From IMG/VR virus record IMGVR_UViG_3300042897_000742, positions 1 through 64,000 of that record: 64,000 bases of DNA; one strand, given 5' to 3'. The stretch is from a virus. Made by a program: the position numbers and the translations under genes. Numbering within the stretch: position 1 is the first letter of the stretch; the number at the start of each line of letters is the position of its first letter. This document shows, piece after piece, positions 1 through 64,000 of this stretch. The notes under the pieces are model-generated. The model was not told where the DNA came from. It saw only the letters and a program-made list of their open reading frames with translations, and searched no databases.

Positions 1-134
1 AGACAATCGCAGAAGGAACTATGGCTCCTAAGATCGCGGTTAAATCTAGATTCGACTTAGTAGACGCTGGATTCCACCCACAAACTATGTACTATGTATT
101 GAACTTCAACTTCAACGGAGTTGATATTATCTAA
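1..134 (+). CDS. Major capsid protein, C-terminal fragment (gp23-like; 5' truncated)
   Basis: The frame starting at nt 3 reads TIAEGTMAPKIAVKSRFDLVDAGFHPQTMYYVLNFNFNGVDII*, resembling the T4-like gp23 C-terminus (P-K-x-x-x-K-(T/S)-R). A strong terminator follows. Confidence 0.75.
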   Translation, partial: TIAEGTMAPKIAVKSRFDLVDAGFHPQTMYYVLNFNFNGVDII

Positions 135-156
135 TCAATAGTAATCATACTGTTTG

Positions 157-187
157 AAAAGGTCCGCTTCGGCGGACCTTTTTTTTT
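157..187 (+). terminator. Intrinsic terminator
   Basis: AAAAGGTCCGC-TTCG-GCGGACCTTTT followed by a T run. Confidence 0.95.
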
Positions 188-214
188 CTTAATATATAAA
201 ACAAAAATAACAAT

Positions 215-463
215 ATGTCACAAGGAGTTTACCGCGCAGCTGTTCTTTATAATTTTAGCCAAGATAAATACATTGCAATAGATCCTGGTACCATCGGTGG
301 TGATCCTTCAGCGGTTACTTGGACATGGGTTATTAATCCTAATGATGCGACTAAATGGGTTAATATTGTTGAGCTTCAATACTATTTAACCGATACACCA
401 ATTGGCGATCCTACCATTAACCCATATCCTTGGGAAATTCAATGGTTATACTTTGCGGCATAA
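215..463 (+). CDS. Hypothetical protein, single copy of the domain repeated in 516..1667 (candidate capsid decoration protein)
   Basis: ORF after the major capsid gene with AATATATA motif upstream; similar to the repeats of the next ORF. Confidence 0.6.
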   Translation: MSQGVYRAAVLYNFSQDKYIAIDPGTIGGDPSAVTWTWVINPNDATKWVNIVELQYYLTDTPIGDPTINPYPWEIQWLYFAA

Positions 464-515
464 TTACATCTAAAATTTTTAGGCTCAAAAGATATATAAA
501 AATAAAAATTGAGCT

Positions 516-1667
516 ATGGCATTATCAAGAGCAGCCGTAATTAAAGCACTAGATGCTGGTAGATGGCTAAAAGTAGAAAACACCGAGTTAGGAGTTAGAG
601 CCGATACTATCGATTTATCTTCTACTAAGTATGCAACTAGATACACAAATCTTAATACACTAGATGCACAGATACCTTCAACTAACTGGTATCCTAATCA
701 GTGGGGTGATGAAAATAAAACCATGTTTGATGCAGCCTATGGGTATGAAATCAAAGATAAGTTCTTTTCTGACTCTCCTATACCAACTGATTTTGGAGGT
801 TCTCCAACCCCAAATGTTGCAGGTGGTCAAAAATCAGGTAACGTATTAGATAGAACTGCGGTTCTCTTTTCATATGATGTTGGAGCATACATTTATGTTT
901 ATAATCCTGGTGATGCACCAGCTACTTGGATTGCTGAATTTGTAAATGATGCATGGGCAGCTACACGATTTGATAACTTAGTACAAGTAGGTACATGGCT
1001 GACTGCTACTCCATTTGGACAAGTTCCTAATGGATATGGTATTCAGCAGTATACATTTACCAAGGCTCCGGCCACGGCATTTCCATTCCAGGCAATTATC
1101 CCCAATATCGGTACCAGTTCAATTATAAGAGCATATGTTCCCTACTCAAATCAAGCTGCGGCATATCTTCTAATTGATAATCCTGGAGATCCTATTGTTG
1201 ATATGACATTCCAATATGTACCAACTCCTCAACAGGGTACCAGATTCCAAGATCTTAATGACTTTAAGGATATTGTTGATCAGAGACCTGATTTCTTTGG
1301 TACAACTTTCGTAGAAGGTTGGGAAGTTCCACAGTTCTACTTTACACAAACTGAAAAAGATCCTCCAGGGGATCCTATTAGAGATTTCTTTGAAAATAAT
1401 CCCTGTGGTCAAGTTAAGGAAGCAGGTAAATATCCTAATACATATGAGCAGATCTTAGCCACTGCGGCGAAATACTGTGGTGATTGGAGATCATTCTATT
1501 CCACTATGTGGTTTAAAGTATTTCAAGGTAATATGTGGGGTTGGGCAGACCCTGACTGTTTTATAAAATGGTTTGAAGGGCAAGACAAGATGGAATTCGA
1601 GAATTGGTTATATAAGCTTTGGAGTGCAACCGCATGTGGGGAAGGAGAGTTCCCTGCTGAAGGCTAA
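516..1667 (+). CDS. Hypothetical virion protein with three ~75-aa repeats
   Basis: 383-aa ORF; GATATATA upstream; repeats of the form R(A/T)(A/Y)V...Y(I/L)...NPGD...(A/G)TR(F/Y). Confidence 0.65.
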   Translation: MALSRAAVIKALDAGRWLKVENTELGVRADTIDLSSTKYATRYTNLNTLDAQIPSTNWYPNQWGDENKTMFDAAYGYEIKDKFFSDSPIPTDFGGSPTPNVAGGQKSGNVLDRTAVLFSYDVGAYIYVYNPGDAPATWIAEFVNDAWAATRFDNLVQVGTWLTATPFGQVPNGYGIQQYTFTKAPATAFPFQAIIPNIGTSSIIRAYVPYSNQAAAYLLIDNPGDPIVDMTFQYVPTPQQGTRFQDLNDFKDIVDQRPDFFGTTFVEGWEVPQFYFTQTEKDPPGDPIRDFFENNPCGQVKEAGKYPNTYEQILATAAKYCGDWRSFYSTMWFKVFQGNMWGWADPDCFIKWFEGQDKMEFENWLYKLWSATACGEGEFPAEG

Positions 1668-1687
1668 ATTCAAATAAATACTAAATG

Positions 1688-1718
1688 AAAAAGGTTCGCT
1701 TAGGCGAACCTTTTTTTT
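1688..1718 (+). terminator. Intrinsic terminator
   Basis: AAAAAGGTTCGC-TTAG-GCGAACCTTTTTTTT. Confidence 0.95.
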
Positions 1719-1763
1719 GCTCTAGGGTCTGGAATATATAAATTACTAAAAAAATAATAAGAA

Positions 1764-2807
1764 ATGAAAGAACTTGTCAATTTTGAACACTTCAGAATAA
1801 TTAGAGAAGCCGAAATTAAATTAGAGGCTCATCTTGACCGTGTAGTTGAACAGGCGATAAATGAAGCTGCGCCTAAACCTGCACAAACTAGAGCAGGTGC
1901 CCTTTTTCAAAATCCTGTTAAATTTTTAAAGATTAAGAACAATGCAAAGAAGTACCAACAGGCGCTAGTACAAAAGGCTCTTAATAATGTAGACTATGAA
2001 AAGAAGGTACAGGCATCTGGTGGAGAAGTAGATGCAGATAAAAAGGAGGTTCTTAGACAGGCTAATGCTGCAAAGAACCAGGCACTTACCGATAAGGCCA
2101 GCGCTATTTCTGACCGTATGAATACTCTTGCAACGAGTCCAGGTTTACAGGCCGTTAAATCTCTTGCTATTTCAAAAGCTAAAGTTGCCGCTGCTGAAAC
2201 TGCTCTTAAAGCTGCTGATGCCGAAGAAACTAAACAACTTAAGATTCAAATAAAGAAACTTAATGCACAAGCTGCTAAGGCAGAACAGACTATTAAGGAT
2301 TATGAAAAGGCCGGAGAACCTAAAGCAGAAGAACCACAGGCTCAAGAGAAACCACAGCAGCAAGAAATGCCTAAAGTAAAGGATAATAAACCTGCAGCTG
2401 AGACTAAGCCCGAAGGTGAAACTAAACCCGAAGGTGAAACTAAACCTGCAGCTGAAACTAAGCCCGAAGGTGAAGATAATACTGAAAAGATAAACGCTAT
2501 AGATGCTAAGATTGATGGTTTAAAAAATAATAAAAAGACTAAAGAAGACCAGCTTAATTCAAAAAATCATCCTGATGTTTTAGCTATTGAAAGACAAATT
2601 AAAGCGGAAGAATTAGAAAAAGCAAAATTAGGTGGTAATTCTGATGATATTGCCGCTGCACAATCTGCTCTTAATGTTGCACAAGATGATCTAAAGGCAG
2701 CCGTTGATGCTGAAAAGGAAGGTACACCGCAAAACAATTCATATGAATATGTTGGTGAATCTTTTACTGATAAATTTAGAAGATTAAGTAAAAATGTAAA
2801 TGTATAA
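1764..2807 (+). CDS. Ala/Lys/Glu-rich coiled-coil protein, probable internal head protein
   Basis: N-terminus MKELVNFEHFRIIREAE resembles a capsid-targeting sequence; KPEGET/KPAAET repeats. Confidence 0.6.
   Translation: MKELVNFEHFRIIREAEIKLEAHLDRVVEQAINEAAPKPAQTRAGALFQNPVKFLKIKNNAKKYQQALVQKALNNVDYEKKVQASGGEVDADKKEVLRQANAAKNQALTDKASAISDRMNTLATSPGLQAVKSLAISKAKVAAAETALKAADAEETKQLKIQIKKLNAQAAKAEQTIKDYEKAGEPKAEEPQAQEKPQQQEMPKVKDNKPAAETKPEGETKPEGETKPAAETKPEGEDNTEKINAIDAKIDGLKNNKKTKEDQLNSKNHPDVLAIERQIKAEELEKAKLGGNSDDIAAAQSALNVAQDDLKAAVDAEKEGTPQNNSYEYVGESFTDKFRRLSKNVNV
2388..2475 (+). repeat. Coding 18-nt tandem repeat (KPAAET/KPEGET x5)
   Basis: Units such as aaacctgcagctgagact and aagcccgaaggtgaaact. 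Confidence 0.8.
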
Positions 2808-3291
2808 AGTTCGTAAAATAAACTTTGGATGGTATAGAAGGCGGCATGGTATTCTTTTAGAGAACCTGCCGCCTTCAAAGCAACGATTCATGGTAGAGAA
2901 TGACTATCTTAAGTGGTTGGATCCAGATCCACAAACATATGAGATCATATTTAAGGTTGAGGATATGAATGATCATGAAAAAAATCCTAATAAGATTCTT
3001 TGGAATCCCTTTAGAGAAACTTTTACTACAATAAAGGAGGTTGAGGCGGACTCTAATGTTATAGATTGGAACTGTGCAATTTGTAGTACAGACATTAAGG
3101 CAAGAATGGATTCAAAGAAGATTGAGAACTTTGTATGTAATAAATGTTCTGAGGCTCATAACTCACGGAATAAAAGAGTTGATCAAAGAGTAATAGATTC
3201 ATCTGTTAACTTTACTAAACACTGTAAATCTCTTCTAAAAGGTGAACAAAGGGAGTTTATAACACATATTAGAAGATCATTTAAAGGTTAA
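2800..3291 (+). CDS. Hypothetical protein with zinc-ribbon motif
   Basis: CAIC...CNKC. Confidence 0.65.
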   Translation: MYKVRKINFGWYRRRHGILLENLPPSKQRFMVENDYLKWLDPDPQTYEIIFKVEDMNDHEKNPNKILWNPFRETFTTIKEVEADSNVIDWNCAICSTDIKARMDSKKIENFVCNKCSEAHNSRNKRVDQRVIDSSVNFTKHCKSLLKGEQREFITHIRRSFKG

Positions 3292-4089
3292 TGCTTTTTC
3301 AATTGTAATCTTTGGCCAAACAGTTAATAGACTTCTAGGAGAAGCATTATAAACTTCAATACCTTTTGTTTTAAGTAGATCTGCAAGTACTCTAAATCCT
3401 GGTACAAACTGATCTCTATAAATATCATCACCAGTTACAGGTACTGGGTATCCATCATGATGATGTCCTCTTCTTCCATCATTACCCATATCATATCCTA
3501 ATAAAATAATTCTTTTTGCTCCTAAATGATATGCAAGATTAATTGCAGCATAACCACTATTATTTCCATGAGAAAGAGTATCTTTTGATTCTTCTAAACC
3601 AAATTTATTTCCTCTTCTTAAAATCTTAATATCTCCTACATATGATGGATGATCTCTTATAGTATATTTAGGCCCTTTGAAATTATCAATTTCATTTTTC
3701 ATCCATGAATATACACGTGAGTCTGTCCAATAAAGTATGTTAGCCTGAGGAAAAGATAATAGAGATTTATTAATTGCAATAGTTTTTTTACCATAGAGAG
3801 CATTCCAATTAAAGTCCATAAGTGATGGACCTCCACCAATAATAAAAACAGTTTCTCCTGCCAAGATAGGATCAACTTTACTTATTGGTCTTTTTGTAGC
3901 TTCTCCTGTTGTAGTAATGCTAAGATTTCTTCTCTGTACGATTGGTACATTATCATTACTTATAGTTATTCTACCTATCCTATCATCAGAAGATCCCTTT
4001 TTTACCACGGTTGGTGGTAATCCTTTATTCTCTTTAATTACCGGGACTCTTCTATCATTCCCTAGTATTTTTCGTACTCTTCTTATCAA
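3277..4089 (-). CDS. DUF115/Maf-like (MptE-like) putative glycosyltransferase
   Basis: Motifs IIGGGPSL, IAIN, GNNSGYAAINLAYHLGAKRIILLGYD, NASP; the only clear minus-strand gene; GATAAATA motif upstream on the minus strand. Confidence 0.75.
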   Translation of the reverse strand: MIRRVRKILGNDRRVPVIKENKGLPPTVVKKGSSDDRIGRITISNDNVPIVQRRNLSITTTGEATKRPISKVDPILAGETVFIIGGGPSLMDFNWNALYGKKTIAINKSLLSFPQANILYWTDSRVYSWMKNEIDNFKGPKYTIRDHPSYVGDIKILRRGNKFGLEESKDTLSHGNNSGYAAINLAYHLGAKRIILLGYDMGNDGRRGHHHDGYPVPVTGDDIYRDQFVPGFRVLADLLKTKGIEVYNASPRSLLTVWPKITIEKALTFK

Positions 4090-4122
4090 TGTCTTATTTG
4101 ATTTTTTTATTTATCTCTAGTA

Positions 4123-4148
4123 AAACTATCCTTTTAGATTGCATATAA
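4123..4148 (+). promoter_or_regulatory. Putative phage middle promoter AAAC-N16-ATATAA
   Basis: One of about 12 copies of AAAC-N16/17-(A/G/T)TATAA located just upstream of genes. Confidence 0.65.
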
Positions 4149-4167
4149 AAATAAACTATATCTTATT

Positions 4168-5130
4168 ATGAGAAATGTACAGAATATTCTTTTAACTGAA
4201 AAGTATCGGCCACAAAACCTAGATGATCTTATTACCCCCAAGAGAGTAGGTGATAAGTTATCTAAGGGTGTTTATCAACATCTTCTTTTACATGGTAGTC
4301 CAGGTACAGGAAAAACGTCTGCTGCTAAAGCTTTAGTGAAACATTTTAAGCATCCATATCTTTACATTAATGCATCAACTGATACATCTGTTGATATTGT
4401 AAGAAATAGAATTACTGACTTCTGTGCAAATCGTTCAATTATGGATGAACCTGGTAAACTTAAGGTTATTATCCTAGATGAGATTGATGGAGTATCTGAT
4501 CAATTCTTTAAAGCACTTCGTGCTACTATGGATCAATTTGCATCTAATGCTAGATTTATTGCAACATGTAATTACATCAATAAAGTCCCAGATCCAATTC
4601 AGTCAAGATTTGAAATGATTGATTTTGATTTTACTAAGGAAGAGGAAACCGAAATCATGAAAGGTTACATAATGAGAATACTTCAAATCTGTAAAGAAGA
4701 AGGAATTGGAATTGATAAACATGCAGCCGTTGAATTAGTAAAAAGAAAATTTCCGGATCTTCGTAATATGCTTAATCAATTACAAGGATTTAAGTCTCAA
4801 GGTAAGGAAACTATTACCGTTGAAGATATCAAAAAATTTAGTTCGGTTTATAAAGATGTTTATGATCTGATTATTGATAATACTGACCCGGTAAAAAATT
4901 ACCAATATATGTTATCAAATTATGCAAACAGGGTAGATGATGTACTTTCTTCCCTAGGTGCTGAATTTATTGAATACATACAACAGGAAAGGCCTTCTTA
5001 TATTCAATTCATACCACAAACTATTGTAACGGTTTCAAAGTATCAATCGCAAAGACAACTTGTAATTGATCCTGCTGTATCAATGCTCGCTTGTATTTAT
5101 GAATTGCAATCAATATTAAATGGTGCATAA
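4168..5130 (+). CDS. Clamp loader AAA+ subunit (RFC small subunit / T4 gp44-like)
   Basis: EKYRP, GSPGTGKT, INAS, ILDEID, IQSRF, PDLR. Confidence 0.92.
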   Translation: MRNVQNILLTEKYRPQNLDDLITPKRVGDKLSKGVYQHLLLHGSPGTGKTSAAKALVKHFKHPYLYINASTDTSVDIVRNRITDFCANRSIMDEPGKLKVIILDEIDGVSDQFFKALRATMDQFASNARFIATCNYINKVPDPIQSRFEMIDFDFTKEEETEIMKGYIMRILQICKEEGIGIDKHAAVELVKRKFPDLRNMLNQLQGFKSQGKETITVEDIKKFSSVYKDVYDLIIDNTDPVKNYQYMLSNYANRVDDVLSSLGAEFIEYIQQERPSYIQFIPQTIVTVSKYQSQRQLVIDPAVSMLACIYELQSILNGA

Positions 5131-5131
5131 T

Positions 5132-5296
5132 ATGTCAGACAATTTTCTAAATGAATTAATTAAAAGATATCCTAATCATTTTGCATTAGGTGAAGCAGTA
5201 AAAAGATTTTGGGAGTTTAAGAGAGAAAGACCTAATCAATCGCAAGAACAGATTGAAGAAGAGTTTTTTATTATAAACTTTCAGTTTAATCCTTGA
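5132..5296 (+). CDS. Small hypothetical protein (54 aa, not in ORF track)
   Basis: MSDNFLNELIKRYPNHFALGEAVKRFWEFKR...FQFNP*; starts immediately after the clamp-loader stop. Confidence 0.55.
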   Translation: MSDNFLNELIKRYPNHFALGEAVKRFWEFKRERPNQSQEQIEEEFFIINFQFNP

Positions 5297-5327
5297 CCTG
5301 TTATTATTAAATAAATTACTATAATAG

Positions 5328-6542
5328 ATGAAAAAAACAGGTAGACACACATTTGTTGTGGATGGAAATTATTTTCTGTTCAGAACATTATATGTCTTGC
5401 CTCGTCTAGGTAAGTCTAAAGAATTACTAGGTTCTTCCGAAGAGTCGCAATCCTTTATGACAAAGCTCGCAACTGACTTTGCATATCAGGTTAGATTATT
5501 TGAAGGTCTTATTGATAAAATTGTATGGACGGTAGATTCACGTTCATGGCGTAAAGACTTTTACCCAGAGGCAGACTATAAAGGAAATCGTAAACAGGAT
5601 TCCACTATTAACTGGGAAAACTTTTCTAAAGTATCAGAAGACTTTATTGCTCTCTTGGTTCGTCAGGGTGTTATTGTTTCCAAAATTGATGGTGCTGAAG
5701 GTGATGATTTAATGTATGCATGGAATACAGAATCATTGGCTAATAACAAATCAGTAATTATGTTTACTGGTGACCGTGATCTTGTTCAATTGGTTTGTAA
5801 AAATCAAGATACACATACTATCTTATTTTCACCAGCACATAAAAAACTTTATACATATCAAGGATTTTCTGAATGGATGAATTCTGAACAAGAAGAAACT
5901 TCATCTGATATTTTTGATCTTATGAAGGTTTCTGTTTCTCCGGAAAACCAGGCAAAGAAATTATTACAGGTTTTGGTAAAAAAGAAAAAGGTCGATATCA
6001 TAGAGGTTGATCCGGAGGAGTTTCGTTTTAGAAAGGTTCTTACTGGTGACGCCGGTGATAATGTTACACCTGCGTATTGGTATGTATCTAAGGATCGTCG
6101 TTATGGAATTAGTGAAAAGAAAGCAGAGGAGATTGTTTCTGAATTCAAATTAAAACATGGTGTACTTTCACATATGTATCTTTATAATGATGAGCTTATT
6201 ACCGATCTTGCCAATATCACTATTAGGGTTATGAAGGCTAAACATATGAGCAGAGAACAGATCATCTCCAATATTAAGTCTAATGTAAATCTTATGGTTC
6301 TTTCTGCTGAGTCAATACCAGAAGGTATCCTAGACGAAATGTTTCGCTCTATAGAATCAAAAATTAATCTTAATGTTTTAAAGATTAATGGAGTTTCTTC
6401 AATGAAAGCTATCTTAGAAAACAGTTCATATAAAACAGAAGATACTTCAATCGCAGTTTCATCAAAGATCTTTAAGGACGATGAAGATGACTCTGACTTT
6501 TCATTTATAACAGATCGTAAACAAAAAGGAAAGATTTTTTAA
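5328..6542 (+). CDS. 5'-3' exonuclease / flap endonuclease (T4 RNase H-like)
   Basis: VDGNY, SWRK..Y..YKGNR, EGDD, TGDRDLVQL, LTGDAGDNV. Confidence 0.9.
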   Translation: MKKTGRHTFVVDGNYFLFRTLYVLPRLGKSKELLGSSEESQSFMTKLATDFAYQVRLFEGLIDKIVWTVDSRSWRKDFYPEADYKGNRKQDSTINWENFSKVSEDFIALLVRQGVIVSKIDGAEGDDLMYAWNTESLANNKSVIMFTGDRDLVQLVCKNQDTHTILFSPAHKKLYTYQGFSEWMNSEQEETSSDIFDLMKVSVSPENQAKKLLQVLVKKKKVDIIEVDPEEFRFRKVLTGDAGDNVTPAYWYVSKDRRYGISEKKAEEIVSEFKLKHGVLSHMYLYNDELITDLANITIRVMKAKHMSREQIISNIKSNVNLMVLSAESIPEGILDEMFRSIESKINLNVLKINGVSSMKAILENSSYKTEDTSIAVSSKIFKDDEDDSDFSFITDRKQKGKIF

Positions 6543-6543
6543 T

Positions 6544-6834
6544 ATGACACCAAGAATGGAAAAGAAAATAGAAGAGGCAATGATGGAATGTTATCGTCGT
6601 CTTTTTAAGGAATCAACCCCGAGTGGTGACTTTGACTATTTAGTTGAAACTGCTATTATCAATGATAGAGGTCAGAAAGAAATTCCTTTCATGGATTATG
6701 AATTGGATGAGAGTAAATGGGATCCTATCTTTAAAGAAATTTATAAGGAGTATAAGATTCCAACTTATCTTAGACAGTCATTCAAAACTTCTATTGTTTT
6801 AGGATGTTCACCTAAAACAAAAATAGGTGTTTAG
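6544..6834 (+). CDS. Hypothetical protein
   Basis: ORF abutting the upstream gene. Confidence 0.6.
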   Translation: MTPRMEKKIEEAMMECYRRLFKESTPSGDFDYLVETAIINDRGQKEIPFMDYELDESKWDPIFKEIYKEYKIPTYLRQSFKTSIVLGCSPKTKIGV

Positions 6835-6853
6835 CTTATAATAAAAAAGGAGT

Positions 6854-7270
6854 ATGCAATTATTTGACTACATAAAGGTTTTATTTGGAAAGGATGCACA
6901 ATGGGATAAAGTATCAAGTTATGATAAATCTCGCAATTCATTTATGACTAATCGTTTTATGAGTATTAAGTTTCCTATTCAGGCAAACCTTTTTAATACT
7001 CTTAAAATTGATCCAGTAGGACAAGCAGAAGCATGGAGAATGGTTGCTTCAAAATTTAATAAAGTTCCAGGCTTTATTTACACAAAGGTAAAGAAACAAG
7101 AAAAAGAAAAGCAATGGACACCAGATCCTAAAGCAGTAGAACTTTATATGAAATTTAATGAAATTGGTCATAGAGAGTTTAAAGAATGCCTAAAATATAA
7201 CCCATCAGAAGTCCGAACCGCGATAGATATATTAGAAAAACAGATGGGAAATGATGTTAATCGACAATAA
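6854..7270 (+). CDS. Hypothetical protein, possibly gp62-like clamp-loader small subunit
   Basis: LFDYI...FMTNRFMS...AN pattern resembles gp62 homologues; middle-type promoter at 6815-6841. Confidence 0.45.
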   Translation: MQLFDYIKVLFGKDAQWDKVSSYDKSRNSFMTNRFMSIKFPIQANLFNTLKIDPVGQAEAWRMVASKFNKVPGFIYTKVKKQEKEKQWTPDPKAVELYMKFNEIGHREFKECLKYNPSEVRTAIDILEKQMGNDVNRQ

Positions 7271-7922
7271 GTTTGAGTTAGGTATTCCAACTCACATTTA
7301 CTTTACTCTTTATAAGTTTGATCACATTGATAGTATTATCATTTCAAGAGTTATAAAAGAGTGTAAAAACTGGAATGAATCCGGTGATGAAAATCTATTC
7401 ACCGTTGATGTGGAGTCTTTTAAGTCTGCTATTAAGGGCAATAAGAGACTAAACATGGAGATTACCAAGGCCGAGGCGGATGGCCTATTTTCTATGCCTG
7501 GTAATAAACCAAATTCGGTTACCTTTCTCTGGTCAATAATGGACCGTTTGGAAAATCTTGAATGGATGACATTCAGTATTTCTTATGATAAGAAATTTTC
7601 CAGAGTAGTAAGAATTGAAAATAAAGATATTATGAGCTTCTATTTCAAAATAGAAGAAGGCATTTTTGATTTAACACAAGTATTTACTAGAAGCCAACTT
7701 GATATCATTAATAAAAAGATAATTGAATACAAGATAATGCCTAATAAGTATTTGGAAAGATCTCCTTACTTTTATATGAAGGCATCTCTTTTATTTGAAA
7801 TTTTAGGTCAACTTGAGATTGACGGTACTCTTAGCACATTTGATCTTCTGGATCATATTGATCAAAAATTAGAAGAAGACGATCCAACACTTATGGTTAA
7901 GACAGACTATACTCCTTATTAA
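7251..7922 (+). CDS. Hypothetical protein
   Basis: 223-aa ORF overlapping the upstream stop. Confidence 0.6.
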   Translation: MMLIDNKFELGIPTHIYFTLYKFDHIDSIIISRVIKECKNWNESGDENLFTVDVESFKSAIKGNKRLNMEITKAEADGLFSMPGNKPNSVTFLWSIMDRLENLEWMTFSISYDKKFSRVVRIENKDIMSFYFKIEEGIFDLTQVFTRSQLDIINKKIIEYKIMPNKYLERSPYFYMKASLLFEILGQLEIDGTLSTFDLLDHIDQKLEEDDPTLMVKTDYTPY

Positions 7923-7946
7923 GGAATATATAAACAAAAAGGTCTT

Positions 7947-8375
7947 ATGAAAAGTTTTTTAAGGAGATGTTGCGAGTCTAAGCGCGAATGCGTAACATAC
8001 CTAATAGTATTTTTGTGGTTAGCAGTTGGTATTACCGCAACTTATTTTGAAACGGATTTTACTGCACTAGCAGCATATTTTGTTTCTTTAACTGGTTTTG
8101 TTGCTTCATACATTTTTGGCGAAAGCGTTCGTAAAAGTAAAAATTCTTCAATATTTTTACCTGGCCCTAATAGTAGAAGAGAAGTAATGATGTACATTAC
8201 CATCGGATTATGGTTAGCCGTAGGTTTATGGGTAATCGTAAATGGCGCAGATCTTATTGGAGTAAGTGCATACTTCGCAGCATTAACACCCTTTGTAGGT
8301 TCATATATTTTAGGTGAAACTTTTAAGAAGGAAGTAGTTGAAGTTGAAGAAGAAATAGAACAAATAAATTCTTAA
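7947..8375 (+). CDS. Four-TM membrane protein with internal duplication
   Basis: Two copies of LWLAVG...AYF..LT.FV.SYI.GE. Confidence 0.65.
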   Translation: MKSFLRRCCESKRECVTYLIVFLWLAVGITATYFETDFTALAAYFVSLTGFVASYIFGESVRKSKNSSIFLPGPNSRREVMMYITIGLWLAVGLWVIVNGADLIGVSAYFAALTPFVGSYILGETFKKEVVEVEEEIEQINS

Positions 8376-8378
8376 TAC

Positions 8379-10337
8379 ATGGCCGTTATAGGAACAACAA
8401 CAAATGAGAATGGCGATGCTATTTTAATAAGCTTGCAAGAACCTTACAAAAATGTTGTTGAGGTATTAAGCTATAGCGATCAAACTGTAGGAGAATCTAC
8501 ATCGGTTTATTTTAATAAATCGTTTAGATGGGGAATTGATGGTGTTACATATTCTGATTGGGTCTCTTTAACTAATGCGAATCTAGAGAGTTTATTACTT
8601 AATCCGATTAATCCATTTTGGGCGCAGTATAAGTATGAACAGGTGGGCGACGGCACCCTAGAATTTAAGTCTATCTCACTAGAAATAGTTACAGACGGTG
8701 GGGTGATTTGTAAAATTCCACAGATTAATTGTTGTGATAGCGGCTCAATGTCAGGTGCACAAAACCTAGTTATTGATTGCTGTGGATCTTCTTGGAATCC
8801 TTATGATTTATCTAGAGCTTCTCAGATGTATAATCAATTATCTGCAGTTGCTTCAAATCTGTTTGGTTTTTGTGTTAAGTACTTTAAGACTGCTGCTGAC
8901 CAAAGAAGTAAAGATGTTATCTTAAAAGAATATTCATTATTTAATGTTACTTCAACTGCTGATGTTAAGATAATGTTTCCTGATAATCAGTTACCTACTA
9001 GAGAGATACAGTATAATCCTCTTATGATGGATTTTCCTGTACAATTTGAAGTTCATATTGTTAAGTCTGCATTTGAACAGGTATTTGGAGTTGGTGCAAA
9101 ACCACAAATGAGAGACTATCTCTACTTTGAACAATATATGAATAGAATGTATGAGGTTGATGCTGTTGCTGAAGCCGATGACTTTTTATATACAGGTTCA
9201 TATTGGAGAGTAAGTCTTGTTCCTTATCAGCAAAGAACAGCTGTTCTTTATCCTGATAAAAACATAGAAGCGCAAAAGGATGCATTGGTAAGTGATCTTG
9301 AATCTAAGTTTGGTGAAGAAGCTAATAAAGAATATGATGATGTAAGAAAGCCTAATCAATATAACACTATAGGATCTTTAAGTAATGATTATGTTAGAAG
9401 AATTCTTGATAAGAAACTTCTAATTAAAGAAGAGAATGTTTATAATAATTGGACTATCATATCAAAGTATCATTATCAATTATCTTCAATGGAAACTGGA
9501 GTTGAAGGAGTAGAGTACAGATACAATAAAGGATGGAAAACAACCGATGATAGAGCGTTTACATTTTGGGTAAGACCTAAATATACAAATCCTATTGGAA
9601 TAAATGTTGCAATTACAAGTATAAGTAGTACCAGTGGAAAGGTAAAACTAAATACTGCAGGTTTACCAACAAACCAACAAGCATTAGCAGTAGGGAATTG
9701 GATTAAGGTGTCTGGTACAACATCATATAACGGTATTCATAAAATAACTGCAATAGGAACAACAAGTATTGACATAGATACGGACTATATTAATAACACA
9801 TTTCAGGGTACACCAAGATTTAATAGAGAAGCAAGTAATACCTTTATGATTTATGAAACCTCTCTTATTCCACCTGCCCAATTGGTTGAATTTACATATA
9901 CACCTAATTGGTTTATAATAAAGCTAGATGATACTTACTTTAAGTATAATTTACAATCACAAGGTTTATCATTAATTGAGAATGATTGGTATGCATTTGT
10001 AATTAATCTTAATTCTATTGCAAAACAGTTAAGTTTATTTGGGTATGAAACATTAGATAAGACCGGTGCTATTAATCCTAAAAATAGTGCTAAATTAACA
10101 AAGATATTCTCGGAGACTAAATTGTATAATCCAATTGAAATTCCTGATTCGCATTCATGGAAATTATTAGGATGTAAAACGGATCTTACCAATATTCGCA
10201 TTTGGAGTAAACCTATAGAGGAAGAATTACAAGAATTAATTTTATCACAATATGTAGTAAAAGATACTCACTTAACTCTATTGTTGGATAATGCTGCACC
10301 TCAACTATTGCTACAGAAGGAAACCAATCCTAGATAA
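8379..10337 (+). CDS. Virion structural protein (neck/head-completion-like, beta-rich C-terminus)
   Basis: 652 aa; late-gene context upstream of terminase; DVILKEY and P.MRDYLYF segments; LamG-like C-terminal end. Confidence 0.55.
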   Translation: MAVIGTTTNENGDAILISLQEPYKNVVEVLSYSDQTVGESTSVYFNKSFRWGIDGVTYSDWVSLTNANLESLLLNPINPFWAQYKYEQVGDGTLEFKSISLEIVTDGGVICKIPQINCCDSGSMSGAQNLVIDCCGSSWNPYDLSRASQMYNQLSAVASNLFGFCVKYFKTAADQRSKDVILKEYSLFNVTSTADVKIMFPDNQLPTREIQYNPLMMDFPVQFEVHIVKSAFEQVFGVGAKPQMRDYLYFEQYMNRMYEVDAVAEADDFLYTGSYWRVSLVPYQQRTAVLYPDKNIEAQKDALVSDLESKFGEEANKEYDDVRKPNQYNTIGSLSNDYVRRILDKKLLIKEENVYNNWTIISKYHYQLSSMETGVEGVEYRYNKGWKTTDDRAFTFWVRPKYTNPIGINVAITSISSTSGKVKLNTAGLPTNQQALAVGNWIKVSGTTSYNGIHKITAIGTTSIDIDTDYINNTFQGTPRFNREASNTFMIYETSLIPPAQLVEFTYTPNWFIIKLDDTYFKYNLQSQGLSLIENDWYAFVINLNSIAKQLSLFGYETLDKTGAINPKNSAKLTKIFSETKLYNPIEIPDSHSWKLLGCKTDLTNIRIWSKPIEEELQELILSQYVVKDTHLTLLLDNAAPQLLLQKETNPR

Positions 10338-10367
10338 GCTAGAATATATAATCTAAATTAAGGATTA

Positions 10368-10988
10368 ATGAAAGAAGAGTCTAAACATAAATTTAGAGAC
10401 AGCCTTGGAGACTTATTAAATGATCTACCTGATGAGGTACCTGGCTTAGAAGATACACCACAATTACCTAGAGTTAAATCAGAAGGAACGCAGGCTGTTG
10501 CATTACAAACCGCAAAGAACAAGGCCCAGCGGGTTATGAATAATCTTCTTAAGTTTTATTTAAGTGAAGAGATTATTGAGGAGCATGAATACATTAAAGT
10601 TAAAGCAGAGCTAGATGAGTATGCCCTAGGCATGCTTATTCGCCAAATGCAAAATAGTGAATCTGCTATTTCAACTTTAATGGACACCATTAATGAAGGT
10701 GATGTTTCGCCTAGAATGTTTGAAGTACTTAGTGACTTACAGAGAACTCTCTTGGATATCATAAAAAGCCAAACAATGTACATGGTTGCAATTGAGGAAA
10801 ATGCGAAAAAATTATCCAGAGATATTGATGTTTATCACGGTGGTGCTAATAATGTAGATAATAATCAAAAGAAAGGTGGAAACTCTGGAGTTAAGGCAAG
10901 AGGAACTAAAGATCTTATGAGGGCCTTACAAGATAGTATTAACGAAGAAGATATACAAGATGTCGATGGAGATCAATCTGAAGAATAA
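10368..10988 (+). CDS. Probable terminase small subunit
   Basis: Helical protein with SPRMFEVL motif, two genes upstream of TerL. Confidence 0.55.
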   Translation: MKEESKHKFRDSLGDLLNDLPDEVPGLEDTPQLPRVKSEGTQAVALQTAKNKAQRVMNNLLKFYLSEEIIEEHEYIKVKAELDEYALGMLIRQMQNSESAISTLMDTINEGDVSPRMFEVLSDLQRTLLDIIKSQTMYMVAIEENAKKLSRDIDVYHGGANNVDNNQKKGGNSGVKARGTKDLMRALQDSINEEDIQDVDGDQSEE

Positions 10989-11235
10989 CTATGTTCTTAC
11001 AAAAGAGATCATAGAAAAAGAAAAAGTATCTAGCGGTGGAATTATACTTCCATCCGAAAAATACAACCGTAAATGTATTGTAATTAAGTCCTCGTCTGAA
11101 GAAGTTAGAGAAGGACAAACAGTTATAAAAACAATAGGCAAGGGTACGATTTTTAGAATAGATGGTGAAGAATACGAAGCTTTACATGAAAATCATATCT
11201 TAGGCATAATAGAAGAAGATGGCACAGAAACCTAG
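10960..11235 (+). CDS. groES: GroES-like co-chaperonin
   Basis: SSGGIILP mobile loop, DGEEY...E..ILGI. Confidence 0.8.
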   Translation: MSMEINLKNNYVLTKEIIEKEKVSSGGIILPSEKYNRKCIVIKSSSEEVREGQTVIKTIGKGTIFRIDGEEYEALHENHILGIIEEDGTET

Positions 11236-13036
11236 AGCAGAAAGCGCAGGATTTGATTTTAAGATTGGAGCTGCAGAAGAATCCTTTTCATGGACATCTG
11301 AAAGGGTAGAGCAGCTTATGCTTGCATTAGAAGAAGGTTATAAACCTAAAGCAACACCTTTTTATGAAGGGAATCCTAATTTAAGAAAAGGGAATATTGT
11401 TTTTAACTATACGCCTCATGAAATTAGGGAGATAAAGAAATGTGCAACTGATATTGTTTATTTTGCCAATACTTATTGTACTGTAATGACCGATCATGGT
11501 TTACAGACAATTAAGTTAAGAGGTTATCAAGAAGAGATGTTAAGGCAATTTCAAAAAGAAAGATTTAATTGTTGCTTAGCATCTCGTCAGATCGGTAAAA
11601 CAATATGTTCATCAATTTTTATTGCATGGTATTCATTATTTAATTTTGATAAAAATTCACTTGTACTTTCTAACAAAGGTGCAACTACTCGTGAAATTAT
11701 TGATAAAGGAAAAACGATTCTTGAACACTTACCATTCTTTTTAAAGCCAGGAGTTATTAAGTGGGATGTATTTAATTCAAAATTTGATAACGGCTGTCGT
11801 ATTATTGGACAAACTACAACAAAGAAAGCTGCGATTGGTTTTACCATTCATTTGCTATTTATGGATGAGTTTGCTCACATCCCACAAAACTTTGTGGAAA
11901 CATTCTATGAAAACGTTTATCCTACTGTATCTGCTTCTTCAAATTCAAAGGTAATTATTACAAGTACACCTAATGGCTTCAATAAGTTTTATGATATTTA
12001 CTCGTCAGCTGAAAAGGGATTAAACGAATACTCACCGTTTAGAGTAGATTGGTGGGATGTACCTGGCAGAGATGAGGCATGGATGAGACAAGAAGTTGCT
12101 AACCTTGGTTCAGAAGAAGCATTTAACAGACAATACGGAAATCAGTTCATAGCAAGTTCTTCTCTATTACTTGGTGCAGATAGTCTTAAAAAACTTCAGC
12201 AGAATCAAAAGGAATTTGTTCACAGAGAGTTGCCTGAGTTTGAAGATGAGAGTATTGAATATGAAGGTTTATTATGGGATCCTGATTTTAGTCTTGATGA
12301 GATTGAAGAAGATACTAATTATTGGGTATTTTCAATTGACATCGCAGAAGGAAACGGTGGAGACTATTCAATTATAAATATCTTTAAGATTGAAATTATG
12401 GATGAACAGGATTGGAAAAGAATAACATCCCCTGGATCATTCGTAGACTTTTTTAGACTTAGACAGGTTGGAAGATTTAGAAGTAATGAACATACTATTG
12501 AAGAATTCGCAAAAGCCGTTTATATCTTAGCATTTGATATGTTTCATTCAGAAAACGTAAAAATGATAATTGAATGGAATATGTTTGGGGGTGAATTAAT
12601 TAAGAGACTTGAAACTGTATTTCCTCAAAGAAATGAATTTGATGAAGAGATGGTAGTTAAGTTTAAACATCGTATTGATGCAAGAACCAAAAACTTTGGT
12701 CTTAAGATTAAAAAAGATAATAAACCTATCTTTTGCCAAAACTTTAAGAAATACATAACTCAAAATCGGATTATCATTAAAGATAAGAAAACTGTATATG
12801 AAGCATCTACGTTTGGTAAGATGCCTAATGGTAGTTATGCAGGTCAATTAGGTCATGATGATCTTATAATGACTAGCATAAATAGTTCAGAATTTTTCTT
12901 TACTTTAGACTTCTCTGACTTTGTCGAAGAGATTTATGATACTGTTGATGAATCATTACAAATTAAGATTGATGAGATCTTAGAAAAGGACTCTAAGGGA
13001 GGAAATCTTAATTACGATATTTATGATCTTGTGTAG
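11219..13036 (+). CDS. terL: Terminase large subunit (T4 gp17-like)
   Basis: LRGYQ, SRQIGKT, MDEFAH, ITSTPNG, DIAEGNGGDYS, HDDLIM. Confidence 0.95.
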   Translation: MAQKPRAESAGFDFKIGAAEESFSWTSERVEQLMLALEEGYKPKATPFYEGNPNLRKGNIVFNYTPHEIREIKKCATDIVYFANTYCTVMTDHGLQTIKLRGYQEEMLRQFQKERFNCCLASRQIGKTICSSIFIAWYSLFNFDKNSLVLSNKGATTREIIDKGKTILEHLPFFLKPGVIKWDVFNSKFDNGCRIIGQTTTKKAAIGFTIHLLFMDEFAHIPQNFVETFYENVYPTVSASSNSKVIITSTPNGFNKFYDIYSSAEKGLNEYSPFRVDWWDVPGRDEAWMRQEVANLGSEEAFNRQYGNQFIASSSLLLGADSLKKLQQNQKEFVHRELPEFEDESIEYEGLLWDPDFSLDEIEEDTNYWVFSIDIAEGNGGDYSIINIFKIEIMDEQDWKRITSPGSFVDFFRLRQVGRFRSNEHTIEEFAKAVYILAFDMFHSENVKMIIEWNMFGGELIKRLETVFPQRNEFDEEMVVKFKHRIDARTKNFGLKIKKDNKPIFCQNFKKYITQNRIIIKDKKTVYEASTFGKMPNGSYAGQLGHDDLIMTSINSSEFFFTLDFSDFVEEIYDTVDESLQIKIDEILEKDSKGGNLNYDIYDLV

Positions 13037-13092
13037 AAAAGTGGCTATGCCGTGGATATATAAAAAAAGCAATAAAAAAAATATAATACAAG

Positions 13093-16000
13093 ATGGCACT
13101 AGATCCAAGAATCGCTTCTCTTAAAGCCGCAGGTACCTACCGCTTCGAATTTGACAAGAGTCAAGTTGTTAGCATTCCTGCAAACCAAACAAGATTAATT
13201 GTTGGTTTTTCTAAGAAAGGTCCTTTTAATACCCCAGTTTTTGTACCAGATACTGCATTTTTTAAGCAAGTATTTGGAGATATTGACAGAAACCTCGAAA
13301 GAAAGGATTCATACTTTCATAGAAGCTGCTTAGCTGCATTAGAAAGAGGACCAATTTTAGCCCTTAACCTTTTAGCATTAGACTCTAATGATAATGTAGA
13401 TTACATTAAATTAGGTACTGCTGCTACACCAGAAGCTCAAAATAATGCAGGTGCTTCTGGAGAATATCAAAAATTTTATAACAGGGACAAATTCTTTTTC
13501 CCTGACAGCGATGCATTCCTAGATAATGTTGGAGCAAACAGAAACACACTTAGCTCTTTAACTACTAATGATCTTTTGGATTTTGTTAACTTAGGTCAAA
13601 ATCCAGTATCAGTAATTGTTAGAAAAGCCGCAAATGATAATGTTGCTAGTTTTAATGTTACTGTTGAAGAATGGTACGGAACTGCAAATGTTCCAGGATT
13701 CTTAGATAAAAACAGTTTAATCTCTGATTTTATGGTAGATGTATTTGTCATTGAAGGTAACTTCGGTGGAGACTTCGGTTCTGCTACGCCTTATGACAGA
13801 TTTACTGCCGATCCTACATTCCAACAATATTTTAACCCAACTAAAGGTATTCAGAGAAAGAAATTCGCATCTGATACAACTGATACTAAATTACAAGAGT
13901 TTTTCAATGAATCAGAAGTAAACTTAATTGCAACTTATACTGCATGTTTAATTCCTGATTTTGTAGATCTTATTGGTAATAACCTATTCATTGAAAAATT
14001 AATCAATGCTGATACTGCAACCACTGGCCTATTCTGTGCCGTTAACGAAGATCTGTTTAGCGGAGATTTTTTAATTGACGGAGTAAAAGGTGGTATTGAC
14101 CTAATCGGACATAATATTGAATATGCCCAGGCAACTGGAATTCAGGATGATGTTAATTTCCTATCTTATCATGAAGCTATTGTATCTGACCTTGCTTACG
14201 CAAGAGCTCCACAAGGAGTAAACACTGCAACGATTTCAACTGGTGATGTTGTATCTGTTAATACATTGACAGGTGGAAATATCCAGATTTCTGTAATTGG
14301 TTCTGCAGGGAATCCTTTATATGATGCATTTGCTGGTATGGCTGCAAATACACCTTCTGCTGTAGGTTCATATATTAAAGGCGCAATTAGTGCTAAATAT
14401 GTTCCTGTACTTTCTGTAAATGTTACAAACACAGTTGTTACTGTGGTTTTATCCAGTGTAGGTGGTATTGTGGCTGGAGATTTTCCAACTACATTAGGAA
14501 CTACATATACTTATGTAAATGAAGAAGATTTTGGATTCACGGTTCATGAATTTGAAACTGCAAATACAAATGCAAATGTTATAGGTTCTTACGGAAGTTC
14601 TCTTTATAGCGCATTCTCTAACGGAACTCTTACTGATGGTGATGAGGCAGTATGGCAAAACGGAGCAAATCAATATACTTCTTATTTAGTATTTAATGCT
14701 GCTGGTTACGGATTCATTCATACTGGTGTACCTGCTTCTGTAAGTACAAAATTTGCAATCTCTGATCCTGCATATTACTTACCAAGTGTTAGAATAACTC
14801 CATATCAACAAGATTCTTTTGTAAATGTTACACCAAGATCTCAGTTTAATATGGACAGTAACACAGGATTCTTCTTAAACTCTGATGGATCTGCACTTGC
14901 ATTAAATACTTTAGATATCCAAACACTTAAAGGATCTCTTAATCGCTCAATTGATATCATATCAGATTCATCATCTGAACCATCACTTAAGCCTAACCAA
15001 GTACTTATTGCAACAACTAACCCTGATGCTGCTGCTGTGGCTGTAGGAAATTATCTTTTACATTTTGAAGGTAATGTTGCAGTACCACACTCAAGATTAA
15101 CAAGAATTAATCAGGTTCAGGGTGGTAAAACAAATAATGAATTCCCAACTATTCCAGTAGGGACTACTGCATTACTTGTAACTTGTCAATCTGAGATAAA
15201 TGTTACAACCGTAAATTCTATTAAGAAGGTTGAACTTTATTATCCAATTGATACATGGGTTGATTACCTAAACATCTTTACTCTCGATGGATTTGTATTA
15301 GATGTTAACAAACATGTACCTAACGGAACAAATGATCGTCAAAATGCTATCCTTAATGGAACTTTAAGTGGAACAAATCTATTTAAAGCATTAACTGACA
15401 GAGAAACAATTAACTTCCGTTATTTGGTTGATACCTTCGGTAACGGTATTGAAAGTGGATCTAAGGCAATCTACACTAACCTATGTCAAACTAGAAAGAA
15501 TGCATTTGCAATTGTTAATGCACCTTCTGCAAAAGACTTTAAGGCTAACGTAGATCCTTCATTTGTGGATGCGACTGGAGCACTATCCTCTAGATTTATT
15601 TCTACTGGTGGAGATCTTTCTAAGAATCCAACTGTTAGATATTCATTACCTTCTAATACACAAGGTGGAAGCTGGGGAGCATTCTATTATCCTTTCATTA
15701 CTGTAAGGGATTTAGGAAAGAACATTAACGTTCCTCCTGCTGCTTATGTATCAAATAACTTTATTGCAAAGTATGAAAATGCATTACCTTGGTCTTTAGT
15801 TGCAGGTGTTCGTAGAGGTGTTGTAGGTGGAACTGGAGTGGTAGGATTAGAAATTAATCTTGACCTATCAGATAGAGAATACTTAGAACCATTTGGATTG
15901 AATCCAATTATTTTCCAAAGTGGAACTGGTCCAACTATCTTCGCAAATAAAACTGCTCAACAAACTCCAAAATCTGCATTAAGTTCAATTAATGTAAGAG

Positions 16001-16308
16001 AGGTTGTTATCTACATCCAAGATGGTATTGAGGCAATTCTTAAGAATTACTTATTTGAGTTCAATACTGCTCAAACAAGATTGGAAATTAAAACTCTTGC
16101 TGATAACTTCTTATCAACAGTTCAAAATGACGATGGTGTATATGACTTCAGAAACGTAATGGATGAAACAAATAATACACCTGAAGTTATTGATCAAAAT
16201 GTTGGTATCTTAGATACTTACATCGAACCAGTAAGAGGAATGGAAATTTTGGTTCAAAGAACCACTATTTTAAGAACTGGAGCAATTAGTTCAGGAAACT
16301 TCCAATAA
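13093..16308 (+). CDS. Contractile tail sheath protein
   Basis: AGTYRFEFD, VGFSKKGPFNTP, VPPAAYV, PWSLVAGVRRG, INVREV, FEFN, DETNNTPEVID. Confidence 0.93.
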   Translation: MALDPRIASLKAAGTYRFEFDKSQVVSIPANQTRLIVGFSKKGPFNTPVFVPDTAFFKQVFGDIDRNLERKDSYFHRSCLAALERGPILALNLLALDSNDNVDYIKLGTAATPEAQNNAGASGEYQKFYNRDKFFFPDSDAFLDNVGANRNTLSSLTTNDLLDFVNLGQNPVSVIVRKAANDNVASFNVTVEEWYGTANVPGFLDKNSLISDFMVDVFVIEGNFGGDFGSATPYDRFTADPTFQQYFNPTKGIQRKKFASDTTDTKLQEFFNESEVNLIATYTACLIPDFVDLIGNNLFIEKLINADTATTGLFCAVNEDLFSGDFLIDGVKGGIDLIGHNIEYAQATGIQDDVNFLSYHEAIVSDLAYARAPQGVNTATISTGDVVSVNTLTGGNIQISVIGSAGNPLYDAFAGMAANTPSAVGSYIKGAISAKYVPVLSVNVTNTVVTVVLSSVGGIVAGDFPTTLGTTYTYVNEEDFGFTVHEFETANTNANVIGSYGSSLYSAFSNGTLTDGDEAVWQNGANQYTSYLVFNAAGYGFIHTGVPASVSTKFAISDPAYYLPSVRITPYQQDSFVNVTPRSQFNMDSNTGFFLNSDGSALALNTLDIQTLKGSLNRSIDIISDSSSEPSLKPNQVLIATTNPDAAAVAVGNYLLHFEGNVAVPHSRLTRINQVQGGKTNNEFPTIPVGTTALLVTCQSEINVTTVNSIKKVELYYPIDTWVDYLNIFTLDGFVLDVNKHVPNGTNDRQNAILNGTLSGTNLFKALTDRETINFRYLVDTFGNGIESGSKAIYTNLCQTRKNAFAIVNAPSAKDFKANVDPSFVDATGALSSRFISTGGDLSKNPTVRYSLPSNTQGGSWGAFYYPFITVRDLGKNINVPPAAYVSNNFIAKYENALPWSLVAGVRRGVVGGTGVVGLEINLDLSDREYLEPFGLNPIIFQSGTGPTIFANKTAQQTPKSALSSINVREVVIYIQDGIEAILKNYLFEFNTAQTRLEIKTLADNFLSTVQNDDGVYDFRNVMDETNNTPEVIDQNVGILDTYIEPVRGMEILVQRTTILRTGAISSGNFQ

Positions 16309-16349
16309 AAAGAAAGAAAGAAAGAATAAATAAAAAAATAAGTTAAGCT

Positions 16350-16913
16350 ATGCCATTACCACATTACACACAATCAAAGGCAAGTAATAACAGATATGAA
16401 CCAATTCAGCCTAACCTATTTGAGGTAACACTTTTTACCCCAAATGGTGATGATACTGGTTTGATCCTTGAACACGTTATATCTGTTGGAGGTTTAAATG
16501 CATTAAACCCTTCAGTAGATGCAATTGGTCAAAAATATAAATTTGCAGACCGTTCTTTTGCAGGTATGCCTGGTCAGACTTTCGTAGATCTTACTATCGC
16601 ATTTACCTTGAACTTAAATGATGCAAATGAAAACTACATCTATAATACCATGAGAAACTGGTATAAATTAATCTATGATCCATTGACTGGTGAAATGGGA
16701 TTAAAGAAAGACTATGTAGGAAGTATGATCATTGTTCAATATAACCGTGCAGGAGATATCTTCAGAAAGATTACTTGTAAGGACATCTTCCCAACTGGTG
16801 CACCTGACTTTATCGATTCTTTAGATTATGGAACAGCCGATGCTGCCCAGTTATCAATGACTTATCGTTGTGACCATTGGGTTGAAGAAAACGTTGGAGC
16901 TCCAAACAACTAA
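16350..16913 (+). CDS. Tail tube protein (gp19-like)
   Basis: Follows the sheath gene; NLFEV, W..LIYDPLTG...LKKDY, FPT, LDY. Confidence 0.85.
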   Translation: MPLPHYTQSKASNNRYEPIQPNLFEVTLFTPNGDDTGLILEHVISVGGLNALNPSVDAIGQKYKFADRSFAGMPGQTFVDLTIAFTLNLNDANENYIYNTMRNWYKLIYDPLTGEMGLKKDYVGSMIIVQYNRAGDIFRKITCKDIFPTGAPDFIDSLDYGTADAAQLSMTYRCDHWVEENVGAPNN

Positions 16914-16928
16914 AACTAAACATTTAAC

Positions 16929-16955
16929 AAAACTGGCCCTAGGGCCAGTTTTTTT
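16929..16955 (+). terminator. Intrinsic terminator
   Basis: AAAACTGGCCC-TA-GGGCCAGTTTTTTT. Confidence 0.9.
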
Positions 16956-16999
16956 GTCTTATCTCTAATATATAATATAGAATACATAATCTATAGATC

Positions 17000-17470
17000 A
17001 TGATTATATTTAAAGTAGAAAATATATCCAATGGGAAAACCTATGTAGGATATGCAATTAATGATAATCCTAATAATCTAGGTACCGGAAAATACATTAA
17101 GCGAGCTGTAAAAGATTTTGGCACAACTTCATTTAAGAGAGAGGTGTTAGAACGTTTTGATGCAGATGAGTCTTTAGGTATTATAATGGATCGGGTTGAA
17201 TTTTGGATTAAAAAATTCAAATCTGATAATCCTAAGTTTGGGTATAACGAAAGTGTCCAGGAAATGATTCCTCAAAAAAAGAAATTAACAAAAAAATTAC
17301 AGGTTCTTTTAACACCCGAGGATGAAGATAACTTAAATACTATTATCATTCAAAAATCAATGGAATCTGGTATTAGACCGATTCCCATTTCAAGATATGT
17401 TAGAAACATTATTGTTGAACATATCGTAGAAGAAACTTCACCAGAAAAACAATTAACAAAAAACAAATAA
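17000..17470 (+). CDS. GIY-YIG-like domain fused to a ribbon-helix-helix-like C-terminus
   Basis: IIFKVEN..NGKTYVG...GYN; C-terminal KKLQVLLTPE...ISRYVRNII. Confidence 0.6.
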   Translation: MIIFKVENISNGKTYVGYAINDNPNNLGTGKYIKRAVKDFGTTSFKREVLERFDADESLGIIMDRVEFWIKKFKSDNPKFGYNESVQEMIPQKKKLTKKLQVLLTPEDEDNLNTIIIQKSMESGIRPIPISRYVRNIIVEHIVEETSPEKQLTKNK

Positions 17471-17471
17471 C

Positions 17472-18464
17472 ATGAGTAATCACGAAGAAAATATCAAAAA
17501 AGAGTTTGAAGCAGCAGAAGGCATTCAACCAGCAACAGTAGTTAATGATGGTAAAATTACAAATTTAGGTAAAGTTGATCCAACTAAAGGGATGGGAATC
17601 ACTTCACCAGATGATCCTGAGATTAGAAGAATTCAGGAATTAACTGGATATATGAAGTTAGATTTAGGAAATCTTCCTTCTGCTGGTAAATTTTATCGTG
17701 AAGATTTTGAAATTCATATTAGAGCTGCAAGAGTTGGAGAGATTAGAGATTTCTCTACAATCGATGAAGAAAACATTAGAGACGTAGATGAAAAACTAAA
17801 TTCTATTCTCGTAGGCTGTACTAAAATCATGTACGGAAACCAAAGAGGATCATACCGTGATATTCTTGAAGAAGACCGTATTTATGTTTTACTTTCAATC
17901 AGAGAGCTTACATTCAAAAATGGTGAAGCTAAATTAATGATGCCTGTAGGTAAAAAGAAATGTACTTCAGGTTCATGTAAGTCACAGGATAGTGTAGAAT
18001 TAAAAACAGCCAATCTTCAGTTTAATGAAGTAGATGATCTTATTGAAAAGTATTATGATTCTGTAAATAAATGCTACACCATTCCAACCAAAAGCCACGG
18101 TGAATTAGTATTAGCACCACCTACAATCGGTGTTATGAGAGCTATTACTGATTGGGCAAGAAAGAGAGAGGAAGAAAATAAATCGTGGGATAAATCTTCT
18201 CTCGGTATACTTCCTTATGTACAAAGAGAATGGCGTGGATTTGATGAAAAACAAATCTTCTCTGCTATGACATCTTTTCAAGGCTGGGATTCTGGAAAAT
18301 ATTCAATAATTTTTAGATTGGTGGAAAAAATGAAAATAGGTATTAAACCTGAATTTGTTTACCCATGTCAATCTTGTGGCGCGGAGGTCACAGTTCCGCT
18401 TTCCTTTCCCGGGGGAATCAAATCTCTGTTCATTATTCAAGATATCTCTTCTGAACTTCTATAA
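17472..18464 (+). CDS. Baseplate hub / tail assembly chaperone (gp26-like)
   Basis: LPSAGKFY, DRIYVLLSIR, CxxxxC and CQSC zinc motifs; located between tube and tape measure genes. Confidence 0.7.
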   Translation: MSNHEENIKKEFEAAEGIQPATVVNDGKITNLGKVDPTKGMGITSPDDPEIRRIQELTGYMKLDLGNLPSAGKFYREDFEIHIRAARVGEIRDFSTIDEENIRDVDEKLNSILVGCTKIMYGNQRGSYRDILEEDRIYVLLSIRELTFKNGEAKLMMPVGKKKCTSGSCKSQDSVELKTANLQFNEVDDLIEKYYDSVNKCYTIPTKSHGELVLAPPTIGVMRAITDWARKREEENKSWDKSSLGILPYVQREWRGFDEKQIFSAMTSFQGWDSGKYSIIFRLVEKMKIGIKPEFVYPCQSCGAEVTVPLSFPGGIKSLFIIQDISSELL

Positions 18465-18480
18465 GATCAGAGTATTACTT

Positions 18481-18723
18481 ATGGAAAAATTACATGTTCA
18501 GCCTACTGAGCTGGACATGCTTCCATATTATGAATTTGAATATACTCTTGAAATCTATAATGAAATTATTAAAGAGCGTAATGATGAAGAAAAGAAACAA
18601 AATCAAGACGCAGAAGATAAGTATAATTTATCTGGTATGAAGAAAAATGCTACAAACATGAATAAAAATATGTCTGGATATAAACAACCTTCCATGCCTA
18701 AGATAAGTATGCCACGATTCTAA
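18481..18723 (+). CDS. gp51-like / tail chaperone C-terminal part (possibly made by frameshift from 17472..18464)
   Basis: LHVQPTELDMLPYYEFEY resembles T4-like hub assembly proteins; the reading frame is open from 18355. Confidence 0.6.
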   Translation: MEKLHVQPTELDMLPYYEFEYTLEIYNEIIKERNDEEKKQNQDAEDKYNLSGMKKNATNMNKNMSGYKQPSMPKISMPRF

Positions 18724-18747
18724 ATATATAAATAAAGATTTACGATA

Positions 18748-19743
18748 ATGAATAGAGAACAAATCATTAAAGAAATTCAGGCAAAGAGTCAACAAGCTTT
18801 TTCTGAAATTAGAACACAGGCTTTACAAGAAGCAGTTAGAAATATGTCAGCTGTTGCTGCAACTGGAGATTCTAGTAGCGGAGGTGGTAATAATTCTAGA
18901 TATAGCATTCAATTTGTGGTAAATACTATTGATAGTACCTATTTCACATTTAATTTTACTTCTACTGGTGAGCCGATTGAGTTTACGATTGAGTGGGGCG
19001 ATGGTACTGTTCACGTAGATTCAGGTATTGGTGGATATTATGAAGAGAATCATACATATGACGAGGTTGGTGATTATATAGTTAATGTAATCTTTGATGA
19101 TCCTGCTAAGATTCTGCAATTAGATTTTCCTGGCGATGGAGATGCACCGATAAAGTCAATAACAGGACTACAAAATCTTTCTAATTTACAAGAGTTTAGA
19201 GCAGACTATAATGCTTTAGAAAGTGTAGATTTTTCTGGTTTAACAAACCTTACATATATTGATATAAGTGACTGTGATCTTGTTGATACAAACACTCCAT
19301 CATTAACTTCTGTTAATTTATCAGGTTGCTATAATTTACTTGAGCTTCGTGTAGACGATAGTGATTTTTCAGGTGGATTCCCAGATCTTGTAGGATTAGT
19401 TAATCTTGAATATTTTGATGCTGACCAATCTCTTATTGCAGGTAGTCTTGACATATCAATGTTACCTTCATTAACTGGATTTGATCTTAATGGAAATACA
19501 GATTTAACCGAGATAATTATTGATAGCAGTCAACCTCTAGGTAATGGCGGCTATGATATATTAGCATATAACTGTGACCTAACGGAAGAAGCGATAGATA
19601 ACATCTTAGTTGCTCTTTCTACAAACGGTGTATCAGGTGGATATGTTGAGTTAAACGGAGGAACTAATGCTACTCCTAGCGCAACTGGTCTTGCTGCTAA
19701 AGCGGTCCTAGAAGGTAACGGCTGGACGGTTGACGTTAACTAA
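18748..19743 (+). CDS. PKD-like plus leucine-rich repeat protein
   Basis: IEWGDG...HTY, followed by LxxLxxLxLxxN repeats. Confidence 0.75.
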   Translation: MNREQIIKEIQAKSQQAFSEIRTQALQEAVRNMSAVAATGDSSSGGGNNSRYSIQFVVNTIDSTYFTFNFTSTGEPIEFTIEWGDGTVHVDSGIGGYYEENHTYDEVGDYIVNVIFDDPAKILQLDFPGDGDAPIKSITGLQNLSNLQEFRADYNALESVDFSGLTNLTYIDISDCDLVDTNTPSLTSVNLSGCYNLLELRVDDSDFSGGFPDLVGLVNLEYFDADQSLIAGSLDISMLPSLTGFDLNGNTDLTEIIIDSSQPLGNGGYDILAYNCDLTEEAIDNILVALSTNGVSGGYVELNGGTNATPSATGLAAKAVLEGNGWTVDVN

Positions 19744-19759
19744 TAAAATAACTCCATGA

Positions 19760-22700
19760 ATGGCAGTAGTAACCTTAAAGGATCTTATGGATCCTCTAAC
19801 CAAGATAGCAAAGTCGACTGAAGAAACTGCATCAAAATTAGATGCTGTGGTTACTGCTGTTGCCGGTGGAAGTAGTGGGCAGTTAAGTCAAGCAATTGTA
19901 GCCGAATTACAAGTACAGACAGATTTATTAAAACAGATTGCTACAAATACGAAAAACGGTGCAATATCCGTAGGAGGTAAACCTATGGATAAAGATAAAC
20001 TTAAAGAAGGGGCAGAAGCCATCAAAATGTTAGGTGGTGGTGCTTCTTCTTTGGCATTTGGTTTATTAACATTTATGTTGGTACCTAAAGGTGCAATTAA
20101 AAAGTTTTCATCAACTATTACCGAAATCCTTGCTGTATTTGATCAATTAGATACAAAAAAGATTAAAGAAGGCTCAGAAGCGTTTGAAAAAATAGCAGCA
20201 AACATAGGTAAGTTTGCAAGAGGGCTCGCTGCCGCTGCATTCTTACTTATACCAGGATATGTAGGTGCTCTTTTACTTAAAGCTACATTAAAGATATTAC
20301 TTCCTACATTTGAAATGTTAGGAAAGAAAAGTAAAGTGATAAGTAAGGGTGCCGATGCATTAGGTATGATGGGAGATTCTCTAATTAAATTTGCAAAAGG
20401 GTTGGTGTTAGTTGCTATTGCTTCTATAGTAGGACTTGTTATGGCTCCTGTTATATTATTAACAGTAGTACTCTTTGCAGGGGCATTTGCATTATTAGGT
20501 AAATTTGATAGACCAATTAGGCAAGGAGCACGAGCTCTTTTATTAATGGGAAGATCTTTAGTTTTCTTTGCGGCTGGATTAGTCCTATTTGCTTTAGCTT
20601 CTATATTTATTTTGTTAAATCCAATCATTCTACTAGCAATGGTAGGAACTCTTGTTCTTATAAGTGGGGCATTTGCTCTTATAGGACTATTTGATAAACA
20701 AATCAGAAAAGGAGCGGTTGGTTTATTAATCATGGGATTAAGCTTAATAGTATTTTCTGTTGGGTACTTAGTGTTTGCAATGGTAACTAAGGATATGACA
20801 CTAGAACGATTAGGTGTACAGGCAGCAATTCTAGTTGGTATTGGTGTTGCTGTTGCTGCAGCCGGATTAGTCGTTAGCCAATTGGTCAAAGGTGCTATTG
20901 GTGTTGCTGCTATGGGAATTGGATTACTTGTATTTAGTCTTGGGTATCTTCCGTTTGCAAAGGTAACAGAGGATATGACTATCGAGGATATAGGTATACA
21001 ATCTGGAATCCTATTAGCATTAGGTTTAGAATTTGCTGCAGCTGGAGTTGGGGCATTATTTATATTAGCCGGGGCTGGTGCATTTGCTGCAGTTGGAATA
21101 TCTTTAGCCATATTATCTGGCGGTTTGGCTGCATTTAAAGCAGTAGGTTTTACTGAAGAAGACGCTTCTGCCATGACTACCACTTTAGTTGGTGTTAAAT
21201 CTGCATTCTTAGGTAATGCCGATGCCGATGAAGGTTTCTTCGCTAAATTAGGTGGTGCTATTACTGGTGCAGTTGATGCTGTTAGAATGGTTGAAGCAGC
21301 CGCTGGTTTTACTGCCGCGGGTATTGCATTGGCAACATTATCATTTGGTCTTAATAAGTTTAAGGAAGTTGGATGGAATGATGAATTGTCCAAAGAATTA
21401 GTAGTAATGTTAAATGGTGTTACTACTGCATTTGCATTGGCTGGGCAAGAGAAACAAGTACCAAGCACATCCTTCTTTGGACAAATGTTTGGGTTTAAAG
21501 CAAATTCTGTTGAAGAAGGAATAGAATCAGTTATGGGTGCCGGTAGAGCATTGAAAGATATTGCTCAAGGTCTTAAAGAATTCCAATCTCTTATTGATAG
21601 TGGGGTTAAATTTGGTCAACCCGATGGCAATGGTAATTATGAAGAAGGGACATTAGGTTATGCCGTTACAAATACAGTAGGATTTATTAGAACTGCTTTT
21701 GCCGCTGTAGCCAATGAAGGTAATGTTCAAGGTGGAGGTTTCTTTGATACTTTATTTAATGTTAAACAAAATAAAGTACAAGAAGGTATCCAATCGGTTA
21801 TGGGAACTGGCGCTGCTCTTAAAGATATTGCTGAAGGTCTTAAATCATTCCAGGCATTAATTGATAGCGGTGTTAATTTTGGACAACCTGATGCAAACGG
21901 AAGATATGCTCCTGGTACATTGGGTTATGCTGTTACAAATACCGTAGGTTTTGTTAGTGAAGCCTTTGCTGCAGTTGCAAGTCAAGGTAATGTACAGGCT
22001 GGTGGAATTATGGGATCTCTTTTTGGAATTGAAAAGAATAAAGTTGCTGAAGGTATTGATTCTGTGAAAGGTGCAGGTCAAGAACTTACTAACATTGCAA
22101 CTGGCCTCAAAACATTCCAAGAGATGGTTGATCAAAACATTAATTGGGATAAATTAGCAGATGCCGTTAAAAAATCAATTACCTTTGTAGGAGAAGCTTT
22201 TGCTGCAATCGGAGGTATGGAACAAGAGGACGGTTGGTTTATTTTTAGCTGGGATGAAAATCTTGTACAGAAAGGTGTTGAAAATGTAAAAGGTGCAGGC
22301 GAACAACTTAATTCAATTGCAAATGGTCTTAAGTCTTTTCAGGATATGATATCCAACAATGTTGATTTTGAAAAGTTAGGATATTCAATTAAAAATACCC
22401 TTATGTTTGTAGGTGATGCATTTGCAATGATAGGTGGTAAAGAACAGGAAGATTCAACAGGTATAAGTTCTTTATTTGGTATAAGCTGGGATGAGAATCT
22501 TGTACAAAAAGGTATTGAAAATGTAAAGGGTGCAGGTAAAGAATTAGAAAATATTGCACAAGGTTTACAAGCATTTACAGGTCTTAAGAATCCTGAGGCA
22601 ATTGCAAAAAGTATTAAATCAATCTTTACATCAATTGGGGATACTTTTACATATTATTATGAAAAGCCTAAGTTTAAGTCCCAAGTAGATCATATGCAAG

Positions 22701-23095
22701 GATTTATTTCTGAGATATCTAAAAATGCTGCTAAAGGTCTTATTCATAAAGCTGCTGAAGGTATGGATAAAATGGCTGCCGCTATTAATAAGATAGATGC
22801 AGATAAAGCAGAATCATTTGCAAATCTATTTAAGGGCGCAGGTGAATTAAGTAACAATGCAGCTGCATATGCTCAATTACTTAGTGCCGTCGAAGACATT
22901 AGAGATGCGTTAAATCAAAGTAATACTTCTACTGCTACCACCACAACAACTGATGGTAATGCCGGCAGTGGAGGCGGAGATAAAGGTCTTTCAGTAACTC
23001 TTAGAAGTATTAATACTACTTTAGGTAACCTAAATTCTACAATGAGTGGTTTACCTGGAAAAATTGCCGTACTCATTCCTACCGAAGGTACATAA
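19760..23095 (+). CDS. Tail tape measure protein
   Basis: 1111 aa, Ala/Gly-rich helical repeats and hydrophobic stretches, downstream of tube and chaperone genes. Confidence 0.8.
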   Translation: MAVVTLKDLMDPLTKIAKSTEETASKLDAVVTAVAGGSSGQLSQAIVAELQVQTDLLKQIATNTKNGAISVGGKPMDKDKLKEGAEAIKMLGGGASSLAFGLLTFMLVPKGAIKKFSSTITEILAVFDQLDTKKIKEGSEAFEKIAANIGKFARGLAAAAFLLIPGYVGALLLKATLKILLPTFEMLGKKSKVISKGADALGMMGDSLIKFAKGLVLVAIASIVGLVMAPVILLTVVLFAGAFALLGKFDRPIRQGARALLLMGRSLVFFAAGLVLFALASIFILLNPIILLAMVGTLVLISGAFALIGLFDKQIRKGAVGLLIMGLSLIVFSVGYLVFAMVTKDMTLERLGVQAAILVGIGVAVAAAGLVVSQLVKGAIGVAAMGIGLLVFSLGYLPFAKVTEDMTIEDIGIQSGILLALGLEFAAAGVGALFILAGAGAFAAVGISLAILSGGLAAFKAVGFTEEDASAMTTTLVGVKSAFLGNADADEGFFAKLGGAITGAVDAVRMVEAAAGFTAAGIALATLSFGLNKFKEVGWNDELSKELVVMLNGVTTAFALAGQEKQVPSTSFFGQMFGFKANSVEEGIESVMGAGRALKDIAQGLKEFQSLIDSGVKFGQPDGNGNYEEGTLGYAVTNTVGFIRTAFAAVANEGNVQGGGFFDTLFNVKQNKVQEGIQSVMGTGAALKDIAEGLKSFQALIDSGVNFGQPDANGRYAPGTLGYAVTNTVGFVSEAFAAVASQGNVQAGGIMGSLFGIEKNKVAEGIDSVKGAGQELTNIATGLKTFQEMVDQNINWDKLADAVKKSITFVGEAFAAIGGMEQEDGWFIFSWDENLVQKGVENVKGAGEQLNSIANGLKSFQDMISNNVDFEKLGYSIKNTLMFVGDAFAMIGGKEQEDSTGISSLFGISWDENLVQKGIENVKGAGKELENIAQGLQAFTGLKNPEAIAKSIKSIFTSIGDTFTYYYEKPKFKSQVDHMQGFISEISKNAAKGLIHKAAEGMDKMAAAINKIDADKAESFANLFKGAGELSNNAAAYAQLLSAVEDIRDALNQSNTSTATTTTTDGNAGSGGGDKGLSVTLRSINTTLGNLNSTMSGLPGKIAVLIPTEGT

Positions 23096-23180
23096 TAAAT
23101 CTTTTTCTTAGAAACCTAAAACTAAGTTATCTGGTTACTATATAAAATTAACGGATTGTTCCACTAAAAGTATAGTAATT

Positions 23181-23975
23181 ATGGATAAGAGTATTGTTTG
23201 GTTTGATTTAGAAACTACTGGTGTTAACACAGCAACAGATAGGATTATTGAGATCTGTATGATCAAAACTGATTTTGAAGGTAATGAGATCTCATCTTTT
23301 TATACACTCGTAAATCCTGGGCCTGGTATTGAATGGCGCCAAGAAGCGATTGATAAACATGGAATCACACCAGATATGCTCGAAGACCAGGATAGGTTTG
23401 AATATATTGCCAAAGAAGTTATGGACTTTATAGGTGATAGCGACCTTGGTGGTTATAATGCACTTTACTTTGATATCCCAATGCTTACTGAAGAATTTAT
23501 GCGAGCTGGTCTTGTATTTAATCCTCGCGGTAAGGCCGTTATTGATCCGTTCCTAATCTATTCTAAATACGAAAGACGAGACCTTAGTACTGCATACACC
23601 AAGTACACTGGTAAAACTTTAGACGGTGCACACCGTGCAGAAGCAGATATTCGTGCAACAATGGAAATCTTCCAGGCACAACGCAATCTATATGATATGC
23701 CAGGATCTGCTGCCGAAATTGACCAGGTAGTTAATGAGTCTCGCCAAACGCAAGTTGACCTAAGCGGTAAGTTTAAGTTTGCCGAAATCAACGGTAAAAA
23801 AGAAATCATCTTTAATTTTGGAAAATGGGCAGGTAAACCTTTTAAAGAAGTTTATGAAGCTGACTCCAGATATATTGAATGGATGATTGATAAAGGCGAA
23901 TTTGCAAAAGAAACCAAAATCATTGCAAGAAAGCTTGTAGAAAAGCTAAAGGCAGAGTCCCCAATGCCATTCTAA
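23181..23975 (+). CDS. DEDDh 3'-5' exonuclease (DNA polymerase III epsilon-like)
   Basis: FDLETTG, HGIT, GYN..FD, HRAEAD, FNFGK. Confidence 0.9.
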   Translation: MDKSIVWFDLETTGVNTATDRIIEICMIKTDFEGNEISSFYTLVNPGPGIEWRQEAIDKHGITPDMLEDQDRFEYIAKEVMDFIGDSDLGGYNALYFDIPMLTEEFMRAGLVFNPRGKAVIDPFLIYSKYERRDLSTAYTKYTGKTLDGAHRAEADIRATMEIFQAQRNLYDMPGSAAEIDQVVNESRQTQVDLSGKFKFAEINGKKEIIFNFGKWAGKPFKEVYEADSRYIEWMIDKGEFAKETKIIARKLVEKLKAESPMPF

Positions 23976-24002
23976 ATTGTTAATAACTTTTTTCATCTGG
24001 AG

Positions 24003-24056
24003 AGAAAAAAGTCTCCCAAAAATTTTCAAATCCCAAAAATTTGTTTTATATTTATA
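24003..24056 (+). promoter_or_regulatory. Putative early (host sigma) promoter, 44/54 identical to 35901-35954
   Basis: TTTCA-N18-TATATTTA; Bacteroidota-like -33/-7 layout. Confidence 0.65.
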
Positions 24057-24071
24057 TAAAATTAAACGGAT

Positions 24072-24278
24072 ATGGAAAATCAAATTAACAAAGGATCAAT
24101 CGTAACATACCAAGGTGGATTCTACCGGGTATCAAACTGCACAAAAAATACTGTCAATCTGGCATCTGTCTGGGGCTGCCGCGTATACCACAAAGGTATT
24201 AAAATATCTGAGGTTACCGAATCTGCTGCCGAATTCCACGAACAGTGGTCTAAGTCTGAAACATATCAATGCATGTAA
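24072..24278 (+). CDS. Hypothetical protein
   Basis: First ORF after the early promoter. Confidence 0.6.
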   Translation: MENQINKGSIVTYQGGFYRVSNCTKNTVNLASVWGCRVYHKGIKISEVTESAAEFHEQWSKSETYQCM

Positions 24279-24279
24279 T

Positions 24280-24507
24280 ATGATACGAGAAAAACAAAAA
24301 AGAACTGCGCCTATTGTAATCGACCTCACAGGTCCTGATGGAAATGCATTCGCACTTATGGGTTATGCAAAGAATTTTGCAAAACAACTCGGATGGGAAC
24401 GCGAAAGATCACAGAACCTAATCACTGAAATGATGAGTGGGGATTATGATAATCTCATTCAGGTATTTGATCGCGAATTTGGTAACTTTGTAATTTTAGA
24501 AAAATGA
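24280..24507 (+). CDS. Hypothetical phage protein
   Basis: IDLTGPDGNAFALMG...MSGDYDNL; start moved to the ATG at 24280. Confidence 0.65.
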   Translation: MIREKQKRTAPIVIDLTGPDGNAFALMGYAKNFAKQLGWERERSQNLITEMMSGDYDNLIQVFDREFGNFVILEK

Positions 24508-24806
24508 AAATAGACATTGAAAAACTTAAACAGATTGAAGAAGCCCTCGGGCAATTTGAGGTAGGTCGTATCTTCGGCGGCGGTAATCATAATTACCTTC
24601 GCTTTGGGTATTGGAGACCAACCGATTGGAAAACTCTTCAAGAAATCCTTGGTCCTTCTATCGTGGTAGAAGAAGACTCTGATTACGATGATGACTGTGG
24701 ATGGAAGTATTCCTATGTTCTATACGATCGCATGGAATGGGATATGATTCAAAAGAATCGTCGTGAACAAATGGAATCTTGGAGAACTCCAGTAAACAAT
24801 CGTTAA
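24504..24806 (+). CDS. Hypothetical protein
   Basis: ATGA overlap with the upstream stop. Confidence 0.6.
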   Translation: MKIDIEKLKQIEEALGQFEVGRIFGGGNHNYLRFGYWRPTDWKTLQEILGPSIVVEEDSDYDDDCGWKYSYVLYDRMEWDMIQKNRREQMESWRTPVNNR

Positions 24807-24820
24807 CCGCGATTATATAA
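24794..24820 (+). promoter_or_regulatory. Putative middle promoter for tmRNA
   Basis: AAAC-N17-ATATAA. Confidence 0.65.
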
Positions 24821-24829
24821 ATAAAGGTA

Positions 24830-24846
24830 CGTTCTTTAACATATTG
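24830..24846 (+). promoter_or_regulatory. rrn-type boxA antitermination element
   Basis: CGTTCTTTAACATATTG; near-identical copy at 25652-25668. Confidence 0.65.
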
Positions 24847-25230
24847 GGGGTGACCAGGTTTTGACGGTTAAGCTGAAATTAGGTTACTGATGCAAGCAGG
24901 ATTAGATGGAAATCCTTAAACACCTATCACACAATAAAAGGCGAAGAGAAATCTTCATTCACCTGGGAAGACGCTATGGCTTTCGTAGGTGCTGATTACG
25001 CTGTAGCAGCCTAGTCAGTCTCGCACTCATCGTGAGGTTTCAAAAAGAATGAGAATACAAGGTTTCGTTCAGAGGGCTACCTTATTACAAGTGAACTCGA
25101 CACAGTTATTGGTAACAATGTCAAAATAGGAACCATTTATTTTGGCCATTAAGAAAAATGGCCTAAGCTTGTGAACGAGGGATTTAGGTTCCTTAGTCGG
25201 ACATGGGTTCGAATCCCATCACCTCCACCA
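24846..25230 (+). ncRNA. ssrA: tmRNA
   Basis: Acceptor stem GGGGGTG/CACCTCC-ACCA with G3-U70; T-arm GGGTTCGAATCCC; tag ORF 24940-25014 GEEKSSFTWEDAMAFVGADYAVAA*. Confidence 0.95.
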
Positions 25231-25233
25231 AAA

Positions 25234-25288
25234 AGGATGCATACAGCAACTTTGGACTAGACTTGTAAACTACAACCCAATGCATCCT
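25234..25288 (+). ncRNA. Unknown small RNA, ACAGCAA scaffold with Thr(UGU)-like anticodon loop
   Basis: AGGATGCA/TGCATCCT closing stem, ATACAGCAA, loop CTTGTAA; paralogue at 25925. Confidence 0.6.
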
Positions 25289-25294
25289 GATTCT

Positions 25295-25367
<73 letters not shown>

Positions 25368-25385
25368 CAAAATCTCACATATGTG

Positions 25386-25412
25386 AAACAAACACTATGT
25401 GTGTATATATAA
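25386..25412 (+). promoter_or_regulatory. Putative middle promoter for the leader ORF
   Basis: AAAC-N17-ATATAA, 22 nt before the leader ATG. Confidence 0.65.
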
Positions 25413-25434
25413 TTAACAAATAAAAACAATTTCA

Positions 25435-25530
25435 ATGCAACTGCACGGATGTACATATTGGATTCTTAGTAATGTGGAGAAGAATTTTCCACAAGCGGAT
25501 TCAATTACACCAAGTCCAGGCAGGAGCTGA
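25435..25530 (+). CDS. Putative attenuator leader peptide containing all 20 amino acids
   Basis: MQLHGCTYWILSNVEKNFPQADSITPSPGRS*, double TGA stop, A-rich 5' leader, located between a promoter and a terminator. Confidence 0.75.
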   Translation: MQLHGCTYWILSNVEKNFPQADSITPSPGRS

Positions 25531-25553
25531 TGAGATAAAACACTTACATAATC

Positions 25554-25590
25554 AAGCCTCCTGGATAAAAAATTCCGGGAGGCTTTTTTT
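25554..25590 (+). terminator. Intrinsic terminator / attenuator upstream of the tRNA array
   Basis: AAGCCTCCTGGA-TAAAAAAT-TCCGGGAGGCTT-TTTTT; the 5' arm is complementary to leader nt 25515-25531. Confidence 0.85.
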
Positions 25591-25596
25591 ATGGGT

Positions 25597-25630
25597 CTCT
25601 TTCAGAAATAGATTGAATGAGTTATATTTG
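25597..25630 (+). promoter_or_regulatory. Putative host-sigma promoter of the tRNA array
   Basis: CTCTTTCAGAAAT-N12-TTATATTTG, same layout as 28413-28446. Confidence 0.65.
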
Positions 25631-25651
25631 TTTAGAATAGAATTTCAAATT

Positions 25652-25668
25652 CGTTCTTTGACATATTG
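25652..25668 (+). promoter_or_regulatory. rrn-type boxA antitermination element
   Basis: CGTTCTTTGACATATTG, 10 nt before the first tRNA of the array. Confidence 0.65.
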
Positions 25669-25678
25669 AGGTACCAAC

Positions 25679-25764
25679 GGAAAGATGGTAGAGTTGGTTG
25701 ATTACACCGGTCTTGAAAACCGGCATACCGCGAGGTATCGGGGGTTCGAATCCCTCTCTTTCCG
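25679..25764 (+). tRNA. tRNA-Ser(TGA)
   Basis: CCGGT-CTTGAAA-ACCGG, long variable arm. Confidence 0.95.
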
Positions 25765-25771
25765 CTTAAAT

Positions 25772-25842
25772 TGCCCTCTCGTCTAATGGCAGGACATGTG
25801 GTTTTGGTCCACAGTGTAGAGGTTCGAATCCTTTGGGGGCAA
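25772..25842 (+). tRNA. tRNA-Gln(TTG)
   Basis: TGTGG-TTTTGGT-CCACA. Confidence 0.93.
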
Positions 25843-25847
25843 CATAT

Positions 25848-25922
25848 AGGGAAGTAGCGTAGCCCGGTTATCGCGCCTGGTTTGGGACCAGGAGATCGCA
25901 GGTTCGAATCCTGTCTTCCCTA
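25848..25922 (+). tRNA. tRNA-Pro(TGG)
   Basis: CCTGG-TTTGGGA-CCAGG. Confidence 0.95.
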
Positions 25923-25924
25923 CA

Positions 25925-25979
25925 AGGATACATACAGCAAATTTTATCAAACTGCAACTTTGAAGCCAAAACGTATCCT
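25925..25979 (+). ncRNA. Unknown small RNA, ACAGCAA scaffold with Cys(GCA)-like anticodon stem-loop
   Basis: AGGATAC/GTATCCT stem, ATACAGCAA, TCAAA-CTGCAAC-TTTGA. Confidence 0.6.
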
Positions 25980-25985
25980 GTATTT

Positions 25986-26058
25986 GCCTCTGTAGCTCAG
26001 TTGGTAGAGCTACTGATTTGTAATCAGTGGGTCGTAGGTTCGAATCCTATCGGAGGCT
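25986..26058 (+). tRNA. tRNA-Thr(TGT)
   Basis: ACTGA-TTTGTAA-TCAGT. Confidence 0.95.
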
Positions 26059-26070
26059 CAAACATTATTT

Positions 26071-26144
26071 GGTCCGTTCGTCTAATTGGTTAGGACATCT
26101 CCCTTTCACGGAGAAGCTTACGGGTTCGATCCCCGTACGGACTA
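26071..26144 (+). tRNA. tRNA-Glu(TTC)
   Basis: TCTCC-CTTTCAC-GGAGA. Confidence 0.93.
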
Positions 26145-26150
26145 CAACAT

Positions 26151-26225
26151 TGCGGGGTGGACTGGAGATGGTTCCAGCTCGGTCTCATAAGCCGAACCAC
26201 ATGGGTTCGATTCCCATCCCCGCAA
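26151..26225 (+). tRNA. tRNA-Met(CAT), initiator-like
   Basis: TGCGGGG/CCCCGCA acceptor; TCGGT-CTCATAA-GCCGA. Confidence 0.88.
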
Positions 26226-26332
26226 CAAAGGTGGTATCTAGACGAAAATGAAATTCCTGCTGTGAAGTCGACTTAATCAGCATATTCAGAAGTAGAAATG
26301 AAGGATCGCAAATCTTTCGCCACCCTCTTATT

Positions 26333-26409
26333 GGCTCGTTAGTAGAGATGGTTACAATGTCGCCCTGTCACGGCGAAGGTCACGGGTTCGAGTCCCGTAC
26401 GGGCCGCCA
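26333..26409 (+). tRNA. tRNA-Asp(GTC)
   Basis: TCGCC-CTGTCAC-GGCGA; encoded CCA. Confidence 0.95.
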
Positions 26410-26481
26410 AAAAATGCCGAGGTTAATGCATAACCTAAAGTAACACGTACGGTTACACAGTAGGAAGGCTACCTACACTTT

Positions 26482-26555
26482 GGGGGTATAGCTCAGTTGG
26501 CTAGAGCATCTGCCTTGCACGCAGAGGGTCGTGGGTTCGAATCCCTCTACCTCCA
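26482..26555 (+). tRNA. tRNA-Ala(TGC)
   Basis: TCTGC-CTTGCAC-GCAGA; G3-U70. Confidence 0.95.
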
Positions 26556-26559
26556 CTAA

Positions 26560-26632
26560 GATCTCGTAGCTCAGTTGGTAGAGCAATACACTTTTAATGT
26601 ATGGGCCGCGCGTTCGAGCTGCGCCGGGATCA
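26560..26632 (+). tRNA. tRNA-Lys(TTT)
   Basis: ATACA-CTTTTAA-TGTAT. Confidence 0.9.
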
Positions 26633-26732
26633 CAAAAAAATCGTACATCATAGTTTTCCCGTTTAGGATGTAGCTATAAGATGTAAATGTGAAAGGCGCA
26701 ATCGCAGTAGGTTAAGCGATATCCTACAACTT

Positions 26733-26813
26733 GCCGAAGTGGTGGAATGGTATACACGCTGGTCTTAGGAACCAGTGCCTAACGGCTTAAGGGTTCGAGT
26801 CCCTTCTTCGGTA
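26733..26813 (+). tRNA. tRNA-Leu(TAG)
   Basis: CTGGT-CTTAGGA-ACCAG, variable arm. Confidence 0.95.
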
Positions 26814-26818
26814 CTAAT

Positions 26819-26896
26819 GCATCTTTAGCTCAGTTGGTTTAGAGCGTTACCCTTACAAGGTAAATGTCGGTGGTTCGAATCCATCAAGGTGCACCA
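26819..26896 (+). tRNA. tRNA-Val(TAC)
   Basis: TTACC-CTTACAA-GGTAA; encoded CCA. Confidence 0.95.
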
Positions 26897-27018
26897 AGAG
26901 ATATAGTGAAGCTGTATGATATGGTCTTAATCCCGCTGACTGTCAAAAAGGCATTAGGAGATTCAGATGTGTTGATTATATCACAGAATGCCCGAAAGAC
27001 CCGAAGTATCTCTTTTAT

Positions 27019-27101
27019 TGGAAGGTGGGTGAGTGGTTAAAACCGGCAGACTGTAAATCTGCTCTCTTCGGAGTACGGCGGTTCGAATCCGTCCCTTCCA
27101 A
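27019..27101 (+). tRNA. tRNA-Tyr(GTA)
   Basis: GCAGA-CTGTAAA-TCTGC, variable arm. Confidence 0.95.
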
Positions 27102-27106
27102 CATTT

Positions 27107-27180
27107 GGACCTTTAGCTCAGTTGGTTAGAGCATCGGACTCATAATCCGCAGGTCGCAGGTTCGAGCCCTGCAAGGTCCA
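27107..27180 (+). tRNA. tRNA-Ile2(CAT, lysidine type) or elongator tRNA-Met
   Basis: CTCATAA loop; GGACCTT/AAGGTCC-A acceptor typical of bacterial Ile2. Confidence 0.85.
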
Positions 27181-27185
27181 CGTTT

Positions 27186-27257
27186 AGTCGATTAGTTCAA
27201 TGGATAGAACACTTGACTACGGATCAAGAGATAAGGGTTCGAGTCCTTTATTGACTA
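27186..27257 (+). tRNA. tRNA-Arg(ACG)
   Basis: CTTGA-CTACGGA-TCAAG. Confidence 0.93.
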
Positions 27258-27262
27258 CTAAT

Positions 27263-27338
27263 GGTGATGTAGCTCAGTCGGTAGAGCAAAGGACTGAAAA
27301 TCCTTGTGTCGGCGGTTCGATTCCGTCCATCACCACCA
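27263..27338 (+). tRNA. tRNA-Phe(GAA)
   Basis: AAGGA-CTGAAAA-TCCTT; encoded CCA. Confidence 0.95.
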
Positions 27339-27418
27339 AGTAATAGGTAAGCATCTAAGGGGTCTCCCATGTAATATTGGGGCGTGTCTAACCCAAAGCC
27401 TCTGCTTATTACTTTTAT

Positions 27419-27490
27419 TCCTCGGTAGCTCAGAGGCAGAGCACATGACTGTTAATCATGGGGTCGGGATATCGTAATTCCCCCGGGGAG
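27419..27490 (+). tRNA. tRNA-Asn(GTT), atypical T-loop
   Basis: CATGA-CTGTTAA-TCATG; T-arm GGGAT-ATCGTAA-TTCCC. Confidence 0.85.
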
Positions 27491-27548
27491 CAAAAACGCT
27501 TAATAGAACAAAGTACAAGTTCAGAACAGGGTGCGGGTCCTGTGACAT

Positions 27549-27622
27549 TGGAATATAGCTCAGTTGGTTAGAGCATTCGTCTGATACGCGAAGGGTCGGC
27601 AGTTCGAGTCTGCCTATTCCAA
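27549..27622 (+). tRNA. tRNA-Ile(GAT)
   Basis: TTCGT-CTGATAC-GCGAA. Confidence 0.93.
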
Positions 27623-27627
27623 CACAT

Positions 27628-27702
27628 GGTGGTTATAGCTCAGTTGGTTAGAGCATCTGATTGTGGTTCAGAAGGTTGTGGGTTCGACTCCCATTAATCA
27701 CC
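27628..27702 (+). tRNA. tRNA-His(GTG)
   Basis: TCTGA-TTGTGGT-TCAGA; G-1:C73. Confidence 0.95.
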
Positions 27703-27708
27703 CATAAT

Positions 27709-27779
27709 GGCACTATGGCCGAGTGGTTAGGTGGAGGTCTGCAAAACCTTCTACACAGGTTCGATTCCTGTTGGTGCCT
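27709..27779 (+). tRNA. tRNA-Cys(GCA)
   Basis: GAGGT-CTGCAAA-ACCTT; U73. Confidence 0.93.
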
Positions 27780-27787
27780 CAATAAAC

Positions 27788-27860
27788 GCGTCTGTAGCTC
27801 AGCTGGTAGAGCACTGGTCTCCAAAACCAGGTGTCGGTGGTTCGAACCCATCCAGGCGTG
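27788..27860 (+). tRNA. tRNA-Trp(CCA)
   Basis: CTGGT-CTCCAAA-ACCAG. Confidence 0.95.
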
Positions 27861-27876
27861 CAAATACTTAAAATGA

Positions 27877-28326
27877 ATGAAGGTGTTTAGAAAGACAGAT
27901 GGAGTTAAGGTTAATGTGATTGATCACACCCTTGAGCAGTTAAAGAATTACCCACATGCATCGATTCACATTGGAACCGATTCACAAAATCATGGTGATG
28001 TGACTATGTACAGTACAGTAATAGCATATCGCTTTGGATCGTCAGGTGTTCATTATATCTTTACTAAACAAAAGATGCCAAAAATCACTGATATGTGGAC
28101 TCGTCTTTGGAAAGAAGCTGAGATGAGTATTGAAACGGCAGAATGGCTTACACAACAAATTAATGTTAAGGTTCAAATTGATATGGACTATAATGGAGAT
28201 GAAGAGCATAAATCTCATAGAATTATTTCCGCGGCAAAAGGTTGGGCAAATTCTTTAGGTTATAAAGTAAATGTAAAACCTAACGAACAGATTGCAACTC
28301 GTGCAGCTGATTATTGCTGTAGATAA
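27877..28326 (+). CDS. RNase H-like YkuK/DUF458 family protein
   Basis: IHIGTDSQ, RLWKE, IDMDYN, KP...A..AAD. Confidence 0.85.
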   Translation: MKVFRKTDGVKVNVIDHTLEQLKNYPHASIHIGTDSQNHGDVTMYSTVIAYRFGSSGVHYIFTKQKMPKITDMWTRLWKEAEMSIETAEWLTQQINVKVQIDMDYNGDEEHKSHRIISAAKGWANSLGYKVNVKPNEQIATRAADYCCR

Positions 28327-28327
28327 A

Positions 28328-28412
28328 GGAAGGTTACCCAAGTGGTGAAGGGGGCAGTTTGCTAAACTGTTAGGTCGGTAACGGCGCGAGGGTTCAAATC
28401 CCTCACCTTCCG
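28328..28412 (+). tRNA. tRNA-Ser(GCT)
   Basis: GCAGT-TTGCTAA-ACTGT, long variable arm. Confidence 0.93.
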
Positions 28413-28446
28413 CTCTTTCAGAAATCATATCTATGTATTATATTTG
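28413..28446 (+). promoter_or_regulatory. Putative host-sigma promoter
   Basis: TTTCA-N18-TATATTTG. Confidence 0.6.
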
Positions 28447-28462
28447 AATAAATAGTTTAGGT

Positions 28463-28660
28463 ATGAAAAAAGATTTTATTTGGGTACGCAAGGTTATCCT
28501 AAACAAAGATAACAAGTCGATTCATTATGATTCGCTTGTTAATCTTATTTTACTGTTTTCAGACAAATGGCAACATTTGGAAAAGGATCCGCGATTTAAG
28601 GAAGCCTATATTTCATACAAGACATTTTTGAAACTTACCCTTAGACATCAATATAATTAA
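28463..28660 (+). CDS. Hypothetical protein
   Basis: ORF directly after the promoter. Confidence 0.55.
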   Translation: MKKDFIWVRKVILNKDNKSIHYDSLVNLILLFSDKWQHLEKDPRFKEAYISYKTFLKLTLRHQYN

Positions 28661-28695
28661 ACCAAACAGAGTTTTAGCATATAAAAATAAAAGGT

Positions 28696-30573
28696 ATGGC
28701 CGTAAGTGTAGAAAAGAGGTATCAAAAACTTACTGACACTGAACACGTTCTCCTTCGTCCAGGTATGTACATCGGTTCAATTAAACCGCATACCGAGGAA
28801 GTATTTCTTCTTAACGAAAAGAAAGGTAAATTTGAACCTACAGAGATTACTTATAATCCAGGTTTCATAAAACTTTTTGACGAGATCGTATCAAATTCAG
28901 TTGATGAACATAAAAGAAATCCTCAACTTAACCAGATTAAAATTACTATCGATGAAGTATCTGGTAGAATATCAATCTGGGATAATGGAGGAATTCCTGT
29001 AGAGATCCATAAAGAGTATGGAGAATGGGTTCCTGAAATGATCTTTAGTAATCTTAAGACTGGTAGTAACTTTGATGATACCGAAGACCGTACTGTTGTA
29101 GGTACTAATGGTGTAGGTAGTACATTAACCAATATCTTTAGTAAGGAATTCAAAATAGAAACATGTGATGGTAAAAAATCATTTGTGCAGGTGTTTTCAG
29201 ATAACATGTCTAAAAAGACAGAACCTGTAATTAAATCTCATAAGAAAGGCTATACTGAAATTTCTTACATTGCAGATTTTGAAAGATTTGGAATGAAGAA
29301 AATTGATAAGTCTTCTCTGCAAATGATTCAGAAAAGGCTTTATGATATTGCTGCATGTAATACTTCGCTTAAGATCTATCTTAATGATACCTTAATATCA
29401 TTTAAGAACTTTAAAGAATATGCAGAGCTTTATACTGATAATGTTTTCTATGAACAGTCTCCAAATTGGAAAATCGGTATAGGACATTCAACATCAGGAT
29501 TTAAAGCAATATCATTCGTCAATTCAGTTGAAACAAAGGATGGTGGTACTCATGTTAATAATGTTACATTTCAAATCATTCAATATCTTAGAGAGAAGAT
29601 TAAGAAAAAGTATCGGGTTGATGTAAAACCTACAGATCTAAAACAACACATCTTTCTCTTTATTGATTGTACAATTATTAATCCTGCATTCTCATCTCAA
29701 ACCAAGGAGAAACTCATTACTGAACCTAAAGACTTTGGGAGTACACATGAACTTTCAGAAAAGATTCTTAAACAGATTTTTACATCAGAGATTATTCAAT
29801 CCGTTCTTGATTGGATTGAAAGAAAGCAGGCAGCCGAAGAACGAGCAAAACTTAGAAAATTAAATAATAACCTCGATAAGTCAAAGGTAATTAAATTAAT
29901 TGATGCAAAGAAAACTGGAGATAGAAAGCCCTGCACATTGGCAATCTTTGAAGGTGACTCTGCATCATCTGCATTTCGTCGTTACCGAGATCCACTAACA
30001 CAAGGTGCATTTCCTCTGCGTGGTAAATTTATTAATGTAAGAGAAATTCCTGATTCAAAGGTTGTACAAAATAAAGAAGTACAATCTCTGATGGCTGCAA
30101 TTGGACTAAAGATTGGTCATGAACCAAAGGACTTAAGGTATGGTAAGATCTTATTCTATACCGATGCTGATGTTGATGGAAATTCAATTTCTGCATTGCT
30201 AATTAATTTCTTTGGTAAATATTGGCCTGAGTTATTTGAAGAGGGTAAAGTTCTTAAGGTAGAAACACCTCTTATGGTAGCAAAGAAAGGGAAGGAAACA
30301 TTAAGTTTTTATTCTGAGGAGGAATATAAAGAATGGGAACAGAAGCAAAAATCGCTTTCATCATGGAATATTGAATATAAGAAAGGATTGGCTGCATTGG
30401 AAGATGAAGAATATCAGGAGATCATTAGAAGCCCTAGATCGTACTTTCTTACTAAAGATAATGGATTTAACAGTACATTAAATATTTGGTTTGCAGGTGA
30501 CTCTAGTCCTCGCAAAAAGAAGATTCTAGGTGAAACAGTAGAAATTAAAACAAGTAATAAATCTCTTTTTTAA
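28696..30573 (+). CDS. Type IIA topoisomerase ATPase/TOPRIM subunit (T4 gp39+60-like)
   Basis: EHVLLRPGMYIGS, NSVDE, DNGGIP, EGDSA, PLRGK, TDADVDG, KGL. Confidence 0.95.
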   Translation: MAVSVEKRYQKLTDTEHVLLRPGMYIGSIKPHTEEVFLLNEKKGKFEPTEITYNPGFIKLFDEIVSNSVDEHKRNPQLNQIKITIDEVSGRISIWDNGGIPVEIHKEYGEWVPEMIFSNLKTGSNFDDTEDRTVVGTNGVGSTLTNIFSKEFKIETCDGKKSFVQVFSDNMSKKTEPVIKSHKKGYTEISYIADFERFGMKKIDKSSLQMIQKRLYDIAACNTSLKIYLNDTLISFKNFKEYAELYTDNVFYEQSPNWKIGIGHSTSGFKAISFVNSVETKDGGTHVNNVTFQIIQYLREKIKKKYRVDVKPTDLKQHIFLFIDCTIINPAFSSQTKEKLITEPKDFGSTHELSEKILKQIFTSEIIQSVLDWIERKQAAEERAKLRKLNNNLDKSKVIKLIDAKKTGDRKPCTLAIFEGDSASSAFRRYRDPLTQGAFPLRGKFINVREIPDSKVVQNKEVQSLMAAIGLKIGHEPKDLRYGKILFYTDADVDGNSISALLINFFGKYWPELFEEGKVLKVETPLMVAKKGKETLSFYSEEEYKEWEQKQKSLSSWNIEYKKGLAALEDEEYQEIIRSPRSYFLTKDNGFNSTLNIWFAGDSSPRKKKILGETVEIKTSNKSLF

Positions 30574-31916
30574 TGGAAAAAAGAACAGTAACATCATTCT
30601 TTGATAAAGAATATTTGGAGTATGCCAAATATGTTGTAGAAAATCGGGCAATCCCTAGCTGCATTGATGGTCTTAAGCCAACACAGAGAAAGGTTGTTTT
30701 CGTTGCAAATAAAATTTGGAAAAATGGTTCAGAGAAGCCAATGAAACTATTCCAACTTGCAGGTCGTGTAGCGGCTGAGGCATATTATCACCACGGTAAT
30801 ACTTCTTTAGAATCTGCAATGGTTGGAATGGCTCAAAAGTTTAAGAACTCTTTACCTCTTTTAGATGGGATTGGTCAATTTGGTTCATTAAGATCACCTT
30901 CTGCCGGTGCACCTCGTTACATCAGTGCAAAATTACATCCTAACTTTAGATTAATTTATCAAGATTTTGAACTTCTTAATAATAAGATCGAAGAAGGCGT
31001 AGAGATTGAACCAGATTTTTTCCTACCTATTGTTCCTACTGTTATCTTAAATGGTTCATCTGGAATCGCTGTAGGATTTGCAACTAACATTCTTAACCGA
31101 AATCCTAAAGATGTAGTAGAAGCATGTTTGGCTGTTCTTAAGGATAAGAAGATTAAAACTCTCTCCCCTTGGTTAAGTGAATTTAAGGGAACATTTACTA
31201 GAGATTCCAGTAATCCTAATACCTGGAAAATTAGTGGATCGTATGAAATTGTAAATAGTACAACAGTAAAGGTAACAGAAATTCCACCTTCGTTTACTTA
31301 TGAAAGATATGAAGAATGGTTAAATGCATTGGTTGATAAAAAGATCATTGTTGATTATGAAGATAACTCGGCAGATAAAATTGAATACATTCTAAAATTC
31401 CAACGAGCAATTCTTAAGGACTATATTTCAAAGGATAGATTAGAAGGTCTTTTAAAGATTCATTCACAAGAAACAGAAAACCTTACAACAATTGATGAGA
31501 CTGGTAAATTAAAAATCTTTACTAAAGCCGAGGATATTGTAACTCACTTCGTTGGAATAAGACTTCAGTTTTACCATAAGAGAAAAGCCTATCTTTTAGA
31601 TAAGTTAGGCAGAGAACTTCTTATTATATCAAATAAGGCTAGATTTATTAAAGATATCATCGAGGGTAAACTTAAAGTAAATAATGTTGCAAAGGATATC
31701 ATTGTTAAGTATCTTGAAGATAATAAGTATGATAAGGTTGATGGATCATATACATACCTATTAAGTATGGCAATTTATTCATTAACGAAAGAACGATTTG
31801 AAGAATTACTCAAACAAAAATCTGAAAAGGAAATTGAGGTTGAAGCCATTAAGAAAACTGATCCTAAGGATATGTATATAAGCGATCTAGAGCAATTGAA
31901 AAAATCACTCGTTTAA
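30573..31916 (+). CDS. Type IIA topoisomerase breakage-reunion subunit (T4 gp52-like)
   Basis: RAIP..IDGLKPTQRK, YHHG, APRY, NGSSGIAVGFAT. Confidence 0.95.
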   Translation: MEKRTVTSFFDKEYLEYAKYVVENRAIPSCIDGLKPTQRKVVFVANKIWKNGSEKPMKLFQLAGRVAAEAYYHHGNTSLESAMVGMAQKFKNSLPLLDGIGQFGSLRSPSAGAPRYISAKLHPNFRLIYQDFELLNNKIEEGVEIEPDFFLPIVPTVILNGSSGIAVGFATNILNRNPKDVVEACLAVLKDKKIKTLSPWLSEFKGTFTRDSSNPNTWKISGSYEIVNSTTVKVTEIPPSFTYERYEEWLNALVDKKIIVDYEDNSADKIEYILKFQRAILKDYISKDRLEGLLKIHSQETENLTTIDETGKLKIFTKAEDIVTHFVGIRLQFYHKRKAYLLDKLGRELLIISNKARFIKDIIEGKLKVNNVAKDIIVKYLEDNKYDKVDGSYTYLLSMAIYSLTKERFEELLKQKSEKEIEVEAIKKTDPKDMYISDLEQLKKSLV

Positions 31917-31957
31917 TGAAACCTATGGGTGATCTTTCAATATAAAAATAAATTAGA

Positions 31958-32119
31958 ATGAAAACATATATCATTGTAGGTAGAGATGTTAAGTGGACGT
32001 GTGAAGCCAATACTGAACAAGAAGCATGGGAATCTTTAGCCCAACTAAAAAGACTACCCGTATCAGAACTAAAGAAAATGTTTAAACTTTTAAATGAAGA
32101 TCAACCTAAAAAACAATAA
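31958..32119 (+). CDS. Small hypothetical protein (53 aa, not in ORF track)
   Basis: MKTYIIVGRDVKWTCEANTEQEAW...KKQ*; follows the promoter at 31919-31945. Confidence 0.55.
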   Translation: MKTYIIVGRDVKWTCEANTEQEAWESLAQLKRLPVSELKKMFKLLNEDQPKKQ

Positions 32120-32121
32120 CT

Positions 32122-32349
32122 ATGTTAATAGAACAAACATCAATGACAGATTCATCAATGATTAAAAAAGCAGTTTATAATTTCTCTGCCAATACATTGA
32201 AAGTAGAATTTAATTCAGGTGCCGTTTACGAATATTCAAATGTAGATTCACAAACATATGATGAATTTTGTAAAGCAGAATCTCAAGGAAAATTTTTCAA
32301 TGAAAAAATTAAAAACAACTTCCAAAACACTAAACTCTTATTAGACTAA
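32122..32349 (+). CDS. KTSC domain protein
   Basis: SSMI..A.Y.....LKVEFNSGAVYEY.NV....Y..F..AES.GKFFN..IK. Confidence 0.9.
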   Translation: MLIEQTSMTDSSMIKKAVYNFSANTLKVEFNSGAVYEYSNVDSQTYDEFCKAESQGKFFNEKIKNNFQNTKLLLD

Positions 32350-32351
32350 TT

Positions 32352-32588
32352 ATGGGACCAACTAATGTAATGTACGATGCCCTTAAGGCACAATTCGTAG
32401 CACAAAAACAAAAGGCTCTTGCCACACTTACTATTTACTTAACAAATCCTGTAGGAATTGGAGAACATCCTCAACATATCGATGAAATGATGACCTTAAC
32501 AAGATCTCTTGCTGAGGCAGAGGATTGCATCCAAACTTTAGAAAATACATTTGAAGTAAAATCTACAGCAAATGAAAACGGTAACTGA
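32352..32588 (+). CDS. Hypothetical phage protein
   Basis: NPVGIGEHP motif. Confidence 0.65.
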   Translation: MGPTNVMYDALKAQFVAQKQKALATLTIYLTNPVGIGEHPQHIDEMMTLTRSLAEAEDCIQTLENTFEVKSTANENGN

Positions 32589-32805
32589 GATAGTACAAAG
32601 ACTTCTTGATGAAAGACATATTACTGCAGAAGAAGCAGTGATTCTTTTACAAGCCGAGGTAAATAGAAATCAACCTTTTTATATACCTAGCATGCCAACT
32701 ATTCAACCATATTCTCCTCCATTTAAACCAGGAGACTTGTGGTATACTACTTCATCAACATTAAACACCCCTGTTGCAGGTTCAAAATCAGAAGAGAATG
32801 AATAA
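32572..32805 (+). CDS. Hypothetical protein
   Basis: IVQRLLDERHITAEEAVILL. Confidence 0.55.
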   Translation: MKTVTEIVQRLLDERHITAEEAVILLQAEVNRNQPFYIPSMPTIQPYSPPFKPGDLWYTTSSTLNTPVAGSKSEENE

Positions 32806-33277
32806 AGTAATTTTGGTAGGTAAAGCTGCTGCAGGTAAGGATCATATGAGAAAGGTAATGGAAGGTCGTGGATTTATCTACGGTATTTCTTATACCACTC
32901 GACCGCCAAGAGAAGGTGAGATTGACGGCCAAGATTATTACTTTATGTCAAAAGAACAATTTGATGATGGTATTAAGAATAACTTTTGGTATGAATGGGT
33001 TGAATTCAATGGTTGGTATTATGGAACAAGTTATAAACAGTTCAAGGAACAGTGTAACTTATTTATAATGACACCTAAAGGCATCTCTCATATCAATCCA
33101 ATTGATCGTAAAGAATGTACAATCATTTATCTCAATATGCCAATTGAAGTAAGACGCCAAAGACTTCTTAGCCGTAATATGCCAGGTGATACTTTAGAAC
33201 GTAGAATAGAGGCTGATGAAAAAGACTTTGCTGATTTTACAGACTTTGACATTGAGATAAACAATCATAACTTCTAA
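32798..33277 (+). CDS. Guanylate kinase-like nucleotide kinase
   Basis: GKAAAGKD, SYTTRPPREGEIDGQDYYF, YYGT; start moved to the ATG at 32798. Confidence 0.85.
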   Translation: MNKVILVGKAAAGKDHMRKVMEGRGFIYGISYTTRPPREGEIDGQDYYFMSKEQFDDGIKNNFWYEWVEFNGWYYGTSYKQFKEQCNLFIMTPKGISHINPIDRKECTIIYLNMPIEVRRQRLLSRNMPGDTLERRIEADEKDFADFTDFDIEINNHNF

Positions 33278-33291
33278 CATATAAAAATAAA

Positions 33292-33891
33292 ATGAGTAAA
33301 TTCATTATCATCGAAGGTACCGATAATACCGGTAAAGATACACAACAAAATCTTATTATTAAAAATCTAAAAGATAAGGTATTTCATAAGGTTCATTATT
33401 CATCTTTACCCTTTAAAGATGATGTTGAAATGCATACTTCATATTCAAAGAAAATGTATGAAGATATGTTTAAGATGATGGTTTTGTGTAAAGATCAAGA
33501 TATTAACATTATCTTTAATCGTTCTCATTTAGGTGAAAGTATTTACTCTCCACTTTATCGTGGGTATTCTGGTGATTATGTTTTTGATATTGAAAAAGGT
33601 TTTGTAAATACATTAAGAGAAAATCTTTATCTTATTACTCTAACCAATGATCCTCATACAATTTGGAGTAGAGATGATGGTAAATCATTCTACAAAAATG
33701 AAGAAGGTATTAAAGCAGAGGTTGATGGTTTTATCCGTGCACATCGCTTAAGTAAGATTAAAAATAAACTTCTTCTTAATGTAGGTACTATGAGTGCCGA
33801 TGAAGTCTCCAAAATTATTATTGAGTTTCTATCTCATGAAAATACAATAACTGGGGATCCTAAACAATTATCTATGTTTAGTCATGAGTAA
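33292..33891 (+). CDS. dNMP (thymidylate kinase-like) kinase
   Basis: IIIEGTDNTGKDT, NRSHLGE..Y...YR. Confidence 0.8.
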   Translation: MSKFIIIEGTDNTGKDTQQNLIIKNLKDKVFHKVHYSSLPFKDDVEMHTSYSKKMYEDMFKMMVLCKDQDINIIFNRSHLGESIYSPLYRGYSGDYVFDIEKGFVNTLRENLYLITLTNDPHTIWSRDDGKSFYKNEEGIKAEVDGFIRAHRLSKIKNKLLLNVGTMSADEVSKIIIEFLSHENTITGDPKQLSMFSHE

Positions 33892-34072
33892 ATGGAGAGA
33901 AGAACGAATGTATGAGATAATGCATCATCTCTGGGATAATCCTAAGTTGATGGAATTATATGAACTCGAAATGAAAAAGGCTCATGCCGAAAAATATGTA
34001 GAAGAGTTCTTTCCTAAAATGGAAAAATGTTACGAAAAAGCTTTAAAAGAATATGAGAATTTACAAAGGTGA
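33884..34072 (+). CDS. Hypothetical protein
   Basis: Overlaps both neighbours. Confidence 0.5.
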   Translation: MSKWREERMYEIMHHLWDNPKLMELYELEMKKAHAEKYVEEFFPKMEKCYEKALKEYENLQR

Positions 34073-34934
34073 AACATTTGCTGATGTGTATCAAACTGCA
34101 TTAACTGATGTACTCCAAAACCCTGAATATGTTACCTCGCCAAGAGGTATGAAAATTAATGAAGTTACTAATGCTGCATTGGTTATTGAAGATCCTACCT
34201 TTCCTCTTTATGAAAATAATAGAAGGAGTAGTCAATTCAAATATATTGCAGCTGAATTAGTTTGGTACTTTACTGGCCGTAGAGATACTAATTTCATTTC
34301 AAAATTTGCAAAATTCTGGGAACAGATTGATAATGGAAATGGTACGGTAAATTCTGCATACGGTAATCTTATTTTTACAGATAAGAATTCTCATGGTCTT
34401 AATCAATATCAATGGGCATTACAGTCTTTAATTGAAGATAAAGATTCTCGTCAAGCTATTGTACATTTTAATACACCTTCTCATCAATGGAAAGGTAATA
34501 AAGATTTTGTATGTACTCTTACTGGTGTATTTCAGATTCGTGATAATCATCTTAACTTTACAATTGATATGAGATCAAATGATCTTATATTAGGTACACC
34601 AACTGATATTGCATTTTTCTGTCTTCTTCAACAACAGATGTATGAACATCTTAAAAAGTATTACCCAGATCTTGAATTAGGTACATATACTCATATTGTT
34701 CATTCTCTTCATATCTATGAAAGACACTTTACCTTAATAGATGAAATGTTAGATCATCCATTTGAACCAATGAGTTTTCCAGAGATAAGAGAATTCTTAA
34801 TTGATCCTAACGGCAATTCTTTAGAAGGAATTAAAGAAATTGAATCTGAAATAGAATCAGATTCTGAAGTTTTACGAGTTAAAGATGATCCTTTACATCA
34901 ATGGATAACCGATGCGGTTTTCATGGATATATAA
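34053..34934 (+). CDS. Thymidylate synthase-superfamily enzyme, probable dCMP hydroxymethylase
   Basis: DSRQA, DFVCT, MRSND...GTPTD (Asp at the ThyA Asn position), SLHIYERH. Confidence 0.75.
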   Translation: MRIYKGETFADVYQTALTDVLQNPEYVTSPRGMKINEVTNAALVIEDPTFPLYENNRRSSQFKYIAAELVWYFTGRRDTNFISKFAKFWEQIDNGNGTVNSAYGNLIFTDKNSHGLNQYQWALQSLIEDKDSRQAIVHFNTPSHQWKGNKDFVCTLTGVFQIRDNHLNFTIDMRSNDLILGTPTDIAFFCLLQQQMYEHLKKYYPDLELGTYTHIVHSLHIYERHFTLIDEMLDHPFEPMSFPEIREFLIDPNGNSLEGIKEIESEIESDSEVLRVKDDPLHQWITDAVFMDI

Positions 34935-34951
34935 TAAAATCATCTATAATA

Positions 34952-35902
34952 ATGAAGTACTTAAAACTGTTTGAAGAATTCTTAAATGAAGCCGCTGAAG
35001 AAACTGGGTTAAAGAAAGTTTATCTAGCCACTCGTCGTGATAGCGGACAAAGATGGTGGTCTTATAAAGGGTTCGCCGGTGATAAATTCTTTATCCAGGT
35101 TACTGAGAATAACATTGATAAGTTAGATATTAATCCTGAGTACCCGGTACTTAATTATCATAGTACCATTGTAGATGAGTTACTAAAGAAGAAAAAGATT
35201 AAAGAAGAAAACATCTATAATCATCCTAAGTATATTCCATTATCAGGTTCTAAGAAAGAATTTCATAAACTCGTAGGGGAGGATGAAAATGTACCTAAGA
35301 CAGTTTATTCAAAGAATGAAGCATTAGAGAAGTTAAATTTTCCTATTATTGCAAAACCTGCAAATGGTCACAGTGGAATTGGAATCCAGGTAATTAAGAA
35401 GCCTGAGTTAATGGAAGAGATTGATGAGAAGATCTTCGATACTTTTTCTGAATATGTAGATAAAGTAGAAGAAATGAGATTCTTTAACTTTAAAGGTCAA
35501 CCTATCTTTTGGATGGAAAGAACACCTGCAAACAGTAAAGCAAAGTCTGGTGATGGCAAGACCGATGAAGAAATGGAATTCAAGTATGCTAAGAGAAATG
35601 TTAATAACATACCAGAAGACTATAAAAAGGTTTTAGAAAAGTATTGCAAAACATTTGAAAAATTTCCCTATATTTGTTTTGATATGATGAAAGACAAAGA
35701 AGGAAAGATTTATGTAATTGAATCGAATGCTCAACCCGGCGTACCGTTCGATAGTACGGTTGAAATCTATAAGAAAGTATATGAAGATTTCTATGGTAAA
35801 CCATTAGACGATAAATCTCTTCAAAAACTAGATAAATACGCAAAAGAAATGGTTGAAAGAACGCTAAAACGCGATAGTGGAAGATTTTCTGTAAAAAAGT
35901 AG
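34952..35902 (+). CDS. ATP-grasp (RimK-like) ligase with capsid-targeting N-terminus
   Basis: VPKT, FPIIAKP..GHSGIGI, IESNAQPG; starts MKYLKLFEEFLNE. Confidence 0.8.
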   Translation: MKYLKLFEEFLNEAAEETGLKKVYLATRRDSGQRWWSYKGFAGDKFFIQVTENNIDKLDINPEYPVLNYHSTIVDELLKKKKIKEENIYNHPKYIPLSGSKKEFHKLVGEDENVPKTVYSKNEALEKLNFPIIAKPANGHSGIGIQVIKKPELMEEIDEKIFDTFSEYVDKVEEMRFFNFKGQPIFWMERTPANSKAKSGDGKTDEEMEFKYAKRNVNNIPEDYKKVLEKYCKTFEKFPYICFDMMKDKEGKIYVIESNAQPGVPFDSTVEIYKKVYEDFYGKPLDDKSLQKLDKYAKEMVERTLKRDSGRFSVKK

Positions 35903-35954
35903 AAAAAAGTCCACTAAAAATTTTCAAATCTCGTTTTTTTGTTTTATATTTGTA
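35901..35954 (+). promoter_or_regulatory. Putative early (host sigma) promoter of the phosphoesterase-sigma operon
   Basis: TTTCA-N18-TATATTTG; repeat of 24003-24056. Confidence 0.7.
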
Positions 35955-35990
35955 CTGACGGTATTTTTATACTGTCTTAAAACAAATAAT

Positions 35991-36533
35991 ATGTCTGAAG
36001 AACTAAAAGAAATATCTGATTTTTACATTACATCGGATACGTGGTTTGGTAGACCACAGATCCTTGATATTGCAAGGAGGACCCAGTTTTCAAACATTGA
36101 TGATATGAATGATCAATTCATCAAAAACTGGAATAAACATGTTAAATCAACTGACCTAGTTTTTCACTTAGGTAATTTTGCATGGGACCCTCATACCGCA
36201 AGAACCGTATTAAAAAAGCTTAAAGGTAAAATCTTTTTCATGATTGGAAATTCTGATGAAGCCTTAATTGAAGTAGCTGACGAATTTGCAAACGTCGAGG
36301 TTCTTGACCAACAAATAATTGAACTTCCGCAATTTGATTCTGTTCTCTGTCATTATCCTCTCGAGGTTTGGAATGGTAAATCATCAGGGACAATTCATTT
36401 TCACGGTCATACTGTTTTTTCTCACAAGACTGATCTTAGATCATCCAATCGTGTAAATGCTTGCATTGACTTTTGGAATTATTCACCAATTAAATTTTCG
36501 GCAATTAAAGAATTCGTACATGGCAAAAAGTAA
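35991..36533 (+). CDS. Calcineurin-like metallophosphoesterase fold, degenerate active site
   Basis: TSDTWFG, HLGNF, GNSD, CHYP, HFHGH. Confidence 0.75.
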   Translation: MSEELKEISDFYITSDTWFGRPQILDIARRTQFSNIDDMNDQFIKNWNKHVKSTDLVFHLGNFAWDPHTARTVLKKLKGKIFFMIGNSDEALIEVADEFANVEVLDQQIIELPQFDSVLCHYPLEVWNGKSSGTIHFHGHTVFSHKTDLRSSNRVNACIDFWNYSPIKFSAIKEFVHGKK

Positions 36534-37146
36534 AACCTACAAAGAACTGGCAATTGAGTTTAAGAAAACTCGCTCTGAAAGAATTTACAATGAACTTTAC
36601 AAAAAAATGAGACCAGGATTATGGTCTTACGTAAATAACATTGTAAGAGATCCCGCTGTGGCTGATGATATTGTATCAACCACTTTAACTAATGTGTATC
36701 TAAAGATTGATCAGTATGATGAATCTTATCAGATTACGACATGGGCTTATCGTATTGCATATAATGAATGCATAGGATGGATTAGATTCCGTAACAAAAA
36801 GATAAGTATTAATGTGTTCACCGACGCAGGTGTTGAACCACCAACAAAAGATGGATTCCTTGAACCGGAACTTCATGTAAAAACTGAGGATGATTTCTGG
36901 GAGGAAGAAGATATCTTAACTGAACAGGTAAGAGTAACCAAAGAAGCAATTAACGCCCTGCCACCAATGTATAAGAGATACATGGTAGAGAGATTCCTTA
37001 ATCATAAATCGTATAATGATATCTTGGATATCATGGTAGAATATGAAAAAGACATTAATCTTCAAACTGTAAAGAATCGTATCTTTAGAGGTAGAAAGAT
37101 TATCCAAAAGCAGTTAGAGAAAATGAAACTCTTTTCTGAAGCATAA
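36520..37146 (+). CDS. RNA polymerase sigma factor, ECF-like
   Basis: Region 2 ADDIV...TWAYRIAYN; region 4 AINALP...SY.DI...TVKNRIFRGR. Confidence 0.88.
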   Translation: MAKSKTYKELAIEFKKTRSERIYNELYKKMRPGLWSYVNNIVRDPAVADDIVSTTLTNVYLKIDQYDESYQITTWAYRIAYNECIGWIRFRNKKISINVFTDAGVEPPTKDGFLEPELHVKTEDDFWEEEDILTEQVRVTKEAINALPPMYKRYMVERFLNHKSYNDILDIMVEYEKDINLQTVKNRIFRGRKIIQKQLEKMKLFSEA

Positions 37147-37165
37147 ATAGATAAAATAAAGAACT

Positions 37166-37606
37166 ATGTATATTTTTAAGCTCATCAATGAAATAAACAT
37201 CTGGAGAAAGGTGAGGGCTATTGCATTGGAAAATGAAGAGCTCTTAAAAGAAAATGGATTCAGGGTAGACTGGGTAGGTAGAATTTACACAGTTATCAAT
37301 CTACCCGAAGAAGTTGTAAATCAACCATTTTCCAGAGAAGGCTATGTACTTATGAAACTTCGTGAGTATGATAGTATGTTTCTTAATATGGGTATTGCTG
37401 ATGCAATTGCACCCGAATTAGTTGAATTGGAAGATGTTGAAGCATACCTATTAATCTTATCACCAGACAGAGACTACATTAAACTTTGGCCGTTTATTGT
37501 ATCATTATTCAAAACCGGTGGACTTATTCTTTTACTAAGATTAGTCTATCTTTTACTTTCCAATTATTGGGACAGAATTATATCTGTCTTTAATTGGATA
37601 TTCTAA
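37166..37606 (+). CDS. Hypothetical protein with C-terminal TM segment
   Basis: RVDWVGRIYTVINLPEE; hydrophobic tail. Confidence 0.6.
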   Translation: MYIFKLINEINIWRKVRAIALENEELLKENGFRVDWVGRIYTVINLPEEVVNQPFSREGYVLMKLREYDSMFLNMGIADAIAPELVELEDVEAYLLILSPDRDYIKLWPFIVSLFKTGGLILLLRLVYLLLSNYWDRIISVFNWIF

Positions 37607-38355
37607 AAAATATGGCAACTAAAGAATCTCTTTTACAAACCGAAACAATAAATGGTAAACGATATTATGTTATAGGAGAACATAAGTACCCTTCAGTTAC
37701 CACTATCTTAGGATCAATGACAGATTCGTCTGGTCTTGATAAGTGGAGAAAACAAATAGGTGAAGCCGAGGCAGATAAGATCTCTAAGTTTTCTGCTAAT
37801 CGTGGTACAATCATGCATCAAATGATTGAATATTATTTAGGTTCAGAAAAAGAAACTCAAAAAGAAAGGCTTAGAGAAGCACAGGAAAAAATCATTACCT
37901 TTGTTGAAGCAGAAGGTTTTACTGAAGATGAATTAGAAGTTGGCAGAAAATTATTCTATAGTTTTTATAATAATGATCTCTTCAGTAAGATTGGTAAGGT
38001 TATAAGTATCGAGGAGACGATCTACTCCCACCAGATGGGAGGGTATGCAGGTAGAGTAGATAATATTTACGAGAATGTTTTATCTCATCTACTCATTCTA
38101 GACTTTAAGACATCCCGTAAGAGAAAGAAAAAAGAATGGATAGAAAACTATTTTATGCAGATTGCTGCATATTTTCTAGCATATTGGGAAATGACCGGTA
38201 AAAAACCGGACGGTGGAGAAATCTGGATAGGTGTAGAAAATGATGAGCCTCAGGTTTTTGAACTTACCTGGGATGATATTCAAGAATATGGTAAGAAATT
38301 CTTATCCCTAGTAAAGGAGTATCATAAACTCAATCCATTACCTCAGAATATATAA
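37594..38355 (+). CDS. PD-(D/E)XK exonuclease (Cas4-like fold, T4-like phage type)
   Basis: YPSVTTIL, RGT.MH, AGRVD, DFKTS, YFMQIAAY. Confidence 0.85.
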   Translation: MDILKNMATKESLLQTETINGKRYYVIGEHKYPSVTTILGSMTDSSGLDKWRKQIGEAEADKISKFSANRGTIMHQMIEYYLGSEKETQKERLREAQEKIITFVEAEGFTEDELEVGRKLFYSFYNNDLFSKIGKVISIEETIYSHQMGGYAGRVDNIYENVLSHLLILDFKTSRKRKKKEWIENYFMQIAAYFLAYWEMTGKKPDGGEIWIGVENDEPQVFELTWDDIQEYGKKFLSLVKEYHKLNPLPQNI

Positions 38356-38371
38356 AAAAACAAAATAATGA

Positions 38372-38680
38372 ATGAAACGCATACAAACATTCGAGAGCTT
38401 CTTAAATGAAAGCATATTAAATGAAGCAAAAGTTGTTATTTCTTTTGCTGAAGAGACTGTTTTTAGAAAGGCTCTTTCTGACGCAAATAAAATTTCAAGA
38501 GATTGGCGAGTCAAAATATCACCAGATAAGAAAGGTGAGTATGAAGGAGAAAAAGTTCCTTTTGCTATTGAAGTTTCAGGTAATGTTAATGATTTAATGG
38601 ATTTTGTAAATGTTGCGACTGAGGTAATTAACGGAACACCTGTCTGGACAGATAACCAAAAAATATCAGATTTATTTTAA
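38372..38680 (+). CDS. Probable internal head protein
   Basis: MKRIQTFESFLNES. Confidence 0.65.
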   Translation: MKRIQTFESFLNESILNEAKVVISFAEETVFRKALSDANKISRDWRVKISPDKKGEYEGEKVPFAIEVSGNVNDLMDFVNVATEVINGTPVWTDNQKISDLF

Positions 38681-38682
38681 TT

Positions 38683-38988
38683 ATGAAACATATTCAGTCA
38701 TTCGAGACTTTTTTTGCTAGAACTCTATCTGAGGAATTAGACCAAACGAGACATAAAGCGGCTAAACATATCGAGGATATTGAAACCGATAATGAGTCGG
38801 ACAAAAAGGCTGAAAAGGATGCTCAGGATTATCTAGATGATAAAGCAGATTATTGCCCAAGATGTAAAGAACATAAGGACGATTGCCAATGTGCAGGGGA
38901 GGATCCTTGGTCTACTCAAAATTATCATAGAGTACCTCCTGGTAAAAAGGAGAAGAGTAAAGCAAAACAAGACTTCAAAACAAAATAA
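38683..38988 (+). CDS. Probable internal head protein with Cys cluster
   Basis: MKHIQSFETF; CPRC..H...CQC. Confidence 0.6.
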   Translation: MKHIQSFETFFARTLSEELDQTRHKAAKHIEDIETDNESDKKAEKDAQDYLDDKADYCPRCKEHKDDCQCAGEDPWSTQNYHRVPPGKKEKSKAKQDFKTK

Positions 38989-38992
38989 AGAT

Positions 38993-39280
38993 ATGGAAAA
39001 GATTAATTTATTTTTTGCAAAACATGGATCAAAAGTAATCACAATTCTTTTGATTCTTTTATACTTTAAATCATGCGGTGTTGATAGCGAATTAGAGAGA
39101 CTTAAAAAGGAAGCTAAAGCAAATACCGAATTGATTAATAAGTTACCATCTGCAGCCGATGTAAAAATTGAAGGTTTAAATGCAGAGAAAAGAATGATCC
39201 AAGCAACAGATCGTAGAATGTTGGATGTACAACGCCAAAACGAAATTGAGAAAGAGATCGAAATATTACAAGGTAAATAA
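38993..39280 (+). CDS. Membrane-anchored coiled-coil protein, possible lipoprotein/spanin
   Basis: Hydrophobic helix ending YFKSC, followed by a coiled coil. Confidence 0.5.
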   Translation: MEKINLFFAKHGSKVITILLILLYFKSCGVDSELERLKKEAKANTELINKLPSAADVKIEGLNAEKRMIQATDRRMLDVQRQNEIEKEIEILQGK

Positions 39281-42200
39281 TGGCAAATATCATACCAGGT
39301 GTACCAACGCCAAGTGATCCAACATGTGCTCTTACTATTTGCGGTAGAATTATAGCACAAGTAGATTGCATTAAGTATATAATGCAAGGTACATCTGCAT
39401 GTATTGATATTCAGTTTTTTGGCGCAGATGGTCAACCTCTTGACCTAGATCGTTTTTGCGAAATGCAAATTCAATTAACGAATGAATTTGAATGCGTTGT
39501 TGCAAATTTTTGGTATCCTTCTGTTCCAACTGGATCAAAGGGATTTGATATTGAGATTTTACAATACACTACGACAGGTGGCAATATAGTAAATAAGGGT
39601 CTTCTTAGAATATGTTTATCAACTAACTGTACTCTTACTTCACCTGGTTCTGTTTTTGCAGAAATCATATTAAAAGAATGTTTACTTACTGGTGTTGAAC
39701 AAATTATAACAGGTGTTCCTACACCACCTGAAGCAAACGGGGAAACCTTTGGTATTCCTTGTCTTCAGGTTGCAAATATACTTAATTCAAAAATCGCAAA
39801 GAATGGTGGTGCAGGGGGTTGTTTTCCTGGATACATTCCACCTCAACCAGGCAGTAGTGGAATAGGATATGCAATAGGATCAACTGGAGCAACAGGTATT
39901 CACGGGGCATCCGGTTTACAAGGAGAAGTAGGTTTAACCGGATCTACTGGACAACAAGGATTTATTGGTTCAACTGGGCTACAAGGGAATCAGGGGAATC
40001 AAGGTTTTACTGGATCAACTGGACCACAAGGATTTACTGGATCAACTGGACCACAGGGTGCAGGTGGAACATTAGGTTATTGGGGTAGTTTCTGGAGCGC
40101 GCAAACACAACCTAATCCGGTACCAAATGGCGCTAATGCAATGACATTCAATAATACTGATCCTGATTCTAATGGTGTTTCTATCCAGAATAATTCACAA
40201 CTTACATTTGCATACGACGGTGTTTATAATATTCAGTTTTCTGCCCAGCTTGATAGAGTAGCTGGTCCTGCATCTGCAAATGAAGTAGATATTTGGTTTT
40301 CAAAGAATGGCGTTCCAATACCTGATTCTAATACACATGTCGTTGTTGCAGGAATTACTTCTGCATCTAAAGAAGTAGCTGCATGGAATTATCAACTTAA
40401 ACTTAATGCAGGAGATTACATTGAATTATACTGGTCATGTCCTAACACAAATGTAGAACTTATCTATGTTCCTGCTCAAGTAAGTCCTCTTCGCCCTGGT
40501 GTACCTTCTGTTATTCTTACTGCACAGCAGGTAACATATACTCAAACTGGTGCAACGGGCGCAACTGGTTCACAAGGCGATCAAGGTTTTACCGGTTCAA
40601 CTGGAACACAAGGTTTTACCGGTTCAACTGGAACACAAGGTTTTACCGGTTCAACTGGTCCTCAAGGTGCAGGCGGTACCTTAGGTTATTGGGGTAGTTT
40701 TTGGAGTACACAAACTCAACTTAACCCTGTGGCAGATGGGGCTAATGCAATGACCTTTAATAATACAGACCCAGACTCAAATGGTGTTTCTATTCAAAAT
40801 AATTCACAACTTACATTTGGATATGATGGTGTTTATAACATACAATTTTCTGCTCAACTTGATAGGGTGGCTGGTACGGCATCTGCAAACGAGGTAGACA
40901 TTTGGTTTGCAAAAAATGGAATAGACATCCCAGATTCCAATACTCATGTTGTTGTTGCTGGAATTACTTCTGCATCTAAAGAAGTAGCTGCATGGAACTA
41001 TCAACTTAAACTAAATGCGGGGGACTACATTGAACTCTATTGGTCATGTCCTAATACCAACGTTGAACTTATTTATATTGCACCAGAAGTTAGTCCAGCG
41101 CGACCTGGTGTACCTTCTGCAATTTTAACTGCTCAACAAGTAACATACACACAGGTCGGTGGAACTGGTGCAACTGGTATACAAGGCAACCAGGGTGATC
41201 AAGGTTTTATTGGAGCAACTGGAGCACAAGGTAACCAAGGTGATCAGGGGTTCATTGGAGCAACGGGTTTTGATGGAGCAACTGGAGCACAAGGTAACCA
41301 AGGTGATCAGGGGTTCATTGGAGCAACGGGTTTTGATGGAGCAACGGGTTTTGATGGAGCAACTGGAGCACAAGGTAATCAAGGATTTATTGGGGCAACG
41401 GGTTTTGATGGAGCAACTGGAGCACAAGGTAATCAAGGTTTTATTGGAGCAACTGGGACACAAGGTAATCAAGGATTTATTGGTGCAACTGGTTTTGATG
41501 GATCAACCGGCCCACAAGGCGCGGGCGGCACCATTGGTTATTATGGATCTTTCTATAGCACAGCAATCCAAACCAATGCAGGTGCCTCATCTGCTAATGT
41601 AATTACATATAATAACACTGACATAAGTAATGGTGTAAGTATAGTTTCAAATTCACAAATTACTATCGCTAATCCAGGTATCTATAATATACAGTTTTCT
41701 GCACAACTTAACAAAACAGATAGCGGTGTTGATGAAGCCTATATTTGGTTATCAAGAAATGGTAGTAATGTTCCGGAGTCCAACACTATTGTTGAACTAG
41801 ATAAGAATAATATGAAACAGGTTGCTGCATGGAATTTCCTTGTAGAGACCACCAACCCAAATGAATATTTTGAACTCTATTGGCACAGTACCGATTTAGA
41901 TATAAGACTCTATGCTGAGCCTGGTTCAACTGGACCAACTAAACCTGCGATTCCTTCTGTTATCCTAACAGTTCAACAAGTTACATATACTCAAATAGGA
42001 GCATCTGGTTTAACTGGTGCAACTGGACCTGCTACTTCACTTTATTTACTTGAAGCGTATGCAAATGTGACATACACTTTACCAGGTGGTTTTACTGATG
42101 ATACCTGTAGATATAGTATTGTGAATAATACGGTAAATGTACCAAGTGGTTGGTTTAATACATCAACATATAGATTTACACCTCAAAAGGTAGGTTATTG

Positions 42201-42441
42201 GGAAATCACCGCATCATACGATATTTATAGAAATAGTGAAGCAAGTATGGCGATTAGGAAAAACGGTGGAGTAGTGGCAGCTGCCGGTTCTTTTAACGCG
42301 GTAGCCCAACAAATAACAAAAATTGTGTATCTAAACGGTTCAACTGATTATATAGACGTTATGAATACTGGTGGGGCATCAAACTCAAGGGCACAATTTG
42401 ATAGTAGGTCTTGGTTCCAAGCGAGATGGATTGGTGAATAA
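39280..42441 (+). CDS. Collagen-like fibre protein with repeated beta-sandwich domains
   Basis: GATG/GSTG/GxQ triplets alternating with three YNIQFSAQL domains. Confidence 0.8.
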   Translation: MANIIPGVPTPSDPTCALTICGRIIAQVDCIKYIMQGTSACIDIQFFGADGQPLDLDRFCEMQIQLTNEFECVVANFWYPSVPTGSKGFDIEILQYTTTGGNIVNKGLLRICLSTNCTLTSPGSVFAEIILKECLLTGVEQIITGVPTPPEANGETFGIPCLQVANILNSKIAKNGGAGGCFPGYIPPQPGSSGIGYAIGSTGATGIHGASGLQGEVGLTGSTGQQGFIGSTGLQGNQGNQGFTGSTGPQGFTGSTGPQGAGGTLGYWGSFWSAQTQPNPVPNGANAMTFNNTDPDSNGVSIQNNSQLTFAYDGVYNIQFSAQLDRVAGPASANEVDIWFSKNGVPIPDSNTHVVVAGITSASKEVAAWNYQLKLNAGDYIELYWSCPNTNVELIYVPAQVSPLRPGVPSVILTAQQVTYTQTGATGATGSQGDQGFTGSTGTQGFTGSTGTQGFTGSTGPQGAGGTLGYWGSFWSTQTQLNPVADGANAMTFNNTDPDSNGVSIQNNSQLTFGYDGVYNIQFSAQLDRVAGTASANEVDIWFAKNGIDIPDSNTHVVVAGITSASKEVAAWNYQLKLNAGDYIELYWSCPNTNVELIYIAPEVSPARPGVPSAILTAQQVTYTQVGGTGATGIQGNQGDQGFIGATGAQGNQGDQGFIGATGFDGATGAQGNQGDQGFIGATGFDGATGFDGATGAQGNQGFIGATGFDGATGAQGNQGFIGATGTQGNQGFIGATGFDGSTGPQGAGGTIGYYGSFYSTAIQTNAGASSANVITYNNTDISNGVSIVSNSQITIANPGIYNIQFSAQLNKTDSGVDEAYIWLSRNGSNVPESNTIVELDKNNMKQVAAWNFLVETTNPNEYFELYWHSTDLDIRLYAEPGSTGPTKPAIPSVILTVQQVTYTQIGASGLTGATGPATSLYLLEAYANVTYTLPGGFTDDTCRYSIVNNTVNVPSGWFNTSTYRFTPQKVGYWEITASYDIYRNSEASMAIRKNGGVVAAAGSFNAVAQQITKIVYLNGSTDYIDVMNTGGASNSRAQFDSRSWFQARWIGE

Positions 42442-42472
42442 TGCCATTAAGAATAAATAATTAAAATAAGTC

Positions 42473-43138
42473 ATGAAAAATAAACTTGTTCATTATTTTA
42501 TCATAGGTATCTTCTGTAGCCTCTATTTCTTAGTAGCTACAATCTCTATGATAAACTCGGTTGCATTTTTTGACCTTGCTCATAATGGAGTTATGAACTG
42601 GGCACTTGCAATTGGATTTGAATTAGGAGCCGCGGCTTCTCTTGCTGCTATCATTATCCTGGATAAAACAAATAAGACAATGGTATGGACATTGTTCCTA
42701 CTTCTTACCGCATTTCAAATGATGGCCAATTCATTTCATGCATTCATAAATCTCGAAAACTATATGCCTTGGATAGAACTATTTGGTCTTGAAGAGGAAG
42801 AACCTATATTCCAAAAAAGAATTCTCTCAATTGTAAGTGGAGCCGTATTACCTATCGTGGCTCTAGGATTTATTAAATCATTGGTTGATTACATCAGACC
42901 TGAAAAAACTGAGGAAACCGCAACGGCAGTTATTGAAAATAAACCAGCCGAGGTTCCTACAGAACCACAAATAGAAACCCCTAAGGTAGTGGAAGAAAAA
43001 GTGGAAACCCCATCTGTTATTGGTGATTCAAAGGTAGGTCATGTTACTATAAACCCCGAAGTTACTGAAACTAAAGAAGATGTAGTGGCTACCAAACAAC
43101 AAATCCCACCGGTTAAAAATTACAATCCTAAGCCATAA
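42473..43138 (+). CDS. Multi-pass membrane protein
   Basis: About four hydrophobic helices and an acidic tail. Confidence 0.6.
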   Translation: MKNKLVHYFIIGIFCSLYFLVATISMINSVAFFDLAHNGVMNWALAIGFELGAAASLAAIIILDKTNKTMVWTLFLLLTAFQMMANSFHAFINLENYMPWIELFGLEEEEPIFQKRILSIVSGAVLPIVALGFIKSLVDYIRPEKTEETATAVIENKPAEVPTEPQIETPKVVEEKVETPSVIGDSKVGHVTINPEVTETKEDVVATKQQIPPVKNYNPKP

Positions 43139-43179
43139 GTTTTACTTATGAACTTATTAACCCAAAAAAATATAAAGGT

Positions 43180-43893
43180 ATGCCAGCTAGAACCTATGAT
43201 GATGAAGTGTTTCGCGAAAAGCGAACTATAAAAAATCCAATAAAATTTAAGATACCCCTAAATGAAGAACAAAAAGCAGCAAAGGATATTATTTTAGCAA
43301 ATACAATAACTCTCCTTGCTGGTAAAGCTGGTAGCGGTAAAACATTATTAGCATGTCAAATTGCATTAGATGGTCTATTTCGTAGACATTTTGAAAAGGT
43401 AATTATTACGAGACCTACTGTCTCAAAGGAAGAGATAGGATTTCTTCCAGGTGATCTCCATCAAAAAATGGATCCATGGGTACAGCCAATTTATCAAAAC
43501 ATGTATCTCTTGTATGGAAAGGATAAGATTGATCCTTTTATTCAAAGCGGTCAAATTGAAATTGTACCAGTTTCATTTATGAGAGGGCGAACATTTCTTG
43601 ACTCTTGTGTTATCGTCGATGAAGCACAAAACGTTACCAATGAACAGATGGAAATGATTGTTACAAGAGTAGGTCTTCGCTCAAAGATGATTATCTGTGG
43701 TGATGACGGTCAGGTTGACTTAAAGAATAAGAGCGATTCTGGTTTTAGATTTTTGTATAACTGCGCAAAGAAAATAAAACATCTTGCTGCTATTACATTA
43801 TTTCAAAATCACAGAGATCCTATTGTTGATACTCTTATTGATGTGTATGAAGAAGAGAATTTAAGAAGAAATGGCGGAAAGCCTAATAAATAG
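43180..43893 (+). CDS. phoH: PhoH family ATPase
   Basis: GKAGSGKT, RP, GFLPGD, FMRGRTF, DEAQN, GD..Q.DL. Confidence 0.93.
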   Translation: MPARTYDDEVFREKRTIKNPIKFKIPLNEEQKAAKDIILANTITLLAGKAGSGKTLLACQIALDGLFRRHFEKVIITRPTVSKEEIGFLPGDLHQKMDPWVQPIYQNMYLLYGKDKIDPFIQSGQIEIVPVSFMRGRTFLDSCVIVDEAQNVTNEQMEMIVTRVGLRSKMIICGDDGQVDLKNKSDSGFRFLYNCAKKIKHLAAITLFQNHRDPIVDTLIDVYEEENLRRNGGKPNK

Positions 43894-43908
43894 AAAAAAT
43901 GAACCATT

Positions 43909-44790
43909 ATGATATTAAAGAAAGGATCCAAGGGAAATGATGTTAAAGAATTACAAAGATTCCTTGGTATTAAAGATGACGGGAATTTTGGACCAGGAAC
44001 TGAAGCCGCTGTTAAAAAATGGCAAGCCGCAAATGGTCTTACCGCTGATGGTATTGTGGGTCCTGCCACTTGGAACGCTATGGGTGTTGCTACTACTGAT
44101 GCTTCGGAAAAAGTTTATACAACAACAAATGGATTAATAGTCAATCGCTATTATATGCCTACTGATGAGTATTTACAAGGACCTATTAAACCAGAATGGG
44201 TATTCCTCCACCACACAGCAGGATGGCATAATCCTTATAATACTATTGATAACTGGGCAAAGGATACTCGTGGAAGAATTGCAACGGAGTTCGTTCTAGG
44301 TGGTCCTTCGGTTAGAGGTAATGACGATAAGTACGATGGTGTAATGGTCCAGGCATTTCCTGAAGGAAATTATGGATGGCACTTAGGTCAATGTGGATCT
44401 CAAAAAATGCATAAGAATTCAGTAGGAATTGAGGTATGTAATTTTGGATATGTAGTAAATGGTAAAACATATGCAGGTACTCAAGTTACACAATCCCAAA
44501 CTGTTGAATTAGCAAAGCCTTTCCGTGGGCATAAAATATGGCATCGCTATTCAGATGCTCAAATTGAATCATTAAGACTCTGGATTCTTTGGATTGCTGA
44601 AAGAGATAATATTGATGTAAGAGCAGGATTACCAGCCTTAATTAAAAAGAATGGTGCTGCTGCATTTGAGTGGAATGAAGATGCTTATTATGGTAAGGTT
44701 AAAGGACTATGGACTCATACTAATACAAGAAAAGATAAGGTTGATATGTTCCCTCAACAAGAATTGATGGATATGTTAACAAACCTCTAA
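43909..44790 (+). CDS. Endolysin: peptidoglycan-binding domain plus N-acetylmuramoyl-L-alanine amidase
   Basis: LKKGSKG.DV..LQ, DG.FGPGT, DGIVGPATW; LHHTAG, SVGIEVCN, H....K.D. Confidence 0.88.
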   Translation: MILKKGSKGNDVKELQRFLGIKDDGNFGPGTEAAVKKWQAANGLTADGIVGPATWNAMGVATTDASEKVYTTTNGLIVNRYYMPTDEYLQGPIKPEWVFLHHTAGWHNPYNTIDNWAKDTRGRIATEFVLGGPSVRGNDDKYDGVMVQAFPEGNYGWHLGQCGSQKMHKNSVGIEVCNFGYVVNGKTYAGTQVTQSQTVELAKPFRGHKIWHRYSDAQIESLRLWILWIAERDNIDVRAGLPALIKKNGAAAFEWNEDAYYGKVKGLWTHTNTRKDKVDMFPQQELMDMLTNL

Positions 44791-44806
44791 AAATAGAAAA
44801 TATGAA

Positions 44807-44950
44807 ATGGCAAAAGCTAAAGCTGGTGTAACTGATTCTTTCAGAAAGAAACCTAAGGTATCACGACCTGGGATTCAGGCTAAGACAAAACAGTCTAAGA
44901 ATAAGAAATCAAAGAATTACGTTAAACCATATAGAGGTCAAGGTCGCTGA
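44807..44950 (+). CDS. Small basic protein ending YRGQGR (47 aa, not in ORF track)
   Basis: MAKAKAGVTDSFRKKPKVSRPGIQAKTKQSKNKKSKNYVKPYRGQGR*. Confidence 0.65.
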   Translation: MAKAKAGVTDSFRKKPKVSRPGIQAKTKQSKNKKSKNYVKPYRGQGR

Positions 44951-45100
44951 CTTAATGTCATAGACATTTTTGTATTTTCATGAAATCCATGACATTTTTT
45001 GTAGTGTTTTCTTAAAAATATAGTTTTGCACGGTTTTTATAGTATAATAAACAAATAGGGGAAACTCTATTATAATAAAAAACTAAAAAAATATTAAGCT

Positions 45101-45463
45101 ATGTTTTATTACAATTCAAATCACTTTGATAACCTACTAAAAGATGCATTTAAAGATTGGCCTACATGGTCAACAACATTAACATCAACTGGTAATCACT
45201 ATTCAGAAAAAACTGATGATGGGTATAAGTTGGAAATTGCAGTTCCTGGCTTAACTAAAGAAGACCTAAAGGTTAAGATTATTAAAGGTGATCTTAACAT
45301 TACCTGTGAAAAAGAAAATCACTGGGTTTCTCGTTTTGACAAAACATTTAATCTACCTAAGGATGCAAACATTAAAAAGGTAAAGGCAACAGTTGAAAGT
45401 GGTATCTTATTAATTACAATTCCTGTAAATGAAGATCCTGAAAACATTGTTGAGATTATTTGA
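45101..45463 (+). CDS. Small heat-shock protein (Hsp20)
   Basis: LEIAVPGLTKEDL, F..TFNLP, A....GILLITIP. Confidence 0.9.
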   Translation: MFYYNSNHFDNLLKDAFKDWPTWSTTLTSTGNHYSEKTDDGYKLEIAVPGLTKEDLKVKIIKGDLNITCEKENHWVSRFDKTFNLPKDANIKKVKATVESGILLITIPVNEDPENIVEII

Positions 45464-45505
45464 AACAAGATAGGTAAACTTGTATATAAATAAAAAACAA
45501 TAGAT

Positions 45506-45730
45506 ATGGAAAATCAAAATCCTCAAGAATTAACCCAAGCACAGGCAGTAAATGTTTTAATCCAGGCCGCTCGCATTGCACAGTCAAAGGGAGCATTCAC
45601 GCTTGAAGATGCAGAATTAGTTTCTAAAGCAATTAAGGCGTTTGTACCGGTTAACCAAGAAAATGGCCAGGATCCTGTGATTAACGAGTCTTCTAATGAA
45701 GTCGTTGAACCGGTAATTGAAAAAGCATAA
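45506..45730 (+). CDS. Hypothetical protein
   Basis: AQSKGAFTLEDA; promoter at 45463-45489. Confidence 0.6.
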   Translation: MENQNPQELTQAQAVNVLIQAARIAQSKGAFTLEDAELVSKAIKAFVPVNQENGQDPVINESSNEVVEPVIEKA

Positions 45731-45754
45731 AGTGGTTAAACTCTTGGTTTTGAT

Positions 45755-45787
45755 AGAGGATCTGAGAAATCAGATCCTCTTTTTTTT
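45755..45787 (+). terminator. Intrinsic terminator
   Basis: AGAGGATCTGA-GAAA-TCAGATCCTCT followed by a T run. Confidence 0.92.
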
Positions 45788-45821
45788 CTTACAGATAAAT
45801 AATAAAATTAAGAACCTGCAG

Positions 45822-47297
45822 ATGAAGAGGAGAATTCCTAAAATAGTAGTTAACCCTACGAGAGTACAACCTAATAGACCAATTCAGGTTGTTAATCAAG
45901 TACAACCACAGAGACAACCAGTTCAGATTAATAATGCACCAACTGCACCATTAAATAAAAGGACTACCTTTTCTGCAAAGAGTTCAAATAGAGTTTTTAT
46001 TTTAGGCGGTGGGCCTTCAATGAAAGATATGAATCTTTCTTTTCTAAAAGATGAAGATGTTATTTGTGTAAATAAGTCGATTGATCTGGTAAGAAATCCT
46101 ACATTCTTTATTACAATGGATTATAGCTTTTTTGGAAAAGTAGGGGCATCAGTTCAAACTATAGCAGCAAAGGCTAAAAGTAGTCATTTTGTAATTAATA
46201 AAGGTCATAAGTATATACAAGAAATAAATGGAACTTATGTTGATGTTAGAAATAATCTAAGGTATACAGGCCTTGAACATTTTTCATCAGTAATTGAATC
46301 AGGTTTAACTACTCATGATAGGAGTGGATTTGGACTTTCTCTTAAAGAATTTTGCCACGGTGATAACAGTGGTTATTGTGCAATTCAATTTGCAATTTTA
46401 GCAGGATATCGTGAAATTTACTTATTAGGATTTGATTTAGGAAATACCAATATTCATTCAGAAACTCATTTTCATGGAGCTTATCCTAAAGTACCATCTG
46501 AAACATTTAGACAAAAGTTAGGTACATATACAGCAAATCTTGTATCATCAATGTCTAAAGTATCAACAAAGAGTTCTGTTAAAATAATGACAATGACACC
46601 ATCACCATTAGAGGCTGTAATTCCTTTGATTAAAACTGTAAGAGGCGTTGATAAAGTAGAATTAACGCAACCTCCTAAAGAAACGCCTAATCCAACATCT
46701 TCATTGTCAGATTTAGTAATAGTTGCATATTATACACTTAATACACCCTATGAAGAAGAAGCTAAAAAATTAATTAGATCTTTAAGTAGATTAGGACTTA
46801 CTTATGATGTAGTTGGGGTTAAAAATCTTGGTGATTGGCAAGCAAATACCAGATTTAAGGCTAAGTTTATGGAAGATATGTTAAACAAACATTTAGGTAA
46901 AAATCTTTTATACGTTGATTCCGATGCAATAGTTCATAGTAAACCTATTCTTTTTGAAAATTATGATTGTGATATTGCTGTAAGATGGCAAGACTTTAGA
47001 TGGAGACAAAATGAATGTCTAAGCGGAACCATATTTATGGCAAATAATGAAAAGACCAGAGAACTTTGTAAAAGATGGCAAAGAATTAATATAAGCGAAG
47101 GTCCTAATGCAAAAACATTTGAACAGTGGAACTTAGGTTCGGTAATTAAACAAATGGAATCAGAAGGAAAAATAAAAACAAATAATCTACCGGCAGAATA
47201 TACATTTATCTTTGATAGCATGAGAGCAATGTATCCTAATGCAGTACCTGTTATTGAGCATTTTCAGGCAAGTAGAAAATTAAGAAATAAACTATAA
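45822..47297 (+). CDS. DUF115/Maf-like domain fused to a GT-A glycosyltransferase
   Basis: ILGGGPS, GDNSGY.AIQFA...G...IYLLGFD; then YVDSDA and IEHFQASR; start moved past the terminator. Confidence 0.75.
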   Translation: MKRRIPKIVVNPTRVQPNRPIQVVNQVQPQRQPVQINNAPTAPLNKRTTFSAKSSNRVFILGGGPSMKDMNLSFLKDEDVICVNKSIDLVRNPTFFITMDYSFFGKVGASVQTIAAKAKSSHFVINKGHKYIQEINGTYVDVRNNLRYTGLEHFSSVIESGLTTHDRSGFGLSLKEFCHGDNSGYCAIQFAILAGYREIYLLGFDLGNTNIHSETHFHGAYPKVPSETFRQKLGTYTANLVSSMSKVSTKSSVKIMTMTPSPLEAVIPLIKTVRGVDKVELTQPPKETPNPTSSLSDLVIVAYYTLNTPYEEEAKKLIRSLSRLGLTYDVVGVKNLGDWQANTRFKAKFMEDMLNKHLGKNLLYVDSDAIVHSKPILFENYDCDIAVRWQDFRWRQNECLSGTIFMANNEKTRELCKRWQRINISEGPNAKTFEQWNLGSVIKQMESEGKIKTNNLPAEYTFIFDSMRAMYPNAVPVIEHFQASRKLRNKL

Positions 47298-47303
47298 TTA
47301 TTT

Positions 47304-47978
47304 ATGAAAATAAATGAATACTTTGATAAAGTAATATGCATTAATCTTGCCAAGCGATATGATAGGTGGGAAGAAATGCAGGAGCAGTTTAATAAGCATA
47401 AAATTAAAGTAAGTAGATTTAATGCAATTGATGGAAATCCTATGGGATGGAAGAGCGAGAATTTTGCAGGAAAGGAAACCTCATTCAATGGCGCCATGGG
47501 TTGTATTGCAAGTCATGTTAATGTATATAGTTTAGCCAAACAAAATGGTTGGAAAAATGTTTTAATTATTGAAGATGACTGTGATTTTATAGATAATCTA
47601 AATGAAATGTTTGAAGAGTCTATAAAAACATTACCTAATAAATGGGATCTTTTATATTTTGGTGGAGTTCATGAAACGCGAGGTGGTAAATTCGTTCCTG
47701 AAAAATTTAATAAGTATTTTGTTAGGGCAAAGAGAATTATAACAACTACATGTTATGCAGTTAATCATACTGCATATGATTTAATTTTAGATACCGTCTT
47801 AAAAAAGAAACCTTATTTTGATTGTCCTATAGATACATACTTAGGAGCTTATATACAGCCTAGTTTAGAAACATATGCCTATCATCCACCGATTGCATGG
47901 CAGAGACCAAGTCATAGTGATATTCAAAATGCCCACCGTGACTATTCAGAAATGATGAAAAAGAATAACATAAAATAG
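47304..47978 (+). CDS. Glycosyltransferase family 25
   Basis: INL..R.DR, RFNAIDG, GCIASH, IIEDD, ID. Confidence 0.85.
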   Translation: MKINEYFDKVICINLAKRYDRWEEMQEQFNKHKIKVSRFNAIDGNPMGWKSENFAGKETSFNGAMGCIASHVNVYSLAKQNGWKNVLIIEDDCDFIDNLNEMFEESIKTLPNKWDLLYFGGVHETRGGKFVPEKFNKYFVRAKRIITTTCYAVNHTAYDLILDTVLKKKPYFDCPIDTYLGAYIQPSLETYAYHPPIAWQRPSHSDIQNAHRDYSEMMKKNNIK

Positions 47979-47982
47979 CATT

Positions 47983-48546
47983 ATGAAGATTGATTACATA
48001 ATTGCAACTTTATATAGAGATACATTAGATAGAGCTATAAAATCTATAACAGACGAAGGTACAAATCATAACATTTTTGCTATCGGACATATTAAGGATG
48101 GACGAGGGTGTGGTAACAGAAATGCAGGTTTATCTCAAGTTAAAGATAGTGATTGGATTATTTTTCTGGACGATGATGATTATCTAGTTAGAGGATTTAG
48201 TAAACAACTTGATAATAATTTTGATATTGTTGTTTTTAGGATGTCCCAGGATGCATCTAATCCATATTACCCACCTAAAATTATTCCAAGAGTATGTAAT
48301 AAATGTTCTGAAACTACATCAAAAGGATGCTGTTTACATAGTGGGAATGTTGGTAGTAATTTTGCAATAAAGACTTCATTTTATCTTAAGTATAAATGGT
48401 TATTTGATTGTTCTGTTAGGATACCAGACTGGCATTTCTTAGAAAGGGCAATTGAGAAAACCGATAAGATAAAAGTTACAAAAGATATATTTTATGTTGC
48501 TCCAATGGGAGGATATAATAAAGTAAAACCTAATGGAAAAAAATAA
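47983..48546 (+). CDS. GT2-like glycosyltransferase
   Basis: RNAGL, WIIFLDDDD. Confidence 0.75.
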   Translation: MKIDYIIATLYRDTLDRAIKSITDEGTNHNIFAIGHIKDGRGCGNRNAGLSQVKDSDWIIFLDDDDYLVRGFSKQLDNNFDIVVFRMSQDASNPYYPPKIIPRVCNKCSETTSKGCCLHSGNVGSNFAIKTSFYLKYKWLFDCSVRIPDWHFLERAIEKTDKIKVTKDIFYVAPMGGYNKVKPNGKK

Positions 48547-48552
48547 AAGAGT

Positions 48553-49146
48553 ATGATAATAACAGTTTATAATGATGTTATACCACGAGATGTTGTGGAG
48601 AGCCAAAGAAAGGTATTTGAAAAATTTGGAGAAAGGATTATACAAATTAAACCGAAAGTATGGGAAGGGCATGCCCATACAGTTGATTCTCATTTAAGAA
48701 ATAACGAATGGGAATATGCAATAGTAGTTGATATTGATTGTATTCCTCTAAATAAAGATGTGATTAAAGAAGCAAGAGAATGGGCTTTAAAGAATATAGG
48801 ATTATATTCAGTTGCACAAAATCCTAATCATATACCAGGTGCTCCTGATTATGCAAGCCCAGCCTTTATTGCATTTTCAAGAAAGACTTATGAAGAACTA
48901 GGAAGACCCAGTTTTCAAGGAACTAAGACCTGGGATGTTGGTGGTGAATTAACCTATAAGGCAAGAGAAAAAAATATGCCGATAGTATTAATGTATCCAA
49001 GTCATGTTGAAATTCCTAAATGGAAATTTAAAGATGGAAAAATGTTTGGAATAGGAACTACTTATGCAAATAAAATATATCATCATTTTGAAGGAAGAAG
49101 AGTAACAAAAAGTTTTTTAGATAAATGTAAACAAATTTTATTATGA
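48553..49146 (+). CDS. Putative glycosyltransferase (DxD)
   Basis: VDIDCIP, DVGGEL; cluster context. Confidence 0.55.
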   Translation: MIITVYNDVIPRDVVESQRKVFEKFGERIIQIKPKVWEGHAHTVDSHLRNNEWEYAIVVDIDCIPLNKDVIKEAREWALKNIGLYSVAQNPNHIPGAPDYASPAFIAFSRKTYEELGRPSFQGTKTWDVGGELTYKAREKNMPIVLMYPSHVEIPKWKFKDGKMFGIGTTYANKIYHHFEGRRVTKSFLDKCKQILL

Positions 49147-49862
49147 AAAAGACAATTATAATTATCCCTGCAAGATGGGGATCAACTAGACTACCTGCAA
49201 AACCACTTGTTAAGATCTTAGATAAAATAATGATCCAATGGGTTTATGAAGAATGTAAAAAATCATTGGCGGATGAAGTCTATGTGGCAACAGACGATGA
49301 AAGAATCCGCACTAAGGTTAATGAATTTGGTGGTAAATGTATAATGACAGGTGAATGTAAAACCGGAACAGATCGTGTATTAGAAGCTGCTAAAGATCTA
49401 TCATATGATATTCTTATAAACATACAAGGCGATGAACCTGGTATATCATTTAGAGATATTAACTCTCTTATTAATCTGGCAAATAGAAACACACAATCAG
49501 TTTCTACATTATCATCTCTTTTATCCAAAGAAGAACTAACCAATAGAAATGTAGTAAAACTCATTAAGTCTGGTAAAAAGGTTGTAATGTTTACCAGGAG
49601 CAGTTCTTATCTTTTTAGTCCTGATGTAGAAAAGCATATTGGGGCATATGCATTTCCTAAGGAGATTGCAGAAAAGATAGGAAAGCTTAAAACACAAACA
49701 GAAAATGAGATTGCAGAATCTTTAGAACAGTTAAGATGGGCAGATTCTGGAATATCATTTGTATGTAATACAGTTCTTCATGCTGCAAAGGGTGTTGATA
49801 CACCAGAAGACTTAAAAATGATTGAAACATATCTTAAACAAAATAGAAAACAATCAATATAA
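49143..49862 (+). CDS. kdsB: CMP-Kdo synthetase (3-deoxy-manno-octulosonate cytidylyltransferase)
   Basis: IPARWGSTRLPAKPL, VATDD, TGTDR, INIQGDEP, ESLEQLR, VDTPEDL. Confidence 0.9.
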   Translation: MKKTIIIIPARWGSTRLPAKPLVKILDKIMIQWVYEECKKSLADEVYVATDDERIRTKVNEFGGKCIMTGECKTGTDRVLEAAKDLSYDILINIQGDEPGISFRDINSLINLANRNTQSVSTLSSLLSKEELTNRNVVKLIKSGKKVVMFTRSSSYLFSPDVEKHIGAYAFPKEIAEKIGKLKTQTENEIAESLEQLRWADSGISFVCNTVLHAAKGVDTPEDLKMIETYLKQNRKQSI

Positions 49863-49878
49863 AACTAAATACCGTATT

Positions 49879-50106
49879 ATGCAACAACAAATGAATCTAG
49901 ATATTAATAATACAACTGAGATTGTCTGTGAGAGTTGTGGTAATAATACATTTAGACCAATCTTCTTTTTGAGAAGATTAAGTCCACTTATTTCACCTGA
50001 TGGCAATGCCCGTCTTATTCCTATGGATTCACTTGCATGTTTAAAATGCGATCATGTAAATAAAGACTTTAACCCAATTCCCCCTCAAATACAAACAGAA
50101 AAATAA
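49879..50106 (+). CDS. Zinc-ribbon protein
   Basis: CESC...CLKC; promoter at 49836-49862. Confidence 0.65.
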   Translation: MQQQMNLDINNTTEIVCESCGNNTFRPIFFLRRLSPLISPDGNARLIPMDSLACLKCDHVNKDFNPIPPQIQTEK

Positions 50107-50109
50107 AAC

Positions 50110-50685
50110 ATGGAAAACAACGAAAAAGAAGTAGTACAAGAGCCTTTAAAGAAAAGCGAATTAATTGCTAAACAAAAGGAACTTATGGAGCTTAATGAAA
50201 AGCTTCTTAAAGAAATGCAGGAAAGAGAGTATACCATTGATCTTAACAACAAAAAGATTTTTGATCGTCTTGTTAAATTTCTTGAAAAGGATGCTCCTTG
50301 GGGTCATACCACTGCAACTGGTTTGGTTATGTTATATCATAATCTTCGCGAGCAGAAAGATATCATTATTAAGACAAAGGATTGGGATGGTAAGATCCAA
50401 TTAAGATCTGCCAATGTAACTATTCTTTGGTCAATGGTTACTAAAATGACCGGAAATGGATTCCATGAAGCCAAAGCCTTTATTGAATTAATGGCTGTAT
50501 GTGGAGAAACTTTGGCCGGTGCTGTACAACGTGCCCACCAAGATAATCAACAACTTCGTGAAAATCATGCTAAGTTATCTCAAATTGATGATCAATTAGC
50601 AGATCCTAATATCATCAATGATATTGAAGAATCCACAGAGACTGTATCTATTGCTAATGAAGTAGACCCAGTAACTGAAGCATAA
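50110..50685 (+). CDS. Hypothetical protein
   Basis: 191-aa ORF in operon. Confidence 0.6.
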   Translation: MENNEKEVVQEPLKKSELIAKQKELMELNEKLLKEMQEREYTIDLNNKKIFDRLVKFLEKDAPWGHTTATGLVMLYHNLREQKDIIIKTKDWDGKIQLRSANVTILWSMVTKMTGNGFHEAKAFIELMAVCGETLAGAVQRAHQDNQQLRENHAKLSQIDDQLADPNIINDIEESTETVSIANEVDPVTEA

Positions 50686-50933
50686 TGGGATTCCACAAAA
50701 GATACATAGATAATCAACAGGTTATTCGCCTATTTAATGAAGGGGGGTCTGACCGGGTTATTAAATGGTATACCGGTAAGGTTGACTCTTTAATCCTAGA
50801 AACCGGACTAGCATCTGACATTAATAAGATTTTATCAGATGGTGAATGGACAATGTTTGGTCAGGCAAAAATTGCCGAAGAAGTTACTAAACGGATTCAT
50901 CAAGAATTAGGAATAGAAGAAATTAAAAAATAA
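50685..50933 (+). CDS. Hypothetical protein
   Basis: MGFHKRYI start; TAATG coupling. Confidence 0.6.
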   Translation: MGFHKRYIDNQQVIRLFNEGGSDRVIKWYTGKVDSLILETGLASDINKILSDGEWTMFGQAKIAEEVTKRIHQELGIEEIKK

Positions 50934-50952
50934 GGGACTTCGGTCCCTTTTT
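50932..50952 (+). terminator. Intrinsic terminator
   Basis: AAGGGAC-TTCG-GTCCCTTTTT. Confidence 0.9.
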
Positions 50953-50996
50953 ATTTCTCTATGTCATGATGAATAAATAAAAAAAGATATCCTAAC

Positions 50997-51878
50997 ATGA
51001 AATTTATTAAAACGTTTGTTAACTTCTTGACAGAGAAGAAGGAGGAAAAGGATTTTGAGGATAAAATAAAAGGTCATGGCTATTTTAAGGGAATATCTAC
51101 TTCAACCGCCCGTAAGAAAATGGATCAGATGAAAGATCAGGCCGCTAAACCTGACGATGATCCTTCTGCTTATAAAGAATTACCAGGCGACACTAAAGGA
51201 AAGAAACTTCTAAAACCTTCTAAACATACTAAGAATTATCAGGATCTTTATGCTGATGATGAAAAGGAAACAAAAAATGAATCCATCATTAATTGGGAAC
51301 TTTATCAACAACTAAAAGGTGGATCTACGAAAATTGAAAAAGAGCTTAAATATCAGATAGCTGAAAAGTACATAACTATAACAGCAACCGGACTTAATAA
51401 AGATGATAAAGCTGCTCTTATCAAAATGGGTGCAAATGTTACTATGATGGGCCCAGGATGGTATATAAATCTTAAAGATACTGATAAGAAAAAGATATTG
51501 GATTATCTTAATAAAGAAGGTATCGAAGTAAATGAAAACATTAATGAAGAATCTGGTGGAGATCGTTCACCGATTGATAATGATGCAATTGAAACTGGGT
51601 TAAAGAAAAAGAGTGAAGAAACTGGAGTTCCTCTTCCACTCCTTAGAATCGTAATGCGTCGTGGTATGGCTGCATGGAAGAGTGGTCATCGTCCAGGTGC
51701 AGGACAAGAACAGTGGGGTTATGCAAGAGTTAATTCATTTTTAACCCAAGCACCAGGTACTTGGGGTCGTCCTATTAAAGATCCTAAGAAAGGTGCAAAG
51801 GATGCCTATGGTGCTGATGCCGATGTTGCACAAGAAGTAATTAAAGGTGGACATGATAAAAATTTAAAGAAAGGATAA
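50997..51878 (+). CDS. Probable internal head protein (C-terminal DUF5824-like domain)
   Basis: MKFIKTFVNFLTE; RRGMAAWKSGHRPG..QEQWGYARVNSF. Confidence 0.65.
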   Translation: MKFIKTFVNFLTEKKEEKDFEDKIKGHGYFKGISTSTARKKMDQMKDQAAKPDDDPSAYKELPGDTKGKKLLKPSKHTKNYQDLYADDEKETKNESIINWELYQQLKGGSTKIEKELKYQIAEKYITITATGLNKDDKAALIKMGANVTMMGPGWYINLKDTDKKKILDYLNKEGIEVNENINEESGGDRSPIDNDAIETGLKKKSEETGVPLPLLRIVMRRGMAAWKSGHRPGAGQEQWGYARVNSFLTQAPGTWGRPIKDPKKGAKDAYGADADVAQEVIKGGHDKNLKKG

Positions 51879-52324
51879 TGAAAACTATAAAACTTTTTGA
51901 AGAATTTAAAGAAGCAACTTCTTGTCCGGTACCAACTAAAGATTTAGAAGTTAATACCAAAAATCGTAATAGAGCAATTCATGCAGACTTTATTGATTAT
52001 GGTCCTCTTAATGTAGATGAACCTGCTGGGTATTGGGAACATCTCGCAGATCATTGGAAAACTAGTGTAGAAGCTGCTAAGAAATCAACGTGTGGAAATT
52101 GTGTTGCATTTGATATAGCTCCTCGTATGTTAGATTGCATGCCAGGTGAAATTAGCGATGAAGATGGAAAGTTAGGTTATTGTTGGATGCATCATTTCAA
52201 ATGTCATTCTGCACGTAGCTGTTATACTTGGGCAAAAGGCGGTCCTATAACTGATGATAAAGTATCATATGATTGGCAAGAAAGAAATCTTGATGCTGCA
52301 AATAATCCAAACCCTATTAAGTAA
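51878..52324 (+). CDS. Probable internal head protein, Cys/His-rich
   Basis: MKTIKLFEEFKE; CGNC, YCWMHHFKCHSARSC. Confidence 0.65.
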   Translation: MKTIKLFEEFKEATSCPVPTKDLEVNTKNRNRAIHADFIDYGPLNVDEPAGYWEHLADHWKTSVEAAKKSTCGNCVAFDIAPRMLDCMPGEISDEDGKLGYCWMHHFKCHSARSCYTWAKGGPITDDKVSYDWQERNLDAANNPNPIK

Positions 52325-52333
52325 TTGTTAAAT

Positions 52334-52876
52334 ATGAAATTTGTAAAAAACTTTAATGACTATCATAAGGTATCTGAAGGACTCAAGTATCATATAGAAA
52401 ATGGTTTGGATTTAACCAACAGTGTTTATCGCTTAGGTTCAGATTCATATACCAATCTATTTGAAGAAGTAAAACAGTATTGGGATAAAGGTAATATCAT
52501 TCTAAACGGAAAAAGCGGTTGGATGGCAAAAAACCTTGAAGTTGGAAAACCTGCTGTTTATAATGACCGTAAAACTGGAAGAACTACCAAAGTAAAACTC
52601 GATTCACCGGAAAGAGGTGGAAATAAAAAGTTTATCGTTTATCGTAATACAGGTCGTACTGATGAAAACGGTAATGTAATTGCAAAAAAGATTGAATGGG
52701 GTGATCCGAACCTTACTGTAAAGAATGATGATCCAGGCAGAGCCGCATCATTCTGGGCAAGACACGGTTGTGATAAAGCTGAAAAAATGGATCCTAATAA
52801 GGCAGGTTTCTGGGCATGCTATGGTCCAAGTCTGTTCGGGAAGCAGTTAGGTTTAAGTAGTACTGAACCTTGGTAA
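52334..52876 (+). CDS. Probable internal head protein
   Basis: MKFVKNFNDY..VSE; WGDP...RAASFWARH.C...AGFWAC. Confidence 0.6.
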   Translation: MKFVKNFNDYHKVSEGLKYHIENGLDLTNSVYRLGSDSYTNLFEEVKQYWDKGNIILNGKSGWMAKNLEVGKPAVYNDRKTGRTTKVKLDSPERGGNKKFIVYRNTGRTDENGNVIAKKIEWGDPNLTVKNDDPGRAASFWARHGCDKAEKMDPNKAGFWACYGPSLFGKQLGLSSTEPW

Positions 52877-52905
52877 ATAAATAAACAAATAATATAACAA
52901 AAGAT

Positions 52906-54261
52906 ATGAAACATATTCCTAATTATTCTGAATTTAAGAAAATTAATGAAGCCTTTGCTACTTCAATGACAACGGTTCAGACTGATGCTAAATTAAATCA
53001 AGCGGCAGATATCATTACAAATTTCTTAAATAAGAAAACCGGTAAAGCATTTAAGAAATTCCCATTCCTAGTATATTCAGGTGGAACTCCAGGTATTATG
53101 CTTTATAGCGATAAAGATAATTCTGCTGTTAGAATCAGTGGCGGTTCAGGTCGTTTTCCTGGTGTTGTTGGTCAATTAGATTACTTCTCTGATGGAGCTT
53201 CTCATACGGCTGATTTTTCTGTTAGTAGTGAAACATTTCCAATCGTTGCATTACTTAATGAATTTGTTAAATTAGTTAATGAACCTTCATATGCATCAGA
53301 AGTAGAATCATTAACAGAATCTACATTAAATGAAGCAACTAAATCGTTCTCTCCAGCTGAACAAAAAACAATCTTAAGCAGATTGGATAAAGGAGAAAGC
53401 GGTGCTGCTATTGCAAGAGATATGGGAGTATCGTATGGTATGATTTTACAACTTAAGAGAAATGTAAGTGTACCTGAAGATGAGAGTCCTGCTGTAAAGG
53501 CAAATGAATTAACATTACAAGATAAGGTTAAACTATTAGATGAAACGCTTGATGACCTTTATGAAATTACAAGAAGACTTGCCGCTGGCGCATTTACTTC
53601 TTTAATGGTTTCAGGTAGAGCAGGTACTGGTAAAACATTCTCCGTTACTAAAGCCTTAAAGGATGAAGGACTTATTGAGGATGATGACTTTATCGTTGTA
53701 TCTGGTGCAGTATCAGTTATTATGATGTATAAGAAAATGTATCAATATAGAAACCAGGTTCTGGTATTTGATGACTGTGATGCTGTATTCCGCGATGAGA
53801 ATGGCCGTAACATCTTAAAGGCTGCCCTTGATACTAAAAAGACTAGAAGAATCTCTTATCTTAAGAAGAGCGGATTAGTATTTGATCCTAAGGATTTTGA
53901 AAATAATCCAGAGGGTGAATTTAATGCAATTGAAAATGGATTAGTTCCTGCATATTTTGATTTTGCCGGTAGAGTGGTATTTATTTCAAACCTACCTAAA
54001 GATAAGGCTGACCCGGATGGGGCTATTCGTTCAAGATCAATCTTAATTGATGTTAATCCTGATGATATGACTCTAATGGAAAGAATTAAAATTCTTTTAC
54101 CGGATCTTGAACCAAGAGATATGCCTCTCAAAGATAAAGAAGAAATTTTTGAATTTATGAAACGTGCAAAAGACGTCTCAATGAGAACATTTGTTAAGGC
54201 TGCTGGTTTCAAACAGGCAGGTTTAAACAATTGGGAAAGAATGGCACAAAGATATCTATAA
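52906..54261 (+). CDS. P-loop ATPase with HTH, probable internal head protein
   Basis: MKHIPNYSEF..INE; HTH GESGAAIARDMGVS; GRAGTGKT, VFDDCD, FISN. Confidence 0.75.
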   Translation: MKHIPNYSEFKKINEAFATSMTTVQTDAKLNQAADIITNFLNKKTGKAFKKFPFLVYSGGTPGIMLYSDKDNSAVRISGGSGRFPGVVGQLDYFSDGASHTADFSVSSETFPIVALLNEFVKLVNEPSYASEVESLTESTLNEATKSFSPAEQKTILSRLDKGESGAAIARDMGVSYGMILQLKRNVSVPEDESPAVKANELTLQDKVKLLDETLDDLYEITRRLAAGAFTSLMVSGRAGTGKTFSVTKALKDEGLIEDDDFIVVSGAVSVIMMYKKMYQYRNQVLVFDDCDAVFRDENGRNILKAALDTKKTRRISYLKKSGLVFDPKDFENNPEGEFNAIENGLVPAYFDFAGRVVFISNLPKDKADPDGAIRSRSILIDVNPDDMTLMERIKILLPDLEPRDMPLKDKEEIFEFMKRAKDVSMRTFVKAAGFKQAGLNNWERMAQRYL

Positions 54262-54264
54262 TAT

Positions 54265-55710
54265 ATGAAACACTTTAAATCATATAGTGAGTTTAAACTC
54301 CAGGAAAAGTACGAAGGCGTAGAGGTTAGTACTAGACGCTACGAAAGAGTACATGGTAAAAAACCACGTGGAAATGGAATGTGGGCATTTTACCTTGATC
54401 CAGTTGGTGATGAACCTATTTTTACTCCATCTGCTATGAATTATGCCGATGCCGTTAAATGGGCATCTCTTAAAGCCAGAAACATGGGTAAGAAAGTTAT
54501 CTATGTTGGTGAATCACTTAATGAAGCATTAAAGATTGGTGATTTTGTTCGTTATAAAAAGGATAATGACTTTACTGGTGGAAAGATTACAGATCTTAAA
54601 AGTGGAAATGCAATTGTAAAAAATTGGGATGGATCCGAATCAGAATTTAAGCTAGGTGATTTAGAATATGTTAAATCATGGAATGAAGCCGAAAAGAGAG
54701 GTGATAATAAAATTTACTTCAATAAAATGAGCGATATTGACCATACTAGACTTGTTAAATGGATGGGAAAAAATTTAGATAGCGATTATAACGATTATAA
54801 ATTTACAAAAGGTGGGAAAACAAGCACAGACACTCACACCCTAGACACTACTAAATTATCGGAAACCGAACTTAAAGATTTAATCCACTACCTGGAAAGT
54901 CAAAGATATAAATTCTATACCGAAATTTGGTTACCTGCTTACGAAAGTGTTAATGAACGCGAATACACCGATGAACAAAGAATGGATATGGCTGATAAAG
55001 GCCTAGCCTTACCTGATGGCAGCTTTCCAATTAAAGACTTAGAGGATCTTAAAAATGCTATTCAGGCATACGGCCGCTCAAAGGATCAATCCGCTACTGC
55101 TAAATTTATTGTTAAGAGAGCAAAAGCTTTAAGTGCTGAGGATCTTATTCCTGATACCGAGGATTTTCAAAAAGCTTTAAAGGAAACTATTACTGAAGGT
55201 AATGCATTTCTTGCTGCTCGTGCAAAAGCCATCGAAGAAGATGCTGAAGAGTTTGAATTTAACGGTAAGAAATATCCTGTTCTAAACAGACCTAAGAAAC
55301 TTAATGAAGAGCTTTCTGATAATGATGCCTATAAGATTATAGATATAGGTTCAAAGTTTTCTAAGGAAGTAGGCGGTCATTTACTTGCAACTCAAACATT
55401 TGATACAGCAAACGATTTTGTTGATTATCTTCTCTCTGAATTTATTCCAAAGAAGGATCATCCAAAATTCTTAAAATCTGTTAAATCTCTAATGGAATCA
55501 GATTCATCAGAGGAAGATACCGACGAAGAATACATTGATCCAGCTACTTTACCACAATCGGTAAAGGACTATGTTTCTTCTAATTATTCAGATGCTAAAA
55601 TAACTAAAGCTGAAAGTGATGAAGATGGTTTTGAAGTATACTTAAGCAATGGATTAGAGCTCGTATTTGGACCTGACGAAAAATTCATTAAAGCCGTAAA
55701 AGAATCTTAA
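54265..55710 (+). CDS. Multi-domain probable internal head polyprotein (C-terminal PepSY-like domain)
   Basis: MKHFKSYSEF.LQE; repeated (L/V/I)(N/T)E linkers; ALPDGSFPI module; LPQSVKDYV..NY....I.....E..GFEVYL.NG.EL.F. Confidence 0.65.
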   Translation: MKHFKSYSEFKLQEKYEGVEVSTRRYERVHGKKPRGNGMWAFYLDPVGDEPIFTPSAMNYADAVKWASLKARNMGKKVIYVGESLNEALKIGDFVRYKKDNDFTGGKITDLKSGNAIVKNWDGSESEFKLGDLEYVKSWNEAEKRGDNKIYFNKMSDIDHTRLVKWMGKNLDSDYNDYKFTKGGKTSTDTHTLDTTKLSETELKDLIHYLESQRYKFYTEIWLPAYESVNEREYTDEQRMDMADKGLALPDGSFPIKDLEDLKNAIQAYGRSKDQSATAKFIVKRAKALSAEDLIPDTEDFQKALKETITEGNAFLAARAKAIEEDAEEFEFNGKKYPVLNRPKKLNEELSDNDAYKIIDIGSKFSKEVGGHLLATQTFDTANDFVDYLLSEFIPKKDHPKFLKSVKSLMESDSSEEDTDEEYIDPATLPQSVKDYVSSNYSDAKITKAESDEDGFEVYLSNGLELVFGPDEKFIKAVKES

Positions 55711-55712
55711 AG

Positions 55713-56306
55713 ATGAAATACTTTAAAAAATATAATGAATTTGTTACTGAAAAGATTGCATATCCTGACGGGGATAAATCTACAGGTGATAAGATTCTTG
55801 ATAAATTTGCTAAATTGATTAATAGTCCATCTAGTACTGTTAATATTATGTCATGGGCGGTTCAGGGTAGAAGTATACCTTTTATGACTGGTACCGAATC
55901 ATTTTCTGTAAATGCTAATCCATCGCAAGACTATTTTTGGATTAATACATCAAAGGGAAAATTTAGACTACCTAAAAAAGATATCAAAAAGGCAGAAGAA
56001 CTTTATGATGAGGTAGAATCTATTATACAGACAGGTAAGCCTAAAAGGAGTGTTGAAGAATCTCTTAATGAATCTACTTCACTAAAGAATGCAATCGCTA
56101 TTCTTAAAAAGGAAAACATTATGGCATATCCTAACCCAGAAGATTTGGCAAAAGCAATTCACAAACACTATAAAGAAATTACAGGTAATAAATATGAAGA
56201 TGCCGTTGAAATGTCAATGAATGATAAGGTAGCTGATATCGTATCATATTTTAAGATTGATGGCTCTGATTTTATGTCAGCCTGGGATAAAACAATAAAA
56301 GACTAA
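55713..56306 (+). CDS. Probable internal head protein
   Basis: MKYFKKYNEFVTE; internal ESLNES. Confidence 0.6.
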   Translation: MKYFKKYNEFVTEKIAYPDGDKSTGDKILDKFAKLINSPSSTVNIMSWAVQGRSIPFMTGTESFSVNANPSQDYFWINTSKGKFRLPKKDIKKAEELYDEVESIIQTGKPKRSVEESLNESTSLKNAIAILKKENIMAYPNPEDLAKAIHKHYKEITGNKYEDAVEMSMNDKVADIVSYFKIDGSDFMSAWDKTIKD

Positions 56307-56312
56307 AAAATT

Positions 56313-56729
56313 ATGATTACATCATTTAATAATTTCGTAAACGAAAACTTTGGAGAAGCCCAAGACATTTATGGTTCATTCTTCGTGGCTATGTTAGGCC
56401 TTAGAGATCAGGCTCATATTTTCCATTGGCAAACGGAATCATTTGCACAGCATAGCGCATTCGGTGGATTTTATGATTCATATCTCGACCTTGTTGATAA
56501 ACTATCAGAATCATTAATTGGCATTCATGGAAGACCTTCTTTTATGGAGGCTGAAATTGAGTTATATGGTTACAGTGAAGAAAATATAGCAATGTTTTTA
56601 GAAAAAGCATATGCCCTATTCTTAGGTCAAGGTACTGAATTGGCCGGAGGTAATACCGAAATCAAGAATATCATCGATGAGATTATTGCTGAACTTGATA
56701 AATTAAAGTATCTTCTTACTTTAAAGTAA
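56313..56729 (+). CDS. Ferritin/Dps-like four-helix protein with capsid-targeting N-terminus
   Basis: HIFHWQT.SFAQH.A...Y......D...E; NIIDEI......KYLLTL. Confidence 0.7.
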   Translation: MITSFNNFVNENFGEAQDIYGSFFVAMLGLRDQAHIFHWQTESFAQHSAFGGFYDSYLDLVDKLSESLIGIHGRPSFMEAEIELYGYSEENIAMFLEKAYALFLGQGTELAGGNTEIKNIIDEIIAELDKLKYLLTLK

Positions 56730-57031
56730 TGAAATACATTAAGGCATACGAATCATTCTTATTTGAAGGAAAACCTAAAGGTGCTCCTGATTGGCATGAT
56801 AGTGATGCACCAGATGCGGAGGGTCGTTTTAAAGAATTAAATCCTAAAGATCTTGCTGCGTGGTTAATTAAGACAAGAAAGGGCGATCTTAAGAGAATAA
56901 GTGGTTCGCTAACTCAACAGGTTGTTTTTAACCGTAATGATGATCCTGCATATGCAGATAAAATGGAAAAGACTCGTAAAGAAGTTTATAAACAATTAGG
57001 GAGAGAAGACCTATTAAATAAAAAGGATTAG
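56729..57031 (+). CDS. Probable internal head protein
   Basis: MKYIKAYESFLFE. Confidence 0.6.
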   Translation: MKYIKAYESFLFEGKPKGAPDWHDSDAPDAEGRFKELNPKDLAAWLIKTRKGDLKRISGSLTQQVVFNRNDDPAYADKMEKTRKEVYKQLGREDLLNKKD

Positions 57032-57583
57032 ATGAAAAACATTGTCTTAGATAATTTACAAACAAATTTTTGGTTTAACTATCCTAATTTTTATACCGAG
57101 GTTTCACAAAAAGATTATAAGATATTTGTGGAGGTTGGTGTTTGGAAAGGTCATTCAATTTCTTATCTTGCAAAAAAACTAAAAGAATCTAAAAAAGATT
57201 TTAAAGTTTATGCAGTTGATTTATTTGAAAATACATCAAAAGAAGATTGGGGTTATCTAAAAGAAGTTCCTTATATTTATGAAATCTATAATGAAGTTCT
57301 AAAGAGAGAAGGTGTTAGAGATGTCATAACAGATATTAAAGGATGTTCTTGGGATATGGCATCTAAATTTGAAGATCATAGCATAGACTTTGTTTTTATA
57401 GATGCAGGTCATGATTATGAATCTGTTAGTAAAGATATTAAAAATTGGTTACCAAAGATTAAACCGGGCGGTATGATATCTGGTCATGATTTTTATAATT
57501 CTTCAGGGGTAGCCCAAGCAGTTAAGGAATTAGTTCCAGATTTTAGAATTAGTTCAGAAAAAATTTGGTTTAAGCAAATCTAA
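57032..57583 (+). CDS. Class I SAM-dependent methyltransferase
   Basis: VEVGVWKGHS, DFVFIDAGHDY, KPGG.I.GHD. Confidence 0.85.
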   Translation: MKNIVLDNLQTNFWFNYPNFYTEVSQKDYKIFVEVGVWKGHSISYLAKKLKESKKDFKVYAVDLFENTSKEDWGYLKEVPYIYEIYNEVLKREGVRDVITDIKGCSWDMASKFEDHSIDFVFIDAGHDYESVSKDIKNWLPKIKPGGMISGHDFYNSSGVAQAVKELVPDFRISSEKIWFKQI

Positions 57584-57594
57584 AAAAGTATTAA

Positions 57595-57936
57595 ATGTGT
57601 TGTAAAAATTGTAAATGTAAAGATCTAACTGCATCTAAAATTATTGAGCAGATGGATGATACAAGAAAACCTTTTGTTGATACGAAGGTTGATAAGAACA
57701 CAAGAATACGAAATTTTCACCCACAATACGAAGACCACTTATTTAAGTGGCATTGGGATGATGAAGATCGTTGGATTGAAGCCATCAGTGAAAACGATTG
57801 GCAATTTCAATTTGATGATGAACTACCACAATCCTTAGAACCTAATAAGATAATTATGATTCCAAAGGGAATTTATCATAGACTAATTAAAGGTTCAAAT
57901 ATCCTGACTATCAAAATATCAGCTGTTCCTAATTAA
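57595..57936 (+). CDS. Cupin-like hypothetical protein
   Basis: WH.D.EDR, WQFQFD.ELP, IPKG.YHRLIKG. Confidence 0.65.
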   Translation: MCCKNCKCKDLTASKIIEQMDDTRKPFVDTKVDKNTRIRNFHPQYEDHLFKWHWDDEDRWIEAISENDWQFQFDDELPQSLEPNKIIMIPKGIYHRLIKGSNILTIKISAVPN

Positions 57937-57990
57937 AAGCCGGTCTTAAACCATTTTCAATCAATGAGTATAATTAATATACATTGAAAC

Positions 57991-60015
57991 ATGGGCGAAA
58001 TATATCCGGAAGATAATATAGAAAGAGAACCAATCAGACAGCAAAAGATGAAAAAACCATCTTTGCAGGTTCTAGAAGCATACGGGACAAATATCACTAA
58101 ACTTGCCTTAGAAGGTAGGTTAGATCCTGTTGTTGGTAGAGAAGAAGAAATACTTAGAGTTATTCAAATATTAGGAAGGCGTAGAAAGAATAATCCTGTA
58201 CTTGTTGGAGAACCTGGTGTTGGTAAAACTGCAATCGTTGAAGGTTTGGCAATGAGAATGATTGAAGGTAATGTACCTGCTTCATTACAAGGCAAAGTCA
58301 TATATACATTAGAATTAACCACAATAGTTGCAGGTACAAAATACCGTGGGCAATTTGAAGAAAGAATGAAAGCCATCGTTGATGAATTGGTGGCTAATCC
58401 ACATGTGATTATTTTTATTGATGAACTTCATACTCTTGTTGGTGCTGGTGGAACTTCAGGTTCTTTGGATGCATCTAACATTATTAAGCCTGCATTGGCT
58501 CGTGGAGAAATCCGATGTATCGGTGCAACTACATTTGATGAGTTCAGAGAAAATATTGAACAGGATGGCGCATTAGATCGCAGATTCCAAAAGGTAGTTA
58601 TTGAACCTGCCTCTACTGATGAAACAATTACAATCCTAACTAATATTAAACATAAGTATGAATCATTCCATAATGTTTCATACACAGATGAAATTGTATC
58701 TCTAATTGTTAAATTGGCAGATCAGTATATCATGGAGAGATTCCTCCCAGATAAGGCTGTGGATATTTTGGATGAGGTTGGTTCTTTTAAACATTTAAGT
58801 AATATGAAAGTTCCTAAAAAGATTAAAAGCTTAGAGGAAAAACTTCATAAAAAGGATGCAGATAAAAATGAAGCAGTAGGAAGACAGGATTATGAAGCTG
58901 CTGCTCGTGAACGAGATATCTGTATTCAACTTAAGGATCAAATTCAAAAAGAATATGCAATATGGAAAAAAGAAATTGCAGAAAACAGACTTGAGATAAC
59001 AACTGATGATGTTCTTAAAGTGGTATCAAAAGGAACTGGTATTCCTTTAGAAAAAATTAATGATAAAGAAAATAAAAATCTGATAGGTCTTAATTCCCAC
59101 CTTGCTTCCAGGGTTATTGGACAAAGAGAAGCTATTGATAAAATCTCTATCACAATCCAAAGAAATCGTGTAGGGATTAGAAAGAGAGATCGCACAGTAG
59201 GTAACTTTATTTTCTTAGGACCAACTGGAGTTGGTAAAACTCAATTGGCTAAAGAAATTGCTAACTATATGTATAGTTCAGAAGACAGTCTTATCAGAAT
59301 AGACATGTCAGAGTATATGGAGCCTCATTCTGTATCTAAATTAATTGGATCTCCTCCTGGATATGTTGGTCACGAATCTGGTGGGTTTCTAACGGAGCAG
59401 GTAAAGAGAAAGCCACACTCTGTTATATTATTTGATGAAGTTGAAAAAGCTCATCCAGAGGTGTTTAATGTGCTCTTACAAATGTTAGATGATGGCCGTT
59501 TAACCGATTCTCTTGGTAGAACTATAGATTTTAGAAATTGTTTGGTAATCTTAACATCAAATACAGGAAGCCGTAAACTTGAGGAATTTGGTGATGGGAT
59601 TGGATTCCGACCATCCACTACAATTGCTGAAAAGTCTCATGCCGAAAAGGAGGTTTTAAAGAAGGCTCTTAATCATAAATTTTCACCGGAATTCTTAAAC
59701 AGAATTGATGAAATCATTATCTTTAATAAGTTAAGTAAGGATGACGTATTTTATATTTTGAATAATGAATGTAATGAACTCAGGGATAACCTATTTGAAG
59801 TTGGTGAATATGATTTTAAGATAACCAAAGCTGCAAAGGAGATAATCATTAATGAAGGTTATGATCCTAAGTTTGGGGCTCGTCCATTAAAGAGAACATT
59901 AGAAAGACTAATTGAAAATCCTATCGCCGAAATGATTCTTAAAGGCGAATTAAAACCAGGCGATACAATTAAAGTTGGTGTAGCCAAAGAATTAATAAAG
60001 ATTGAAAAAGGTTAA
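57991..60015 (+). CDS. clpC: ClpC-like Hsp100 unfoldase lacking the N-domain
   Basis: LDPVVGRE, GEPGVGKT, FIDELH, UVR-like QDYEAAARERD, GPTGVGKT, IGF loop, FGARPL. Confidence 0.88.
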   Translation: MGEIYPEDNIEREPIRQQKMKKPSLQVLEAYGTNITKLALEGRLDPVVGREEEILRVIQILGRRRKNNPVLVGEPGVGKTAIVEGLAMRMIEGNVPASLQGKVIYTLELTTIVAGTKYRGQFEERMKAIVDELVANPHVIIFIDELHTLVGAGGTSGSLDASNIIKPALARGEIRCIGATTFDEFRENIEQDGALDRRFQKVVIEPASTDETITILTNIKHKYESFHNVSYTDEIVSLIVKLADQYIMERFLPDKAVDILDEVGSFKHLSNMKVPKKIKSLEEKLHKKDADKNEAVGRQDYEAAARERDICIQLKDQIQKEYAIWKKEIAENRLEITTDDVLKVVSKGTGIPLEKINDKENKNLIGLNSHLASRVIGQREAIDKISITIQRNRVGIRKRDRTVGNFIFLGPTGVGKTQLAKEIANYMYSSEDSLIRIDMSEYMEPHSVSKLIGSPPGYVGHESGGFLTEQVKRKPHSVILFDEVEKAHPEVFNVLLQMLDDGRLTDSLGRTIDFRNCLVILTSNTGSRKLEEFGDGIGFRPSTTIAEKSHAEKEVLKKALNHKFSPEFLNRIDEIIIFNKLSKDDVFYILNNECNELRDNLFEVGEYDFKITKAAKEIIINEGYDPKFGARPLKRTLERLIENPIAEMILKGELKPGDTIKVGVAKELIKIEKG

Positions 60016-60068
60016 ACCTTTTAAGTATCTTGCATATAAAAATAAATGAATATTTTATCCATTAATAA

Positions 60069-61121
60069 ATGAATCCAACATATCTTACATACGACGATAT
60101 TCAACTCGTCCCCAAGTTTTCAAATATTAAATCAAGAAATCAAATATCTTTACGAACCAAATTGAGTAAAAGATATGATCTTCTTATTCCTATCGTGGCA
60201 TCACCTATGGATACCGTCTGTGAAGTTGAAATGGCAGTAAAAATGTTTCGTATGGGTGGTGTTGGATGTATTCATAGATTTAATTCTATAGATGAACAGG
60301 TTATGATGGTTAGAAAAACTGTTTATCAATGCTTTGGTGAAAACGGGGAAGGGCACCTAATGACAGACTGGACTAATGAAGATAACATTCCTATTATGGC
60401 TGCAATTGGTGTTAGTGAAAATGATAAGGAAAGAGCCTTAAAACTTACTGATGCTGGTGCCAATGTTCTCTTAATAGATGTTGCACATGGTGATCACCAA
60501 AATGTAATTGACATGGTTAAGTGGTGTAAAGATAACCTACATTATAGTGTTGATATCATTGCAGGAAACATTGCGACGGTCGATGCTGCTGAAAGATTAC
60601 AAGATGCAGGCGCAGATGGTTTAAGAGTTGGAATTGGTGGCGGATCGCTTTGTACAACAAGAATTAAGACAGGTTTTGGTATTCCTAATGTAACGTGTAT
60701 TGAAGATATTGCAGCAGTTTCATCAGTACCGATCATGGCTGATGGAGGTATTCGTGAGAGCGGTGATATTGCAAAAGCATTGGCCGTAGGTGCAGATAAT
60801 GTTATGCTAGGATCTCTTATTGCTGGTACTGATGAATCACCTGGTAATATTATTGAAAGCAGAAAAGGATTGTATAAAAGATATAGAGGATCTGCATCGT
60901 TAGAAACAAAATCGGCGCATGGTCAAGAGCAAAGAAATGTTGAAGGCGAATCAACGATTATCCCGTATAAGGGTGGAGTTAGATTTATTGTTAAGGGATT
61001 ACTTGAAGGTATTCGTTCTGCTTTTTCGTATGCAGGTGCTGACTCAATTAAAACATATCACCCGGATTATGTTATTGTAACTAACTCTGGTATTAATGAA
61101 GCAAAACCACATCTATTATGA
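60069..61121 (+). CDS. GMP reductase / IMP dehydrogenase family enzyme (no CBS domains)
   Basis: SPMDTV, IDVAHG, GIGGGSLCTTR, ADGGIR, GSAS...NVEG (GuaC-like). Confidence 0.85.
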   Translation: MNPTYLTYDDIQLVPKFSNIKSRNQISLRTKLSKRYDLLIPIVASPMDTVCEVEMAVKMFRMGGVGCIHRFNSIDEQVMMVRKTVYQCFGENGEGHLMTDWTNEDNIPIMAAIGVSENDKERALKLTDAGANVLLIDVAHGDHQNVIDMVKWCKDNLHYSVDIIAGNIATVDAAERLQDAGADGLRVGIGGGSLCTTRIKTGFGIPNVTCIEDIAAVSSVPIMADGGIRESGDIAKALAVGADNVMLGSLIAGTDESPGNIIESRKGLYKRYRGSASLETKSAHGQEQRNVEGESTIIPYKGGVRFIVKGLLEGIRSAFSYAGADSIKTYHPDYVIVTNSGINEAKPHLL

Positions 61122-61399
61122 ATTTAATTCAACGCATTACTTCAACCAAAGAAAATACTCTAAGTGTTAATCTTGATGATCAATTTATTACTGTTCATCA
61201 TTTAGGCTTATATGAAGATAAAAGGTGGTATTCGTGGTCAACGTGGAGTCCAACCGAAGGTCCTATTCCAGATTATGATAGCCAACTTGTAACAGAAGAA
61301 GAAATCATACAAAGAATTGAACTACTTTCTGGCGATGACGAATTGGATTCTGTACAAAAACATGCAATTAATGTATTTTTTGGAAAATCGGTACTATGA
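61118..61399 (+). CDS. Hypothetical protein
   Basis: ATGA-coupled ORF. Confidence 0.55.
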   Translation: MNLIQRITSTKENTLSVNLDDQFITVHHLGLYEDKRWYSWSTWSPTEGPIPDYDSQLVTEEEIIQRIELLSGDDELDSVQKHAINVFFGKSVL

Positions 61400-61635
61400 G
61401 TCATTTTAGAAATAAATTAGATTCCTTTCATTATCATGAAGCTTTGGACAGAACTGCTATGATATGTGATATGATAGATACATTTTTAATACAACACCCA
61501 GCGAGTAAAGCAGAAAAACAATTTGCTGAAAAATTAGAAGATGCAAGTATCAAATTATTTGAAGCTTATCAAATAATAGGAAGTATTTGTCATAATAAAG
61601 AAAATGAATATGATAACAAACCCAAGACCAAATAA
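61396..61635 (+). CDS. Hypothetical protein
   Basis: FHYHEALDR...AYQ. Confidence 0.55.
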   Translation: MSHFRNKLDSFHYHEALDRTAMICDMIDTFLIQHPASKAEKQFAEKLEDASIKLFEAYQIIGSICHNKENEYDNKPKTK

Positions 61636-63478
61636 AATTGTAAAAATGACAGAAGAAGAATTTTTAGCTGCTGCAGGTTTAACTGAAAGAAACCCAACAA
61701 AACCTGGAATAGCACTAGGATTTTCGGTTGGGCATGATAAAGGAGCAGTACTTATTATAAACGGTAAAATCTCGGTTGGTATTTCTGAGGAAAGATTATC
61801 AAGACTTAAACATGATAAACCTTGGGATCATTCAATACCTTTAGCATCAATTAATTATTGCTTAGATTATGCAGGAATTAGTTATGATGATGTTGATATG
61901 TATTGTTATAATACGGCCGAGGTCGGAAAGCAACCTATTCTTGATATTGAAAATGAATTTCAGTTTTTACTAAGACAACCTTTAAGTAAATTAAAATTCT
62001 TAAATCACCACGAGGCACATGCATTTTCAACTTTCTTTAGTTCTGGTTTAAAAGAAGCCTCCGTTGTGGTTGCTGATGCAAATGGAAACGGAATTATTCC
62101 TGATACTCCTGCTTATGAAGGGTTTGCAAAGAACAATCCAGAGTATCTAAATAATGCCCCTAAGAATAGATTTTGGGCAGAAGGTACATCAATTTATCAT
62201 TTTACTTTAGATGGGTTTAAAGAATTAGAAAAAGACTTCGTTCTTCAACCGCACCCACCTCTTAATGATTTTAATAACAAAGAAAGATTTAATATTGGGC
62301 ATGTTTATGCATATGCCACAATGAAACTTGTTTATAAGTATAATGAAAAAGATCCTAATAATAATTGGCCTGCATCAAGTGCAGGTAAGCTTATGGGATT
62401 GGCTTCATTTGGGAATAAAGGCTGGGTAGATACACAACCTTATCTTTGTGATTATGATGATGTTAATCATACTTTTACAAATGAAGCTGGCAAAATCTAT
62501 AAGGCATATCCAGGCGTAAGTATAGATTCAAACTTTGCAGAAAAAGCAAACATAGCAGCGGTATTTCAACGTGAACAAGAAAGAATGTGTCTTACTGTAG
62601 CCAAAAGAGCTAAAAAGTTATCAGGATCTAAAAACATCTGTTTATCTGGTGGTTCATTCCTAAACTGTAATTCAAATGAACTTATCATTAAGAGCGGTGA
62701 ATTTGATAATTGTTATTTTGTACCGCCGGCAGACGACAGCGGTATTCCTTTAGGGTGTGCATGGTATGCATATCAACAAGTTATGAAAATAACAGATAAC
62801 TATTTTCTTTCACCTTACTTAGGAAAGACATATACCACTCTTGAAATAGAGAGAGACTTCCAAAAATTTGTTAAAGAAGATCCTACTAGGATTAATCATT
62901 TTACTGTTTTTGATCATACCGATGAAGATGTATTAATTACTCATCTTACAGACCTATTAAATTCAAATAAAGTTATAGGTATGCATAGAGAAGGATCCGA
63001 GATTGGTCCTCGTGCATTAGGTAATCGTTCTATTTTAGCATCTCCGATTAAACCTTGGATGCAGAACTATGTAAATATGCATATTAAAAGTAGAGAATGG
63101 TTTAGACCTTTTGCACCTTCTGTATTAGCAGAACGAGTTTTAGATATTTTTGATATTACTGAATTCTCTCCTTACATGCTTATTACATGTAATGTTAAAG
63201 AAAGGTGGAGATCTCGCATACCTGCGGTTGTTCATACCGATAATACTTCAAGAATACAAGCAGTAAGAAGTGATATTAATCCATTCTATCATAAGCTCAT
63301 AACTAAATTTGAACAGTGGACTGGTGTTCCTGTAATTCTAAATACATCGTTTAATGGAGCGCATGAACCTATGGTTGAAACACCATACGATGCATTAAAA
63401 ACTTTTTGGACTTGCAATCTTGACGCTGTATGTATTGGTAATAAACTAATAATTAGGAATTCATACTTTAATAGGTAA
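61604..63478 (+). CDS. O-carbamoyltransferase (NodU/CmcH family)
   Basis: HD...EERLSRLKH, HHEAHA, GKLMGLA, GPRALGNRSILA, REWFRPFAP, LNTSFN. Confidence 0.9.
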   Translation: MNMITNPRPNKIVKMTEEEFLAAAGLTERNPTKPGIALGFSVGHDKGAVLIINGKISVGISEERLSRLKHDKPWDHSIPLASINYCLDYAGISYDDVDMYCYNTAEVGKQPILDIENEFQFLLRQPLSKLKFLNHHEAHAFSTFFSSGLKEASVVVADANGNGIIPDTPAYEGFAKNNPEYLNNAPKNRFWAEGTSIYHFTLDGFKELEKDFVLQPHPPLNDFNNKERFNIGHVYAYATMKLVYKYNEKDPNNNWPASSAGKLMGLASFGNKGWVDTQPYLCDYDDVNHTFTNEAGKIYKAYPGVSIDSNFAEKANIAAVFQREQERMCLTVAKRAKKLSGSKNICLSGGSFLNCNSNELIIKSGEFDNCYFVPPADDSGIPLGCAWYAYQQVMKITDNYFLSPYLGKTYTTLEIERDFQKFVKEDPTRINHFTVFDHTDEDVLITHLTDLLNSNKVIGMHREGSEIGPRALGNRSILASPIKPWMQNYVNMHIKSREWFRPFAPSVLAERVLDIFDITEFSPYMLITCNVKERWRSRIPAVVHTDNTSRIQAVRSDINPFYHKLITKFEQWTGVPVILNTSFNGAHEPMVETPYDALKTFWTCNLDAVCIGNKLIIRNSYFNR

Positions 63479-63669
63479 TGAAGAGGTTTATTGAATTCAC
63501 TCTTATTTGGATAAGTCAAAATATGGCCATACCTTTTTGGATGGTCGGTCATATTCATTTAATGACTTCCGTTTATGAAGATATTCATGAAATCATAATG
63601 AGCGTAGGTATGAATATAGTTGTAGCAATAGGATTTTACTTAGATTGGAAAAAGAATAAAAATGAATAA
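63478..63669 (+). CDS. Small membrane protein
   Basis: Hydrophobic 63 aa, coupled to both neighbours. Confidence 0.55.
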
Positions 63670-64000
63670 TTTAGATAAGCAATATCAAGATCTTCTTAAA
63701 ACGATAATAGAACATGGAGTTGTAAAAGAAGACCGAACTAGTGTAGGCACCAAGTCAATTTTTGGTTATACTATTCGTCATAACATGGCGGATGGGTTTC
63801 CTCTTTTAACCACAAAGAAAATGTATTGGAAGGGAATTGTAACAGAGCTTATTTGGTTCCTTCGTGGTGATACTAATATTAAGTTCTTGGTGGATAATGA
63901 CTGTAATATTTGGAACGGCGATGCATATAAAGGATATGAAAAGGAATGTATTGTACATGGTGTAGATCCAATGTCGATGGAACATTTTATCCAAGGAATT
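63662..64000 (+). CDS. thyA: Thymidylate synthase, N-terminal part (3' truncated)
   Basis: [12 protein letters not shown]...[13 protein letters not shown]...GFPLLTTKK...[12 protein letters not shown]...IW. Confidence 0.9.

Follow-up and report, generated by a model that had tools for sequence, protein, structure and literature searches.

A leader ORF spelling all 20 amino acids and a candidate transcription attenuator between the tmRNA/tRNA-Gly unit and the 21-tRNA array of a phage

The locus lies in IMGVR_UViG_3300042897_000742, a 93.9-kb phage record of about 33% GC, of which the 64-kb window (the whole stretch of DNA that was analysed) forms part. On the + strand, ARAGORN and Rfam place a stable-RNA unit at 24846-25368, made of a tmRNA (24846-25230) and a tRNA-Gly(gcc) (25295-25368), followed by a gap of 310 nt and then by an array of 21 tRNA genes at 25679-28413. 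The array, which bears out the 21 downstream tRNA genes of the original prediction and lies on the same strand as the leader, comprises 19 amino-acid specificities, with Gly provided upstream of it, and encloses a YkuK/RNase H-like gene (27877-28326). The gap contains a leader ORF (25435-25530) and a strong intrinsic terminator (25554-25585) followed by a T run, and no terminator was found between tRNA-Gly and the leader. Rfam returned only tRNA, tmRNA and, elsewhere, weak chance matches across 24500-28600, and within 25369-25678 no family, T-box included, matched at E values up to 1.

The source phage is a lake phage. Homologues of its YkuK/RNase H-like protein, about 66% identical, occur in Flavobacteriaceae and other Bacteroidota assemblies, while Shine-Dalgarno sites were found at 11 of 80 phage genes and the gene starts are preceded by A-rich, G-poor stretches. 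Because of these homologues and of the A-rich starts lacking Shine-Dalgarno sites, the host is probably a Bacteroidota bacterium. Among GenBank phages, neither the region nor the YkuK gene had a close relative, and only tRNA matches and proteins of less than 37% identity were recovered.

The leader ORF runs for 31 codons on the + strand from an ATG to a TGA, and a direct count confirmed that it contains all 20 amino acids, that its first 10 residues are all different and that 19 amino acids, Arg being the missing one, occur in its first 22 codons. The 25 nt 5' of the ATG are 60% A and hold no G, which is a normal gene start for this phage. A leader-peptide attenuator needs a short ORF, and here one with a usable predicted start lies upstream of the tRNA genes and on the same strand. 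In a six-frame scan of the 93.9-kb genome, the window at the start of this ORF was the sole one of 61,160 stop-free 22-residue windows to reach 19 residue types, and 31-residue windows with all 20 amino acids occurred at 3 loci. One further all-20 window falls in the nearby non-coding tmRNA/tRNA region, and therefore balanced composition does raise diversity. Under a null drawn from the base composition of the ORF itself, the probability is about 5e-4 for all 20 residues in 31 codons and about 3e-5 for at least 19 in the first 22. Among 6,197 distinct short ORFs from all loci compared, only the variants of the same clade and one ORF of the related locus L043 had a diversity p of 2e-3 or less; that L043 ORF occupies the positionally equivalent gap. 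Taken by itself, the residue diversity could be a chance find in a very large scan, and independent evidence was therefore sought in related phages.

The codons of the leader also bear on the array. The downstream tRNAs read 26 of 30 leader codons, as against a fraction of 0.69 in phage genes (p 0.023). The Leu codons are CTG and CTT, both in the CTN box of the sole Leu tRNA, whereas the commonest Leu codon of the genome is TTA. The Arg codon AGG is outside the reach of the phage tRNA-Arg(acg) and stands at codon 30, in the zone that a terminating ribosome would cover, and the leader codon GGA is not decoded by the phage tRNA-Gly(gcc).

The intrinsic terminator proposed behind the ORF is real by computation, with a stem of 12 bp at 25554-25585 (-21.9 kcal/mol), a loop of 8 nt and a T run that extends the element to 25592 on the + strand. 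It stands between the leader ORF and the tRNA genes, as an attenuator demands, and carries one compensatory change in the clade of close relatives. Upstream of it, both minimum-free-energy and alignment folds predict that the ORF folds on itself into a rod-like hairpin (25437-25527), in which region 1 (25435-25456) pairs with region 2 (25508-25532; -14.9 kcal/mol) around a stable apical hairpin (25457-25506; -15.0 kcal/mol). The 90-nt rod followed by the terminator gives a fold z of -7.5. SRP RNA, 6S RNA, a degenerate tRNA and an RNase III site were considered as identities of the rod and dropped, as no tool supported them.

The end of the ORF has a second predicted partner. Region 2, taken as the 5' strand of a putative antiterminator (25508-25536), overlaps the last codons and the stop codon, and it could pair with region 3 (25546-25567), that is, the 5' arm of the terminator and the four bases preceding it, which otherwise would pair with the terminator 3' arm. 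The resulting 2:3 duplex has a predicted energy of -17.9 kcal/mol and a z of about -2.1 against shuffled upstream sequence (p about 0.03), with a core at 25514-25525. The complementarity between the leader 3' end and the terminator 5' arm, as originally proposed, was thus recovered, but its supposed two registers resolved into one composite duplex. By predicted folding, this antiterminator excludes the terminator, and a ribosome at the ORF end would cover its 5' strand.

Folding with a masked 28-nt ribosome footprint was applied to 25425-25572, the RNA present once the terminator 5' arm and loop have been made, and it gave the geometry that had been proposed. About 9 antiterminator pairs were expected as long as the A site stood within codons 2-23; the number fell at codons 24-26 and was zero between codon 27 and the stop, so the predicted sensing zone is codons 2-23, which contain 19 amino acids. 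Without a ribosome, the antiterminator state of the partial transcript (-37.2 kcal/mol) slightly beats the full rod (-34.3 kcal/mol), and thus termination may need active translation to the stop, a dependence that may make the element a general sensor of translation capacity. After synthesis of the 3' arm the terminator always wins at equilibrium, and therefore the choice between 2:3 and 3:4 pairing would have to be kinetic, as in classical attenuators.

A search with the YkuK protein recovered phage contigs with the same layout of tmRNA, tRNA-Gly, gap and 21 tRNAs, representing four lineages with protein identities of 98, 87 and 81%. With a mean column identity of 85%, the gap is as well conserved as the tRNAs, and the 7 nucleotide variants of the ORF all keep 31 codons and all 20 residues. 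The 19 residue types in the first 22 codons, true of the source phage, do not hold as a conserved trait, since L010, the most distant member of the clade, has 17 in its first 22 codons and still all 20 in 31. In L010, Lys and Phe each disappeared from one codon and reappeared at a different one. When its 14 internal changes were placed randomly, an open all-20 frame was kept in 0.9% of trials; with the mutated positions fixed, all 20 residues were kept in 20% of trials, which is not unusual, and for that reason the simulation alone is weak evidence. Region 2 is invariant in the clade except for one synonymous change at a bulged antiterminator base, and the core of the terminator 5' arm is likewise unchanged, variation being seen in the 3' arm; the L010 terminator has one compensatory change from G-C to A-U.

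Conservation of this kind might also be expected if the 90-nt rod and terminator were a stand-alone small RNA, acting in trans or as a processing or pause structure, with the reading frame merely tolerated and nothing sensed. The strong fold, the nucleotide-level conservation, a few pair-preserving changes in the apical hairpin and the conserved upstream block of its own would all suit such an RNA, and trans-acting small RNAs derived from attenuators are known, for example rnTrpL (PMC6614838). Our count of substitutions in the ORF region, about 6 synonymous to at least 11 non-synonymous, reveals no clear synonymous excess, and a structured RNA would explain the clade-level conservation as well as the coding frame does. 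Nevertheless, we consider a stand-alone small RNA unlikely, given that no Rfam family matched at E up to 1, that nhmmer with a profile of the clade detected no leader homologue beyond the four lineages, and that the corresponding elements of other phages, described below, share the ORF, the pairing between ORF end and terminator and the match to the tRNA set but not the sequence or an obvious fold. The small-RNA and attenuator readings are also compatible, as the terminated leader RNA could have a second role.

The relatives beyond the clade were surveyed by scoring every strong terminator in 25 representative sequences, consisting of the whole genome record and 24 related loci. Shortly upstream of tRNA genes there were 17 such terminators, 14 of them preceded by an ATG ORF of 24-44 codons, and the best duplex with the terminator 5' arm within the upstream 110 nt lay inside the 3' third of the ORF, ending 1-31 nt before the ORF end. 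In 12 non-redundant units the duplex z had a median of -2.1, compared with -0.32 for 19 terminators of the same sequences that no short leader ORF precedes (Mann-Whitney p 3.7e-6). Each family has terminators of its own sequence, and the segment that pairs with them changes in step, which at family level is covariation. Diverse, non-homologous leaders with matching pairing upstream of tRNA arrays, which the original prediction had put forward as a check in related phages, were accordingly present in this set.

A case in point is L043, whose YkuK protein is 72% identical and whose positionally equivalent gap, 309 nt long, ends in the same boxA-like motif. This gap holds a different ORF of 27 codons with 19 residue types, and behind it stands a different terminator, whose 5' arm is exactly complementary to GGCCGGGT, the last codons of that ORF. 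In L134, L135, L146 and L128 a mere 9-20 nt separate the terminator from the first tRNA, leaving no room for a promoter, and the putative gating role is clearer in these four than in the source phage. L134 has a further short ORF (3921-4019), with 19 residue types in 32 codons; it showed no significant antiterminator pairing and was left out of the 12-unit tests. Between phage groups the compared leaders share neither sequence nor an obvious common fold, and none matched an Rfam family. On this comparative evidence, the distant relatives would decide in favour of the attenuator over structured RNA alone.

Beyond that, the leaders of the 12 units were compared with the tRNAs that follow them on the same strand. 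The fractions of downstream specificities covered by the leader peptides were 19/19, 19/20, 17/17, 15/15, 13/14, 13/13, 5/5, 16/20, 5/5, 8/8, 7/7 and 6/6, the source-phage leader accounting for 19/19. Against peptides drawn from the protein composition of each phage, coverage gave a Fisher combined p of 8.5e-10; many of the compared leaders start with MKT or MKN and the units may share ancestry, so the combined P values overstate independence. The mean Jaccard index between leader and own array was 0.695, compared with 0.563 +/- 0.027 for permuted pairings, and 0 of 100,000 permutations reached the observed 0.695. Leaders have more residue types where more specificities follow (rho 0.71, p 0.009).

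This correspondence holds at both ends of the range of array sizes. Near-complete tRNA sets, in the source phage, L134 and L135, stand behind leaders with all 20 amino acids, and that of L043 behind a leader with 19. In front of partial arrays, the amino acids of the own array make up 16 of 27 leader residues in L146 (25% expected, p 2e-4), 15 of 32 in L151 (p 1.7e-3) and 15 of 27 in L128 (p 0.017). The L146 leader includes FQHTRFWFTQPT, a stretch of twelve consecutive residues composed only of the seven amino acids of the eight following tRNAs, with Arg written CGT, fitting the anticodon ACG, and the L128 leader contains ACA, AGA/AGG, TTA, CTA, ATA and GGA, which are codons of its six elongator tRNAs. 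Leader codons and regulated genes thus correspond, as attenuation by a leader peptide implies, in the own leader and family-wide. Since leaders track arrays, the all-20 leader is the expected form of a general rule and not an oddity.

The same comparison bears on the idea that the ORF is simply a gene for a functional micropeptide, with its own terminator and unrelated to tRNA control. Its ATG does lie in a gene-like A-rich context, its frame is kept in all variants, and the homologous leaders in L138 and L140 differ by an in-frame codon insertion. Nevertheless, the peptides are not conserved between phage groups, whereas the position, the terminator pairing and the match to the tRNA set are; the translation, read by eye, has one of nearly every residue type and no hydrophobic or charged pattern. 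We regard a micropeptide gene as very improbable. One homologue of a leader, L138 8959-9033, is followed by a 115-codon ORF and not by a tRNA.

The elements flanking the leader complicate its role in the source phage. Upstream, the AAAC-N17-ATATAA block (25386-25412, + strand), which had been called promoter-like, is present and conserved in the four lineages of the clade and may be a leader promoter, but it matched none of the consensuses scored in a promoter scan. Directly after the terminator lies a promoter-type bipartite motif, TCTTTCAGAAAT-N12-TTATATTTG (25598-25630, + strand), and a second exact copy follows immediately after the last tRNA (28414-28446), giving 2 exact matches where 0.03 were expected. 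The scan also reported 25598-25630 as a sigma-70-like site, and the end of the motif fits the Bacteroidota -7 box, TAnnTTTG. This box is weakly enriched on the + strand of the window (48 vs 36.7 +/- 6), and the assignment as a host-type promoter, raised as a caveat in the original prediction and upheld here, therefore derives mainly from the exact repeat. Further downstream, about 10 nt before tRNA-Ser, is a boxA-like element, CGTTCTTTGACATATTG (25651-25668, + strand), of which a near-identical copy, a one-mismatch match, precedes the tmRNA (24828-24845, + strand). The shared motif, CGTTCTTT(A/G)ACATATTG, resembles E. coli rRNA boxA and is conserved before tRNAs in many related phages.

A textbook attenuator would have no promoter between itself and the genes that it controls. 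Here the terminator is followed by a promoter-type motif and a boxA-like element, and for that reason the attenuator would gate no more than a share of tRNA production. A promoter of their own probably serves the 21 tRNAs, and the attenuator would decide only whether transcripts from upstream, which start at the tmRNA promoter or perhaps at the AAAC-N17-ATATAA block, add to the promoter-driven output.

The same arrangement could be read more simply, with the hairpin as a mere terminator of the tmRNA/tRNA-Gly unit, the array driven by the downstream promoter motif and boxA, and the diversity of the ORF an accident in a GC-balanced spacer. Such a reading would account for the lack of any terminator separating tRNA-Gly from the leader, for RNA-library contigs that run from tRNA-Gly into the leader, for the promoter-type motif and boxA-like element that follow, and for the other all-20 window in the nearby non-coding region. 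It fits poorly with a composition-matched null that still gives 3e-5 to 5e-4, with a spacer as conserved as the tRNAs in four lineages, and with the same gap of L043 holding an unrelated, equally diverse ORF with an antiterminator pairing of its own. The leader/array match across 12 units and the lack of such upstream pairing at terminators not behind a short leader ORF also speak against it, and we judge a plain terminator to be improbable.

Taking these lines of evidence together, we estimate a probability of about 0.7 that the element is a working ribosome-mediated (leader-peptide) transcription attenuator between the tmRNA/tRNA-Gly unit and the 21-tRNA array. The original proposal of a translated leader, in which ribosome position picks antiterminator or terminator, finds support in the pairing of the relatives, in the leader/array match and in the masked folding. 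Transcripts arriving from upstream would carry the 31-codon leader ORF, and region 2, its last codons, could pair either with region 1, the 5' part of the ORF, or with region 3, the terminator 5' arm. When reading is fast, a ribosome at the last five codons or the stop would cover region 2, the terminator would form and transcription would end at about 25590. A ribosome held in codons 2-23 would leave region 2 free to capture the terminator 5' arm before the 3' arm is made, and the polymerase would continue into the tRNA genes. Codons 2-23 hold 19 amino acids, almost all of them in codons read by the array, so that slow decoding of almost any codon class would raise tRNA synthesis, and the element could serve as a general sensor of decoding capacity and not of a single amino acid. 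In the source phage the attenuator would add a conditional share to the basal tRNA output. We infer the translation of the ORF, the coupling of ribosome and polymerase, the direction of the switch and its physiological trigger; it is probable that slow-reading ribosomes lead the phage to make additional tRNAs. Anticodon nucleases and starvation, named in the original prediction, are putative triggers, and the negative feedback proposed there is likewise putative.

Our results also raise a wider proposition, to which we give even odds, that tRNA-carrying phages regulate their tRNA sets through leaders written in the amino acids of those tRNAs. The all-20 leader would then be the limiting case, a single decoding-capacity sensor through which a complete backup set is switched on when any host tRNA is depleted, cut by an anticodon nuclease or uncharged, and turned down on recovery of decoding.

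The logic and anatomy of such an element are known from the leader-peptide attenuators of amino-acid operons, namely trpL, hisL, leuL and pheL and the multivalent thrL and ilvL of enterobacteria. As in those, a short predicted leader ORF precedes an intrinsic terminator, the alternative hairpin strand overlaps the ORF end, the regulatory codons lie upstream of the antiterminator strand, and the three-way logic of 1:2, 2:3 and 3:4 pairing is predicted; the corresponding energies of -14.9, -17.9 and -21.9 kcal/mol are similar in size to those of the trp attenuator. The phage element differs in preceding tRNAs and not biosynthetic enzymes, in its probable Bacteroidota host with initiation independent of Shine-Dalgarno sites, and in the promoter motif after its terminator, and its untranslated leader, unlike that of trp, may read through. 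In place of a run of a single codon it has one or two codons for almost all amino acids, and what it would report is decoding speed in general. T-box riboswitches likewise couple the state of tRNA to a choice between terminator and antiterminator in a leader RNA, as proposed for the phage element, but in a T-box the tRNA itself is bound, by means of a specifier codon and the conserved T-box sequence. No ORF is translated there, the genes under control are synthetase and amino-acid genes, and the phage leader has no T-box match. The boxA-like motif heads stable-RNA units in the phage as boxA does in rRNA operons, where it serves antitermination by Nus factors; unlike the attenuator, it is a neighbouring element of putative function.

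The nearest published stress-induced accessory tRNA array is the trn operon of Anabaena PCC 7120, a cryptic long tRNA operon that is induced under translational stress (PMC8421152) and repressed by TrcR (PMC10272220). It resembles the phage array in being accessory and near-complete and in that its expression rises when translation is impaired, and differs from it in being controlled by a protein repressor and located on a bacterial megaplasmid; neither paper mentions a leader peptide or attenuation. Full-text literature searches yielded no description of a phage or bacterial tRNA array under the control of a leader peptide or of attenuation, and what is new here is that the regulated genes are tRNAs and that the leader samples many codons and not a run of one. 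Why phages carry tRNA genes and when they are expressed is an open question in the field, tied to codon usage, host shut-off and tRNA-targeting defence. If the proposed mechanism is true, phages would measure the translation state of the host and respond through tRNA transcription gated by decoding speed, classical attenuation would extend from metabolic operons to the decoding machinery, and the all-20 leader would serve as a small natural reporter for the overall availability of tRNAs. The match of leader to array, as a rule of the family, makes a simple and falsifiable prediction for hundreds of phage genomes and points to clear test mutations.

The region was also found in RNA. Contigs from four RNA libraries of three studies (25315-25643, 25315-25627, 25443-25776 and 25440-25899) extend across the leader and span the terminator, with 37 nt or more on either side, two of them continuing into tRNA-Ser. 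In 2 of the four libraries there is no cover of the protein genes that flank the stable-RNA region on both sides, which speaks for RNA and against carried-over DNA. Contigs reveal no ends, strands or single molecules and their depth is unusable for comparing the two sides of the terminator, and what the cover establishes is limited to the presence of the region in RNA preparations and its continuity across the terminator. Variants of the leader in these RNA runs are mostly synonymous (GAG to GAA, CAA to CAG, GGC to GGT), and with the one Ser-to-Arg variant all 20 residues are still present.

The bipartite motif TCTTTCAGAAAT-N12-TTATATTTG was found in exact form only twice in the 64 kb, once where the tRNA array begins (25598-25630) and once directly 3′ of the last tRNA and 5′ of the topoisomerase genes (28414-28446), and it probably represents a promoter class of this phage. 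Another motif, (C)GTTCTTT(A/G)ACAT, is conserved ~10-25 nt 5′ of the tmRNA and of the first tRNA in many arrays of related phages. Copies precede the tmRNA (24828-24845) and the first tRNA of the array (25651-25668) in the window, and others could be found in seven loci of related phages, namely L043 (1587-1600), L126 (5105-5118), L135 (8137-8150), L138 (3099 and 9087), L140 (4310), L144 (2715), and L142 (5602 and 6115). Since this motif resembles the boxA of rRNA operons, transcription of the stable-RNA units in these phages may make use of Nus-type antitermination. For the tmRNA itself (24846-25230), the predicted tag is unusually long, at 24 residues with a C-terminal YAVAA, versus 9 residues in the tmRNA of the relative L010.

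The combination of leader, terminator, and boxA-like motif at L138 8959-9110 is homologous to the L144 unit preceding tRNA-Leu(taa); the next feature downstream in L138 is a 115-codon ORF, with no tRNA in that place. Either the tRNA was replaced, or such a unit is able to gate a protein gene too. L134 has another short ORF mid-array, 5′ of tRNA-His, with 32 codons and 19 residue types; it is accompanied by a weak terminator (3921-4041 for the two together), and the pairing between its 3′ part and the 5′ arm of that terminator was not significant.

ARAGORN and Rfam gave no assignment in the array gaps at 26230-26324 and 26420-26476 of the window. The array also contains a gene for a YkuK/DUF458 RNase H-like protein (27877-28326), flanked by tRNA-Trp on one side and tRNA-Ser(gct) on the other. 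Genes ~66% identical to it are present in Flavobacteriaceae assemblies, and its linkage to tRNA arrays recurs in dozens of phage contigs. The protein may act in the processing or repair of tRNAs. The tRNA region of L135, a relative of 270 kb, carries a full-length GOLLD RNA (Rfam RF02032, 257 bits, 10839-11250) adjoining tRNA-Gly.
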